Part shown: positions 1-64,000 of the stretch, in pieces
Position numbering within the stretch: position 1 is the stretch's first letter
How the letters are laid out: the number at the start of each line of letters is the position of its first letter
Origin: Dicyema japonicum
Lineage: Eukaryota > Animalia > Dicyemida
Direction: 5' to 3'
DNA length: 64,000 bases
Assembly: GCA_011109175.1 (NCBI GenBank)
Contig: RDEW01000011.1
Span: forward strand, 1,078,091 to 1,142,090
Made by a program: the position numbers and the translations under genes
Notes under the pieces: generated by a model
What the model saw: only the letters and a program-made list of their open reading frames with translations
What the model was told of the DNA's origin: nothing
The model's database searches: none

Positions 1-164
1 TACTGGAAATCCTTCTGCAATGATTTTGTTGTTTTCGACAAAAGACGGATTCATTATCGATAGAATGAAGTCATTAATCATTTCCTGCACCTTCCCTCCC
101 GTCTGTCAACTCCTAACTCATCTAACTACCAGAGGGTTCACAAAGCCAGGAACACTATATGGAG
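1..164 (-). CDS. Possible internal exons of an unidentified gene running off the window edge
   Basis: Removing a 27-nt GT-AG intron (103-129, contains an in-frame TGA) gives the open frame PYSVPGFVNPL|TGGKVQEMINDFILSIMNPSFVENNKIIAEGFPV. No recognisable domain. Confidence 0.3.
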
Positions 165-471
165 CTATATTTAAGCAAAATTTATATTAACGTGATAATT
201 TCTAATTATTTATATGCCTCACTAGTTTTTATGGGCTTTATTTAAATTTAGACATGAACAGTGATTATATTTTTACATATTAAAAATTCAGCATTCAAAA
301 CTTTCTGGAATTGTTTTTACTAATGGATTGATGATATAATATATATTAACTATGAAGATTTTGGTAAAGTTTAAACCCATACAATTGAAGTAAGAAACAA
401 AGTTATAGAGAGGTAGCTAACTAAGAGAATTCATGTTAACATGACCTTTTTTTACTTTATGAAAAACTTAT

Positions 472-660
472 CTTGAAAATTTTTTTAAATATGAAAAAAA
501 CTAATGAAAGCCTTTATTAAAATATAGAATGTGTTGTTTTTCCTATTTCACAATAGAAAAACAACTTGAAAATTTTTTTAAATATGAAAAAAACTAATGA
601 AAGCCTTTATTAAAATATAGAATGTGTTGTTTTTCCTATTTCACAATAGAAAAACAACTT
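472..660. repeat. Tandem duplication, ~93-bp unit
   Basis: cttgaaaattttttt...gaaaaacaactt occurs at 472 and 565. Confidence 0.85.
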
Positions 661-1414
661 TTAACTATTAATAATTAAAAAATTGTTAATGACAAATCTA
701 GATTCCAGAGACTTCTTAATTCCTTATAAATCGTTACTGAAATACAATTTTGAATATAAAGTTAGCAATGAAACGTCTGGAACCTGAATGGTTGTTCCAA
801 AAAATTGGCAGTTGTCAAAGGAAACAGCCATTCCATTCTATCAGCTGAATTATTTTGATTGTTTTGTTTCGTAATAAATATTTTTTTCCACAAAAAAAAT
901 TTGAATCTGTTTTTTCAACTCTAAAATAATACTGCGTTTAACGAAGGGCCACATTAGCTATTGCTCCTTCTAGACAGGACACACTCTACAATAAATGCAT
1001 ATGAAAACTCAAATATAGCTTCTGTCAAGTCTCTCGTGGATCCTTTGGATCATTGAACCGATTCGAGTTTCTTTGACATTAATTTTCTACACTTTTGAAG
1101 CGTAGGAAGGAGTAATTTAAAATCCAATAATCTCAAACAATTTTTATAAACTTTAACTTATTAGAATGAAAATTAGTGACCTTATTGATATTAGAGTCAG
1201 AAGATAAAATGAGAAAATTAGATATTTTTACAGTGGCATCTGTGAAATAGTAATAAAAATGATAAACCTTTAGTTTGAAATGTTTCTTAGACGAAAGATT
1301 CAATAAAAAGCTGTTGTTATAAAATTCGTGAGTTGGTAGAAAATTCGAAAATATATTTTCTAATAAGTCTTAAAAATTTCAATGACCTTCCGATTGAACG
1401 CGGCATATCAGTAA

Positions 1415-1670
1415 ATTATTATTAGCACTTTCACCACAGCCATAATATTTATATCCCCGCATGTGCACCAAAAATATAAGAGAAAGAGTTAGCTTGCTCC
1501 AGGTTTTTCTGTTCTTAGCCAGATCCCTCTGTGTGTCAAGGTCGTCACCAGATGGCAAGTAAATTAAGACCAAAAATATAAGAGAAAGAGTTAGCTTGCT
1601 CCAAACTTTTCTGTTCTTAGCCTGATCCCTCTGTGTGTCAAGGTCGTCACCAGATGGCAAGTAAATTAAG
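1415..1670 (-). mobile_element. RTE-type LINE 3' end fragments with an internal ~102-bp tandem duplication
   Basis: SGDDLDTQRD.AKNRK.W peptide occurs twice. The 3' UTR gcacatgcggggatata...gtgaaagtgctaataataat matches the RTE end at 63603-63658. Confidence 0.75.
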
Positions 1671-1765
1671 CGTATGAATTTTATTCAATTTATTCAAAAC
1701 TCGAAAAATTAATAAATAAAAATCGATAAAAATTTTGACTTATTATAATTTGTAAAATCATAATA

Positions 1766-2957
1766 CAGTAGGACCTCGCCCCAATAGAAAAGTGCCCCAA
1801 ATATAGAGAGTATACTAAATTATTACATTTTTAACCTCTCTATTCGTATTTTTAAATAATTATTTTTACAATACAATGTTTTTCTTCATATTGCAAAAAG
1901 GAATCAATTTATTTATGAAAAATAATCAGTTATTTTGTTCCCAATGGAATATTTGTTTCTTAGCATTTTTGAAATTTTAATCCTAAATTCATAGTATTCT
2001 TTAAGCCCTTCANAAAAACTAATGAAAGCCTTTATTAAAATATAGAATGTGTTGTTTTTCCTATTTCACAATAGAAAAACAACTTTTAACTATTAATAAT
2101 TAAAAAATTGTTAATGACAAATCTAGATTCCAGAGACTTCTTAATTCCTTATAAATCGTTACTAAAATACAATTTTGAATATAAAGTTAGCAATGAAACG
2201 TCTGGAACCTGAATGGTTGTTCCAAAAAATTGGCAGTTGTCAAAGGAAACAGCCATTCCATTCTATCAGCTGAATTATTTTGATTGTTTTGTATTAAGTA
2301 TTTTTTTCCACAAAATAAATTTGAATCTTTTTTTCAACTCTAAAATAATACTGCGTTTAACGAAGGGCCACACTAGCAATTGCTCCTTCTATACAGGACA
2401 CACTCTACAATAAATGCATATGAAAACTCAAATATAGCTTCTGTCAAGTCTCTCGTGGATCCTTTGGATCATTGAACCGATTCGAGTTTCTTTGACATTA
2501 ATTTTCTACACTTTTGAAGCGTAGGAAGGAGTAATTTAAAATCCAATACTCTCAAACAATTTTTATAAACTTTAACTTATTAGAATGAAAATTAGTGACC
2601 TCATTGATATTAGAGTCAGAAGATAAAATAAGAAAATTAGATATTTTTACAGTGGCATCTGTGAAATAGTAATAAAAATGATAAACCTTTAGTTTGAGCG
2701 TAAATTAAGCGTATGAATTTTATTCAATTTATTCAAATAGGATTGTCATTTATTCAAAACTCGAAAAATTAATAAATAAAAATCGATAAAAATTTTGACT
2801 TATTATAATTCGTAAAATTATAATAGTTAAAATTTCACTCGTGCAGCATTCAAAACAATCCTCCGAACCAATCTTTTCCTACCTTCTCGATCGTAAGAAA
2901 GTTTCCTCAACTCGTCCAGNCCCAGGGCCGGGGTTTGATTGGGGCGGGGTCCTACTG
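1766..2957. mobile_element. TA-flanked TIR element (pogo/Tc1-like); its interior is interrupted by a patched contig
   Basis: 20-bp TIR cagtaggacc(t/c)cgccccaat at 1766 and, inverted, ending at 2957. TA on both sides. The empty site ataa-ta-gttaaaatttc is seen at ~2815-2835. Confidence 0.75.
2014..2919. repeat. Near-identical second copy of ~590-1278 + 1660-1765 + 2960-3053 between single-N joins (probable alternate haplotype contig)
   Basis: Bounded by n at 2013 and 2920. Lacks the 1279-1660 insert and the TIR element. Confidence 0.75.
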
Positions 2958-2959
2958 TA

Positions 2960-4250
2960 GTTAAAATTTCACTCTTGCAGCATTCAAAATAATTATCCGA
3001 ACCAATTTTTTCCTACCTTCTCGATCGTAGCAGAGTTTCCTCAGCTCTTCCAGATCGTCCCCACTTCTTAGACGTTTGTTCACGAGCTTTAGATCTCTGT
3101 TAAGTGTTTCTGATAATGTAATTCCCCATAGTTTACGAAAACACGGCCCCTTTCTCATAAAATAGTTCTTCATTGCTATGTTTGCTGGAGCACCTAATTC
3201 CATACGCAAGTTTGCTTGACAAAGGCTTCACACAGTTTTAAACAAAATGATGTGCAGGATCTTAGTTTGCCAATCCACTCTTTCTTTAAACTGTTCATCG
3301 TTACCCAAAAGAGGGCAATATCTTGACTGTCTCCAAGTAAGAAGCCAAGTTTGTTTATTTTTCGCCATGTTTCACTTGATCTGTTTCCATTCTCCTGATT
3401 TCCACGATGTCAGTTTTTGCGATGTTCATTCCAAAAAACCATCGGTTGAGCTCAGCAGGGGCCAGCTCGGGGAGTCGGATTAGGGCCGATTTGTCTTCTG
3501 ACACAAAGTTGACGTCGTCCGCATAGGCAATTTCGACGATGTTGCCATCATAGAGCTTCCGAAGATCTCGTAATGCCGCTTCCAGATATATAACAAATAG
3601 CAGGGAGTACTAACATTGCACTTAAATTAACGGGATAACGTCTTACCGATTTACACTCTGAGCTTCATGTTAGATAGCAACACTCTGATCATATTGACAG
3701 AATCAGGGTCCAAGAATTGTTCCAGTATCCTAAGAAGTATACCACAGTGGACCGTGTCAAAGGCCCTAGAGAGGTCTATTCCCAGGACTGTTGTTGCACT
3801 TTCAAATCTCTGGTTGATAGCGCAGAGCCACTTGTGGCTCCATAATACATCTGCAGTGGATCTTCTTGCCCTGAATCCAATGTGACTAGAGGATAGACAG
3901 TTGTCCACTTGTTCTCTGATTCAGTTCAACGTAACTAATGCCAGAAGTTTCCGTAAGGTGTTTAGCAGGATTATTGGACGTAAGTTTTCAACAGGCCCAG
4001 CATGCTTGTTACGTTTTTGTATTGGTATTAATAGTCCGGATCCAAGAGCTAGGTATTCTTTTTTTATAAACATAGAGTTTAGTAGTTTTGCCAACTTGTC
4101 TGTTAGTACAGATGGCCCATATTTGACAAAATCTGAATTCTTAAGTTTGACCATTGCATTTGATATTTCGCCAGGTGTGATAGCTCTATCAAGTTGGGTG
4201 GCGTATCCACAAGTATGATCAGAGATTTCTCCGCTGACAGTTAATATATC
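2960..4250 (-). mobile_element. Degenerate RTE-clade LINE (RT and C-terminus)
   Basis: NLRPIILLNTLRK, GFRARRSTADVLWSH, GIDLSRAFDTV and AYADDV motifs, broken by frameshifts and deletions. Confidence 0.85.
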
Positions 4251-4392
4251 CAAATTAATAAATAAAAATCAAAAAAATTTCGACTTTATTTACCTAAAAA
4301 TTAAATTTTGACTTTTTGACTTTATAACATTTGATTATTATAATATTTTTGATTTTTTAATTGGCAACAATTTATTAGCAAAAAAAGTTATT

Positions 4393-4416
4393 GCGGGTTC
4401 GAATTCCGCCGGGGTG
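4393..4416 (+). pseudogene. tRNA 3'-half fragment (T-arm plus acceptor strand)
   Basis: gcgggttcgaattccgccggggtg resembles the 3' half of the tRNA at 14180-14252. No D or anticodon arm. Confidence 0.5.
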
Positions 4417-4619
4417 ATTAAAAATCAGATTTTTACATTTAAAATAATTTTTAAAGAACATATGAATTTTCTACTTTATTGACAAAAGTAGCCCTAGTAA
4501 TAACGATAACTGATCAAAGCCGAAAGATATATGTTCGACACGATTAAAAATGATCAAAGCCACATTAAGTATGACAGTGATTGACATGTGACATGTAACC
4601 AGCATGGGACGCGACATAT

Positions 4620-4750
4620 TTTCTTTTCAAAACTTTATGGTGGGGGTGACATAACTGCAAAAATACTTCTCCTCAGCCTATCTCCAAACAAATTTCCTTC
4701 CATCATTGTTAAAAAAAATTAAATTTTGTTTCATCACTGAAGTTTATTAT
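4620..4750 (-). mobile_element. Tc1 transposase relic (first catalytic D region)
   Basis: Translates IINFSDETKFNFF.NDGRKFVWR*AEEKYF...VTPTIK, matching the Tc1 FSDE.KF...DGR..VWR motif. Confidence 0.75.
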
Positions 4751-6204
4751 TACAGTGCGACCCCGAATTGGAGAAACCCTATTTTTTGGAGAAATATTTT
4801 CGCCATCCCTGTTAAATACAATGATTTTTACCCCCTACTGGGGAAAATTTTTATATTATCAAAAACGATTAATTAATGTGACCGGTTGAATACGAGCCCA
4901 GGTTGAATACGAGCCGTTAAAGGCGTTAAAGCCGTTAGAAATCAATATTTTTTAATAAAAAATAAATCAATAAATTAATTAATTCACATCTTTATAATGA
5001 TTAGTAATTTTAATAATTTAAATTTATCACAAATTTTTATTTTCTTAACGGTTTACTTCAGATAGAATAGAAATAGATTTTTGCTCACGCTAGTTTTTGT
5101 TTTTTGTTATGAAGGTTGTCCATTTCACTCTGCTACAAAAGCAAGAAATAATTACTTATCTGAGATAGTAAAATTTACCTCAAAAATGAACATCATGGTC
5201 GTGATAGACTTCTTTTTTTTCTAAAGAATCTAGTCTATGGATTTTGCAGAGATGAAGTTATGGTTGTTCACAATGTCTGGCAAGACGGCTTATGAACACT
5301 CGACTAACTATAACACCTATCAGAGCATATACAGTGAGAGAAAGCTGTTCAGCATTCAACAACTCTGCACGCTCCTTTTAAATTGATGTTCGGAGCTTTT
5401 GCCATGAAACAATAAATAATCATTACTCAGAAGATGAAATGAATGAAATATTCAGGCAAATTGATTCATGGAATGAAGAAACACAAACTGAAGCAACTGA
5501 ATATCTTGCATGGTTTTGGTCATCATGTGAAACTTCGAGAACAAAAGCAATTTTAAATTCAAACAATGCTGAAAGAAAAATGTTAACACAAGGAATGTGG
5601 AAGAATAATTGTGGAATAGTTAGTTAAGAGAATTGTGGGAGAAAAGAATAACCTGAAGAAAAATACGGCACAAGCGGAATTTTAATTAAATAAATTACAT
5701 TTTTGGTTCTTCAAAAGTGCTATTAATAATAATAATAATGTGGAAGAATGATATTTCCATTTTTAACATCGGCGTTCGAGTTGTCAGGAGGGTGAATCTT
5801 GATAATAATAAAAAAACACGAAAAAGTGGCTTAAACGAACACATTGATACATTCATATATCATGTTAAAGGAGTATCTGCCACAGGAATGATTGATCTAG
5901 AAGGAGAAGATGGTAGTGTGATTCAAGAAAATAGCAGAGACTTAGCAAAGTTAGAATAATTTTACAATATAAATTTTTTAATTTTTTCTAATAAAATCAG
6001 TTATTATTATTTCGATCATTTTATAATATCATTAGAGTTAGGATTCTTAAGCTTTCAGCTTTGCATTAGAGTTAGGAAAACTTAGGGATATATATTAGAG
6101 TTATACAACGAACAGAACGTAAGAAAATTAACAATTTGACGAGACACAACTGAAACACACAATTTGAATTGAAATAGCAAAAATCATCAATGTAACTAAA
6201 AAGT

Positions 6205-6242
6205 CTGGGGTGTCTAACTTATTTCCCTTTGAGGGCCGCATT
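6205..6242 (+). mobile_element. Possible hAT (Charlie-like) terminal sequence
   Basis: ctggggtgtctaacttatttccctttgagggccgcat resembles CAGGGGTGTCxAAC...GAGGGCC ends. No partner end found. Confidence 0.35.
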
Positions 6243-6607
6243 GACAAGCTGATAGTCGGCTCGATATACTAGTTGTAGAGATGCCCCAATGCAGAGTTGT
6301 AAGATCTTCTGTAATGTCCAAGGAAGACTTTTACGAAGTTTCTTTGAGAAGAAGATAGCATGTTATTTAATGCGTCCCGAAAATCATCAGTCATTTAGTT
6401 ACGTTTTTGTGTTTAATCGAAATTTTAATTCAATAAAATTTATATTATCAAAAATTAAAATGATGTAAATTATATTTTGTTAATGTTGTGGATAATTTGA
6501 CTAATTTATAGCAAACTTTGTTTTGAAAACTTCATTTTTTCAAAAATTTAAGGTTCAATCATTAAACCGGACTTGTTGAACTTTCTTTCAATTAATTAGT
6601 TTTGGAC

Positions 6608-7504
6608 TTGTTGAACTTTCTTTCAAAAAGAAAGTCATATATACGTGTTGGAAATTTAATTTCAAAGAAAATTGAATTGCGAAGAGGAGTTCCACAGGGT
6701 TCAATTCTCAGTCCGTTACTCTTCAATTGCGTAATGAGAGATTTGCCGAAAACAGAGAGCGTAAATAGTCAAATGATTATTTATGCTGATGACATTCTTG
6801 TGCTTGATTCAAGCATGAATAAACAAATTTCTTGGAAAAGGGTGGAATCCCATATTACTAAGATTGGAAAGTGGTGCCAAGACAATGGGTTGACTCTATC
6901 GAAGGAAAAAACAACAGTCACTTGGATTGCAAGTAAAAGAAAAAATATTAATCAATGTGTGAATACTGGGGATATAAAAATCTCTGAAACATTGAAGTAT
7001 CTCGGATTGTTGATAGATCGAAGAGGATCTTTCAAGGAACATATTAAAACACGAAGAAAGAAAGCTACAGGAATGTTGAAATCTTTAATTCGATTTCATT
7101 TGGAGCCTGAAACTTTTCTTTTTGTGTATTCGGCGTGTGTTGAACCATTCTTGATATATGGTTATCAAGGATGGTTTAGAACAAAAGAAAGTGATGTCTT
7201 TGTCAAAAAATTGGAAAAGTCCAGAAGATTTGCGATTAAATTGGCATATGGACTGGACTTAAAATCTAATATCGAAGAGGATTACGACCTGAAAGTCAGA
7301 AAGATAGAAAAATTATTACATCACTTATGGAAAATGTGATGTAATTTTTGGGGTCCAAACGAAGTAGAGACATGTGGTGTCTCATAAAATGACCCTACAC
7401 GATGAATACAAACCCACTTAATTAGTTTTGGTTCAGGTTTTGGTTTCTTTACAGTAATTAGTTTTGGGGTTTGTTAGAAAATAAAATTTGTCTTGTCTTG
7501 TCTT
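6608..7504 (+). mobile_element. 5'-truncated non-LTR retrotransposon, family A (Jockey/I/R1-type RT C-half)
   Basis: GVPQGSILSPLLF, YADD and KYLG motifs in an open frame to 7339. AATAAA at 7480 followed by a (TGTCT)3 tail. Confidence 0.9.
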
Positions 7505-7516
7505 GGACGATTAATT

Positions 7517-8599
7517 GGGTGCACTCCGAATATTCAATACTCTATGTAGTATGGATTCTCTCAAAGTAGCTCGAATATCGCGCCGACACACAGGAGAATT
7601 TCTCCTGAACTTTAAAACTACAAGTGATTTGGAAGGTTTCCAGAATCAACTAGAAGAAAGAAAACCTTTTGGAGTTAATGGACATTCATTACAAAAAGCT
7701 ACGCCGAGACCCTCAGTAGTAATGCTTAAAGGTCTTCCGACGTGGATTGAAACCAATGAGTTGGAAGAATACCTTGGAACGATATTGGGAGAAAAATTTA
7801 CGGTTGAAAGATTTGAAAAGCAGGGCATCAGACTATCTGTTGCCAAACTTACAATTTCGGACAGAAATGAGGCTGAATCTCTTGTAAGATTTGGACTGAT
7901 AATTGGATATCTGAAGATAAAAGTTGAATGGTTCAATAAACCAGAGATCCAATGTTTTCGTTGTCAACAGTTTGGTCATATTGCTCGTTTTTGCAAGAAT
8001 GTTGAAAGATGCCTTGTTTGTTCTGGGCCACATAGAAGATCGCAGTGTCCTGTTACAAACAATAATAAGTCGTGTGTGAATTGTGGTTCATCCAGCCACT
8101 TTGCCAATTATGGAGGATGCCCCAAGGCTGTTGAAGCTAACATAGCGAAGAAAAACAAAATTGACCAAAAAAGGAAAGAATCGAATAGAAAATTATCTCT
8201 AAAACGAGAAAATGCCTATAATGGAGAAAGTGAAGTTTCCAATATTGGAACGAATAAGAAATTAAGAATGTATGAGCAGACTGGCTGGAATATGACATAT
8301 AATAAGAAACCTTTTATAAAAGAAACAGTAGAAGCTTCAACACAGACAAGCAGTTTTGATGAGAGTGACCAGGCGGAACACCTGTTAGAAAAGTGACTTT
8401 TGGAGTTGCTACACAGACTATCGAGACTCACTCAAACATCTTGTCTGAAAATGAAGAAGTAGTAGCTTCCAACTCGATTCTTGACAAGTTGGAGAGAAGC
8501 ATTAAAGATATGACTAGAACAAAAAAGGATTCTAAATTTTTACTAGATTTGGTGGCGCTCTTAAGAAGAGAGGGCAGTCACCAAAAAAACCAGAAGTAG
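7517..8599 (+). CDS. LINE ORF1, gag-like nucleic-acid-binding protein with three CCHC-type knuckles (5' truncated; one frameshift at ~8393)
   Basis: CFRCQQFGHIARFC, CLVCSGPHRRSQC, CVNCGSSSHFANYGGCP. Confidence 0.88.
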
Positions 8600-11157
8600 T
8601 CAGGATAACCCTGATTAATGCCCGTTCTCTTCGGAAACGGGCCTCAGTGCTGGTTGCTCTAGCCAGCACGATCCAGATGGATGTTCTAATTATAAACGAA
8701 ACTAAATTGAAGAAAAGACCATTTAAAATTGATGGATACGACTCATTAGATATTTTTTGGAAGACTGGTTCTTGTGCTGGAACAGGAACTTCAATTTACT
8801 ACAAAACTTCTTTAAATACAAGACTACCCACGATCAATGAAGAAAATCTTTGTGAACTAGCAAGCATTCAACTACAAACAACCATGGGATGGATAACTAT
8901 CGGAGGAATCTATTCTAAAAAACTAGAGAGTATCCATGGATTGTTGACAAATTTATGGAAAACAATGAATATCCAATCCTTGTTGGGGACATGAACGCTA
9001 AACATACTGACTATGGTTGTGTAGCAACCAATCAAGATGGAAAATGCCTTGTAAAATGGATGAAGTCTGGAGAGTTAAAGATTTTAACTTCAGTAGAAAT
9101 TAATCACTTTGCACCAAGGAGTGGGGACAAGCTCGGAGTTTTTGTGATGCCTCAGAATCTAAGCAAAATTTGTGAGCACCCATATGTGGAGCAAGATATT
9201 GGAAGCGACCATCTTCCACAAACTTTGGAAATAAGGACGGGGCCTATATCTGCTGAAAGAACTTTTGTTGGCTACAACCTTAATAATGTCAACTGGGTTG
9301 ATTTCGATTATTTTATACGGGTGAAACTGGGAAATGTCTGTGATCTATTGATCTTAGACTCCTCAGATATTGATTACTTGGATGACAAAATTAGGACTTT
9401 GATATTGTGTTATTTGGACGAATATGGAAGTAAAAAATTCCGTATGCCGCATGGATGCTCATCAATGAGCTTAAAAGAAGATTCCCTCCATCGAGAGAAA
9501 AAATCACTTGAAAGTAAACTGAAAAGATGTTGGAACATTCCCGACTCGGAAAAGCTAAAGGTTCAGATCAGCTTAGTGAAAAATGAATTAATGGAAATAT
9601 TCAAACGAAAACAGGAAAATAAATGGAGAAGAGAATGCTCAAAGATCAATCACAAGAATGCAGACTTTTGGAAAGTATTCGCGAGATTGAAATCCTCTGA
9701 TGACAAATGTGATGAAATACACCTAAAATCATCCAATGGTTGTTGTATTTCAAAGGGGGAAATCCCAGAAATTCTACGGCAACAGTTAGCAAAAATTCAA
9801 GAAGTAGATCCTGCTTCCATTATTCCATGTGAATTTCGAAGCAATAATCATCACTATGATAGGATGGTGTCAATGAAGGGTCCTATGTGTACTCCTATTT
9901 CCCCTGAAGAAGTAAAAATTGCGATTTGTAGCTGCAAGAACAAAACCCCTGGATGGGATTTTATCCCAATGAAAATATTCAAGAATGCAAATGCTATGTT
10001 AATTGATGCATTAACCATGCTTTATAATGCCTCGTGGAAACTTGCTCACGTTCCATCGACCTGGAAAAAGTCGATTGTTCGGATGATTGGAAAGAAAGGA
10101 AAATCAAGATCTAATCCAGAAAATTATAGACCAATTAGTCTTATTTGTTCAACTTCAAAAATTATGGAGAAAATTGTCTTCAATAGATTATCAAAAGTGG
10201 TTGAGGAAAACAATTTTCTTGCAAACAATCAGTGGGGGTTCCGTAAAAATAGAGGAACTGAAGACTGCATCCGAGAACTTAGGAAGTCAATTCAAGAATC
10301 TATAAGTAAGAAAGAATACCTTACTGCAACGTGTTTGGACATATCCAAGGCTTTTGACAGTGTCTGGCATGAGGACTTTTCGAGACATTGTCAAACCGAA
10401 CATTGGAAAGTCGGCGCTCATGTGGATTAGAGACTTCCTTATGGGAAGGGAGTCTTATATTCGTGTGGGAAATATGCTCTCTAAAAAGATAAAACTAAGT
10501 AGAGGTGTTCCACAAGGTTCAATTTTGAGTCCCCTCCTCTTCAACTGTATAATGAGCGAGGTGCCAAAACCGGAACACATCAATACCAAAATGATAATTT
10601 ATGCAGACGACATTCTAATTTTGGACACTAGTATAAATAAATCAATATCATGGAAAAGAACATTAGCTCATATGTCGAAAATCGAAGATTGGTGTCGGAA
10701 TAATGGATTGACATTATCAAGAGAAAAAAGTTCTGTAACCTGGATAGCGAGAAATAGGAGGAATCAATATGTTGATACAGGGAATGTTAAGTTCTCGGAA
10801 AACCTGATATACCTTGGAGTATGCATTAACAAAAAAGGATCGTTTAAAGAGCACATCAAAATACGAAGAGAGAAAGCTACGGGAATGCTCAAGTCCCTAC
10901 TCCGCTTTCATTTGTCTCCAGATACTTTTATGTTTGTCTACAAAACGTGTATTGAACCTTTCCTAATATATGGATATCAAGGTTGGTTTAAAACAGAGGA
11001 GGAATCAGTTCTACTAACTAAATTAGAAAAGACAAGAAGGTATGCAATTAAACTCGCACATGGATTGGATTTAGCATCTGAAATTGATGACTAATACGAA
11101 AGAAAAACGAGAAGAATCGCTGATTTATTACATTGCTTGTGGAAACTCGCATTGTAA
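8581..11157 (+). pseudogene. LINE ORF2, APE endonuclease plus reverse transcriptase (frameshifts at ~8960 and ~10380, stop at 11092)
   Basis: ITLINARSL, INETK, GDMNAKH, GSDH, YRPISL, QWGFR, LDISKAFDSV, GVPQGSILSP, YADD. Confidence 0.9.
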
Positions 11158-11340
11158 TTGGGGCTTTTTACGGAGAAGAGACATACGGTGTCTCATGAGA
11201 GTGCCCCGATATAGACGACCCCAAATCTTGGCTTTCCTCTTTAGTTAATGGCTCTTACCTTGTTTAGTTAGTTGGGGTTTTGCGAATAAATCATGTTATC
11301 ATGTTATGTTATCATGGACGATTAATTTTCTTAGAATAAG

Positions 11341-11383
11341 GGGTTTGTTAGAAAATAAAATTTGTCCTGTCTTGTCTTGTCTT
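11341..11383 (+). mobile_element. 43-bp 3' stub of family A LINE with a 25-27-bp TSD
   Basis: Matches 7467-7504. Flanked by ggacgattaattttcttagaataag at 11316-11340 and 11384-11408. Confidence 0.88.
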
Positions 11384-11391
11384 GGACGATT

Positions 11392-12268
11392 AATTTTCTT
11401 AGAATAAGGGTGGTGCCACTGGTGAATAAGTGGTGCCACTGGTGCTAAAAGACGAAGAAGTATACTACGAGTTTGAGAAACATATTTCAGGCCTAATGGA
11501 GATGTGGTGAAAGATCCCTTGTCTGTTCTGATTCACATAGAAGATCGCAGTGTCCGGTTACGAACAATAATAAGTCCTTTGAATTGTGTTCATCCATCGA
11601 CTTTGCCAATTATGGAAGATGTCCCAAGGCTGTTAAAGCTAACATTGCGAAGAAAAACAAAATTGACCAAAAAAGGAAAGAATCGAATGGAAAATTATTT
11701 CTAAAACGAGAAAATGCCCATAATGGAGAAAGTGAAGTTTCCAAAATTGGAACGAATAAGAAATTAAAGTCAGAGTTTAGAATGTATGGGCAGACTGGCT
11801 GGAATACGACATATAATAAGAAACCTTCTAAAAAAGAAACAGTAGAAGCTTCAACACAGAGAAGAGAGTGGTGCTCTTAAGAAGAGAGGGCAGCCACCGA
11901 AAAAACCAGAAGTAGTCAGGATAACCCTGGTTAATGCCCGTTCTCTTTGGAAACGGGCCTCAGTGCTGGTTGTTATAGCCAGCACGATCCAGATGGAAGT
12001 TCTAATTATAAACGAAACTAAATTGAAGCACATGGATTTAGCATCTGAAATTGATGACGAATACGAAAGAAAAACGAGAAGAATTGGTATTTATTACATT
12101 GCTTGTGGAAACTCGCATTGTAATTGGGGCTTTTTACGGAGAAGAGACATACGGTGTCTCATGAGAGTGCCCCGATATAGACGACCCCAAATCTTGGCTT
12201 TCCTCTTTAGTTAATGGCTCTTACCTTGTTTAGTTAGTTGGGGTTTTGCGAATAAATCATGTTATCTG
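11392..12268 (+). mobile_element. Internally deleted family B LINE copy with 8-bp TSD ggacgatt
   Basis: Pieces match ORF1 (~8010-8350), the ORF1/2 junction (~8550-8710) and the 3' end (~11057-11300). ggacgatt at 11384 and 12269. Confidence 0.85.
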
Positions 12269-12379
12269 GGACGATTTCCATTTTGTTTGATTGGCTTTTT
12301 AAATCGGTACATTGAGGATCGATATTTAACGGCTCGTATTTAACCGTATCTCATTCTCAACCGGTCACATTAATTACCC

Positions 12380-12950
12380 ATCAAAAAACACAAGAACACC
12401 TCAAAGGAACTCTGACAATCCAACCTCTCCAAATATCACACTCTTAACCACAGCTTTTAACAACGACTAATTGGTCCGTCATCTACGACACCTGAAGTGA
12501 TCATAACCCTATTCTGCTAAAAATCAAAAGCGAAATTACCAGTGGAAAGGAGAAACCTGCATATACAATCTTGCTATTATTCCGATCAGTTGAAGACCAA
12601 CATTTGGCTAATATACAGCTGGAAATCTTTACCTCCCTTGACATAGTGGTTCCATACGTCGATAAAGTCATCCTGGAAGCAAGAACAATGGCTGTTCTTA
12701 AAGAATATGCGGTTTACACGAGAGAGTACGGAAGGAAGGTTTTAGTCAAGGTACGGAACCGTCTCAAAAAAGCAGGGATCCGTTCTTCCGAAGCAAGGAT
12801 CCGTCTAAAAGTTCTGAACAAGGAAATTAAACCCAGTGAATTCAAAATACAGAGAGCTAAATGGAAGATGGTCCTTACATCATTAAATCGTAACCGGTCA
12901 ACATCAGAAGTCTGAAAAACAATCTGAAATATCTCGAAGATGGATGGAAA
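12380..12950 (+). mobile_element. Ingi-like LINE relic (end of APE plus linker)
   Basis: PSKNTRTPQRNSDNPTSPNITL and RIRLKVLNKEIK parallel the element at 51830-52380. Confidence 0.65.
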
Positions 12951-12979
12951 AATTCCCCCAATTGGGGTCGCATTGTATT

Positions 12980-13270
12980 ATTTTTCTGAGAGCACTTTTA
13001 AAATTCTCATTTTCTCAGAGCAGAAGTTAATATGTTCTCAATATGTCTGAAAAAAGGAAAGTCGCTGATCAAATGTGACTCCCATAATCTTCGGTGTGTG
13101 GATAATAGGAATAGCTAAGTTCTTCATAAAGATTTTTAGTTCATAAACTGTCCTTTGTAAGTGGTAAACAGTGTGACAAAGGACTTTGTTGCTGATGCGT
13201 CGAGTCTCCGCTTAGAGAGCCATAGTTCCAGCTTGTAGAGCATTTGTTGAGCGGACTGAGTCGCTGATTG
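12980..13270 (-). mobile_element. LINE RT C-terminal relic
   Basis: KSFVTLFTT...PKIMGVTFDQRLSF..HIENI. Confidence 0.65.
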
Positions 13271-13279
13271 AATGCTTAG

Positions 13280-13570
13280 TTATGTTTGAGAAAAGATGGC
13301 TTTTTCGTCGGAGGAAATGTAAAAATATCATTTTTTTCATAAAATTACGAACCATCTGAGGACCAACATGAGTTCCACTAACATCTTTAAGAATGTTGGC
13401 ACACTTCAAAGCATTAAAATTAGAATCATTATACCTTTCATTTTCAATAATGGCCAGATCACTTTCATTCAAAACACCCGAACGCCCAGATCCTGCGTTT
13501 CTGGCAACAGTACCGAGCAAACAATAATAGGGATCTACCGTAGAACTACAAATTTCAAGGTATGTTTTTC
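13280..13570 (-). mobile_element. Tc1 transposase N-terminal (HTH) relic
   Basis: RNAGSGRSGVLNESDL...VGPQMVRNFMKK...KKP. Collinear with the FSDE fragment at 4620-4750. Confidence 0.7.
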
Positions 13571-14179
13571 CAAGACGATAAATTGCTAAATTTTTCCTTT
13601 TTCTGTTGGTGTCAAATCGAAAATCATCGAAATAAACCAGAAACGTGAAATTAAAGGTCATTTTATTCAATAAAAGGTTATTTTATGTAATAAAAATAAG
13701 TTAATAAATCTTGTTCGATTTTTTTGCCGATTGTAATTTATGCTGGTCAGTTTTCTTATATCAAGACATAATAATAAAAATTTTAGTGTCATTTCTTATG
13801 ATCACCAAGGGGCCCGAAGTCAATGCTAAAAAGCAAAAGAACAGGCAAAGTTAAACAGGTGTATTAACACTAATATGTAAATAAACTGTTTGCAACATTG
13901 AAGAAGACGTCAACCATGAAAATTGGACTGTAAAGTTTATTAAAATCTAATAAGTGGAATGTTACTTTGAATCTTAATAAAATGAAAAATGCAATGTTCA
14001 AACTAGTCCAGACATGATTTCGATTTAATCGCCTTAACGCTATGAGGGAAAAAAAGATTGGTCCCAAAAATTTGATCTACTTAATTTCTTGAGTAAAGTT
14101 TATTAGCGGGACGGGTTACTAATCATGTAGAAAATGTATAACATGGCATGTGACGACAAAAATTTTAATAGAAAAAATC

Positions 14180-14252
14180 AGACCCCGACGGGATTCGAAC
14201 CCGCGATCAACTGGATAGAAGCCAGACGCCTTATCCTCTAGGCCACGGAGCC
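14180..14252 (-). tRNA. trnR-TCT: tRNA-Arg (anticodon TCT), intronless
   Basis: GGCTCCG-TG-GCCT..AGGC-G-TCTGG-CTTCTAT-CCAGT-TGATC-GCGGG-TTCGAAT-CCCGT-CGGGGTC-T cloverleaf, 73 nt. T6 Pol III terminator just downstream. Confidence 0.93.
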
Positions 14253-14849
14253 ATTATTAATATATTAATTCTCTAATTAGAATATTACATTTAACCAAAT
14301 TAAAGAGTTACTATATATTGTGTACATAAAACAATAACTAATTGATGAACTTACTCGCATGTACCCCAAATTAAACAGTTGCTAATATATAGTGTACATT
14401 AAATTTGTCACTAATAATTCTTTTTCTTCTAATTTAGTAATTGTAGTGGAGAAATATGAGACACAATTATTTTTATATATTTTAACGTTTAAATGACTTG
14501 CAACGACTGGCAACTGTAAAGTAAAACTCATTTGTAGATTAAACATTGTTGTTGAGTGCAGATTATAAAAATGTAGATAAAATACTAACTTTCACCAACT
14601 GTCTCTATAGCTTTGATAATAGAGATAATTGATATATCAACAAATATCCTCGCATTACGGCAAATAACCTTTAATAGCTGACACGTAAACGAATGATAAA
14701 AAGGTTAATTTCAAAAGCACCTGTATTAACATAACAAATAATGAGTTTCCTTTTTAATCATTAACATTAGGATATGTGTAACTATATTTTTTGGTAAAAA
14801 AATCTTAAAACTCATAATGAGGTTGGATTTTTATTATCGTTGAGATCAA

Positions 14850-15090
14850 TGCGTGGAAGAGCTGTTTCAGTACCTATCCCAGAAATTGCACCAATGACTA
14901 ATTTTTATAGAATCTTTGAAAATCTTTGTTAGAAGAAAAAATCAAAAAGCCCGATCTTTAATTTTGATAATGCTCGTATTCCTAATCTCAATCAGATTAA
15001 CAAGTGATTGAGATAGCAAACCTCCATGGTGCATATTTACCCCCTTACTTACCATTTATCAATCCAATTGAGAATTTATTAAGCAAATAA
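14850..15090 (+). mobile_element. IS630/Tc1-family DDE transposase relic
   Basis: FDNARIP...YLPPYLPFINPIENLLSK. Confidence 0.75.
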
Positions 15091-15192
15091 GCTGTCTCCG
15101 GAAGAGGGCCTGAAAATGTGAAAAAGGTTGTTTTTAGTGCAAATGGTAAGGAAACCTTATAAAAAATCAGCCAATAAGTAAAATAAAATTAA

Positions 15193-15911
15193 TTATAGGT
15201 CATCAATACTATTCATAGCATCCATTATATTCCTTCTGGCCTCATCATAATCCTCAAAATTAAGGCTTGAGATTGCCATTCTTAAACATCGAATAGATTT
15301 TTCAGCCATGATAGCAGCGTTTGCTTTCCTCTCAACAGAGATCACTCGTGATCCACCAGTCTGACGAGGATTGCTATTTTGATGGACTTGAATATCCTCC
15401 ACAGACTTTTTAGGGGAGTGGAGCTTTTTCCAGACTTGATATCATTTATCCTCATAAGGGAGGCCTGTCTGATATTAAGGAGCTAAGGATCAAACAAATA
15501 ACCCACGTGGTCGTCTACTTGACCGAAATATTCCATGCAGACCACAAGAAGTGAAGCAGTGTAATATATGAGAGCAGTGTTACTACATGTAAACCTAATC
15601 AATAACTTGGAATTCTCCTTTGACTGAGCATTTTCAAATATATCCTGTATAACTTCACTCATGAACTCCTTCTCGTCCTGGGGAGACTATTGGATTTTTT
15701 AAATGCTTCTGCTTGGGACATGTAGGTTTTTAGATAATTTTCCGATTCTGGAGTCCTGTTGCTGTCGACAATACCTGTTTGAATGATGTACAATTTCACT
15801 AAAATGTATAAATAATGCACCATAATAGGAGACCATAGGTTGACTTATTTCTAGTGTTTTTGCGAGCTTTATAAATGGTTTTAATGATTCCAGGTTAGGT
15901 GGCACATTCAT
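15193..15911 (-). CDS. VTA1: Vacuolar protein sorting-associated VTA1/LIP5 (MIT domains plus C-terminal VSL)
   Basis: PMVSYYVKLYIIQTG, YYTASLL...YFGQVD, DIKSGK, C-terminal AISSLNFEDYDEARRNIMDAM. Introns at 15799-15820 (22 nt), 15483-15506 (24 nt) and possibly 15583-15606 (24 nt). Needs one extra base in each of two G4 runs (~15413, ~15680). Confidence 0.85.
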
Positions 15912-16429
15912 GATATTATTTAAACTTATAAATATATTCAATTATTTTAAAAATTTTGTAATAATATTTTTTTAATTTTAGAGAAATACAAAGTTCAATC
16001 GTTGAATTAACGACACTGTGCAACTTAACTAGCTAATCGTCTTAGTTGATGGACTTGTAGGTTTGTATCAACTATTGACAATATCATAAGTTTATGAGTT
16101 TGATTTTTGTTGTCTACATGGTCGAATACTTCATTTGATCCGTCTTTGAGAGGTTTCCAGCTCCTACTTACTCACAAAAGGATCATTTGGATTTCTCGTT
16201 TTACTCAATCATTCCTTCATGGTTCTCATAATTGTGACGTTCATGGGATATACGCTTTCGAGAGGAATAACTAACGTGGCAGATAAAAATAAACGTCCTT
16301 CTTTCAAGATGTAACGTAAACAGGCAAAAAATATGGAAAACTTCCTTTCCGGGTTATAAAGAGATGTAGCTTAATGTATTTACTAATAATTCATTGGGCT
16401 ACATTGTAATATTATTTGCGGAATACAAT

Positions 16430-17330
16430 TAGCAAAGAAGGCGTGAGTATCACGCAGGCAAATTCCGAATAAGAATCTTCCTCCCATGGCTATTGGTTTA
16501 TAAAACGTACATATTTGAGTTGAAAATATGTGAAATTGAAAATTATGTAATGGAAGTGTTCGAACAAGTTAATTCTGCGCTTGCAGAGATCTTCAGTGCA
16601 TGAATAAATTTTATTTTCCTAGAAGATCCGGTAATTTGAATTCAATGGTGCATGGGAAACCTGACGTTTCAACAAAATAGTCTCGGGTAGCTCGTTCTGA
16701 TTTTCGGCCCTCTTTCTATGGGGGGCAACGTCTTGACAAAAGGTTTCTGTTTAAAGGGGACGATGATGAAGACCAAATCTGTCAAATCTGGTCACTCGCG
16801 TTGTGACGGATGCGCCATACAGGTTTCAGTCTGAGTCGTAATGAGATCTCGATCCAAATACATCATCAGATTCTGTGGCAGTGGTAGGTGCTTGTTTGAA
16901 AAAATTCTGTAGGTGTCGAAAATTGGTTGTGGAGTCACCTTAAAGAAAGTTACTTAATCCATACTAGAGTAATTTAGAACGAACTAAAGGACTTCTACTT
17001 CCTTGTTTAAACTTTGTGCCTCCCATATTTTGTTAGAGTAAGTAGAGTAGTTAGGGAAATGAAATCCTTCAATAAAAAGATGTTGTTGTTTATGGCAACT
17101 GCGAGAGACTCCTTTCCGCAACAAAATCGATTAAGTAGCAGCGCAAAGGATGCAAAACTAAGCAGAAATACCCGGTCATATTTAGTTTATCCTGATGACA
17201 TCCTCAATATTATTGAAAAGATACGAAAACCTCACCAGAATAGTCCATTAAAAATGTCGCTCTGAAATGAGACACAAGATTGATTCAGAGTCCATGGTTG
17301 TGAGATGACTGAAACACGAACTAACACTCT
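16430..17330 (-). mobile_element. Heavily decayed CRE-like non-LTR RT region
   Basis: NLYGASV...RPL and PIAMGG..GI..RD..AF resemble the CRE motifs LYGA.L.AL.K..GG.RPI and LP...GGLGIR. Weak match. Confidence 0.4.
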
Positions 17331-18080
17331 TGCATGTACAACAGAGGCATAGAGAACCGTTCCATACAAGTGTGCTCACAGCATCAAGAAATCTCAACAA
17401 AGACAGGAAATTTCACGGTTCTGAGTTCTGATCCGGCAAAAAAAGTAAACATGACCTTGTTGGTACGGTTTTCTTTGAATCCATATCTTCTTGTATTTCC
17501 ACGAGACGCTTATTACCACACATGGACAAGACACTTAATTTGTCTCTATTTGCCATAAACAAATCCAAAGGATTTCTTGTCGAAATAATAAATTTGAAAA
17601 ATAACTTTAGGAATTTATTCAACTTAATTTCACACGTTACTCAAAATTTGTAATGAAAAATTTCAAAAACCAGGGTGAAGCCAACAAATATTACCCCAAC
17701 ATGTTGCAGAATAGACATTATGTTCCTCTATCAAACACACACATGATTAACTAAGTCAACTAATAATTACAAATTAATAGTTCAATTAATAAACCACAAA
17801 AAATTGTTAAACGGATAAAATTAAATATTTAATAACGCGGATATACTTAAAGGTATATCTTAAGATATATCCAGTTCCTACAGAAAGCAAATTTGCCATT
17901 GTGGAAACCCGAACAAATATTGGGCACCTTTTGGACAAGTGGATCGAGTGACGCCATTATTTATTATTTATTAACATTAAAACCATAAATTTTAAAAGCA
18001 GACGTACAAATTAAATTTATTATAAAATGATATTAAATTCTTTATTTTACAAAAATAAATTAAATAAATTTTTTAAATTT

Positions 18081-19026
18081 ATGACCATTTGTGGGATGCT
18101 TAGAAAGAGATTCAAAGCTGAACCTGCGGGATTATTACTATGACATTAACTTATTCTCTATTTATTTTCTCAGAATATGCGACATGCATTGTATTGGTTC
18201 CATCAATCACACCAAATTTGTACTTTATCCGATAACCCTAGATTTGTCAGAATTATCGTTACCACACTATTTACTGCTCTCTTACTATTTACCATAATTT
18301 TCCACATTGTCTGTTTTATCACCGACCCGGGAGAGATCTCAAAATGCAACTACTCCTGTACGTTTGCCAACTGCCTGTCCGAATACGTGAGTCCTCTAGT
18401 TATCATAGGAACTGAGAGGATGGAACAAATGCGCCTGCTGCGACCTGTTCCGTCCCCCACGTGCACACCACTGCACAGTGTGTAATATATGTATTTATGG
18501 GATGGATCATCACTGTCCATGGTAAATTATAATGTAATATTAGGATTAATAATTGTGTGGGGAAATGAATAAAAAATCATTTATTCAGTTTATATTCTAT
18601 TTGAGTTATTTTTTGTATTATTTAGTACTGACTTGTCTCCTGTCTCTGGTTTTGGGTATAGTATACTTTGTGAGACATCCTATAAAGACAGAGGATATAT
18701 CTAGAATTGAGAATATAGTGGTGATTGTGCTGATGTTCCTCTCATGTCTCTTTCTGCTATTTATTATTGCTGTATTGGTTGAACAGGTTGTGTTTGGGTG
18801 GTATTGTGGGTGTCCTCCATATTTACTGGGATGAGTAGAATAGACCGATTGAAGTCATATGATGTGCTTGCTAATATCCCTTCTAAGACGGTGGCCTTTA
18901 CCAATGTTATGGGAGGGAGTTAGTTTTGTAGAGACTTTAGATTTTGTTAGTTGGTTCTGTTCTGTTAAACAACATCGATTTTTGGAGGATGTCATTGATA
19001 GTGAATGTTCTATTATTTTTGAATAA
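18081..19026 (+). CDS. ZDHHC3/7-like: DHHC palmitoyltransferase, zDHHC3/7-like
   Basis: [41 protein letters not shown], four hydrophobic segments. Introns at 18220-18241, 18387-18408, 18522-18543 and 18919-18940 (all 22 nt), probably also 18605-18625 (21 nt) and 18787-18809 (23 nt, GT..GG). Needs +C at ~18124 and +G at ~18560. Confidence 0.9.
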
Positions 19027-19884
19027 ATTAATAATTTGTTGTTTGATGGTTATTTATGGATTTATTTACCCCCTGTTTTTATTACGCAAAAGAAGGCATT
19101 GTTGATTAAGAATGTCAGTGTCAAACAAGAAGTGCCAATTAATTATTATAATCTAACCCAATCAACCGTGAGTCACCTAATATGGTGTGTAATACTTTCA
19201 CAAGGTGTCCTGCATCAAAGACTATCAACGTCTCTAATAATTCTTTGAAACTTTTCCTATAGACGTAATAAAACAACAATTGGAGGATGTAAAAGCATAA
19301 CTCCTGGGGACCTTTTACCTGTTTATCGAAAAGGCTGACTTAAGGTAATCAATGCATTGTTGTGCTTATTCAATCTACTAGGAAGAGAAAAATAGCTAAA
19401 AATTTATAGGCCAACTGCACTGATTACGGAATGTAGTCTTTAATAGATTTTCTAATCTGACGATAAAAAATTAAATTATCTGAAGTTCCAAGAGTATGTC
19501 TTGATCAGAAGGGATTCGTACAAAAATTACATCTAGACAAAAAAAAACTGCATGTTGAAGTTACTTTTTGCATTTTTATTTAAGTCTGGAGACTTTTTTG
19601 TATATTTATCGAGTTATTGAACAATCTTAATTAATGGTTTTCAAGGATATCAAAGCAACAAGAAAAAAAAATGTTATCAAATATGCTTATCGATTTGATT
19701 CTGATTGAAATTTCCATCTCAATTGCTATAAGAGGCATTAAGGAAATATTACACCTCTTGGATTCTTAATTTACGGGGGATGCAATAGAGATTATCATAT
19801 AAATTGACCCTCTATCCGTGCTTTGAACTAAAAACTGGTTTCTTGGTCTTTGGTTTACTCCCTATCCATAGATAGTGTTTTGAG

Positions 19885-20650
19885 TATAATGGATAATAAA
19901 AATTCTCTACTTTCCATATATCTACGTTTTTATTTCTATTTTAAACATAAACTGAAAATATCTGAGTTTCTTACCCCATCAACCAATACCTGGCGGTGGC
20001 TCAGTCACATCTCAACCAGGTGTGACTGGTTATCCGCAAACATCCTGTCTTTATTTGTATCCGAGTATCAGGTCACCCTGTTCACTACAAACACAAGATT
20101 TATAGGTGGACTCGAGATATTATTTGGCGACATACCTATTTTTCTCGCGAATCTAGAGGATCTTTGGAGTAACTTTAGACTCTTTAATGACGTTCTTCCA
20201 GTCACATGGCAAAAGTGTCAACCAAGGGGCATCGAAAGTGGAATATTCCAAAGGCTATCATAAATAAGAGCCCTTTTCTATCTTCAGATTGTATCCGTGA
20301 ACTCTACGTTCAAGTTATCGTGCGACAATTGAAGATGCTAGTTCTATTTGGAGATTTGCCCTTTCCTATCTAAGGATCGAGTGTGAACCCCACGGCTCAT
20401 GCAAGTCGACAGTTCATCCATAATTTATCTTTTTTCTGAGGAGGCGACGCTGAGAAATGGCCAAGGTTTTTTACGTTTCGTGAAGGGGCTAAGATTTCTA
20501 CAGTTTTAAAGGAATGGTTCCTCATTCAGAAAAACTCCGATCAACCATCAAGAAGTATACCCCGATAGAATTTTTCTATATACAAACTTTGCTAACAGAA
20601 CATTCAATGAGCGTTCAAGAGATATTGGAGGCTGGGATTATCAAATTAGT
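19885..20650 (+). mobile_element. Ingi-like LINE RT C-terminal relic (shorter copy at ~35845-36250)
   Basis: DWLSAN...QVTLFTT...GVTLDSLMTF..H. Confidence 0.7.
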
Positions 20651-20990
20651 TGGTTTAAACTTTCTTTGTGGTTTTGTGTTTTAAATAGAAAACTAATATC
20701 TGGTTAGATAGAACTACTGAGTTAATTGTAGAGTCTCACATTTTTCTGTATAAACGGGATAACAAAAATTTAAAAGATTTGTTCTAATGTATTGTACATA
20801 ATCTCCTACTACTGAAAGTGTTGTGGATTTATGACAACTTAACATATTCAAGGATCACATTTACTTCTACATTATAGATAAAAAGTCTATTTTAATACTA
20901 AAACCGATATTCACATGAAAATCTAGACCTATCGAGAGAATTATGCCATAAAGTATTAATTTGTCGACTATTTTGAAGATAATTGACGTT

Positions 20991-23909
20991 TGGTTGAAGT
21001 GGTGACGTGCTTCTGTTTTTCTTCTCTAGAAAAATTCATGTCTTTATCATGTCTAAATGCAAAATCCTTGTTTTCCATCGCCACATACAATGTTCGTGGC
21101 CTCTCATTTCTGATCAAGAGGGAACTATTATCCGAAGATCTGTCCCGTTACAAAATCGACATTTGCTGCATACAGGAAACAAAGAACGCCCTAGGATCCG
21201 ATGAAACCATTGGTAACTACCGGATTCTTCTACTCCCATCAGAAAATCGACATTACGGTCTTGGTTTTGCAATTAACTGGAACCTAGTGAACTGCTTGCA
21301 TAAAGTATGGACAGTCAGTGATCGTGTTGCCGTTATGCAATTGTGTTTATCATCTACAAACAATACTATGATGACTGTTATCAATGTATATGCCCCACAC
21401 ATGGGCAGAGTTTCCAAAAATATGGATGAGTTGGAAGAGTTTTATCAAATCCTATCGAATACATATATGCGAGTTCATCGATCTGCACTTATATTTATCT
21501 GTGGTGACTGGAATGCCAAGGCTGGCATGAGAAGGCACGACGAAGTCTGTATGGGAAAATATGGCAGAGGGTATCGTAATCTCTCTGGACACTCACTCAT
21601 GGATTTTTGTAATTCATCAAATCTGTATCTATGCAATACCACTTTTAAACACCCAGCAAAACATAGAACTACCTGGGTTGGCATAAGAAGGTCCAAAGAC
21701 GAACATACGTGCATATTCAACCAAATAGACTACATTATCTGCCCTATCTCCTTGAAGAGACTTCTGTCTGACTCTAGGAGTTATGGAGGAACCACTACTG
21801 ACAGTGACCATAAGCTAACGGTGGCCAGATTAAATCTCAAACGATACTACGGAATTGAGGCAGTCAAGAGGAAAAGCACACCTCTAAATAGACGTTTGGC
21901 TGTGGAAATGTTGACTTTTGACACTTGGCAAAAGAGATACCAACAAAATGTCTCTAAACGTTTACGTGGAGTTGAACCCAGTGGCACCCCCTCGACTGAC
22001 CTCGGGAAGATCTTGGATATTCTAAAACTGTCGGCGATAGAGACTGTTGGATACCAGGAAAAAGACCAAAATAGACGAATGATTCATGACCCCTTAATTC
22101 GAGAATTGTCTGAGCAGCAGAAAGAAATACGTTCGAAACTGGGAAGTTCAAATTCGAATAAATGTGCATTAAGGAGAAAACGCAATCAAATATCGCATCT
22201 GATAAGAAGACGATCAAATATCCTTTGGCACAAATATTTGGACGATAAAGCAACTGAAATCGAAAACTGTCAGTATGGAAGACGAATGTTCTCTGCTGTT
22301 AGACTACTTACACGAGGAACTGCAAAGAAACCACTGAAAGTCTGTGACGACGAAGGTCAATATCTTCAAAACCCTGAGGATAAAGCAAATTATATTGCTA
22401 GACACTTCGAGTCGTTGTTTAAATCTGAAGGGATGAATGTACCTAAATTTATTGGATATCCGAGACCCCTTACAAACAAAATTACAATAAAGGAAGTAAC
22501 CGATGCATTTATGCATCTAAAGGGAAATCGGTCGGCTGGTTATGATGGCATTCCGGGTGAGTTACTAAAACATGCCCCGGTTACTGTTGGGAATATAATC
22601 ACGAATATCTTAAATGAGTCGATGGAACTTCACTGTCCACTTCCTTTGGGACATGGAGTCTTAATTCCAATACATAAACCTGGGAAAAAAGAAGGGTCGT
22701 TGGACGGACTAAGACCTATTATTCTATTGTCAGTTATCAGGAAAACCTTATCGATCATAGTGCTTAACCGTATACGAGAGCCAGTGGAAAAATACCTTTC
22801 CCTAAGTCAAAGTGGGTTTAGAAGTGGAAGATCAACCTCAGATATTGTGTGGAGTCATCGATGGCTCACATCAATATGTCAAAAATACACGAAAGTAATC
22901 TACATCCTAGGAATTGATCTAACGAAGGCTTTTGACAGCATCAATAGAGAAAAACTCATGATTGTTCTAAAGGAACTGCTTGACGAGGACTGCCTGAGAC
23001 TAATAAGTTTATTACTTTCCGAAACTGACCTATCCGTGAGAATAGGAACAAAGCATTCGAAGAGTTTCAGTACCAACATGGGCACTCCACAAGGAGATTC
23101 CTTGTCCCCAATTATATTTATTGTTTACCTCGAAGCTGCGCTCAAGGAATTGAGAAATGTCATGGGTCCTAAATACCGGGACATAACAGAGTTAATTTAT
23201 GCGGATGATGTAGACTTTGTGTCTACCGACCAAGAAATACTTGACCAAATTTTACTTCAAGCCGAACGTATTTTTAAGAATTGGGATTTACGCATAAACA
23301 TTAAAAAAACTGATTATACACGAGTCGAACGAGCAGAATCAAGGAACGATGAGTGCTGGAGACATACCAAAAAACTCGGCTCACTGCTAGGTGATGCTGA
23401 GGATATTTGTCGAAGGAAAATGCTGGCTACCATATACTTCAAAAAAATGTACCGAATTTGGATAAGGAAAAAACACGTATCACTGAAACTTCGTGTCAGA
23501 CTATACGACACGTTTGTTAAACCGATTTTGCTATACAATTCCGGAACATGGGCAGTTCTAAAATTGATTTAGAGAAGCTAGGTACTTTTCACAGGAACCA
23601 ACTCCGCATGTTGATTGGAATTTTTTGGCCGAGAAAAATCTCAAATTAAAATCTAATGGAAGAATATTTCTCTACGCCGGAAGTCGCGGATTTCGAGGCA
23701 GACCAAGAAACACACTTCCAACCTGCTTAAAAGATGACTACGAACAAAATAGTCGTAAATTGGTGACAGCGGACGATCTAGATGATGTTCGAATGATGGC
23801 CAGGAACAAGATGGCGTGGGCAAAGATGGCGAGGAGGATGGCTGCAAAACATGGCTCAAGCGAACCCCTTTTAGGGCCACGCGAAAGAGCTCTTAACTAA
23901 CTAACTAAC
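20991..23909 (+). mobile_element. RTE-clade LINE, near full length, with 11-bp TSD taattgacgtt and (TAAC)4 tail
   Basis: TSD at 20980-20990 and 23910-23920. The empty site is visible in the duplicate at ~36580. Confidence 0.95.
21038..23572 (+). CDS. RTE single ORF, APE plus RT (C-terminus frameshifted and partly deleted, remnants to 23900)
   Basis: ATYNVRGL, IQETK, NVYAP, GDWNAK, QIDYI, DSDH, LRPIILL, QSGFR, IDLTKAFDS, GTPQGDSLSP, YADD. Confidence 0.93.
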   Translation: MSLSCLNAKSLFSIATYNVRGLSFLIKRELLSEDLSRYKIDICCIQETKNALGSDETIGNYRILLLPSENRHYGLGFAINWNLVNCLHKVWTVSDRVAVMQLCLSSTNNTMMTVINVYAPHMGRVSKNMDELEEFYQILSNTYMRVHRSALIFICGDWNAKAGMRRHDEVCMGKYGRGYRNLSGHSLMDFCNSSNLYLCNTTFKHPAKHRTTWVGIRRSKDEHTCIFNQIDYIICPISLKRLLSDSRSYGGTTTDSDHKLTVARLNLKRYYGIEAVKRKSTPLNRRLAVEMLTFDTWQKRYQQNVSKRLRGVEPSGTPSTDLGKILDILKLSAIETVGYQEKDQNRRMIHDPLIRELSEQQKEIRSKLGSSNSNKCALRRKRNQISHLIRRRSNILWHKYLDDKATEIENCQYGRRMFSAVRLLTRGTAKKPLKVCDDEGQYLQNPEDKANYIARHFESLFKSEGMNVPKFIGYPRPLTNKITIKEVTDAFMHLKGNRSAGYDGIPGELLKHAPVTVGNIITNILNESMELHCPLPLGHGVLIPIHKPGKKEGSLDGLRPIILLSVIRKTLSIIVLNRIREPVEKYLSLSQSGFRSGRSTSDIVWSHRWLTSICQKYTKVIYILGIDLTKAFDSINREKLMIVLKELLDEDCLRLISLLLSETDLSVRIGTKHSKSFSTNMGTPQGDSLSPIIFIVYLEAALKELRNVMGPKYRDITELIYADDVDFVSTDQEILDQILLQAERIFKNWDLRINIKKTDYTRVERAESRNDECWRHTKKLGSLLGDAEDICRRKMLATIYFKKMYRIWIRKKHVSLKLRVRLYDTFVKPILLYNSGTWAVLKLI

Positions 23910-25384
23910 TAATTGACGTTGAGATGGAAAACTTTTCGATAGTCCGTCTGTGATATTAGGTTAACCTAAATACATGTAATACCAAACTTTAAAGTTATAT
24001 GCAAATAACCCTGTTGATCCAACCCTAGTGAGATGTCAGAGTTTATTTGAAATTGCTTATTGTTTTCCAATAAATTTTATCCAAGCAAAAAAAGTCATTG
24101 AGAATTTTGAGATGGAATTTCAGTTTTAATATGCGTAGAACCAAGTCACCTTTATAAAATACAGAATAAATTATTACTGTTTTAGCCACAAAGCCGGAAT
24201 AAGTTAGCCATGAGTGCTAACACTTCTGAGATGCGACGAGAAGACATTTCATAGAACCAATAAAAGGAAGTGGTGTCACCTTACGAGTTGGATTACTATT
24301 ATTATTAATGTTTCAAAACGTTATAAAAACAACATAGAAGATTGAATTTCTAGATATCAATGAAGATTAAATTACTAAAGAAAGCAGAACAAAGTTACTT
24401 ATCTATAGATGATGCAATTAAGTAAATCATAAAACTATATTTTTGTAAAGTTTATGCTGAATAATGAAATATATAGAATCAGATATTCTTTCAATGAAGT
24501 TTTAGGGGTAACCATATCCCCATATCACTTTAGTTACCTAAAAATGCCCTTCCTCATAATTGGAAGAAGAGGTTGTTAGCTAAAGACATAGATTTTAAAC
24601 CAAGTAGGTATATTTTTTAAATTAAAAAACTAAAAAGAAGGTTAATAGTGAATTAGAAGTAAAAGTTTAAGCTATTGGATAAACTGAAAATATCTTTAGG
24701 TAAGTTCGAGTTATGTCTACCAAATAATTGTCTAAGAATTGCTTTGATGATTCCTCCTGTCACAATTTATTTTTTTCCAAAGCAGCAGTTTTCAAACTTT
24801 TTTACACCGCTCCCTTTGAACAAATATACAATCTTTCGCCTCACTTTATTTTTCATGATTTGTTAGCACAAAAAAGTTAGTGAGAAAAATTTTTTATTCT
24901 TGACACAAAGTTTTTGAAATCTCTGTGTAATTGAGGAGAGTGTTACTCGTGCAACATGATGCACTAATAAATGAGTTAATATTTATATTTTATTGCTTTG
25001 TCGATAAAATTTTCTATTCCTTACATCGATTGACCAAAATAAATTAGCGGTTCTCTATTAAATTTTTGTTTCAATAATTTATCACATGACAATTTTATCT
25101 ATTTTCATTTTTCAAAGATTGTCTATGCAAATTCAACTTCTTCATCAATAAATGGATTCTGTATCCATGGAATTTGTTTTACAAGATCTTTAAAATAATG
25201 AGCAAACTGCTTCAACAAACAAAGCAAACAGAGGGATATTTCAAAGTAATCGAAATATAGGGTTTCCCAACCAATAGCGTAACTTTTTAATTATTAACAT
25301 GTAATAAGGATAAATATACTTTTGAATGAAAGAACATCTTTAAACTCATTAGGAGTTTGTGTTTTAGTATCCTAAAGACAAAGA

Positions 25385-25600
25385 CGAGGAAGAGCTGTTT
25401 CAGGAACTTCTACCTACATTCCAGTATGGGCCATCAGAACCAGAAAATGCATCAATGACTAATCCCTAAAAAATCTTTGTTATGAAGAGGGAATTGAAGA
25501 CCTGATATCTTTGATAATGCCTGTATTCATCATTTTACCGACAATTTCCATTTTCCATTACCTTTTACTCGCCATATCTATCCAATTGAAAATAAATTCA
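25385..25600 (+). mobile_element. IS630/Tc1-family DDE relic (copy at ~38065-38280)
   Basis: IFDNACIHH...YSPY..PIENKF; nucleotide similarity to 14850-15090. Confidence 0.65.
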
Positions 25601-26782
25601 TACCAATATGTTTATAGAGAAGGTGTAGAAAAAGAGAAAATTAAAAAAAGTTTTTTTTGCTTTTAAAAAATTTGTTTTTTACTATTAAAAAATATAATGA
25701 CGGTATTGATAGGTAAAGTAACACTAATAGTGGGGAAAATGAAGTCATGACTGAGAGAGTTAAGTTAATGATCGGGAAACTCTATTTATATATTTTAAAC
25801 CCCAAAACCACCATGATAGAAATAATTAACTTGCTAAATTAAACCCTATAATACGTGTGAATACTAACAATAAGTAGGATGGACAATATTTTCTAGTATT
25901 TGGGGTCATATTGATTATATTCAAATTATTTTTACTATCTGAGCTACAATCAAGATTTTCACTATTTGTCAATTATCTTTTACAATCACTTATAAATTTA
26001 TCATTGCTGTTGGAAGGCGCTCTTCCCATTTTAGAAACCTCTGATCTAAAAGGAGATTTTAAAAGTGTTCTTTTCAGGACAGTATGATTGACTAAAATTA
26101 GACGATTAACGTTAAGTGATTGTTGAATATATTGTAAGGTCTGAGTTCGAAATGATCCTTGAGCCAATCCTTTAACATATACATGACTGATTCAAACGAT
26201 ACACCGACGTTTTAAATTTGGATCATGCACAATATCGAAAATGAAACCATGGTAACTGATAAAAACAACCTATTTGTTTTCCTATCTTAAAAAATAACAT
26301 ATCGACAATTATTATACTTGCTTTAGTCTTTTATAATATATATTCTACTTAAAATATTTAATTGGTAAGATTGTAATGATCCAGTTAGATTTAAGATTAG
26401 CCATTCAAAGACCACATAAAATTCAAAAATTTTAAAGCACGTTTTATTTCTCATAAATACGATTGGTGTTGCTAATCACTTTATAATGATCGTTATCGAT
26501 AATTATTCGACTTTATGATCAGGAAAGCACTTGAATTGAAGGCATCAGAGATTTTGGATTTGTTCATCACTTACTCAATCATAATTTTTTCAAAGTTTGT
26601 TGTCTTAGCTAGGCTGATTCCTGATTTGAAGCACAACTTGTATTTTTCCCAGTTATTTGGAGGATTTTCCAATTTGTGTTAATTTTGATGTACGCTTTTC
26701 CATCTTCAATGACATTTATATTCCATCAAGAAAAAGAAAAACAAAGAAGTGATAAGCATTCCTTGATTTTCTCTTATCGATT

Positions 26783-26910
26783 AGCCATGATACGCTCACG
26801 AGGATCTCCTGTTCGTGTCGCGATCCGATTCCCTAAACGACTCAAGAATTCCAGCGTCGTAAGCGCAGGGGAACCAGACGTCTCAATGGAGAGTGGAACA
26901 AACTAAAGGA
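26783..26910 (-). mobile_element. CRE-clade RLE C-terminal fragment (copy at ~40850-40945) abutting a SINE 3' fragment
   Basis: FVPLSIETSG...LEFLSRLGNRIATRTGDPRER. Confidence 0.75.
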
Positions 26911-27169
26911 TGAAACAGTGTCACTAAAAAATTTTTTTAAACGAAATAATTATTGAAGTTTATTTATGCAGTTGTCATTTTTGTGACATCTGATAGTACA
27001 TTTAGAATTATTTTAAAAACATTGTCATCTATTTTTGTCTATATAAATCAATTTACCAATTGTTTTTACATGCCTCAGATCCTTTGCTATTACATTTTAC
27101 GTAACCTTGCCCGCTCAAATAAGATTCAATTCTGATTGCAGTTCTCAAAAAAATATATCTTTATTTTAC

Positions 27170-27440
27170 ATATCTTCACAGAGCAGAATATGGGGATTGT
27201 TATATAGTTTTACAATAGGATGAATTTTTTGAGAACTGTAAAAATTGAGTCCAATAGTCCAATCCGGAGTCTTATTATCGGGCATCCATGCACAAAGCAC
27301 ATCTTTATAATTTTCTCTTTCTACTAATCTCTGACTTTGAGGGTAACGATGTCTTCTTATTATTAAAATAAAAGTAATAAAAAATACCATGAACATTCTC
27401 AATATTTTTTGCTGCAAAATGCGAGGCTATTAATGGTAAT
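27170..27440 (-). mobile_element. Ginger/GIN-type (KRBA2/SCAND3-like) DDE integrase relic
   Basis: RYPQSQRLVEREN.KDVLCAWMPDNKTPDWTIGLNF matches RHPQSQGSVERAN....L..WM.DN....W..GL.F. Confidence 0.7.
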
Positions 27441-27449
27441 TCCATTCCT

Positions 27450-28690
27450 ACCATGATAAGAAAAATGATTTGAGTCATCCCACGTAAGGATAGCAAGCGT
27501 AAATCAGACAAAAATTCTAAACGCCGTCCATCCTGAGTTGTCTTGCAACAACCATAACTAGTTTTCTTCGAACTAAGCATTCTTGCTGTAGAACTCAGAG
27601 ATATATGTAGAACAATGTATATCTCAACTCGGAATGAGGCGTTGCTTGCTTTTCTGGAAACTCTTGTTTTCTGGAGACATTTAACAAAACCCAGGACCAA
27701 AACCCCTCATTATTATACAGCTTAATGCTAACGGTATAAAACAAAGATCATGGAGCTACGAGTCTTTTGTCGAAACACATTGTCTCAAAAATGGATAAAC
27801 TCCATGCACTGGGAAATATTATGTTATTTGGTGACCTCCATGTAACATCCCCCAATAGGTGACTAATCATCGGCCTACAAGAGGGGTAATCTAATTGTTG
27901 ACTACTTCTAAAAATAGTTATTCTAAACCACCCGAATATCCACACAAGAACAACAGTCAGAAAAAATGATTACCCAACTCCATCCGACCTGTCCATTTTT
28001 TCCTCAAGGATTAGCCCGCTAATTATGTGGAAAGTCTCCTACGACTTCCATGGTGATCATAATCTAATCATACCAAAGATGAGCCGATTCAAAAGCCAAC
28101 ACAGAATCAATGCAAAATTCAGAACTACAAGAAAGCAGACTGGCCAACGTTCAAGCTATTCATTGAGCGTAATCTAATGGGATTTTATCCTGGCACATTT
28201 GATTCTATTGATATGGCAGTGGATCATCTAACCGTGCAACTTTCCAACAGACAAGCTGTTTGTCTCTCGAGCAGTTATAAATGCTATAACAATACGTTCG
28301 ATTGAGAAACTGGTTCTTTTAAAAGAAAAGGAACGCTCTGAAGATAAACCAACCCTTACCTAATCTGACCTGAAGAATATAAAAAGTTTAAATCAAAAAA
28401 CACAACCTTCATCAAAAAAAGTCTTGAAACCGACTATTATAATCTATTAGACAAATGAAATCTACGACACTACTTTGGAATATTATCCGTCGAATCTAAT
28501 TAAGCATATCGAGTGAATTAGAATCTCGTTCTCAAAATATTAGGAAACCAACAACCTGATGAAGTATTACGCGTATATAAGTCGCAAGGACTTTTCGAAG
28601 ACATAATCATGTCGCTTACGTAATTTGGTACCTAATCCAAGTATTGCTTGATGGATAAACATCCAAATATCGTTTGATTCAGTCCCGAGA
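27450..28690 (+). mobile_element. Multiply deleted Ingi-like LINE with a 2A-like motif before APE
   Basis: LLFSGDI*QNPGP-KPLIIIQLNANGI at 27673-27699, plus GDL, GDH and NNLMKYY relics. Confidence 0.8.
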
Positions 28691-29060
28691 ATTTCTTTTT
28701 TTCGCACGACCTACCGTTGCGGACATCAGATATATAGAATAATAATTTTAATAATGAAATTAAAAATTATTTTTATTTTAAATAACTAATTTTATGATAG
28801 AAAATAGATTATTTAGTCAAGTTTATATTTATGTCGCAATATTTGAGTAAATAAAAATAAAATATTAAAACAAAATTATCATAAGAGTGAAATATCTAAA
28901 ATATTACATAACTTGAAAAAAAACTATATCCTCATTTGAAATAATAACCGGAAAATCTAAAAAATGACAAAATTGCTAACATAAATTACGTCTACTTAAA
29001 TGTTATGACTACAATTATGACCTTGTAAAATATACAAATATTATATAAACAAAAAATTAG

Positions 29061-29379
29061 ATGAACACGCAAATGGATCGACAGAGAATTCTTAGAGAAA
29101 TGTATGACGAATACATGGAGCAATATGAAATTTGTTGTAATATCAACAACCGACACGCAGCGTTAACTAGCGAATTTTATAGCTTTAAATACAAAAACAA
29201 TCAAGAAAGAGGTAATAAAAAAATTAACGTAGATCTTTTAATTGAAGAAATTAATAATTGTAAAGTCGATGAGGTTAATTTCAATTAATGTTTAGAGTGA
29301 AGCCTATGCTGTTTTCAGAGCTTTAGAGGCCGATTTGTATCGTTTTATTACTGGGAATCTCCCTCCATTTTATAATTAG
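29061..29379 (+). CDS. Orphan two-exon gene, 98 aa
   Basis: ATG ORF of 71 codons, 22-nt GT-AG intron at 29274-29295, in-frame exon 2 SEAYAVFRALEADLYRFITGNLPPFYN*. Confidence 0.6.
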
Positions 29380-29908
29380 TTGCATTTGATAATTTACTAA
29401 TATTAATTTATCATGAATTTTAAAATTAAGAAGCAGTATATTAAGTTTGTATAATTTAACACCTTAACATATCTTATTTAGTAACTGTAAGCTAAGTTTA
29501 ATGTTAGGCTATCAAAATTTCATTAGAGAAAGACAATTCAGCCTTAAAAAATAAGTAGAAAAAATTTTATCGAAGCTATGTTGTGAAACCAGCTTATTAA
29601 ATATAGATTCGATCAAATAATGCTCGCCAAATGGGAAATCTAAAAAGTATGAATATAAAGGACCATTAAGTATTATCAGAAAGCACATATATAAGATAAA
29701 AGAGAGCACATATTATATTATTACTTAATTAAGAAAAGAATTACAAATAATGAGATTGGGATATTTAAGTTGGAATCACCTCTCAGAAACTGATAATAAT
29801 AATAATAAAATAATAATTAAAATCAGGGAAATTTTTAAAGGAGTTAAAATTTAAAATATAGCATTTATAAAAAATATTGCATTTAAAAAATGTAGCATTT
29901 ATAAATTT

Positions 29909-30185
29909 TAGAAGGCCGGGTGTTAGGTGTCGGGCTAGGTAGCTTAGGCCACGGGTTCTATTCTCGCTGTTGTTCCCCTAATGGAAGGTTTCATGCATCT
30001 ACGATGCAAAAAGGGCTTGACGAGTGACGTCGTCATCAGTGGAGATTCACTACGAAACTGGATATATATATATACACAAGAAAAAGAAAACAAAAAGTGA
30101 AGAGCATTCCTTGGTTTTCCCTCTACGATTAGTTATAATAACTGTTCTTTAGTTAAACGACAACGTGGAAGTGCTTACTATTATT
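29909..30185 (+). mobile_element. tRNA-derived SINE copy
   Basis: Degenerate A/B boxes (gggttctattctc), hairpin-rich body, and a 3' end cgtggaagtgcttactattatt resembling the RTE end. Confidence 0.75.
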
Positions 30186-31296
30186 GAATAAAGAAACATT
30201 AATATTTTTGAAAAAAAGAATATTAGTAAAGATTTACAGTTAAGAGGACGTAATTGAGGAGGCTTCAAAATTTCGAGACTGCCTAAAAAATGTCTACTTT
30301 TTGGTATAGCTCACAACAACATAGATTTCCACATTGGTGTCTTTGAAATTTCTAATTTTTCTAATTAAGAATTTCAACTTTTTTATTGATCTCCAAGGTT
30401 TCATGTTTAAAGTATATCCGTTCACAACTGTAATAGTCATTTCATATTATATTTTGAATTTCTTGTTCAATTATCTAATTTCATTATGTTCTTTTCTCTT
30501 CGTAAAATATTTCTTCACTTCCGTTAGATCTCCACAAAAACAAATATTTCATCCCTTTTTATATGCTTTATTATTGTAATTTTTTGATGCAACTCTGAGC
30601 AACTGTTCTAATCCATAATAGTTCAAAACTATTGGTCTTAACGAGAGTATATTTGCGCTATTTGAATTGATTTCGTTTGTAGAATTACTTAACAGTCAAA
30701 AGAACTAATTATATCACAAATGGAGAGGTATTTTCAGAAATAGTAATTTACTGCAACAAACTAGCTAACTCACCAAAATTTAGCCAGGAATACCTTGTGC
30801 TATCAACATTTGGAAGACATCCGACATCTCTGAAAATATATATTATATATTTATTCTTTGTTGTAGCACTTATGGATTGAATATTTTATTGAATCGAAAA
30901 ATAACAGTCGATCTTTTTGTATTTCGTATTCGTCTTAATCGTAGAGCATACATCTTCGATTTGTTATATATTTATTAAAGGTTCTTTTTTATGTTAATAA
31001 TTGTGGTTAGAACATTTATACCATTTATTTATAGAATTTATAAGTAAGAAAATAAATAAATGAATTAAAAATTACATTATTGTCCAGGAAAGATAATCTT
31101 GGATTGGAAAGAATAGTGGATCCTTTTTGATTGTGAAGATGCGTTTACTACTTACGCCACCAGAAACGGCGAACCACATGACGTCGCGTGCATTTGACAC
31201 ACTTTCGTTTTATCTAAAGAATTGAATTAAAAAATTAAAAATTAATGACAAAATTAAATATTTTATTTTGTTAAGAAAAGAGAGAAAAAATAAACA

Positions 31297-31492
31297 AATG
31301 GTCATACAGCTTTCTATCTGACTGAGTGGCTATTCCTTCTCAGGATTGCGAACGAGATTCTCTCAAATAGTCAGCAGCGATTTCGGGGATCTCCTGTTCA
31401 TCAAATGTCAGATTTGCTAAACGAATCAAGATTTCCAGCGTCGCAGGGATAAGGGAAGAAGAAATTTCAACTGTGTGGAACAAACAAAAATC
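31297..31492 (-). mobile_element. CRE-clade RLE C-terminal fragment
   Basis: FLFVP...TGDPRNRC*LFERISFAILRRNSHSV. Confidence 0.75.
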
Positions 31493-31494
31493 CA

Positions 31495-33085
31495 CAGAGC
31501 CTTCTCTCGGTCTTGCAGATGAATCCGATCGAGGAGTGGAATTTCTTATCCAATAGGTTTTCTCTTGCCATGGAAAGGATCAGGCAAAGCGGATTTCCAT
31601 CTTCCTCACAGACGCGAAGAAATCCGGAGCCACGACTACAGATCTTAGCTTCCAAGAGTAGTGAGTCGATTGTTGATCCAATACGTGGGCAAAGCATACT
31701 GATTGTTTTCTGGTGTATCGAGTTGAATCTTTGGACCATAGACTCCGATAGCGCGAATCTCCATGCAACGGAGGCATACTTAACAGCAAGAATTTATTTC
31801 ATCCTTATGGAAGCTTTTCCACCTACGTCCAATTTTGAAACCCGGAAAAGTGAAGAAGGACCAGGCTTCGTACAGATCAGTCACGTTATTGTGTTCGGTG
31901 TTGAAAATTCTGGAAAGGCTGGTTCTTGTGAAAATCAAAAATTTCCTCCCGGACATGTCATTTCAACATGGTTTTAAAGAGGAGAGGTCTACTTCGACCC
32001 ATTTATCTTCATTGACTAACTTTATGCGATATGGCTTTTTGCACAGGCCGGGACACATGAAACTGTACTTTGCTCCATTGACGTCCACAAAGCTTTTGAT
32101 TCTGTGTCAAGGAATATTCTCACTTGGAAAATTACCAAAGATCCCTGGAAAGCTTAAACTCTGGCTAGCTAATTTCCTTAGTGGTCAGAAGGGCCAGTCA
32201 AGGTCTGAATAGTGTTATTCAATCTATTCATGGCTGACATCCCCACTCTAGACCCCTAAATGATATTATTCTGATATTGCGTCACGCGATCAGGACATCC
32301 AAATTTCCACTTCGAGACTACAAGAAAATCTGGACTTTGGTGGGCCTATTCTGTACCATTCACATGTAATTGGTACGCAGGCAATGTTTGAAACCAAGAC
32401 TGACAAGCGATGTGTTCTGCTCCCTGGAGCCGACTAGAACCTTTGCAAGAGGGAGTCTTTTATCTCTCTTGTAGAAACGACATATACTCGTGGTAGAGAA
32501 GGATGATTCTTTAAAAATTCATTAAGGTTGTTATTATCAACTTAAAGGGCAGATTCTACAACACTCAACTGTACTGGAATAGGCCCTTGATATGACAAGG
32601 ATGAAGTTAATCAATACCTTTAATGTTGCGGTTAAAAGCTTTAATGGCAGAAATGAATTCAATTTCCATTATGTGGAATCCGGTTTTCAGTGGCCGCACA
32701 AAAGATCTCAAGTCTTTTGGTGCACCCTGGAGTTTTCGCTATCAACAGGCCAAGAATATTCAAAAATGGCATTAGAGTAAGGAGACGGAAAGCGACTCCC
32801 ACGTCACGCTCAAAGAGTTTTTAAGCCAATAAATTTATTGAGACCTGAGACCGGTGTCTGGCTGAGCTGGAAGAAGCAAATCCGATTTACAAGCTTTCTA
32901 GGAAATATACTGTTTGAAATTTGATGATTTGCGAGAGTGATTTCCCACTGTCGATCTCCAGATGCTACGAGGGTGTTGTTTATGAGACAAGTAGGACAGG
33001 AAGCTACCTGGATTCGTGCCCCGATCATCAACTTGTTCAATCGCACATAACTCAGATTGAATGTGACGAGTGGTAGTGGACTAAT
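31495..33085. mobile_element. Deletion-fused relics of the two Ingi-like LINEs found at 44940-47955 (minus) and 50990-54075 (plus)
   Basis: High nucleotide identity to 45068-45360 and 52780-54075. Confidence 0.85.
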
Positions 33086-33509
33086 ATTTTTTATTCAAAA
33101 AATTGTATTTTATTTGTACCTCCAAAAATTGATACAACCAATAAGATCTTTAATTTGAGATTATTTCTCGACTATTGATAATAATAGTTTTAACTGCCTT
33201 TACTACTTAAGTGGTTTAATAATTTAATATCCATAATGTTGGTATTTATGGTCATTAACCTTAATAAATTTGAAGTGACAATTCAAAGACTAGTTCTTCA
33301 GAGCACGTGAGATCATAAGAAGGTTAGTTTTCATTTTGTTGTTTTTCGTTTTTCATCACGAGCCAATAAATCCTATAATGGTAGGAGTGGTAAAAAATTA
33401 AAAAATTATATATGCCATTTTAACCAGCATTTTATAATTAATAAGAAAGCATTAATTAAATATTTTTGAGTATTAAACATAAATTGAATTTTAAACAACG
33501 TTGTGAAGT

Positions 33510-35150
33510 GTCGAAAAACCGAATCATTACATTACTCGCACTACGGGGGAGACATGCTTGGGGTGTTCCTGGTGTCACCATCACTCTACAGTTATGTAGA
33601 AAAGCCGATGATCATGTGGGACATCGGGAGTGATCATATACACCAAGAGATGTTATTGAACCTAGCTCCAGACTCAATGGACTCTGTGTTTACAGGTTAC
33701 GACCTAACAAGAATAAACTGGGAACACTACAGGAGATACATATCGAGAATCCTCAAACACTAAAAGATTAAAGATTAATCCCTAAGTGATATCGACATCA
33801 TAGACAATGAACTCTCTATCATGATGGATACATACTTAATTCTTTACGCAAGAAGGAGATCCTCGAGTACTAATCATGGAAAGAGCATCAGTCTTTCGAT
33901 TTCCACATTATCTTTGATCAATGAAAGGAATTGCCTGAGAAGTAAACTCAGAAGACTGGATAGACCGGATTGCACTACCGAACAATTGAAGATAACCAAG
34001 AAAGCCATTGAAGAAAGAATAAGACTATCTCAAGAACAATGTTTGAGGGTAGAGGCAAGCAAACTAAACACCAAAGACCCCTCGTTCTGGAAGTTCTACA
34101 AAAGAATAACTAGCCAGAAAAGGAATGACATAAAAATCTCCTTGACCAAGCCAGAAGGTGGACTGTGTTCTATGGAAGAAGCCCCAGATATTTTTATGAA
34201 ACAACTGGATCGTATTCAGGGGTCAACCCGATGGAGCTTATTCCGAGGGAGACGTTAGATTCTTCACGTGAAATTTTAACCTACTGTTTGGACGATCTTA
34301 AAGATACTGATATGAAAATAACTACGGAGGAAGTCATGACTGCAATCATGAGATGCAAGGCTAACGCTCCTGGACTTGACCATCTAAGTATGAGATTGTT
34401 CAAGGAAGCTCCAGAAGCTCTATTTCCCATACTGAAGAATTTATTCAATGCAAGCATTTATCATGGTCATGTCCCTAAACGCTGGAAATCTTCCATTGTC
34501 AGAATGATACTGAAACCAGAAAAATCGAGGAGGGACCCTCTCAGTTATAGGCCAATAAGCCTCATCTGTTCGATCTCCAAGATTATCGAACGAATTATCT
34601 TCAGGAGGCTTAACGACCACATAGAAGAGTGGTTTCCTTCTCGCAGAACAATGGGGCTTCAGACTTGGAAAATCATGCACGGACTGCATCTACCCGATGC
34701 ATTTAATTGTATTGAGAGGTCTGGAATTTAAAAGACTAGTCAACCTGGTATGTTTGGATCTGTCCAAGGGTTTCGATAGTGTGTGCCATGAAGTACTCCT
34801 ATCAAGTCTAGCAGGTGCTCAGATCCATAAAAAACTACTCATCTGGATAAGGGATTTCCTAACAGAACGGATTTTCCAAGTACGCGTTGGAGCACATATT
34901 TCGAAAGACATCATACTGAAGAGAGGAGTTCCTCAGGGTTCCGTCCTGAGCCCTTGTACATCTTCATGAGGATCATCCTACCAGAACTGCTATATGGATG
35001 CGAAGTATGGTTTTTCTCTTGCCAAAGAGAAAGAATAATGTTTCTCATGGTAAAAACCAGAAGGTCGGCAATAAAGTTGGCTTTAGGAAAAAGGCTCTGG
35101 GATGTTCTCAGCACTGAAGAAGACATGATTCTAACTCCTGTTAAAAGCAT
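33510..35150 (+). mobile_element. Degenerate Jockey/I-type LINE (third family related to A/B) inside the dead SH2D5 copy
   Basis: DIGSDH, YRPISLICSISK, LDLSKGFDSV, GVPQGSVLSP. Confidence 0.85.
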
Positions 35151-38100
35151 CATTGTCCTTACTAAACATTACAAATAAGAGACTTCGCATACATTGTTGG
35201 TTTTTCAGTCTCTTTTCCATATTGGTGGATGTTGTCTCTGTCAAAACGTCATCAATAATCGTGCATAGAGTGTCATCGTTGTCATCAATTAAATTGAATA
35301 ATAACTTAAGGAATTTATTTAACTTAATTTTACACGTTGCTCAAATTATGTAATGAAAAATTTCAATAACCAGGGTGAAGCCAACTAACATTACCCCAAC
35401 ATGTTGCAGAATATACATTATGTTCCTCTATCAAACACACACATTGATTAACTAAGTCAACTAATAATTAGAAATTAATAGTTTAATTAATAAACCACAA
35501 AAAATTGTTAAACGGATAAAATTAAATATTTAATAACGCGGAGATACTTAAAGGTATATCTTAAGGTATATCCAGTTCCCACAGTAAGCAAATTTGCCAT
35601 TGTGGAAACCCGAATAAATATTGGGCACCTCTTTGGACAAGTGGATCGACTGACGCCATTATTTATTATCTATTAACATTAAAATCATAAATTTTAAAAG
35701 CAGACGTACAAATTAAATTTATTATAAAATGATATTAAATTCTTTATTTTACAAAAAAAAATTTGAATAAATTTTTTAAATTTATGACCATTTGTGATGA
35801 TGCTCATAAAGAGATTCAACGCTAAACCCTGCCAGATTATGATGGATTATAAAAATTCTCTACTCTCCATATTATTTCTATTTCACACATAAACTGAAAA
35901 TATCTGAGTTTCTTATTCCATCAACCAATACCCGGAGGTGGTTCAGTCACATCTCAACCAGGTGTGACTGGTTATCCGCAAACATCCTGTCTTTATTGTA
36001 TCCGAGTATCAGGTCACCCTGTTCACTACAAACAAAAGATTTATAGGAGGACTCGAGATATTATTTGGAGACATAAAAAATTTTTCTCGCAAATCCAGAG
36101 GATCCTTGGAGTAACTTTAGACTCTTTAATGACCTTTTCTAGTCATTTAGCGAAAGTGTTTGTCGAGGGGCTTCGAAAGTGGAATGTTCCAAAGGCTATC
36201 ATAATAAGAGCCTTTTCTATCTGCAGATTGTATCAGTGCACTTTCTTTGTGAAGGTTTAAACTTTCTTTGTGGTTTTGTGGTTTAAATAGAAAACCAATA
36301 TCTAGATAGATAGAGCCACTAAGTTCATTGTAGAGTCTCACATTTTCTGTATAAAAGGGATAACAAAAAATTACAAGATTTGTTCTAGGTGTATTGAAAC
36401 ATAATCTCCTACTACTGAACGTGTTGTGGATTTATGACCAACTTAACATAATCAAGCCAATTTTACTTATATTATAATAAAAAGTCTATTTTAAATACCA
36501 AAACCTATATTCAACGTGAAAATTATAGACCTATCGAGAGAATTACGCCTATAAAGTATTCATTTGTCAACTATTTTGCATATAATTGAAGGTGCGATGG
36601 AAAACTTTCGATGTACCGTCTGTGATATTAGGTTAACCTAAGTAACATGTCATATCAAACTTTAAATTTTATGCAAATAACCCGGTTGATCCAACCCTAG
36701 TGAGATGTGAGAGTTTGTTTGAAATTGCTGATTGTTTTCCCATAAACTTTATCCAAGCAAAAAAAGTCATTGAGAATTTTGAGATGGAATTTCAATTTTT
36801 AGATGTGTAGAACCTAGTAACCTTTATAAAAAAACAGAATAAATTATTACTGTTTAGCCACAAAACCGGAATAAGTTAGCCATGAGTGCGAACACTTCCG
36901 AGATGCGTCGGGAAGACATTTGGTAGAACCAATAAGGGCAAGTGTTGTCACTTAACGAGTTCGATTACTATTATTCTTGATGTTTCAAAACGTTATAAAA
37001 ACAACATAGAAGATTGAATTTCTAGATATCAATGACGATTAAATTATTAAAGAAAGCAGAACAAAGTTACTTATTTATAGATGATGCAATGAAGTAAATC
37101 ATAAAACTATATTTTTGTAAAGTTTATGCTGAATAATGAAATATATAGAATCAGATATTCCTTCAATGAAGTTTTAGGGGTAACCACATCCCCATATCAT
37201 TTTAGTTACCTAAAAATGCCCTTCTCTCATAATTGGAAGAAGAGGTTGTTAGCTAAAGACATTGATTTTAAACCAAGTAGGTATATTTTTTAAATTAAAA
37301 AACTAAAAAGAAAGTTGATAGTGAATTGGAAGTAAAAGTTTAAGTATTTTGATAAACTGAAAATATCTTTAGGTAAGTTCGAGTTATGTCTACCAAATAA
37401 TTATCTAAGAATTGCTTTGATGATTCCTCCTGTCACAATTTATTTTTTTCCAAATCAGCAGTTTTCAAACTTTTTTTACACGGCTTCCTTATAACAAATA
37501 TACAATCTTTCGCCTCACTTTATATTTCATGATTTGTTTGCACAAAAAAGCTAGTGAGTAAAATTTTTTATTTTTGACACAAAGTTTTTGAAATCTTTGT
37601 GTAATTGAGGAGAGTGTTACTCGTGCATCATGATACAAGAATAAACGAGTTAATATTTATATTTTATAGCTTTTGTAGACAAAATTTTTAATTCCTTACA
37701 TCGATTCAACCAAATAATAAATTAGCGGTTCTCTATCAATTTTTTGTTTCAATAATTTATCAAATGACAATTTTATTTATTTTCATTTTTCAAAAATTGT
37801 CTATACAAATTCATTATCATCTTCATCAATAAATAAATTCTGTATCCATGGGAACTTTTTTTATAAGATCTTTAAAATAATGAGCAAACTGCTTCAACAA
37901 ACAAAGCAAACAGAGGGATATTTCAAAGGAATCGACAATATAGGATTTCCCGACCAATAGCGTAACTTTTTAATTTTAACATGTGATAAGGATAAATATA
38001 ATTTTGAATGAAAGAACATCTTTATACTCATTAGGAGTGTGTGTTTTAGTATCCTAAAGACAAAGACGAGGAAGAGCTGTTTCAGGAACTTCTACATATA

Positions 38101-39236
38101 TTCCAGTATGGGCCATCAGAACCAGAAAATTCATCAATGACTAATCCCTAAAAAATTTGTTATGAAGAGGGAATTAAAGACCTGATATCTTTGATAATGC
38201 CTGTATTCATCATTTTACGGACAATTTCCATGTTCCATTACCTTTTACTCGCCATTTCTATCCAATTGAAAATAAATTCATAACTTATTGTTTATAGAGG
38301 ACGTGTTGAAAAAGAGAAAATTAAAAAAAGTTTTTTTTTGCTTTTAAAAAATTTGTTTTTTACTATTAAAAAATATAATGACACTATTGATCGGTAAAGT
38401 CACGCTAATAGTCGGGAAAATGACGTCATGACTAGAGAGTTAAGTTAATGGTCGGGAAACTCTGTTCATTTATTTTAAACCCCAAGACCACCATGATAGA
38501 AATAATTAACTTGCTAAATTAAACCCTATAATACGTGTGAATACTAACAATAAGTAGGATGGACAATATTTTTTCGTCTTTGGGTCATATTGATTATATT
38601 CAAATTATTTTTACTATTTGAGCTACCATCAAAATTTTCACTATTTGTCAATTATCTTTTACAATCACTCATAAATTTATCATTGCTGTTGGAAGGCGCT
38701 CTTCCCATTTTGGAAACCTTTGATCTAAAGGGAGATTTTAAAAGTGTTCTTTTCAGGACAGTATGATTGACTTAAATCAGATGATTGAAGTTAAGTGATT
38801 GTTGAATATATTGTAAGGTCTGCATTCGAAATGATCCTTGAGCCAATGCTTTAACATATACATGACTGATTCAAAAGATACACCGACGTTTTAAATTTGT
38901 AGCATGCACAATACCTAGAATGAAACCATGGTAACTGATATACACAACCTATTTGTTCCCCTATTTTTAAAAAAATAACATTTCTACAATTATTATACTT
39001 GCTTTAGTCTTTTATAATATATATTCTACTTAAAATATTGAATTGGTAAGATTGTAATGATCCGTTTAGATTTAAGATTAGCCATTCCAAGACCACATAA
39101 AATTCTAAAATTTTAAATCACGTTATATTTCTCATAAATACGATTGGTGTTTCTAATTACTTTATAATGATCGTTATCGATAATTATTCGACTTTATGAT
39201 CAGGAAAGTACTTGAATTGAAGGCATCAGAGATTTT

Positions 39237-39696
39237 NNNNNNNNNNNNNNNNNNNNNNNNNNNNNNNNNNNNNNNNNNNNNNNNNNNNNNNNNNNNNNNN
39301 NNNNNNNNNNNNNNNNNNNNNNNNNNNNNNNNNNNNNNNNNNNNNNNNNNNNNNNNNNNNNNNNNNNNNNNNNNNNNNNNNNNNNNNNNNNNNNNNNNNN
39401 NNNNNNNNNNNNNNNNNNNNNNNNNNNNNNNNNNNNNNNNNNNNNNNNNNNNNNNNNNNNNNNNNNNNNNNNNNNNNNNNNNNNNNNNNNNNNNNNNNNN
39501 NNNNNNNNNNNNNNNNNNNNNNNNNNNNNNNNNNNNNNNNNNNNNNNNNNNNNNNNNNNNNNNNNNNNNNNNNNNNNNNNNNNNNNNNNNNNNNNNNNNN
39601 NNNNNNNNNNNNNNNNNNNNNNNNNNNNNNNNNNNNNNNNNNNNNNNNNNNNNNNNNNNNNNNNNNNNNNNNNNNNNNNNNNNNNNNNNNNNNNNN
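39237..39696. other. Assembly gap (N run); second gap at 50374-50431
   Basis: Runs of n. Confidence 1.
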
Positions 39697-40535
39697 GACT
39701 CCAAGGCATATTTTGGCCGACTTGGAGATTGCCTGTTTTGTTTTATCCCACAGAGTTCGTACTGATGATTCCGGTGCGGTTTTCACCATAAGAGTCTCGA
39801 TTTGTTCGTGATATTTAGCTCTACAATTTGGCTCTAACCACAATTTTTCCTGTCTGAAAGTATATATTGGGTATTTATCTCGCCTTCTTCGCGTTATCAA
39901 TGTATTTTTCCCAGTCAGGTGCTTTTTTACACAAAGTTTTGCAATGACGATCCTGTGGTCGCTGTCGGTTGTTGTTCCCTGGTAGGAACGTGCATCATTT
40001 ATCATGTGTTTATCAGACTTTCGGCAGATAATGTAGTCGATTTGATTATATATATATTCACGGTCTTTCCGACAGAGTTTTTTCTTTGTCCGTACCACGT
40101 CGTCTTGTGGCAAGCTGAGTGCGTAAAGGCCGTGTTGCACAGGAAAAGGCTATTTGCCTCGCAGAAGTTTACCAGAGAGGCTCCAGATGCATTTCTCCTT
40201 CCGCGCCCGTGTCTTTCAATAGAGGATTCTTCGGGCTTCATTCGCATTCCGGCCTTTGCATTCATATCTCCCGCAACAAAGACAAGAGACAAGGAAGCAT
40301 TGTTAGAGTATGTGCTTGATAGTTCTGAGTAGAATTCCTCGAGTTCACCGGGGTTCTTGATTACTCGTCCACAGTGTGGTACATAGACATTTATGACAGT
40401 TAATAGACTCTTGGACGGGCATAAATCATTTAGTTTGACTTGTAGGACACATATTCGGTCGTTGACTCTCCAATAGCGATGTAATTTTTTGAGGTAATCC
40501 ACGTGTAGGGCAAATCCCATGCCGTAGTGCTTGCA
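39697..40535 (-). mobile_element. RTE-clade LINE APE region running into the gap
   Basis: HYGMGFA, INVYVP, GDMNAK, NQIDYI, DSDH. Confidence 0.88.
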
Positions 40536-41838
40536 TGATTTTAAAATAATAGAAAAATATAGACAAACCATCACAAAACCTGATAACTGACATTTAATTT
40601 GGTGGCCTTGCTTGATATGTAATAATTATGTCTTACTTCTATATTATCGGATTATTAATGCAATCAACAGAAAAACCTAGTTAATTCTCTATACAATAAA
40701 GCGTTGGGAAAACTATGGCTGTCCCAAAGGATTTCACTTGTAATTGTCAGGGAAAAACATATCACTGCGGAACTAGGAATGGGCATGCACCCAAGAAAAA
40801 GAAAAACAAAGAAGTGATAAGCATTCCTTGATTCTCTCATTGATTAGATATTATACGCACACGAGGGTCTCCTGATTGTGTAGCGATTCAATTCCCTAGA
40901 CGACTCAAGAATTCTAGCGTCTCAATGGAGAATGGAACAAACAAAAGGTTAAAACAATTTCACTTAAAAATTTTTTTAAACGAAATAATTATTAAAGTTT
41001 ATTTAAGCAGTTGTCATTTTTGTGACATCTGATATTATATTTAGAATTATTTAAAAAACATTGTCATCTATTTTTGACTATATAAATCAATTTACCAATT
41101 GTTTTTACATGCCTCAGATCCTTTGCTATTACATTTTACGTAACCTTGCCCGCTCAAATAAGATTCAATTCTGATTGCAGTTCTCAAAAAATATATCTTT
41201 AATTAAGATATTTACACTTTTAAAAAAAATTTGCATAATTTTAATAGATTAATCGTAAACTGCTCTTTAGTGATTCCTGTACGATTACCATCTTCCAATA
41301 TTTCAATTTTATCTTCCATGATTTGATTATTTATGTGTATTTCAGAAACTACACATTCGAGTACTTTGTATTTTTTAGAAAGTTGATAATCTTTTCTTGA
41401 TTTCTTTCAATTGTTTAAATTCATTTTACATTTGTCAATAACGTTAGCTTTTTTCATTTTTTTCTTCTTTCTTTTTTTTGCACGACCTACCGTTGCGGAC
41501 ATCAGATATATCGAATAATAATTTTAATAATGAAATTAAATATTATTTTTATTCTAAATAACTAATTTTATGATAGAAAATAGATTATTTAGTCAAGTTT
41601 ATATTTATGTCGCAATATTTGAGTAAATAAAAATAAAATATTAAAACAAAATTATCATAAGAGTGAAATATCTAAAATATTACATAACTTGAAAAAAAAA
41701 CTATATCCTCATTTGAAATAATAACCGGAAAATCTAAAAAAATGACAAAATTGCTAACATAAATTACGTCTACTTAAATGTTATGACTACAATTATGACC
41801 TTGTAAAATATACAAATATTATATAAACAAAAAATTAG

Positions 41839-42157
41839 ATGAACACGCAAATGGATCGACAGAGAATTCTTAGAGAAATGTATGACGAATACATGGAGCA
41901 ATATGAAATTTGTTGTAATATCAACAACCGACACGCAGCGTTAACTAGCGAATTTTATAGCTTTAAATACAAAAACAATCAAGAAAGAGGTAATAAAAAA
42001 ATTAACGTAGATCTTTTAATTGAAGAAATTAATAATTGTAAAGTCGATGAGGTTAATTTCAATTAATGTTTAGAGTGAAGCCTATGCTGTTTTCAGAGCT
42101 TTAGAGGCCGATTTGTATCGTTTTATTACTGGGAATCTCCCTCCATTTTATAATTAG
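41839..42157 (+). CDS. Orphan two-exon gene, second identical copy
   Basis: Same coding sequence as 29061-29379; intron at 42052-42073. Confidence 0.6.
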
Positions 42158-42688
42158 TTGCATTTGATAATTTACTAATATTAATTTATCATGAATTTTA
42201 AAATTAAGAAGCAGTATATTAAGTTTGTATAATTTAACACCTTAACATATCTTATTTAGTAACTGTAAGCTAAGTTTAATGTTAGGGTATCAAAATTTCA
42301 TTAGAGAAAGACAATTCAGCCTTAAAAAATAAGTAGAAAAAATTTTATCGAAGCTATGTTGTGAAACCAGCTTATTAAATATAGATTCGATCAAATAATG
42401 CTCGCCAAATGGGAAATCTAAAAAGTATGAATATAAAGGACCATTAAGTATTATCAGAAAGCACATATATAAGATAAAAGAGAGCACATATTATATTATT
42501 ACTTAATTAAGAAAAGAATTACAAATAATGAGATTGGGATATTTAAGTTGGAATCACCTCTCAGAAACTGATAATAATAATAATAAAATAATAATTAAAA
42601 TCAGGGAAATTTTTTAAAGGAGTTAAAATTTAAAATATAGCATTTATAAAAAAATATTGCATTTAAAAAATGTAGCATTTATAAATTT

Positions 42689-42963
42689 TAGAAGGCCGGG
42701 TGTTAGGTGTCGGGCTAGGTAGCTTAAACCACGGGTTCTATTCTCGCTGTTGTTCTCCTAATGGAAGGTTTCATGAATCTACGATGCAAAAAGGGCTTGA
42801 CGAGTGACGTCGTCATCAGTGGAGATTCACTACGAAACTGGATAGATATATACACAAGAAAAAGAAAACAAAAAGTGAAGAGCATTCCTTGGTTTTCCCT
42901 CTACGATTAGTTATAATAACTGTTCTTTAGTTAAACGACAACGTGGAAGTGCTTACTATTATT
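42689..42963 (+). mobile_element. tRNA-derived SINE copy (duplicate of 29909-30185)
   Basis: Near-identical sequence and flanks. Confidence 0.75.
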
Positions 42964-43534
42964 GAATAAAGAAACATTAATATTTTTGAAAAAAAAGAAT
43001 ATTAGTAAAGATTTACAGTTAAGAGGACGTAATTGAGGATGCTTCAAAATTTCGAGACTGCCTAAAAAATGTCTACTTTTTGGAATAGCTCGCAACAACA
43101 TAGATTTCCATATTAGTGTCTTTGAAATTTCTAATTTTTCTAATTAAGAATTTCAACTTTTTTTATTGATCTCCAACGTTTCATGTTTACAGTATATCCG
43201 TTCACAACTGTAATAGTCATTTCATGTTATATTTTGAATTTCTTGGTCAATTATTATAATTTCATTATGTTCTTGTCTTTTCGTAAAATATTTCTCACTT
43301 CCGTTAGATCTCCACAAAAACAAATATTTCATCCCTTTTTATATGCTTTATTATTGTAATTTTTTGATGCAACTCTGAGCAACTGTTCTAATCCATAATA
43401 GTTCAAAACTATTGGTCTTAACGAGAGTATATTTGCGCTATTTGAATTGATTTCGTTTGTAGAAAATTACTTAACAGTCAAAAGAACTAATTATATCACA
43501 AATGGCGAGGTATTTTCAGAGGGAAAAAATGAAC

Positions 43535-44010
43535 AATAGGTCATACAGCGTTCGATCTGACTGAGTGGCTATTCCTTCTCAGGATTGCGAACGAGATTCT
43601 CTCAAATAGTCAGCAGCGATTTCGGGGATCTCCTGTTCATCAAATGTCAGATTTGCTAAACGAATCAAGATTTCCAGCGTCGCAGGGATAAGGGAAGAAG
43701 AAATTTCAACTGTGTGGAACAAACAAAAATCCTCGAGTAGACCGCGTTCATTGCCGTTTTAACATCTCGTCCTGCTCAGCAGTAGCACACGCTCCAGAAG
43801 AATTCGGGAGTAGGGTGGAACAAACAAAAATCCTCGAGTAGACCGCGTTCATTGCCATTTTAACATCTCGGCCTGCTCAGCAGTAGCACACGCTCCAGAA
43901 AAATTCGGGAGAAGGATGCAAAGGGCAAACGTGTCTGTGCAGGTGACGTCTAAGACAAGATGTTTTCCGGCTTCAAATGTTAAAATGGTCATCCCATTTG
44001 GTCGTTTACT
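43535..44010 (-). mobile_element. CRE-clade non-LTR retrotransposon, restriction-like endonuclease domain (internal ~100-bp tandem duplication)
   Basis: RPNGMTILTFEAGKHLVLDVTCTDTFA...AEQAEMLK...FLFVP...LFERISFAILRRNS matches RPDG.T..PW..GK.L.WD.TC.DT.A...FVP...QR.S.A.QRGN. Confidence 0.85.
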
Positions 44011-44399
44011 GTAACTCCTGCGAAAACCGATTAGTTAGAGCATTGATTGTCGCTTGGAAAACCAATTAGTTAGAGCACTTTGGAGAGTATGATTGTATCA
44101 TATAGCAACAATGTCGACGTTTCGCGGCGTTATTATAAACTTAATGAATGAGTAATGGATATTTAATCTTGGTCTGATTATGGAGAAATTCAATAGAAGA
44201 GTGTGAGCGAAGTGATGACAATACACATTCAGGAAAAGGAAAAAAACTGTGACACTTAATTTTACTCCTGTGACAATTGGGTTTAAGAGGAAACGAATTG
44301 GATAGAGAAGATTTTAATTAGAATTAGTTTTTTAAAATAAAAAATGGAATAATTGCTGTTAAAATAATAAAACGAGTAAATTATCTAATTAAGTGAATT

Positions 44400-44717
44400 T
44401 TAATCCAAGTGGTTAGGTGTCGGGTCAAAGTGACTTAGGTTACGGGTTCGATTCTCGCTGCTGTTCACCTGGTAGAAGGTTCCACGCATCTACGATGCGG
44501 AAAGGGTTTGACGAGTGACGCCGTCATCAGTGGATACTCACTGCGGAACTGGATTCTCTAGAAAGGACCCACATACAAGAAAACAAAAAAGAAGTGAAGA
44601 GCATTCCTTGGTTCTACGATTAGTTAAAATTAACTGTTTTTTGCTTAATTAAAATATGTCTCCTGTCTATGAGGAGCTATAAATATTATGGCTCTCGTGA
44701 AAAGTCTGTTATTATTT
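44400..44717 (+). mobile_element. tRNA-derived SINE, independent and best-preserved copy
   Basis: A box taatccaagtgg, B box gggttcgattctc, same body, RTE-like tail ctataaatattatggctctcgtgaaaagtctgttattat. Confidence 0.8.
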
Positions 44718-44724
44718 TTATTTA

Positions 44725-47700
44725 ATCCAAATCGCTGGTAATCTATCTTCTTTTCTTCTTAAAAGAGTGTGCCACGAACTATATCTTATGCCGCATCTTC
44801 ACGTTGAGTCACTCGATATATTTCTGTTCGAGGTTAGAGGATGTCTTCATGGCATTCCAGTTCCACAATTTGATAGATAAAGAGATAAGCCCATCATCAG
44901 AGACTTTCATCCGGTGTTTTTGTCCAATTAGCATGCTTTATTTTAATAACCCCGGGAACACCGAGAAAGAAAGACAAAAAAGTCAAACAGTTAAGTGATA
45001 ACAGTCCTTGCAATCAATTGTGCCATTCGACGTCTGTGATCTTCCATCGTCTCCACTACTTTCCGGAAGAGCCTTCTATCGGTCTTGCAGAGGAATCCGA
45101 TCGGGGAGTGGAATTTCTTATCCAATCGGTTTTCTCTTGCAATGGAAAGGATCAGGCAAAGCGGATTTCCATCTTCCTCACAGACGCGAAGAAATCCGGA
45201 GCCACGACTACAGATCTTAGCTTCCAAGAGTAGTGGGTCGACTGTTGATCTATTACGTGGGCAAAGCATACTGATTGTTTTCTGGTGTATCGAGTTGCAT
45301 CTTTGGACCATAGACTCCGATAGCGCGAATCTCCATGCAACAAAGGCATACTCAACGGCAGGCGCGATTGTTTGTTAGTAGAAGATAGAAACGGAAAAGT
45401 CCATGTTCCTTGTGGTCCTCCGGACAAGGGCGAGTAAAACGTTAATTTTCTGGAAGCCCCTGGTAATCATGTCTTTTGCGTGGGAGTTGAAATTGAGTAG
45501 ACTGTCGTACTTGACTCCAAGGACAGTGGGGGACCTTGTCACTGGAATCCGAGTGGGACCAATAAAGATACTCGGTTCATTTTTGGAACGACGGTCCGAG
45601 ATGAAAGTGGAACACGTGGGCTTGGTTGCAGTAATCGTAAGTCGATTGCCAACAATCCAATCGTGGAGAGTGTTCAATTTTGCCTGAGTTTTAAAGAGTG
45701 CGACTTGCGTCGAGCGGTTCCGTATTGCAATGACTACATCGTCTGCGTAAGATAATAGCAGGGAATCTTCGTCTCACTCATTAGGTAGGTCGTGTAGGAA
45801 TAGATTGAATAGAATTGGTGAAAGTGGAGACCCCTGGGGTACCCCGCTCAGTAATAATCGTGATCTAGATCTGAGATCACCACTGACTACTCTTCCACGT
45901 CTTCCAGACAAAAAGTTGGCCAGCCATAATTTCACATACGGACGAATATTAGTAGAAAATATTTTTCCAAACAGGATTTTCCTCGAAACAGTGTCAAAGG
46001 CTTTGTTGATGTCAATAGAAACCAAGATTGTGCGTTTGTGAGGCGGGGGATGGGTGTTAAAACCGTCGGCAATGAACTGCGATAGAGTTGCCAAGTATGT
46101 AGCGGTGGACCTACCGCGGAGGAAACCATGTTGAAATATAGGACGTGGAAGATACGGAATAATGACTGATAATACAAGTTTCTCCATAATTTTTGACAGT
46201 TTGCTGGTAACGGAAATTGGCTTGTAGGATGCAGGTTCTGTCTCTGGTTTCCCAGTCTTTAATATCGGTCTGATGATAGAATTCTTCCAAATCTTGGAAT
46301 AATATTTTAGTTAATGGACAGGTTGTATATTTGCGTGAGGTAGCCAATTGCATAATGGCTTAGGTGTTTTAGGTGAATAGAAGATACTTTGTCAGGCCCG
46401 CACGCCCTGAGCTCTTTAATCTGGTGATCACATCCAAGACTTGGTCATCTGAGAATAGTTCGTGGTAAGGTTCCTTCTTCGGTTTATGAGCACGCACCTT
46501 AATGTCCAGGTGTTTCGAAAATAATTTGAAGCTAATCCCAGCGTAATGTTTCATAAGGGTGTTAGGATGTAGGTGGCATAAGTGTTCAGGAAAAGATTTT
46601 CCGGTTCCGTCTGCATCATCCAGCTCCGACTTGACTTGTTTAAGAGTTTTCCAGAAATGTCGGGATGTACTTTTCCTGTCGAGGTGGTTAACTAGATGCT
46701 GCCATCTCTTGTCCTTGTGTTCTTTTATGTTCTGACAGATCCTTTTATTTAGTCGTCTGAGGGCTGTCAAAGACTTCATGTCCAACAGATGGCATCTCTT
46801 CAGCCGGTCTCTTTGTTTTATAAGACTTATCGTATAAGAGCTGAGGGTAGGAATAAACTTCGACGATATAGGAATAAAAATATGGTCAGCTTTCTGAATG
46901 GCAGAGCTGATAATTTCTTCTGCATCATCAATAGAACGTATTGGGGAGGATAATCTCCGGGCCAAGAATTTATCCACAAGGTTACTGAAACCAGACCAGT
47001 CAACCTTCGTATAATCTTTGAATCTTTTTGATTCCGCCGGCCGTCTCCTGTATCGTCGAAGACCTCTTAATTTTATAAGGATTCGATTGTGGTCACAGGA
47101 TAAGCCGTAAAAGACGTTCCAGGAAATGATTCCAGCCAGAGAAGGTGAGCATAGTGTTAAGTCGGGGGATGTGCAGCTATCAGTCATCCTTAATGGGGTC
47201 CTCGTTTGTGAGTTAGGGTTGTTCAGTATAATCAGGTCAGGGAGATAATTTGCAATGAGTTCTCCTCGGTTATCAGAAGATTGGGAAGTGAGCCAAACTG
47301 GATGTCGTGCATTAAGATCCCCACATAACAATAGATTTTTTAATGTTGAAATGCGTGATAAATCAGGGGTGTAAAATGACGGACACGATACTTGTGGAGG
47401 AATATATAAATTAGCCAAATGGATCCAAAAGGACGAGAATAACTCGATTTTGACAGTAATCTGCGACAAAGTCTTGTCGGTGCTAAGAAGCTCAGAGGTT
47501 CGTTGAGATGTATCAATATAGAGAATATTGTTTTTTATAATAGTGAGTAGTCTTCCTCCGCGTCCTCCTTGACGATCTTTACGGATCACTGTGTATCCGG
47601 GAAAAAAGGGTGTTGGTATGGAGGGAGATAGCTTGGACTCTTGTATTAAAGCGAGGTCAGCCTCATTTTCGCGGAGGAGTGCCCGGAGTTCAAAGATTTT

Positions 47701-48206
47701 CTTCCTGATCTCATTCATATTCAGTTGTATAATTGTATAACCTCTCCATGGACCAGGATTGGGTTCGACGTCTACACATAGACGAATCAAAAGTCTTGAA
47801 CAAATGGGTACACCAGACAGGGTCAAAGACACAGGAGATGAAAGGACCACCGGACGGTGGGGAGAAGCTGTTGCATCTTTTCGTTCTTTTTTGAAATGGG
47901 TGACACCATTTCTGGTGAGCCACATGAGACCACGCTAACAACATAACCCTAAAACTTATCATCAGAGATTTTCATCCAGTGTTTTTGTCCATTTAGCATG
48001 CTTTCGAGAGTTGTTTTCGACACAAATGACTGGATGTAAGTTTTCGTTGCTCCTTGAATAGATATCTCATCCGTATAATTTTTGAAGCATCTCGAAACAA
48101 CTCCATCCGAGGTCATAACCAGCGTGGTAATCTTTACTAGACAATCGTAGAGAAGGTCAAAAGTCTTGCTAAATCGATCCTCAAGATATGATAAAACTTT
48201 AGACAT
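44725..48206 (-). mobile_element. Possible piggyBac-like transposase relic (44725-44939 and 47957-48206) split by the LINE
   Basis: CFKNYTDEI, WTKT.DE and RRKEDRLPAI resemble piggyBac F..FFTDEI, W..T..DE and R...DKLA.IR. Weak match. Confidence 0.35.
44940..47955 (-). mobile_element. Ingi-like single-ORF LINE (leader-2A-APE-RT), near full length, frameshifted
   Basis: DVEPNPGP at 47749-47772, IIQLNMN, IQESK, GDLNARH, SPDLT, QHGF, IDINKAFDTV, GVPQGSPLSP, YADD, LGVKYD. Flanked by a ~47-bp direct repeat. Confidence 0.9.
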
Positions 48207-48809
48207 ATTGCATGATCAAGCGATGGCTCCAGACAACATCAACTGTGGATCTTTTAGCCTATGTCTGGTTTATTTAATATAATTTTTTCTGACTTAGACT
48301 TCTGACACATTATCTTCCGATAACATTTCCAAAAGGAGGGATTTTATATATCAATCTTTCCAGCCTTAGCCTTCCATTTACAGTTCGTTTCTTACTATCA
48401 TATACTGCTGATTGCCTTTTTGATCATCATGATTTTGAAGATAATATTTCTTCGTCTATTTTGTTGACACAACGTCGCCATTTTGCTTTTAGGCGATCCC
48501 TCCCATTAATAAATCTCATGATAATAGGCAAAACAAATAATAAGTCTATTTGGAGAATACCCATCTTGTATAAAAATTCAGATATGACTGAAAGAGGTTC
48601 GTGACATCACAACTTTCAGTATTAATGATCTCTTTTTTGAAAGATCTTTCGGTAGAATACATAAATCATACGACATGAAAACCCTATAGTGGCCCCAATC
48701 CAAATGGGATATGTTGAACCTCAAGAAAACATCTTCCGATATCCCATGAGTTTTGAGCCTTCCCATAGAGACAAAAAGCTGACGATTCTAAGAATATGTC
48801 GAGTTTGTC

Positions 48810-50955
48810 CCGACCATGAAAAAAAATGATTTGAGTCATACCATGTAAGGATAGCTAGCCTAAATCAGACAAAAATTCTAAACACCTTCCATCCTGAGTT
48901 GTCTTGCAACAACCATAACTAGTATTCTTCGAACTAAGCATTCTTGCTCTAGAACTCAGAGATATATGTAGAACAATATATACCTAAACTCGGAATGAGG
49001 CGTTGCTTGCTTTTCTGGAAACTCTTGTTTTCTGGAGACATTGAACAAAACCCCAGGACCAAAACCCCTCATTATTAAACAGCTTAATGCTAACGGTATA
49101 AAACAAAGATCCTGGAGCTACGTAGTCTTTTATCGAAACACGTTGTCTCAAAAATGGATAAACTCCATGCACTGGGAAATATTATGTTATTTGGTGACCT
49201 CCATGGCAAACACCCCCAATAGGTTACTAATCATCGTCCCACAAGAGGGGTAATCTAATTGTTGACTACTTCTAAAAATAGTTATTCTAAACTACCCGAA
49301 TATCCACACAAGAACAACAGTCAGAAAAAATGATTACCCAACTCCATTCAACCTGTCCATTTTTTCCTAAAGGATTGGCCCGCTAATTTCGTGGAAAGTC
49401 TCCTACGACTTCCATGGTGATCATAATCTAATTATACCGAAGATGAGCCGATTCAAAAGCCAACACAGAATCAATGCAACTTTCAAAACTACAAGAAAGC
49501 AGACTGGCCAAATTTCAAGCTATTCAATTGACCGTAATCTAATGGGATTTGATCCTTGCACATTTGATTCTATCGATATGGCAGTGGATCATCTGAACTG
49601 TGTAATCCTCACAGCAGAAAGCTGTTTTTCTCTCGAGCAGTTATAAATGCTATAACAATACGTTCGATTGCGAAACTGGTTCCCTTATAAAGAAAAGGAA
49701 CGCTCTAAAAAGAACCAACCCCTTACCACATCTGACCTGAAGAATATAAAATGTTTAAATCAAAAAACACAACCTTCATCAAAAAAAGTCTTGAAACCGA
49801 CTATTATAATCTATTGGACAAATGAAATCTACGACACTACTTTGGAATATTATCCGTCGAATCTAATTAAGCATATCGAGTGAATTAGAATCTCGTTCTC
49901 AAAATATTAAGGAAACCAACAATCTGATGAAGTATTACGCGTATATAAGTCGCAAGGACTTTTCGAAGACATAATCATGTCGCTTACGTAATTTGGTACC
50001 TAAACCAAGTATTGCTTGATGGATAAACATCCAAATATCGTTTGATTCAGTACTAATGAAAAAAAATCCTACTAATGAAAAAAAGTCTTCAACACTTCCC
50101 TTCATCTACTTTAAAACGATGATAACCAATTATTTTAACGGACGAAGGGGACGTGTGTGTATAGGCCAATGAAAATCGAGATCCCGTCTCCTCCCGAATG
50201 GAGTCGCCCCTTTCTCTGGCGCTTTTCAACTTATTCTTAGGCCTTACTTCAAAAATTTGAGTGACCTTGATTTTTCAAAGCATACACCATAGAGGATGGG
50301 GCACAATTTATGCAATTCATTCTCCTCCCAGGAGTCTCTTCTCACGCAGTCAGTTCGTGTTTTCCTACAAAACNNNNNNNNNNNNNNNNNNNNNNNNNNN
50401 NNNNNNNNNNNNNNNNNNNNNNNNNNNNNNNNTGGAATATTATCCGTCGAATCTAATTAAGCATATCGAGTGAATTAGAATCTCGTTCTCAAAATATTAG
50501 GAAACCAACAATCTGATGAAGTATTACGTTTATATAAGTCGCAAGGACTTTTCGAAGACATAATCATGTCGCTTACGTAATTTGGTACCTAAACCAAGTA
50601 TTGCTCGATGGATAAACATCCAAATATCGTTTGATTCAGTCACGAGAATCCTACTAATGAAAAAAAGTCTTCAACACTTCCCTTCATCTACTTTAAAACG
50701 ATGATAACCAATTATTTTAACGGACGAAGGGGACGTGTGTATATATGCCATTGAAGATCGAGATCCCGTCTCCTCCCGAATGGAGTCGCCCCTTTCTCTG
50801 GAGCTTTTCAACTTATTCTTAGGCCTTGCTTCAAAAATTTGAGTGACCTTGATTTTTCAAAGCATACACCATAGAGGATGGGGCACAATTTATGCAATTC
50901 ATTCTGCTCCCAGGAGTCTCTTCTCACGCAGTCAGTTCGTGTTTTCCTACAAAAC
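48810..50955 (+). mobile_element. Multiply deleted Ingi-like LINE with a 2A-like motif (3' part duplicated across the gap)
   Basis: LLFSGDIEQNP(+c)GP at 49034-49061. Same lesions as 27450-28690. 49843-50373 is repeated at 50432-50953. Confidence 0.8.
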
Positions 50956-50989
50956 AGATAAATCCCGTCTTCTTGCAAAGAGAGGATAT

Positions 50990-53900
50990 GTGTCCATAGC
51001 GTTGGCTTAGCGTGGCGTTATGTGGTTCACCGATTCTGTAAGTATTGATAACGCCCAGAGGGTACCTAATGTTACTCCAAATAAAACCATTAAACATTTA
51101 CCTCCAAGAAAACTGTCTTCCTGGCGGCACGCACTTTTAGCTTCATCTACCCGGAAGGAACCCATTGCCTACCGCAAGATACGGACCAAGGTTCTATAAC
51201 TAAATGTCAATGGAGTAAGGAGCAAAATATTGAACTGCGCTCTCTCCTGGCTGAGCTTAAGATCGACTTGGCTTTGATACAAAAGACGAAACCGTATATA
51301 AACAGTCCTATCCCGGTGCTCCTTGGATAAAAGTCAATGCGGACTGACCGAAAGAAGAAGCAGAATGGTAGCCTACTCATTTTATATTGGAAAGACCTTA
51401 AATGTGTAAACATCACTTTAGTGGTAAAGAATATTTGGCAGACGACTATGTTACTGTGCTCTTTGGATAAAAGTAAAAACGGACTGACCGAAAGAAGAAG
51501 CAGAGTGGTAGCCTACTCATTTTATATTGGAAAGACCTTAAATGTGTAAACATCACTTTAGTGGTAAAGAATATTTGGCAGACGACTATGTTACTGAAGT
51601 CAATGCAGTCTCACTTGTAACAAAAATGGAAAAATTACTTTTGTGAACGTCTATGTACCTCCCCTTGTTCTTGCCTGAAGCAACACTTTGCCCAATTTAT
51701 CTACCTTGGTTTCCTTGAACGACGTGATCATTGGTGGGGATATCAACGCCAAACACCCCCTATGGCTGGAAAGTCAATCATCCAATTCAAGAGGAAAAGT
51801 ACTACTTTCGCAGATAGGATTTTTTAGGGTCATGAATGACCCGTCAAAACATACGAGAACCCTCTTCAGAGAGTCAGACCAACTAACTTCTCCAGACATC
51901 ACGCTTAGTTCTTCCGACCTGGTCAGTCACTTACAACTCAAGAAGTGACCACAATGCCATTTTTTTGAAGATCAAGAAAGAAACGTCAACTAGGAGGAGG
52001 TCCTCTGAACAATTCAACTACAAACGCGCAGACTAGAGACTTTACTGTACACTTGCTGACAACCTACTGCAGTACCTGAATGGCATTACTTTTATGGACA
52101 AAGTAGTCGATTATGTAAACCGCACTACCTTGGCTGCGAGATAACTATCTGTACCTAAGCACCACCTTAACTACACCAGGGGATATGACAGGCCGGTATG
52201 AACTTACGAAAGAAACCAACTCGAATAGTCTGGCGGATTAACTACTGAGGATAAGATTAGATTGAAGGCTTTGAACAATGAACTAAAAAACATTGAGGTA
52301 AAAGAACTAATATCAAGATTGAAACATGTGTTCTTCTCATTGAATAGAAATAGACTCACTAGTGAAATTTGAAGACCATCCGAGACACTTCAAAAAAGAA
52401 TGAATTATCGTGTGAGGTGGATCACAGCATAAAAGACATAAACAACCTAATAAAATACTATGTGAAAATATCCCATAAGGACCACAAGAAGTCCGATGTA
52501 TCTCCGAAATATCTTAGTAAACGAAAAAGGAACTGGAAACAATTCACATCACTAAATATGAAGTGAGATATGCATTGAAAGGCATTAGAACAAACTATTC
52601 TAACGGACTGAATGAGATCCCAATAAAGAATCTTGGGGAATATGTCACATCATAAAAATGACATGAGATATGCATTGAAAGCCATTAGAACAAACTATTC
52701 TAACGGACTGAATGAGATCCCAATAAAGAATCTTGGGGAATATGGAATCGCTGCATTAACGAAGATATTTAACCACTCTATTAACAAGAATTTTATCTCA
52801 GCCTTATGGAATCTTGTCCACCTACGTCCAATTTTGAATCCCGGAAAAGTGAAGAAGGACCAGGCTTCGTACAGATCAGTCACGTTATTGTGTTCGGTGT
52901 TGAAAATTCTGGAAAGGCTGGTTCTTGTGAAAATCAAAAATTTCCTCCCGGAAATGTCATTTCAACATGGTTTTAAAGAGGAGAGGTCTACTTCGACCCA
53001 TTTATCTTCATTGACTAACTTTATGCGATATGGCTTTTTGCACAGGCTGGGACACATGAAAACTGTACTTTGCTCCATTGACGTCCACAAAGCTTTTGAT
53101 TCTGTGTCAAGGAATATTCTCACTTGGAAAATTACCAAAGATCCCTGGAAAGCTTAAACTCTGGCTAGCTAATTTCCTTAGTGGTCAGAAGGGACGCGTC
53201 TGCATTGCCCAGTCAAGGTCTGAGTATTGTTATTCAATCTATTCATGGCTGACTTCCCCACTCCAGACCCCTAATTATTCTGATATTGCGTCACGCGATC
53301 AGGACATCCAAATCGCCACTTCGAGACTACAAGAAAATCTGGACTTTGGTGGGCCTATTCTGTACCATTCACATGTAATTGGTACGCAGGCAATGTTGAA
53401 ACCAAGACTGACAAGCGATGTGTCCTCCTCCCTGGAGCCGACTAGAACCTTTGCAAGAGGGAGTCTTTTATCTCTCTTCGTGGTAGAGAGGGATTCTTTA
53501 AAAAATTCATTAAGGTTGTTATTATCAACTCAAAAGGGCAGATTCTCCAACACTCAACAGTACTGGAATAGGCCCTTGAAATGACAAGGATGAAGTTAAT
53601 CAATACCGTAAATGTTGCGGTTAAATTCTTTAATGGCAGAAATGAATTCAGTTTCCATTATGTGGAATTCGGTTTCCAGTGGTCGCACAAAAGACCTCAA
53701 GTCTTCTGGTGCACCAGGGAGTTTCGCCCTCAACAGGCCTTGAATATTCAAAAATGGCATTAGAGTAAGAAGACGGAAAGCGGCTCCCACGTCACGCTCA
53801 AAAAGTTTTAAGCCAATAAATTTATTGAGACCTGAGACCGGTGTCTGGCTGAGCTGTAAGAGGCAAATCCGAAATTACTAGCTTGTCTGGGAAATATACT

Positions 53901-54075
53901 GTTTGAACTTTGATGATTCGCGAGAATGATTTCTTACTGTCGATCTCCAGATGCTACGAGGGTGTTGTTAATGAGACAAGTAAGACAGGAAGCTACCTGG
54001 ATTCGTGCCCCCGAGCATCAACATGTTCAATCGCACATAACTCAAATTGAGTGTGACGAGTGGTAGTGGACTAAT
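50990..54075 (+). mobile_element. Degenerate Ingi-like LINE without a 2A motif
   Basis: LNVNGV, NVYVPP, GDINAKHP, SPDIT, QHGF, IDVHKAFDSV. Internal tandem duplications at ~51320-51600 and ~52560-52745. Confidence 0.85.
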
Positions 54076-54179
54076 AGTTTTTGTTTAAGTGATACATAGG
54101 ATTGTACGATGTAAAAATAAAGCACCTGAATGGTATTTTATTCCAAAATTCCATTAAATAACTTCTGATATTGTAGAGC

Positions 54180-55320
54180 CCTTCAATAGACTTGAAGAAA
54201 GCATTCGACTCCATGTCCCGGACGCTACTTATAGAGAAAATTTCTGACACTCTTATAAATCCAAGCATTAAAAGATGGCTGTTGAATTTTCCAAATGGAA
54301 GAAGGGGACAAGTGATGTCGGACAACAGAAAATCCAAATCCCGTTTATTGCCGAATGGTGTCCCTCAAGGTTCACCTCTTTCTCCTTTGCTCTCCAACTT
54401 GTACTCCAATGACCTTCCCACCAATGATGATCCCGATACATTGATACTCTCATACGCAGTTGACATTGTTCTTGCGACAAGAGACTCTAACTATGAAAAA
54501 GCTTCAAAGTTATATTGTTATATCGGAACATTGGCTCATATCAAATCGACTGGATGTTTCTACAGGAAAGTCATTAGTAGAGAATAATCCATACTTTTAA
54601 GTTTTTTTTACTAGGAATCAAAAATTTAAACAATAGAATTCAGGTAGTTGCCGCCTTCACTGCGTGGCTGTTCCCTCTCAAAATTGCAAGCAAAATTCGC
54701 TCAAATAGCCAGCGGCGTTCACGGAGATCTCCAGTGCATGAGGTGATCCGGAAAGTCATTTATAAATAAATTTCTCTACATATAGAAGATCATTATATTC
54801 TCCCAAAATCAAATTGTTTGGATATGAAATTCATTTGGATAAGTCTCCAACAATACTAGGATTAAAGTTGGATACTCTCCTGACATTCGGCCAACACGTC
54901 AATGACGTTATTACCGAGGTCAAAGGAGGACCAACATATTGAAAATTTTTTACCGATCACTAATCAGGCACAACACTTTCTTACTAAAGAAAATTTACAG
55001 ACAATACATACTACCAGTAATTGCATGTCCTTCCTGGAGCTCAATGATTTCTGAATCGTCGTCTCAAAAATTAGATGCCGCACAACTTGCTACCTTGAAA
55101 ATAATTAATAAGAAACCTGTGAATAACGTATTGAATGTTAAAAAACATCTAAAGTGAAGTCAGTTCTACAGTGGGCAATGAAAACCGGCTGTCCGCTTTC
55201 ATTCTATATATCTGACTATCTAGAAAATGCAGGGAATCTATGGAGAATGTGACCGTCCCCGTGTTTACCAATTATTTTGGATTTTCGAGGACCCCGAACA
55301 AGAGCCAGAACCCTGAAAAC
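54180..55320 (+). mobile_element. Ingi-like RT fragments interrupted by a CRE 3' fragment (54640-54755, minus)
   Basis: DLKKAFDS, GVPQGSPLSP, ILGLKLD; CRE piece TGDLRERRWLFERILLAILRGNSHAV. Confidence 0.8.
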
Positions 55321-56248
55321 CTTGATCATTTGGTAGTTAACCTTTAACTTTTTCTAATCCAGTGATCTTGGGGTAGAACAAACCCTTCATGGAGTATGTC
55401 ATTATCATAGAATTTGATATTGTTTTGGTGTCATATGAAAAAGTTGATAACGCGATGTTACCGCATTAAAACTGTAGAAAATAACGATTAATGAAAAAAA
55501 CCTTTAAAAACCCAGTAGTATTGTTATAGTATAACCACACTAAGTTTAACATAAATTTATTATAATTGACTTCTTTTCTAAACTAATTACTCCACTTATG
55601 GTATGATCTATCCCTCCCTGAGAATTATAGGATAATGAGAAAATTATATTCACTTAACAAAAAGACCGAAAATTGTATTTTATTTGTACCTCCAAAAATT
55701 GATACAATCGATGAGATGTTATAACGATCTTTAATTTTAGATTATTTCTCGACTATTGATAATAATAGTTTTAACTGCCTTAAGTAGTTTAATAATTTAA
55801 TATCCATAATGTTGGTATTTATGGTCATTAACCTTAATAAATTTGAAGTGACAATTCCAAGACTAGTTCTTCAGAGCACGTGAGATCATAAGAAGGTTAG
55901 TTTTCATTTTGTTGTCTTTCGTCCTTCATCACGAGCCAATAATTCCTATAATGGTAGGAGTGGTAAAAAATTCAAAAATTATAAATGCCATTTTAAACCA
56001 GGTTTTTGAATATATAATTCATAATTGCATGACAAAAGCGCATGCAGTGGTGAGTGTAAAGAACTCCCCAAGAGCTATCGGTATGAACAAGCATTTTATA
56101 ATTAATAAGAAAGCATTAAGTAAATAATTCAGGTTTATTTGTTTAACACTTGAATTACCCTAATCAATCGAAATTATGTAAATCTAGGAATTAATTTAAA
56201 ATAATAGCTATTCTAAAGGATATCTCTGACAGTTTCCAGAGGAACCAG

Positions 56249-58394
56249 CTATTTCATTCTATCAACTGGGAAAATAGTCCTATCACTATATGCAAGCTTT
56301 AATGTTTTAATTTAAAACAATATATTTATTTATCAAATAAATATATTATAAAATTCATGATGATATTTGTGATAATATTTTTACTTTTTTCACTAATTGT
56401 GGAAGATCAGGCCAGTTGGCATCCATCCCCTTAAATACAATTAAAAGAGTCACCTCAAAGCTGAACCCTCCTTCTGAGTTGTGCACTATCAATTAATGAC
56501 CAATATGGGTTGCATCGATCTTAACTGACAATGCGAAGGCCCCTTCAACGGAGGTTGACTTTCTTACAAGGAACTCCCCCACCCTATCCCCCATTAATTT
56601 TGTTATAGCCTCCTCTCTGTTTAAATTAACAAAATTTATATTTTTGAGTATTAAACATAAATTGAATTTTAAACAACCTTGTGAAGTGTGGTTGATACCA
56701 AGTGTATTCCAATTTCTCATATAATGAATCATTCCCTGTGGTCAATTCTTTGATTGAATATTTAGTATGAAAAGAGGCGGTCCCATGTCCTCTGTCGTTT
56801 TTGTTTTGTTTGGTATTTTCTAAAATTGAATAGCAAAGAGACTATTAAAATATCTAAGAATTTTGCGAGTTTTCTTTGTGCTAACTTTTTTCTTTTCCTT
56901 GTTTTCCTTAAATAATTCATTTCTAGAAACCTCGACAGTCTTTTCACGTTCCATGGGAATGAACAAAAATGATTCAGTTGAAATCAATAGCTCTTTGGGG
57001 TAAAAAATTACCCTTTCAAGTTTACCATTGCCTCCCTCTTGGTTTGTTAGGCTTGGTCCCTTACTAAACACTACAAATAAGAGACTTCACATACAGGGTT
57101 GGTTCTTCTGTCTCCTCTCCATATTGTTGGATGTTGTCTCCGTCAAAACGTCATCAATAATCGGGCATAGAGTGTCATCGTTGTCCATATTATTCAAGGA
57201 AACCGGTTTATGCACATTGGGTTTTTTCACAAATTCAAAATACTCGTTAAGATTCCTGCGGTTCTCTTTGTAAGCCGGGAGAACGCGGAACCTAAGCATG
57301 AAAGCCAAATGACACCTGAATCCGGAAGACTTGCAATCGTCCACAGGAGCCCCAGGAGAGTGTAAATCATCCATCTATACAAACAATTGTCTGGTTAAAC
57401 GGCGTGAAATAACAAAAGGAATAATTTAAACGGCTTGGAAACGGTAGGAATAAATTAAAGGCCAAATAATTGCGGTAGTTTTAAGACAAAAGGGTGGTTA
57501 ATTATTAGCCACGTGCAAGTGCGATTATTAATATGGATTATTCAGTTTTATGCAGATTTAGTACTCTCAATCAATAAGCTATACATTAAGACAGTTTTCA
57601 TTGAATTTCCTGTCGGTTGGCCTTGACTAGAATTTAACAAATGACTCACCTTTTGTGGCATTTGGAGGTCAGTGTTGCTTTGGTTGTTTGTCTTCCTGAT
57701 TTCGACTGCTTCTTTAAAGGCTGCTTTGATTTTATGGTTGATGTGGTCAATCTAGTATTAGCCAAACGATACTTGAAATTTTGACTTTGTTGAAAAAAAG
57801 TGGCAAAATTGGACAGACTTTTTGTAGTGCTGGTAGACAGTATCTGAGTTGTTGGGATTTCTTGCAATTATGGCGAATCTTCCAGTTCTGGGGTCGCAGA
57901 GTGCGTGAGATATTCTCTTCATGGAGTGAACCATTCTCAAATTCTAAAAATGTGCGTAATTAATGAAATTAAAGTCTGGTAAGCGAAGTCGAGTCGCAGA
58001 GATCTCCATTTACTACCTCAGAACAAAGTCCAGTAACTCTGATTTGCCTGCTCGAAATTGCAATCACAGCTGTCTCCCCCGAAAATGAGTTTTTCTAGAA
58101 AAATCGATTATGCCAGAAGAACTTTAATTGCTTAAAGTAGTAATAAAATTAGCGAATCAATTATTTTGACAAAAACCTGTATTTTCTGCAAATGTTTCAC
58201 TGCCCTGGAAATCTTCCCTTCCATGCACGTGCTCTCCAATAGAATGGATCCCTCATACTACATTGTTAACGAAATTTTAAAATCGAATGTTTTTTTGGAT
58301 ATTTTAGTAATTATACCTTAACGAAACAGTGGTTTGAGTAAATGTGGTTTCCACAAGGGAAGGAGTCTTTACTTGAGATCGCTGAGGTTTTCAT
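56249..58394 (-). CDS. SH2D5-like: PTB + SH2 adaptor, SH2D5-like
   Basis: Phase-0 exons 58394-58317, 58257-58177, 58094-58017, 57943-57773, 57751-57650, 57626-57585 and 57374 onward. PTB: MVHSMKRISHALCD...FAIIARNP...FCHFF. SH2: WYQPHFTREEA...GEFLVRKS...FALSVK...H*LI. Has an in-frame TAA at 56493 and an unresolved phase problem near 56885; the last exon is tentative. Confidence 0.75.
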
Positions 58395-58798
58395 GGCGAC
58401 TAAAAAAACTAACGAAAAAAATGACGACGCGCAGTTTTAATATAAGAAAGCTGATCGATACAGCAATTTGTTAACAATAAGAATATCGTTGACATTTAGA
58501 AGCAGATATCCTAAAGTGGCTGTAAGTAATATTTATGCAAAGTTGGCTGATATCCCCATCACGTTAAAGTACATCTATTTATCGTACTATGCATGTTTCC
58601 TTTGACACAACACTAAGCAATTATTGGTAACCATCTAATTTTTAAATTCCAAGATTTCTCTGGTAAATCTCATATTTTCTTGGGTATTTTGGATGTGAAT
58701 GAATGGTCAATTAGTCTAATTGTTTTGATGGCTAATTACACATTATTGGCTATTCCAGACATTGGGTACACATTTAATGAATTTGGTGGGTTTCGGGG

Positions 58799-59018
58799 TG
58801 ACGGTAGTCACGTTGACGTAAATTAAACAGTTAAACCAACGGAAATTAAGCAAAAATTAAGGGATTATGTGACGTAATAATCAGACAGACAACTATTATA
58901 TGACAGTCTGACGGTAGTCACGTTGACGTAAATTAAACAGTTAAACCAACGGAAAATAAGCAAAAATTAAGGGATTATGTGACGTAATAATCAGACAGAC
59001 GACTATTATATGACAGTC
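58799..59018. repeat. Tandem duplication, 110-bp unit x2
   Basis: tgacggtagtcacgttgacg...atatgacagtc at 58799 and 58909, two mismatches. Confidence 0.92.
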
Positions 59019-59988
59019 GATAAAGTGTGATAAATCTTTATTATTGTTAAATCGCCTGGAACAGCGAAAAAGAAGCAAATCAATCAGGCGACCCTAGTTA
59101 CCATTTATTTTTTATATAAATCTACGGATAGGTTCCTTTTTTGGATTTTTTACAAATAAATTGTATATTCGAGTTATCAAAGGAAATATTTTCACATTGA
59201 ATTAATATTCTGGCTATTTTCCTAATATCCTCTGCGGATTCAATGTTTTTAATACCAAGACCAGTTAATCAATTGGTTAAAGTTGCGCCAGGATGAACTG
59301 TCTACTTAATGATAGATAAACACCCTTGTCTTTTATCTTCTCCCAGGAATGGACTATGTGACAGACTCAGGATAATTGAACCCATAATTTCGACTTAAGA
59401 ACAATAGGCTACATTAAGTCTATGGGCTCGAATTAGTCCAGACCCAAATTGAAAGAATTTGGAGGTTAATCTATCAAAAATATAATGTTATGTCGTGAGC
59501 CTCAGGTGAGATCGAACCGCAGATGCAATTCGTCAATGTCAAACATGTCGAAAATAAAATCAATCGATTTATCAAAAAAAATTGAGCTACTTCCAATTAT
59601 GTCAACGGGGACCACTTTTGATTAATTTTTGTGTCTTGTTTTAAGTAAAAAAAATAAAAATAATTATCAACGGTTTTTCGACAAGGGGTCTACTACAGAA
59701 GGTAGAGCAATGAATTATGTACTCTGACTCAGTAAAAGTTATAGTTTTTTTTTCCAACACTAAGTTAAGATTTTTAATTGGCAAAACTATTTGAATACAA
59801 TGTGGATACTCTTATAGAGGATTCACTCTCTATTGCAATATGTCATATACTTAAAGACTGCGCTACTTTCATTTTATGGTGACAAATAAGAATTCATTAA
59901 TGCTGAGGAAATCGATTATATCCTCTTCGCCTATTGGAAGTAGCTCAAATAAACTCAATAAATGGTACCTAATGATGAATTTTCCAAA

Positions 59989-60383
59989 ACAGAAGCTATG
60001 ATATTAAAAGCATGGAAAAAAGGTCGGATGAGCGATGGAGGAAGATCAAAAAGCTTAGGTTCCAAACATGAAGACAGTGAAGACATTGTTTGAAGAAAGA
60101 CCCTTGCTACAGAAACACTAAACAAAGTTTAAAAAAACTGTATTGACAGAATACGATCAAGTATATAATTCCGGTTAAAGTTAAACNACAGAAGCTATGA
60201 TATTAAAAGCATGGAAAAAAGGTCGGATGAGCGATGGAGGAAGATCAAAAAGCTTGGTTCCAAACTTGAAGACAGTGAGACATTGTTTGAAGAAAGACCC
60301 TTGCTACAGAAACACTAAACAAAGTTGAAAAAAACTGTATTGACAGAATACGATCAAGTATATAATTCCGGTTAAAGTTAAAC
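59989..60383. repeat. ~197-bp direct repeat across a single N (probable contig-overlap artefact)
   Basis: 59989-60186 is repeated at 60188-60383, with n at 60187. Confidence 0.85.
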
Positions 60384-60838
60384 CAGTCCCTCTGTATAAT
60401 TCAATAACGTGGGCAATGCTCAAAGATAAAGAACTTGTGATAGATTTGTTTGACCAAAGAAAGTTCACTTCGGATTGAATTGACCAAATAAAATAGACAA
60501 GAGTGCTTTTTATAATGTTTGATACGCTTGTTCTTTCAGTCTCGAGATCACTGATTTGAAAAGGAGGCTCATTATTGAGATTGGAAATGGGTATGTTAGC
60601 TAATATAGCAAAGGAGGAGTATTTCATTGAGAAAGGAGCACATTTCTATAGACGCTCACGAGTCACATTTCTTGGGATACTTGATGCTGATCTCAAGTAC
60701 TTTAAAATAAAACGTGGATAACAATTTCATAATTTGAGAGATTAGTCACGACCGTGTTAGGTGACCGTCTTAGTAATTATAAATACAATATTTCCACCAT
60801 ATAATTCACACTTGTATTAACAAACTCCTACTTTTTTG

Positions 60839-63658
60839 ATGAGGTGGTTACGTGCCTCGTTTCCTGATTGGATCGCAATTGAGAAAAATGTCTAAAAGGC
60901 AAGGGATACAAAGGGATGCATCTCGTCTAAAGGTCCCTACGTTCAATGCTGGAGGCTTATCTACGATCTGGTCGAGGAAGATTCTTTGTGACGACCTGGA
61001 GAGATACGACGTATCTATTGGGAGCCTACAAAAGACGAAAGTTACTTGTAGCCTTGATGAGAACTATGGCGAATATCGAATTATATGTCAGCCGAGCGAC
61101 TAAAAATATTATGGACTTGGATTTGCCATCCACTCAAAGTTGACAAGTGCAGTCCACCGTATATGGATTGTGAATGACAGGATCTGTGTTATACAAATCC
61201 GACTAAACGACTTGCCTCCTTTGAAGAGCTTTCTGACAATTGTAAATGTTTATGCGCCACACTGCGAGAGAGTAGCGAAAGATCCGACAGAACTAGACGA
61301 CTTATATTCAACACTGTTACGGACGTACAACTAATTTGAGTCGTCATCACTAATACTCATTGCTGGCGATTTGAATGCGAAAATCGGGATGAAAAATAAC
61401 CCGGATGATGTTTTCTTGGGAGAACATGGACGTGGAATAAGAAACCTACCCGGGAAATACTTGGTCACTTTTGTATGGCAAACAACCTTTTCCTATGCAA
61501 TACTGCATTTACGCATCCTGCCTGCCACAAAACTACGTGGATGGGGAAGCGAAGGAACTCAGAGGGAAAGCTGGTCCCAATATAAAACCAAATAGATTAT
61601 GTCATATGCCGGGCTAAAGACAAACACCTTCTAGTAAACGCACGTTCATATGAAGGCTCGACGACTGTCAGCGACCACAAGATGGTTATTGCGACCTTCA
61701 CCCTGAAAAACCAAAGTCGACTAACCATAAAAGACGAGAACGGTGAGCTGATACTGGACACCAAAGAACAAACTGAAGCCATCGCGGCACACTTTGAGAA
61801 GCTTTTCAACATCAAAAACAAAGAAATCCACCCATTTGATGGAAGGCCAAGACCCCTTGAGATACCAATCACGGCCGAGGAAATCAAAACGGCCTGCCGA
61901 AAACTCAAGAATAACAGAAGCCACCACCAAAGAACAAACTGAAGCCATCGCGGCTCACTTTGAGAAGCTTTTCAACATCAAAACCATAGAAATCCACCCA
62001 TTTGATGGAAGGCCAAGACCCCTTGAGATACCAATCACGGCCGAGGAAATCAAAACGGCCTGCCGAAAACTCAAGAATAACAGAAGCCCCGGACCAGATG
62101 CGATATATCCAGAATTACTGAAATACGGCCCTGACCTCCTTTTTGAAGAAATTCGCTACACTACTAAATGAAACCATTAAATTTATTATTAGGAAACATG
62201 AGTAGTTAATTACTGAGTCCAGCGGATATGATCGAGTGGCTGTTACCTCTGACTACTGCCAGGGATATCCTTTGGAAAAGTTTTCAACGAAATGTTTTCA
62301 ACTAACTCAACTCTACCTCTGGGGGACTACTAATCCCCATACAAAAAACCAACAAAAACAAAGGACCGCTTGAAAATTTGCGACCCATCATACTACTAAA
62401 TTCATTACGCAAAGTCATAGCAAACATTGTGCTTGAACGAATAAAAAGATCTGCTTACAAATACCTACCAGATAGTCAAAGTGGTTTTCGAGAAGGGAGA
62501 TCCACAGATGATACGGTCTGGAGTCACAGATGAAGGTGTGCAACATATCAAAGATACCGTAACGCCACCAATATTCTGGGAATTGACCTATCAAGAGCTT
62601 TTGATACGGTTAACAGGAACAAATTAATGGGGGTACTGAGCGGATTTCTTGATGAGTCAAGTCTAAGGATGACCCGAATTCTACTTTCCAACACTGAGCT
62701 CCTTGTGAGAGTCGGAAAGACCTATTCAAGAAAATTTGAAACAAACACGGGCACTCCACAAGGAGACTCTCTTTCTCCTCTACTATTCACAATTTATCTG
62801 GAAACCGCTATGAAGGAATTTAGACCGTTATACCAAGGAACGACGGAAGAAGTGATCTACGCGGACGATGTAGACCTAATTTCTGAAGACAAAGAGGTCC
62901 TGGAAAATCTATTAGAAAAAGCACCAGATGTACTAGGGAAATGGTTTCTTACTGTGAACAGAGAAAACAGAACTCAAAGAGATAAGAAGGATGAGTAACG
63001 TCCTAGAAAAGAAGTGGCGACACGTAAAGAAACTCGGTTCACTTATGGGAAATAGCGAAGATATTTTACGTAGGAAAACTCTAGCCAATGCTGGGTTATA
63101 TAAACTGAAGAATCTATGGCTCAATCAAAAAAGCATCGACACAAAAATGAGAATCCTATTATACGACTCATTCATAAACCCCGTACTTTTATGTAACGCT
63201 GGAACTTGGGCGACCTCATCAGCGGATATGGAAAAACTAGACTCGTTCCACAGAGGTCAACTGAGAAAAATAACAGGAACTACTTGGCCTACGAGAATAT
63301 CGAGGAATGCTTTATATAAGAGATGCAGAACTTAGAAGTACTGGTATCCCGATAGAAGTTCTTTGGACACGTGCTGAAAATGGAATTAACATCCCCACCG
63401 AACATATCTATGGAAACATACTATGTTAGTCAAGAAGGCCGCTATCGTGGAAGACCTAGAACAACACTGCCAATAGTCTTACAAAAAGACCTGGTCAATA
63501 TCAAAAGAAATCTAAAAAATGCCGACGACCTGGACAACATGAGAGCCTTGGCTAGGAACAGGGAAGCATGGGAAATGATGACATCTAACCTTGTTTCTTT
63601 TGCTGCACATGCGGGGCTATAATCAGTATAACTCTCGTGAAGTGCTTAAATAATAATA
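60839..63658 (+). mobile_element. Degenerate RTE-clade LINE with (TAA)n tail
   Basis: TFNAGGL, NVYAP, GDLNAK, QIDY, SDH, LRPIILL, IDLSRAFD, GTPQGDSLSP, YADD. Internal ~165-bp tandem duplication at 61758-62087. Confidence 0.9.
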
Positions 63659-64000
63659 TGGAGAATGTAGATGTACTCTCTCAAGTTCAAACTGTAACTC
63701 ACAGTAATAGCTTCTGGATTTTCTTGAAAGTCAGATTCCTCTATACTTTTTTTCAAAAACAGTATTAAATAAAATTATTCCAAAGACAAAGGTAAAACCA
63801 AACTAACTAACTCCTAGATCCTGAATCGCTCCAGCATTCCAGAACTTGTATTCAGGTGATGAAATTATCTTCCTATCGAAAGAATAGTTGGATCTTTTTG
63901 AATGCCGGTCAGGCATTGGGATTTTCCTAGTAAGGTGGATCCACTGACGGCATCAGAGGGAAGAAAGATAAAATAATAAGCACCACATGACGCTATCGGC

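Follow-up and report, generated by a model that had tools for sequence, protein, structure and literature searches.

Positions 6569–12276 of the window, the whole 64,000-nucleotide stretch of Dicyema japonicum DNA that we analyzed, hold a head-to-tail stack of LINEs: four or five insertions, as assembled, at one nucleotide of a DNA transposon that we call T1. Repeated target-primed reverse transcription (TPRT) at one preferred T1 nick probably built this block (we put the probability at about 0.7). Insertion at preferred nicks is a property of the whole dicyemid LINE clade to which the inserts belong. Its targeting is a strong preference and not strict specificity, with at least five hot spots plus dispersed insertions.

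All features lie on the plus strand. The left part of T1 (4877–6568) begins with the terminus TGTGACC, carries the left terminal inverted repeat (TIR) to about 4921 and stops at the LINE nick; the right part (12269–12369, delimited by genome matches) runs from the nick through the right TIR to the terminus GGTCACA. Rightmost between them is the oldest insert, Bdel (11392–12268), a non-autonomous, internally deleted derivative of family B recognized by its direct repeats with B. It retains B positions ~496–846, 1048–1208 and 3552–3803 behind its own variable 5′ leader, and its 8-nt duplication (ggacgatt) lies at 11384–11391 and, identically, at 12269–12276. Next comes a 41-nt 3′ stub of family A (11343–11383; the 3′ UTR end plus tail, 98% identical to 7466–7505), whose duplication of 25–27 nt at 11316–11342 recurs identically at 11384–11410. 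Element B (7517–11315) is nearly full length; its 12-nt duplication (7505–7516, identical to 11316–11327) combines 8 nt of T1 with 4 nt of the older insert's leader. The youngest insert, element A (6604–7504, delimited against other A copies), is 5′-truncated, leaving the C-terminal half of the reverse transcriptase (RT), the 3′ UTR and a (TGTCT)n tail. It has an open frame at 6602–7339, is 99% identical to other A copies from 6614 onward, and has a duplication of just 4 nt, ggac.

The tail of element A is followed by GGACGATT at 7505, which occurs again at 11316, 11384 and 12269 with one further match within the 64 kb; ggac is found at 6569 and 6604. GGAC(GATT) stands directly 3′ of each stacked insert, as the initial annotation had reported, and each insert has its own duplication of 4, 12, 27 or 8 nt. 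The flanking direct repeats of 23, 12, 27 and 8 nt, the tails of A and B and the internally deleted B copy were likewise found as it had described them. The complex 5′ junction of element A (6569–6603), defined by direct repeats in the window, consists of the first copy of the 23-nt repeat (6569–6591, again at 6604–6626), which is diverged A coding sequence beginning with ggac, and then a 12-nt filler (6592–6603). This filler had been counted as a fifth insertion. Its sequence matches an internal segment of the A 3′ UTR exactly and lacks the family tail, so a template switch at the A junction is more likely.

We favor reading the stack as a series of target-primed insertions from one bottom-strand nick, in the previously proposed right-to-left order, each at the copy with the upstream flank. 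From oldest to youngest, the events would be Bdel (8 nt), the 41-nt A stub (27 nt), near-full B (12 nt) and truncated A (4 nt), whose 5′ junction would hold the template-switch filler. Every time, the bottom strand would have been nicked immediately before GGAC and the top strand 4–27 nt further right. Because the left duplication copy retains the transposon's upstream flank after every event, it would be targeted again, while the right copy, behind a LINE tail, would be spared.

We consider it very unlikely that the stack instead arose in one or two events, with RT jumping between LINE RNAs, or that LINE-bearing transposons were copied around by transposition or gene conversion. In keeping with jumps, LINE tails often adjoin the 5′ ends of other LINEs or of U2 snRNA with little or no duplication, and the 12-nt filler resembles a template switch. 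The account is nonetheless largely contradicted: every duplication in the window is a prefix of the sequence then found to the right of the nick, the 19-nt Bdel leader included, and filled T1 copies elsewhere vary in family, tail length, 5′ truncation point and duplication length, as independent events would. Single inserts at the T1 nick are also common (L053, L062 and L064, for example). The 27-nt duplication includes the 19-nt Bdel leader, and the leaders of other examined Bdel copies differ; if the window leader is unique, this duplication arose at this locus. Homology-guided insertion of a read-through RNA was rejected for the window, since the leader held in the 27-nt duplication is absent from those other copies. 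The Bdel deletion structure itself recurs in many genomic copies with differing 5′ junctions, which points to independent insertions.

T1 was correctly recognized in the initial annotation as a DNA transposon with TIRs, but its extent (4870–12376) and the distance of the nick from its right end (about 110 bp) needed correction. The 52-nt TIRs (4870–4921 and 12325–12376) are 85% complementary; the element proper, TGTGACC...GGTCACA, spans 4877–12369, placing the nick 101 bp from the right end. Ginger2/TDD elements are marked by TGTNR termini, TIRs of ~50–180 bp and 4–5-bp duplications at AT-rich targets (PMC2836005). By these sequence hallmarks T1 is a Ginger2/TDD-like non-autonomous DNA transposon, and T2–T4, described below, agree with them: termini are TGTGA in T1 and TGTCG in T2, T3 and T4, TIRs of the target elements are 52–55 nt, and 5-bp duplications (TATTA, CATTA, TTAAT) in AT-rich flanks surround T3 and T4 copies. 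No clean 5-bp duplication was found at the flanks of the window T1 itself. Examined T1 and T3 copies have no ORF of at least 100 aa and are classed as non-autonomous on that criterion; the longest of five ORFs listed for T1 is 80 aa.

The left and right parts of T1 each occur in ~40 genomic copies (40 matches to the right part, including the window copy). The target sequence previously reconstructed from the window had no match with three or fewer mismatches, as the copy in the window has diverged; the flanks were used instead to locate empty sites. At these sites the left and right parts are directly contiguous and the target reads ...cattaatacg^GGACGATTGCC. Eight of the T1 copies that we examined carry no insert and at least 17 have one at this nick; empty sites do exist, and the target is part of a multi-copy TIR transposon. 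Rfam had no match in three other T1-family copies (L040, L041 and L045), each of which includes only the final 170–490 bp of the left part together with some or all of the right part. A hidden tRNA, snRNA or rRNA target was ruled out on this basis, with no RNA gene found by Rfam in the target elements, in agreement with the initial annotation.

Empty copies also bear on whether GGACGATT(AATT) is the LINEs' own terminus or the array a misassembly of dispersed repeats, a pair of possibilities that we rate as extremely improbable. A terminus could be suspected since GGACGATTAATT sits before two B-type 5′ ends in the window, and gaps make up 4.1% of the assembly (PMC6736024). The terminus explanation is refuted: empty T1 copies hold GGACGATTGCC contiguous with both flanks, and other near-full B copies begin after different upstream sequence, so GGACGATT is target sequence, as had been supposed. 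Against misassembly, there is no N in 4870–12376 and comparable stacks exist at at least six other loci. Short Logan contigs, below array-spanning length, contain both empty-site and tail/T1 joints from other copies.

The tails of fillers at the T1 nick, of types A, B, C, D, E and F, assign them to at least six related LINE families, which extends the earlier observation of two diverged families at the same nick; LINE proteins are encoded in T1-site inserts. The differences among filled copies in tails, truncation points and duplication lengths indicate independent events. Upstream duplications at eight T1 5′ junctions, a set that includes two near-identical loci and two read without right ends, measure 4–11 nt. 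One copy (L058) shows that the site is still used with just 4–5 nt of native downstream sequence left, and in another (L072) a later stub is offset from the usual nick by 9 nt to the right, at the resident LINE's 5′ end.

The inserts are APE-type non-LTR retrotransposons, having an ORF2 with APE and RT and the footprints of TPRT (5′ truncation, target-site duplications and 3′ tails). Pfam thus upholds the proposed identity, with APE/RT in ORF2 and knuckles in ORF1. The intact family A ORF2 (from L053; 825 aa) matches Exo_endo_phos_2 (E 2.9e-10) and RVT_1 (E 6.2e-39), and its RT resembles LINE-1 ORF2p and R2 structures. In element B of the window, ORF1 (ATG at 7551, ending at 8396) has an RRM-like region and three CCHC knuckles, with a zf-CCHC match (E 0.0012, 19.2 bits) slightly below the 20.8 cutoff. 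Its ORF2 is split into at least three frames whose pieces match RVT_1 and Exo_endo_phos_2 above cutoffs; its tail is (TGTTATC)-like, and it lacks ~140 nt of 5′ UTR relative to longer copies in L072 and L060. The clade is characterized by very short 5′ UTRs, tails resembling microsatellites, three CCHC knuckles in ORF1 and a short ORF2 comprising APE and RT. A Cys-rich ORF2 C-terminus is taken as a feature of the Tx1 and R1 clades (PMC1919474); no such zinc-finger-like domain is present in A, where ~110 aa with a single Cys follow the RT motifs. Over RT segments, families A–F are 33–69% identical in amino acids; in a tree with 45 unnamed external database proteins they group together (SH-aLRT 99). 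External matches are 21–36% identical, one octopus-labelled protein excepted. Searching PDB sequences with the APE domain on its own yielded no meaningful match, and the ESM Atlas returned generic LINE clusters only.

Four further TIR families, T2–T5, contain hot spots of comparable precision that are shared by the same LINE families. At T4, ~19 copies are filled and 11 empty, with the same tails at a fixed position; at T3, ~21 are filled and 16 empty, with nicks scattered over ~5 nt. The same LINE tails are at a fixed position in T2, where one locus has a stack of the same architecture (B, 12-nt duplication, A, 15-nt duplication, C). T5 is a looser hot spot (3/14). Independent same-nucleotide insertions with empty sites available, as found at T1, thus have close parallels at T2–T4. 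In T1–T4, the families with mapped ends, the hot spots are 100–223 bp from the right ends of their elements.

Any of the T1–T5 sites accounts for ~58% of A, ~39% of B and ~19% of C 3′ ends. For family B, at least 30 of 120 copies are at T sites, against ~0.001 by chance, estimated from ~135 such sites in 67.5 Mb. Many copies are elsewhere, at unrelated sequences with normal 8–13-nt duplications, so nearly exclusive use of one target, as in R1, R2 and Tx1L, is not seen. The initial annotation's proposal of site specificity for the window sequence is not supported in that form, by a refuting condition that it had itself set: most A and B copies lie elsewhere, with ~9/43 and ~9/41 of sampled 3′ ends, respectively, at GGACG (about 21–22%).

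No sequence motif, k-mer or hairpin common to the T1–T4 sites emerged when we compared k-mers, aligned the sites pairwise and folded them as single-strand DNA, the folding z-scores being near 0. A loose T-run...GGTTYC motif occurs 9–18 nt upstream in T1–T3 and is absent in T4 and T5; we note it as a post hoc lead only.

The lack of a common motif would be unexpected if a single endonuclease reads sequence, and even less expected given that families with RT segments just 33–47% identical share all sites. One explanation, which we regard as unlikely, is that the targets make the hot spots: a transposon-encoded or host factor, bound at the right subterminal region, nicks, distorts or tethers, and LINEs of the clade prime opportunistically. 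It would suit at least six diverged families sharing at least five sites with no common sequence or fold, the corresponding location of the T1–T4 sites within TGT...ACA transposons of similar structure, and the loose target choice of the same LINEs elsewhere. Against it, reuse tracks the upstream flank within one or a few nucleotides, as is typical for endonuclease-directed TPRT, and we know of no nicking at internal sites by Ginger-type integrases. APE LINEs known so far owe their specificity to their own endonuclease (PMC1919474). In the TPRT reading that we prefer, the LINE machinery would set the nick, with ORF2 or the RNP reading mainly the transposon side upstream, and the payoff would be a harmless landing place, possibly with read-through transcription. 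More speculatively, and doubtful at present, the whole clade might be guided to the Ginger2-type right subterminal region by a shared higher-order cue and not by local sequence; the cue may, for example, be DNA shape or a complex formed by a transposase or a host factor. If true, this would be tethered LINE-to-DNA-transposon targeting that builds self-renewing landing pads.

As models for programmable DNA insertion without breaks, target-specific APE LINEs are a natural choice. Known cases read ~10 bp around a single site, whereas this clade returns to several sites, each precise to the nucleotide, that have no evident sequence in common. Insertion leaves a site usable, so that landing pads build up into stacks. 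What positions the first nick is a directly testable question: it could be the endonuclease, a different domain of ORF2 or ORF1, or a factor on the transposon. Dicyemid transposon biology is essentially undescribed, PMC6736024 mentioning LINE ORF2 copies only. In this very reduced animal genome, about half of the sequence may be divided among transposons nested in one another and not in genes.

Several known systems offer comparisons. Factor-tethered targeting is known for Ty3 and for Dictyostelium TRE/DRE at Pol III genes, where, as here, (near-)precise positions are reused by several families without a common target sequence; our targets are instead DNA transposons, and a tether is only hypothetical. 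Like the R1 clade (R1, TRAS, SART, Waldo), the dicyemid LINEs depend on a repeated target and encode CCHC knuckles in ORF1. In both, the top-strand nick varies in position; the bottom-strand nick is directed by APE, in the dicyemid case presumably. R1-clade elements read ~10 bp around one nick site and use it nearly exclusively (PMC1919474), whereas here the downstream half is replaceable beyond 4–5 nt, stacks form by site reuse and specificity is partial. The closest precedent for LINE-in-DNA-transposon targeting is the APE-type LINE Tx1L of Xenopus laevis, which occupies a defined site in the DNA transposon Tx1D (Christensen et al. 2000, as referred to in PMC6719617 and PMC1919474). The dicyemid case differs in that at least six families share sites, five or more sites that look unrelated serve as targets across five transposon families, many copies are dispersed, tails are short tandem repeats, and ORF2 is short (825 aa) without the C-terminal Cys-rich motif. 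Common to both is a knuckle-ORF1 APE/RT LINE inserted in one orientation at a defined position of a multi-copy TIR transposon, which would serve as a safe landing place.

The element enclosing the LINE block, the transposon T1, is bounded by inverted repeats of 52 nt and properly begins with TGTGACC at 4877 and ends with GGTCACA at 12369, which puts the nick, directly before GGAC, 101 bp from the right end. A search of the 64 kb found GGACGATT on the forward strand at 7505, 11316, 11384 and 12269, with one further match by chance; at 4 of 4 array positions it is directly preceded by a LINE tail, (TGTCT)n in family A and (TGTTATC)-like in family B. The initial annotation's description of these tails, positions and flanking repeats matches the sequence. 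The direct repeats are exact, of 12 nt (7505–7516/11316–11327), 27 nt (11316–11342/11384–11410), 8 nt (11384–11391/12269–12276) and 23 nt (6569–6591/6604–6626). A 12-nt "stub" that had been counted as a separate insertion is probably not one: it lacks a tail and matches an internal stretch of 3' UTR; that stretch and the duplicated coding segment have a TTTCTTT microhomology in common. We read the stub as probable template-switch filler, and so count four secure insertions in the array as assembled.

Both array flanks recur in the genome, the right part of T1 with 40 matches (39 without the window copy) and the left part with 39. Thirty-four loci were taken at flank matches; copy counts here and below are approximate. 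Eight T1 copies are empty, with left and right parts joined directly (...cattaatacg^GGACGATTGCC), and at least 17 distinct copies have LINE sequence at exactly this junction point. Stacks like that of the window were found in five other T1 copies (L057, L058, L059, L060 and L066). Because T1 copies elsewhere carry empty sites, filled sites and stacks, GGACGATT is target sequence. Tails in filled copies include several B lengths, A, (TTTGA)n, which is family C, and three more kinds (D, E and F), bearing out the proposal that multiple families use one nick. At the eight readable 5' junctions (including two near-identical loci and two without right ends fetched), a 4–11 nt copy of GGACG... comes directly after the left flank, and next to it stands the LINE 5' end, whose truncation point varies from copy to copy. 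In one locus (L061, G000:C356:737500–742000), the left part of T1 stops 9 nt past the nick and gives way to unrelated DNA, in which two exons belong to a gene resembling CTNNBL1 (Pfam CTNNBL).

Every window duplication is a prefix of the sequence then standing right of the nick. Judged from these sequences, the duplications are the expected footprint of target-primed reverse transcription, in which the bottom strand would be nicked at a fixed point and the top strand cut 4–27 nt downstream. The insertions follow one another from right to left, with the left duplication copy hit again; the initial annotation had proposed the same order. The 27-nt duplication holds 19 nt of the leader of the window copy of Bdel, the internally deleted B derivative, and most likely arose at this locus, since other Bdel copies examined have different leaders. 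At L058 the left copy was reused though only 4–5 native nt remain to its right, which argues that the site determinant is mainly upstream of the nick. Another T1 locus (L072:352–420, G000:C315) has a 29-nt B 3' stub flanked by 8 duplicated nt from the very start of a resident full-length B, indicating that the stub entered 9 nt right of the usual nick, at the resident's 5' end.

Genome-wide there are 120 3' ends of B and ∼62 of A. GGACG follows only about one-fifth (41 sampled B and ∼43 distinct A junctions), so that the site specificity first proposed stands as independent reuse of the T1 nick but not as a rule for all A and B ends. Other downstream flanks also recur; they are common to A and B and fall in four further TIR families. 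The nick is 200 bp from the right end in T2 (∼18 filled, 11–13 empty), 103 bp in T3 (∼21 filled, 16 empty) and 223 bp in T4 (∼19 filled, 11 empty); T5 is filled in 3 of 14. Nick precision is ≤1 nt in T1 and T4, with few-nt scatter in T3 and T5. About 10 tail types were found at T1–T5 sites, which hold ∼58% of A, ∼39% of B and ∼19% of C 3' ends. With ∼135 T sites in 67.5 Mb, the chance expectation is ∼0.001 of B's copies; at least 30 were observed. A T2 locus (L078) shares the stacked architecture of the window array: B, A and full-length C stand in a row, with duplications of 12 nt between B and A and of 15 nt between A and C. Bdel copies outside T1–T5 lie in unrelated sequences with ordinary 8–13 nt duplications. 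Beyond the array, these families left a single trace in the window, a short stretch (34464–34606) with 76% identity to the family C LINE.

T1–T4 have TGTNR termini and TIRs of 52–55 nt, and T3 and T4 have 5-bp duplications at AT-rich targets. Such termini, TIRs and duplications are structural hallmarks of Ginger2/TDD elements (PMC2836005), which T1–T4 thus appear to share, with the duplications seen in T3 and T4. The copies examined appear non-autonomous, with no ORF of 100 aa or more in T1 or T3, and an Rfam search of target-element copies found no RNA gene. The window also holds a minus-strand tRNA gene (14180–14252; Rfam 59.8 bits), 1.8 kb past the right end of the transposon. The T4 family (L088:2021–3340, G000:C279) has an internal ∼95-bp tandem-repeat array directly left of the LINE hot spot. 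Three T3 right ends ∼4.0 kb apart (L094, G000:C24:898400–907100) look like tandem duplication of a T3-containing unit. In the right flanks of L050, L060, L065 and L084, several T1 and T4 copies adjoin the same other repeat, starting CCCCGGATACACCGAG, past an AT-rich junction, which suggests DNA transposon families nested in one another.

The D. japonicum assembly (67.5 Mb, 377 scaffolds, 49% repeats) was reported with LINE ORF2 copies noted and no further analysis of its transposons (PMC6736024). In the window B copy, ORF1 starts from the ATG at 7551 and encodes an RRM-like part and three CCHC knuckles, while ORF2 is broken into at least three frames; RVT_1 and Exo_endo_phos_2 exceed Pfam cutoffs and zf-CCHC falls slightly below (19.2 versus 20.8 bits). 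Family A has a 301-aa ORF1 (L058) and an intact 825-aa ORF2 (L053) with APE and RT, in which neither RNase H nor a C-terminal Cys-rich motif was found. RT-region identity to A is 67–69% for B and 33–47% for C–F. A ORF2 has one close database relative, a protein under the label Octopus sinensis, with 75% identity; octopus kidneys are the habitat of dicyemids. Other external proteins are 21–36% identical. In a quick, unrooted maximum-likelihood tree with 45 external proteins and A–F as the dicyemid LINEs covered, with frame breaks bridged by X, families A–F form a single group (SH-aLRT 99). The window B copy has a 34-nt 5' UTR, missing ∼140 nt; other near-full B copies have this extra ∼140 nt and different sequence upstream. 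More complete B copies have ∼175 nt and A ∼100 nt, and such short 5' UTRs would fit reliance on read-through transcription. Bdel (11392–12268), a deletion derivative and non-autonomous, is present repeatedly in the genome, and its varying 5' leaders indicate that it retrotransposes as a unit of its own.

LINE tails (B and C) also directly precede position 1–2 of U2 snRNA or U2-like sequence, at L026 (G000:C334:1255074–1255334; Rfam U2 score 114 bits), G000:C343:33381–33456 and C355:50418–50493. These joints could be insertions at the U2 start, template-jumping chimeric retrocopies or a U2-headed SINE.

Comparison of the T1–T4 sites by k-mer, alignment or hairpin found no shared feature. Unrelated sites common to diverged families would be more easily explained if a target-borne cue, a bound factor or pre-existing nick, set the position, an alternative that we hold to be improbable. 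We favour a model in which proteins of the LINE itself recognise the site and place the nick, on the analogy of Tx1L, R1Bm and TRAS1, whose specificity resides in their endonucleases (PMC1919474). The Tx1 and R1 clades include target-specific APE LINEs, with transposons a listed target class (PMC4640811), and Tx1 inserts into Tx1d (PMC6719617). The dicyemid case works like Tx1L/Tx1D, but its LINEs use multiple sites in several transposon families, the sites are common to a whole LINE clade and renewed after every hit, and specificity is partial.
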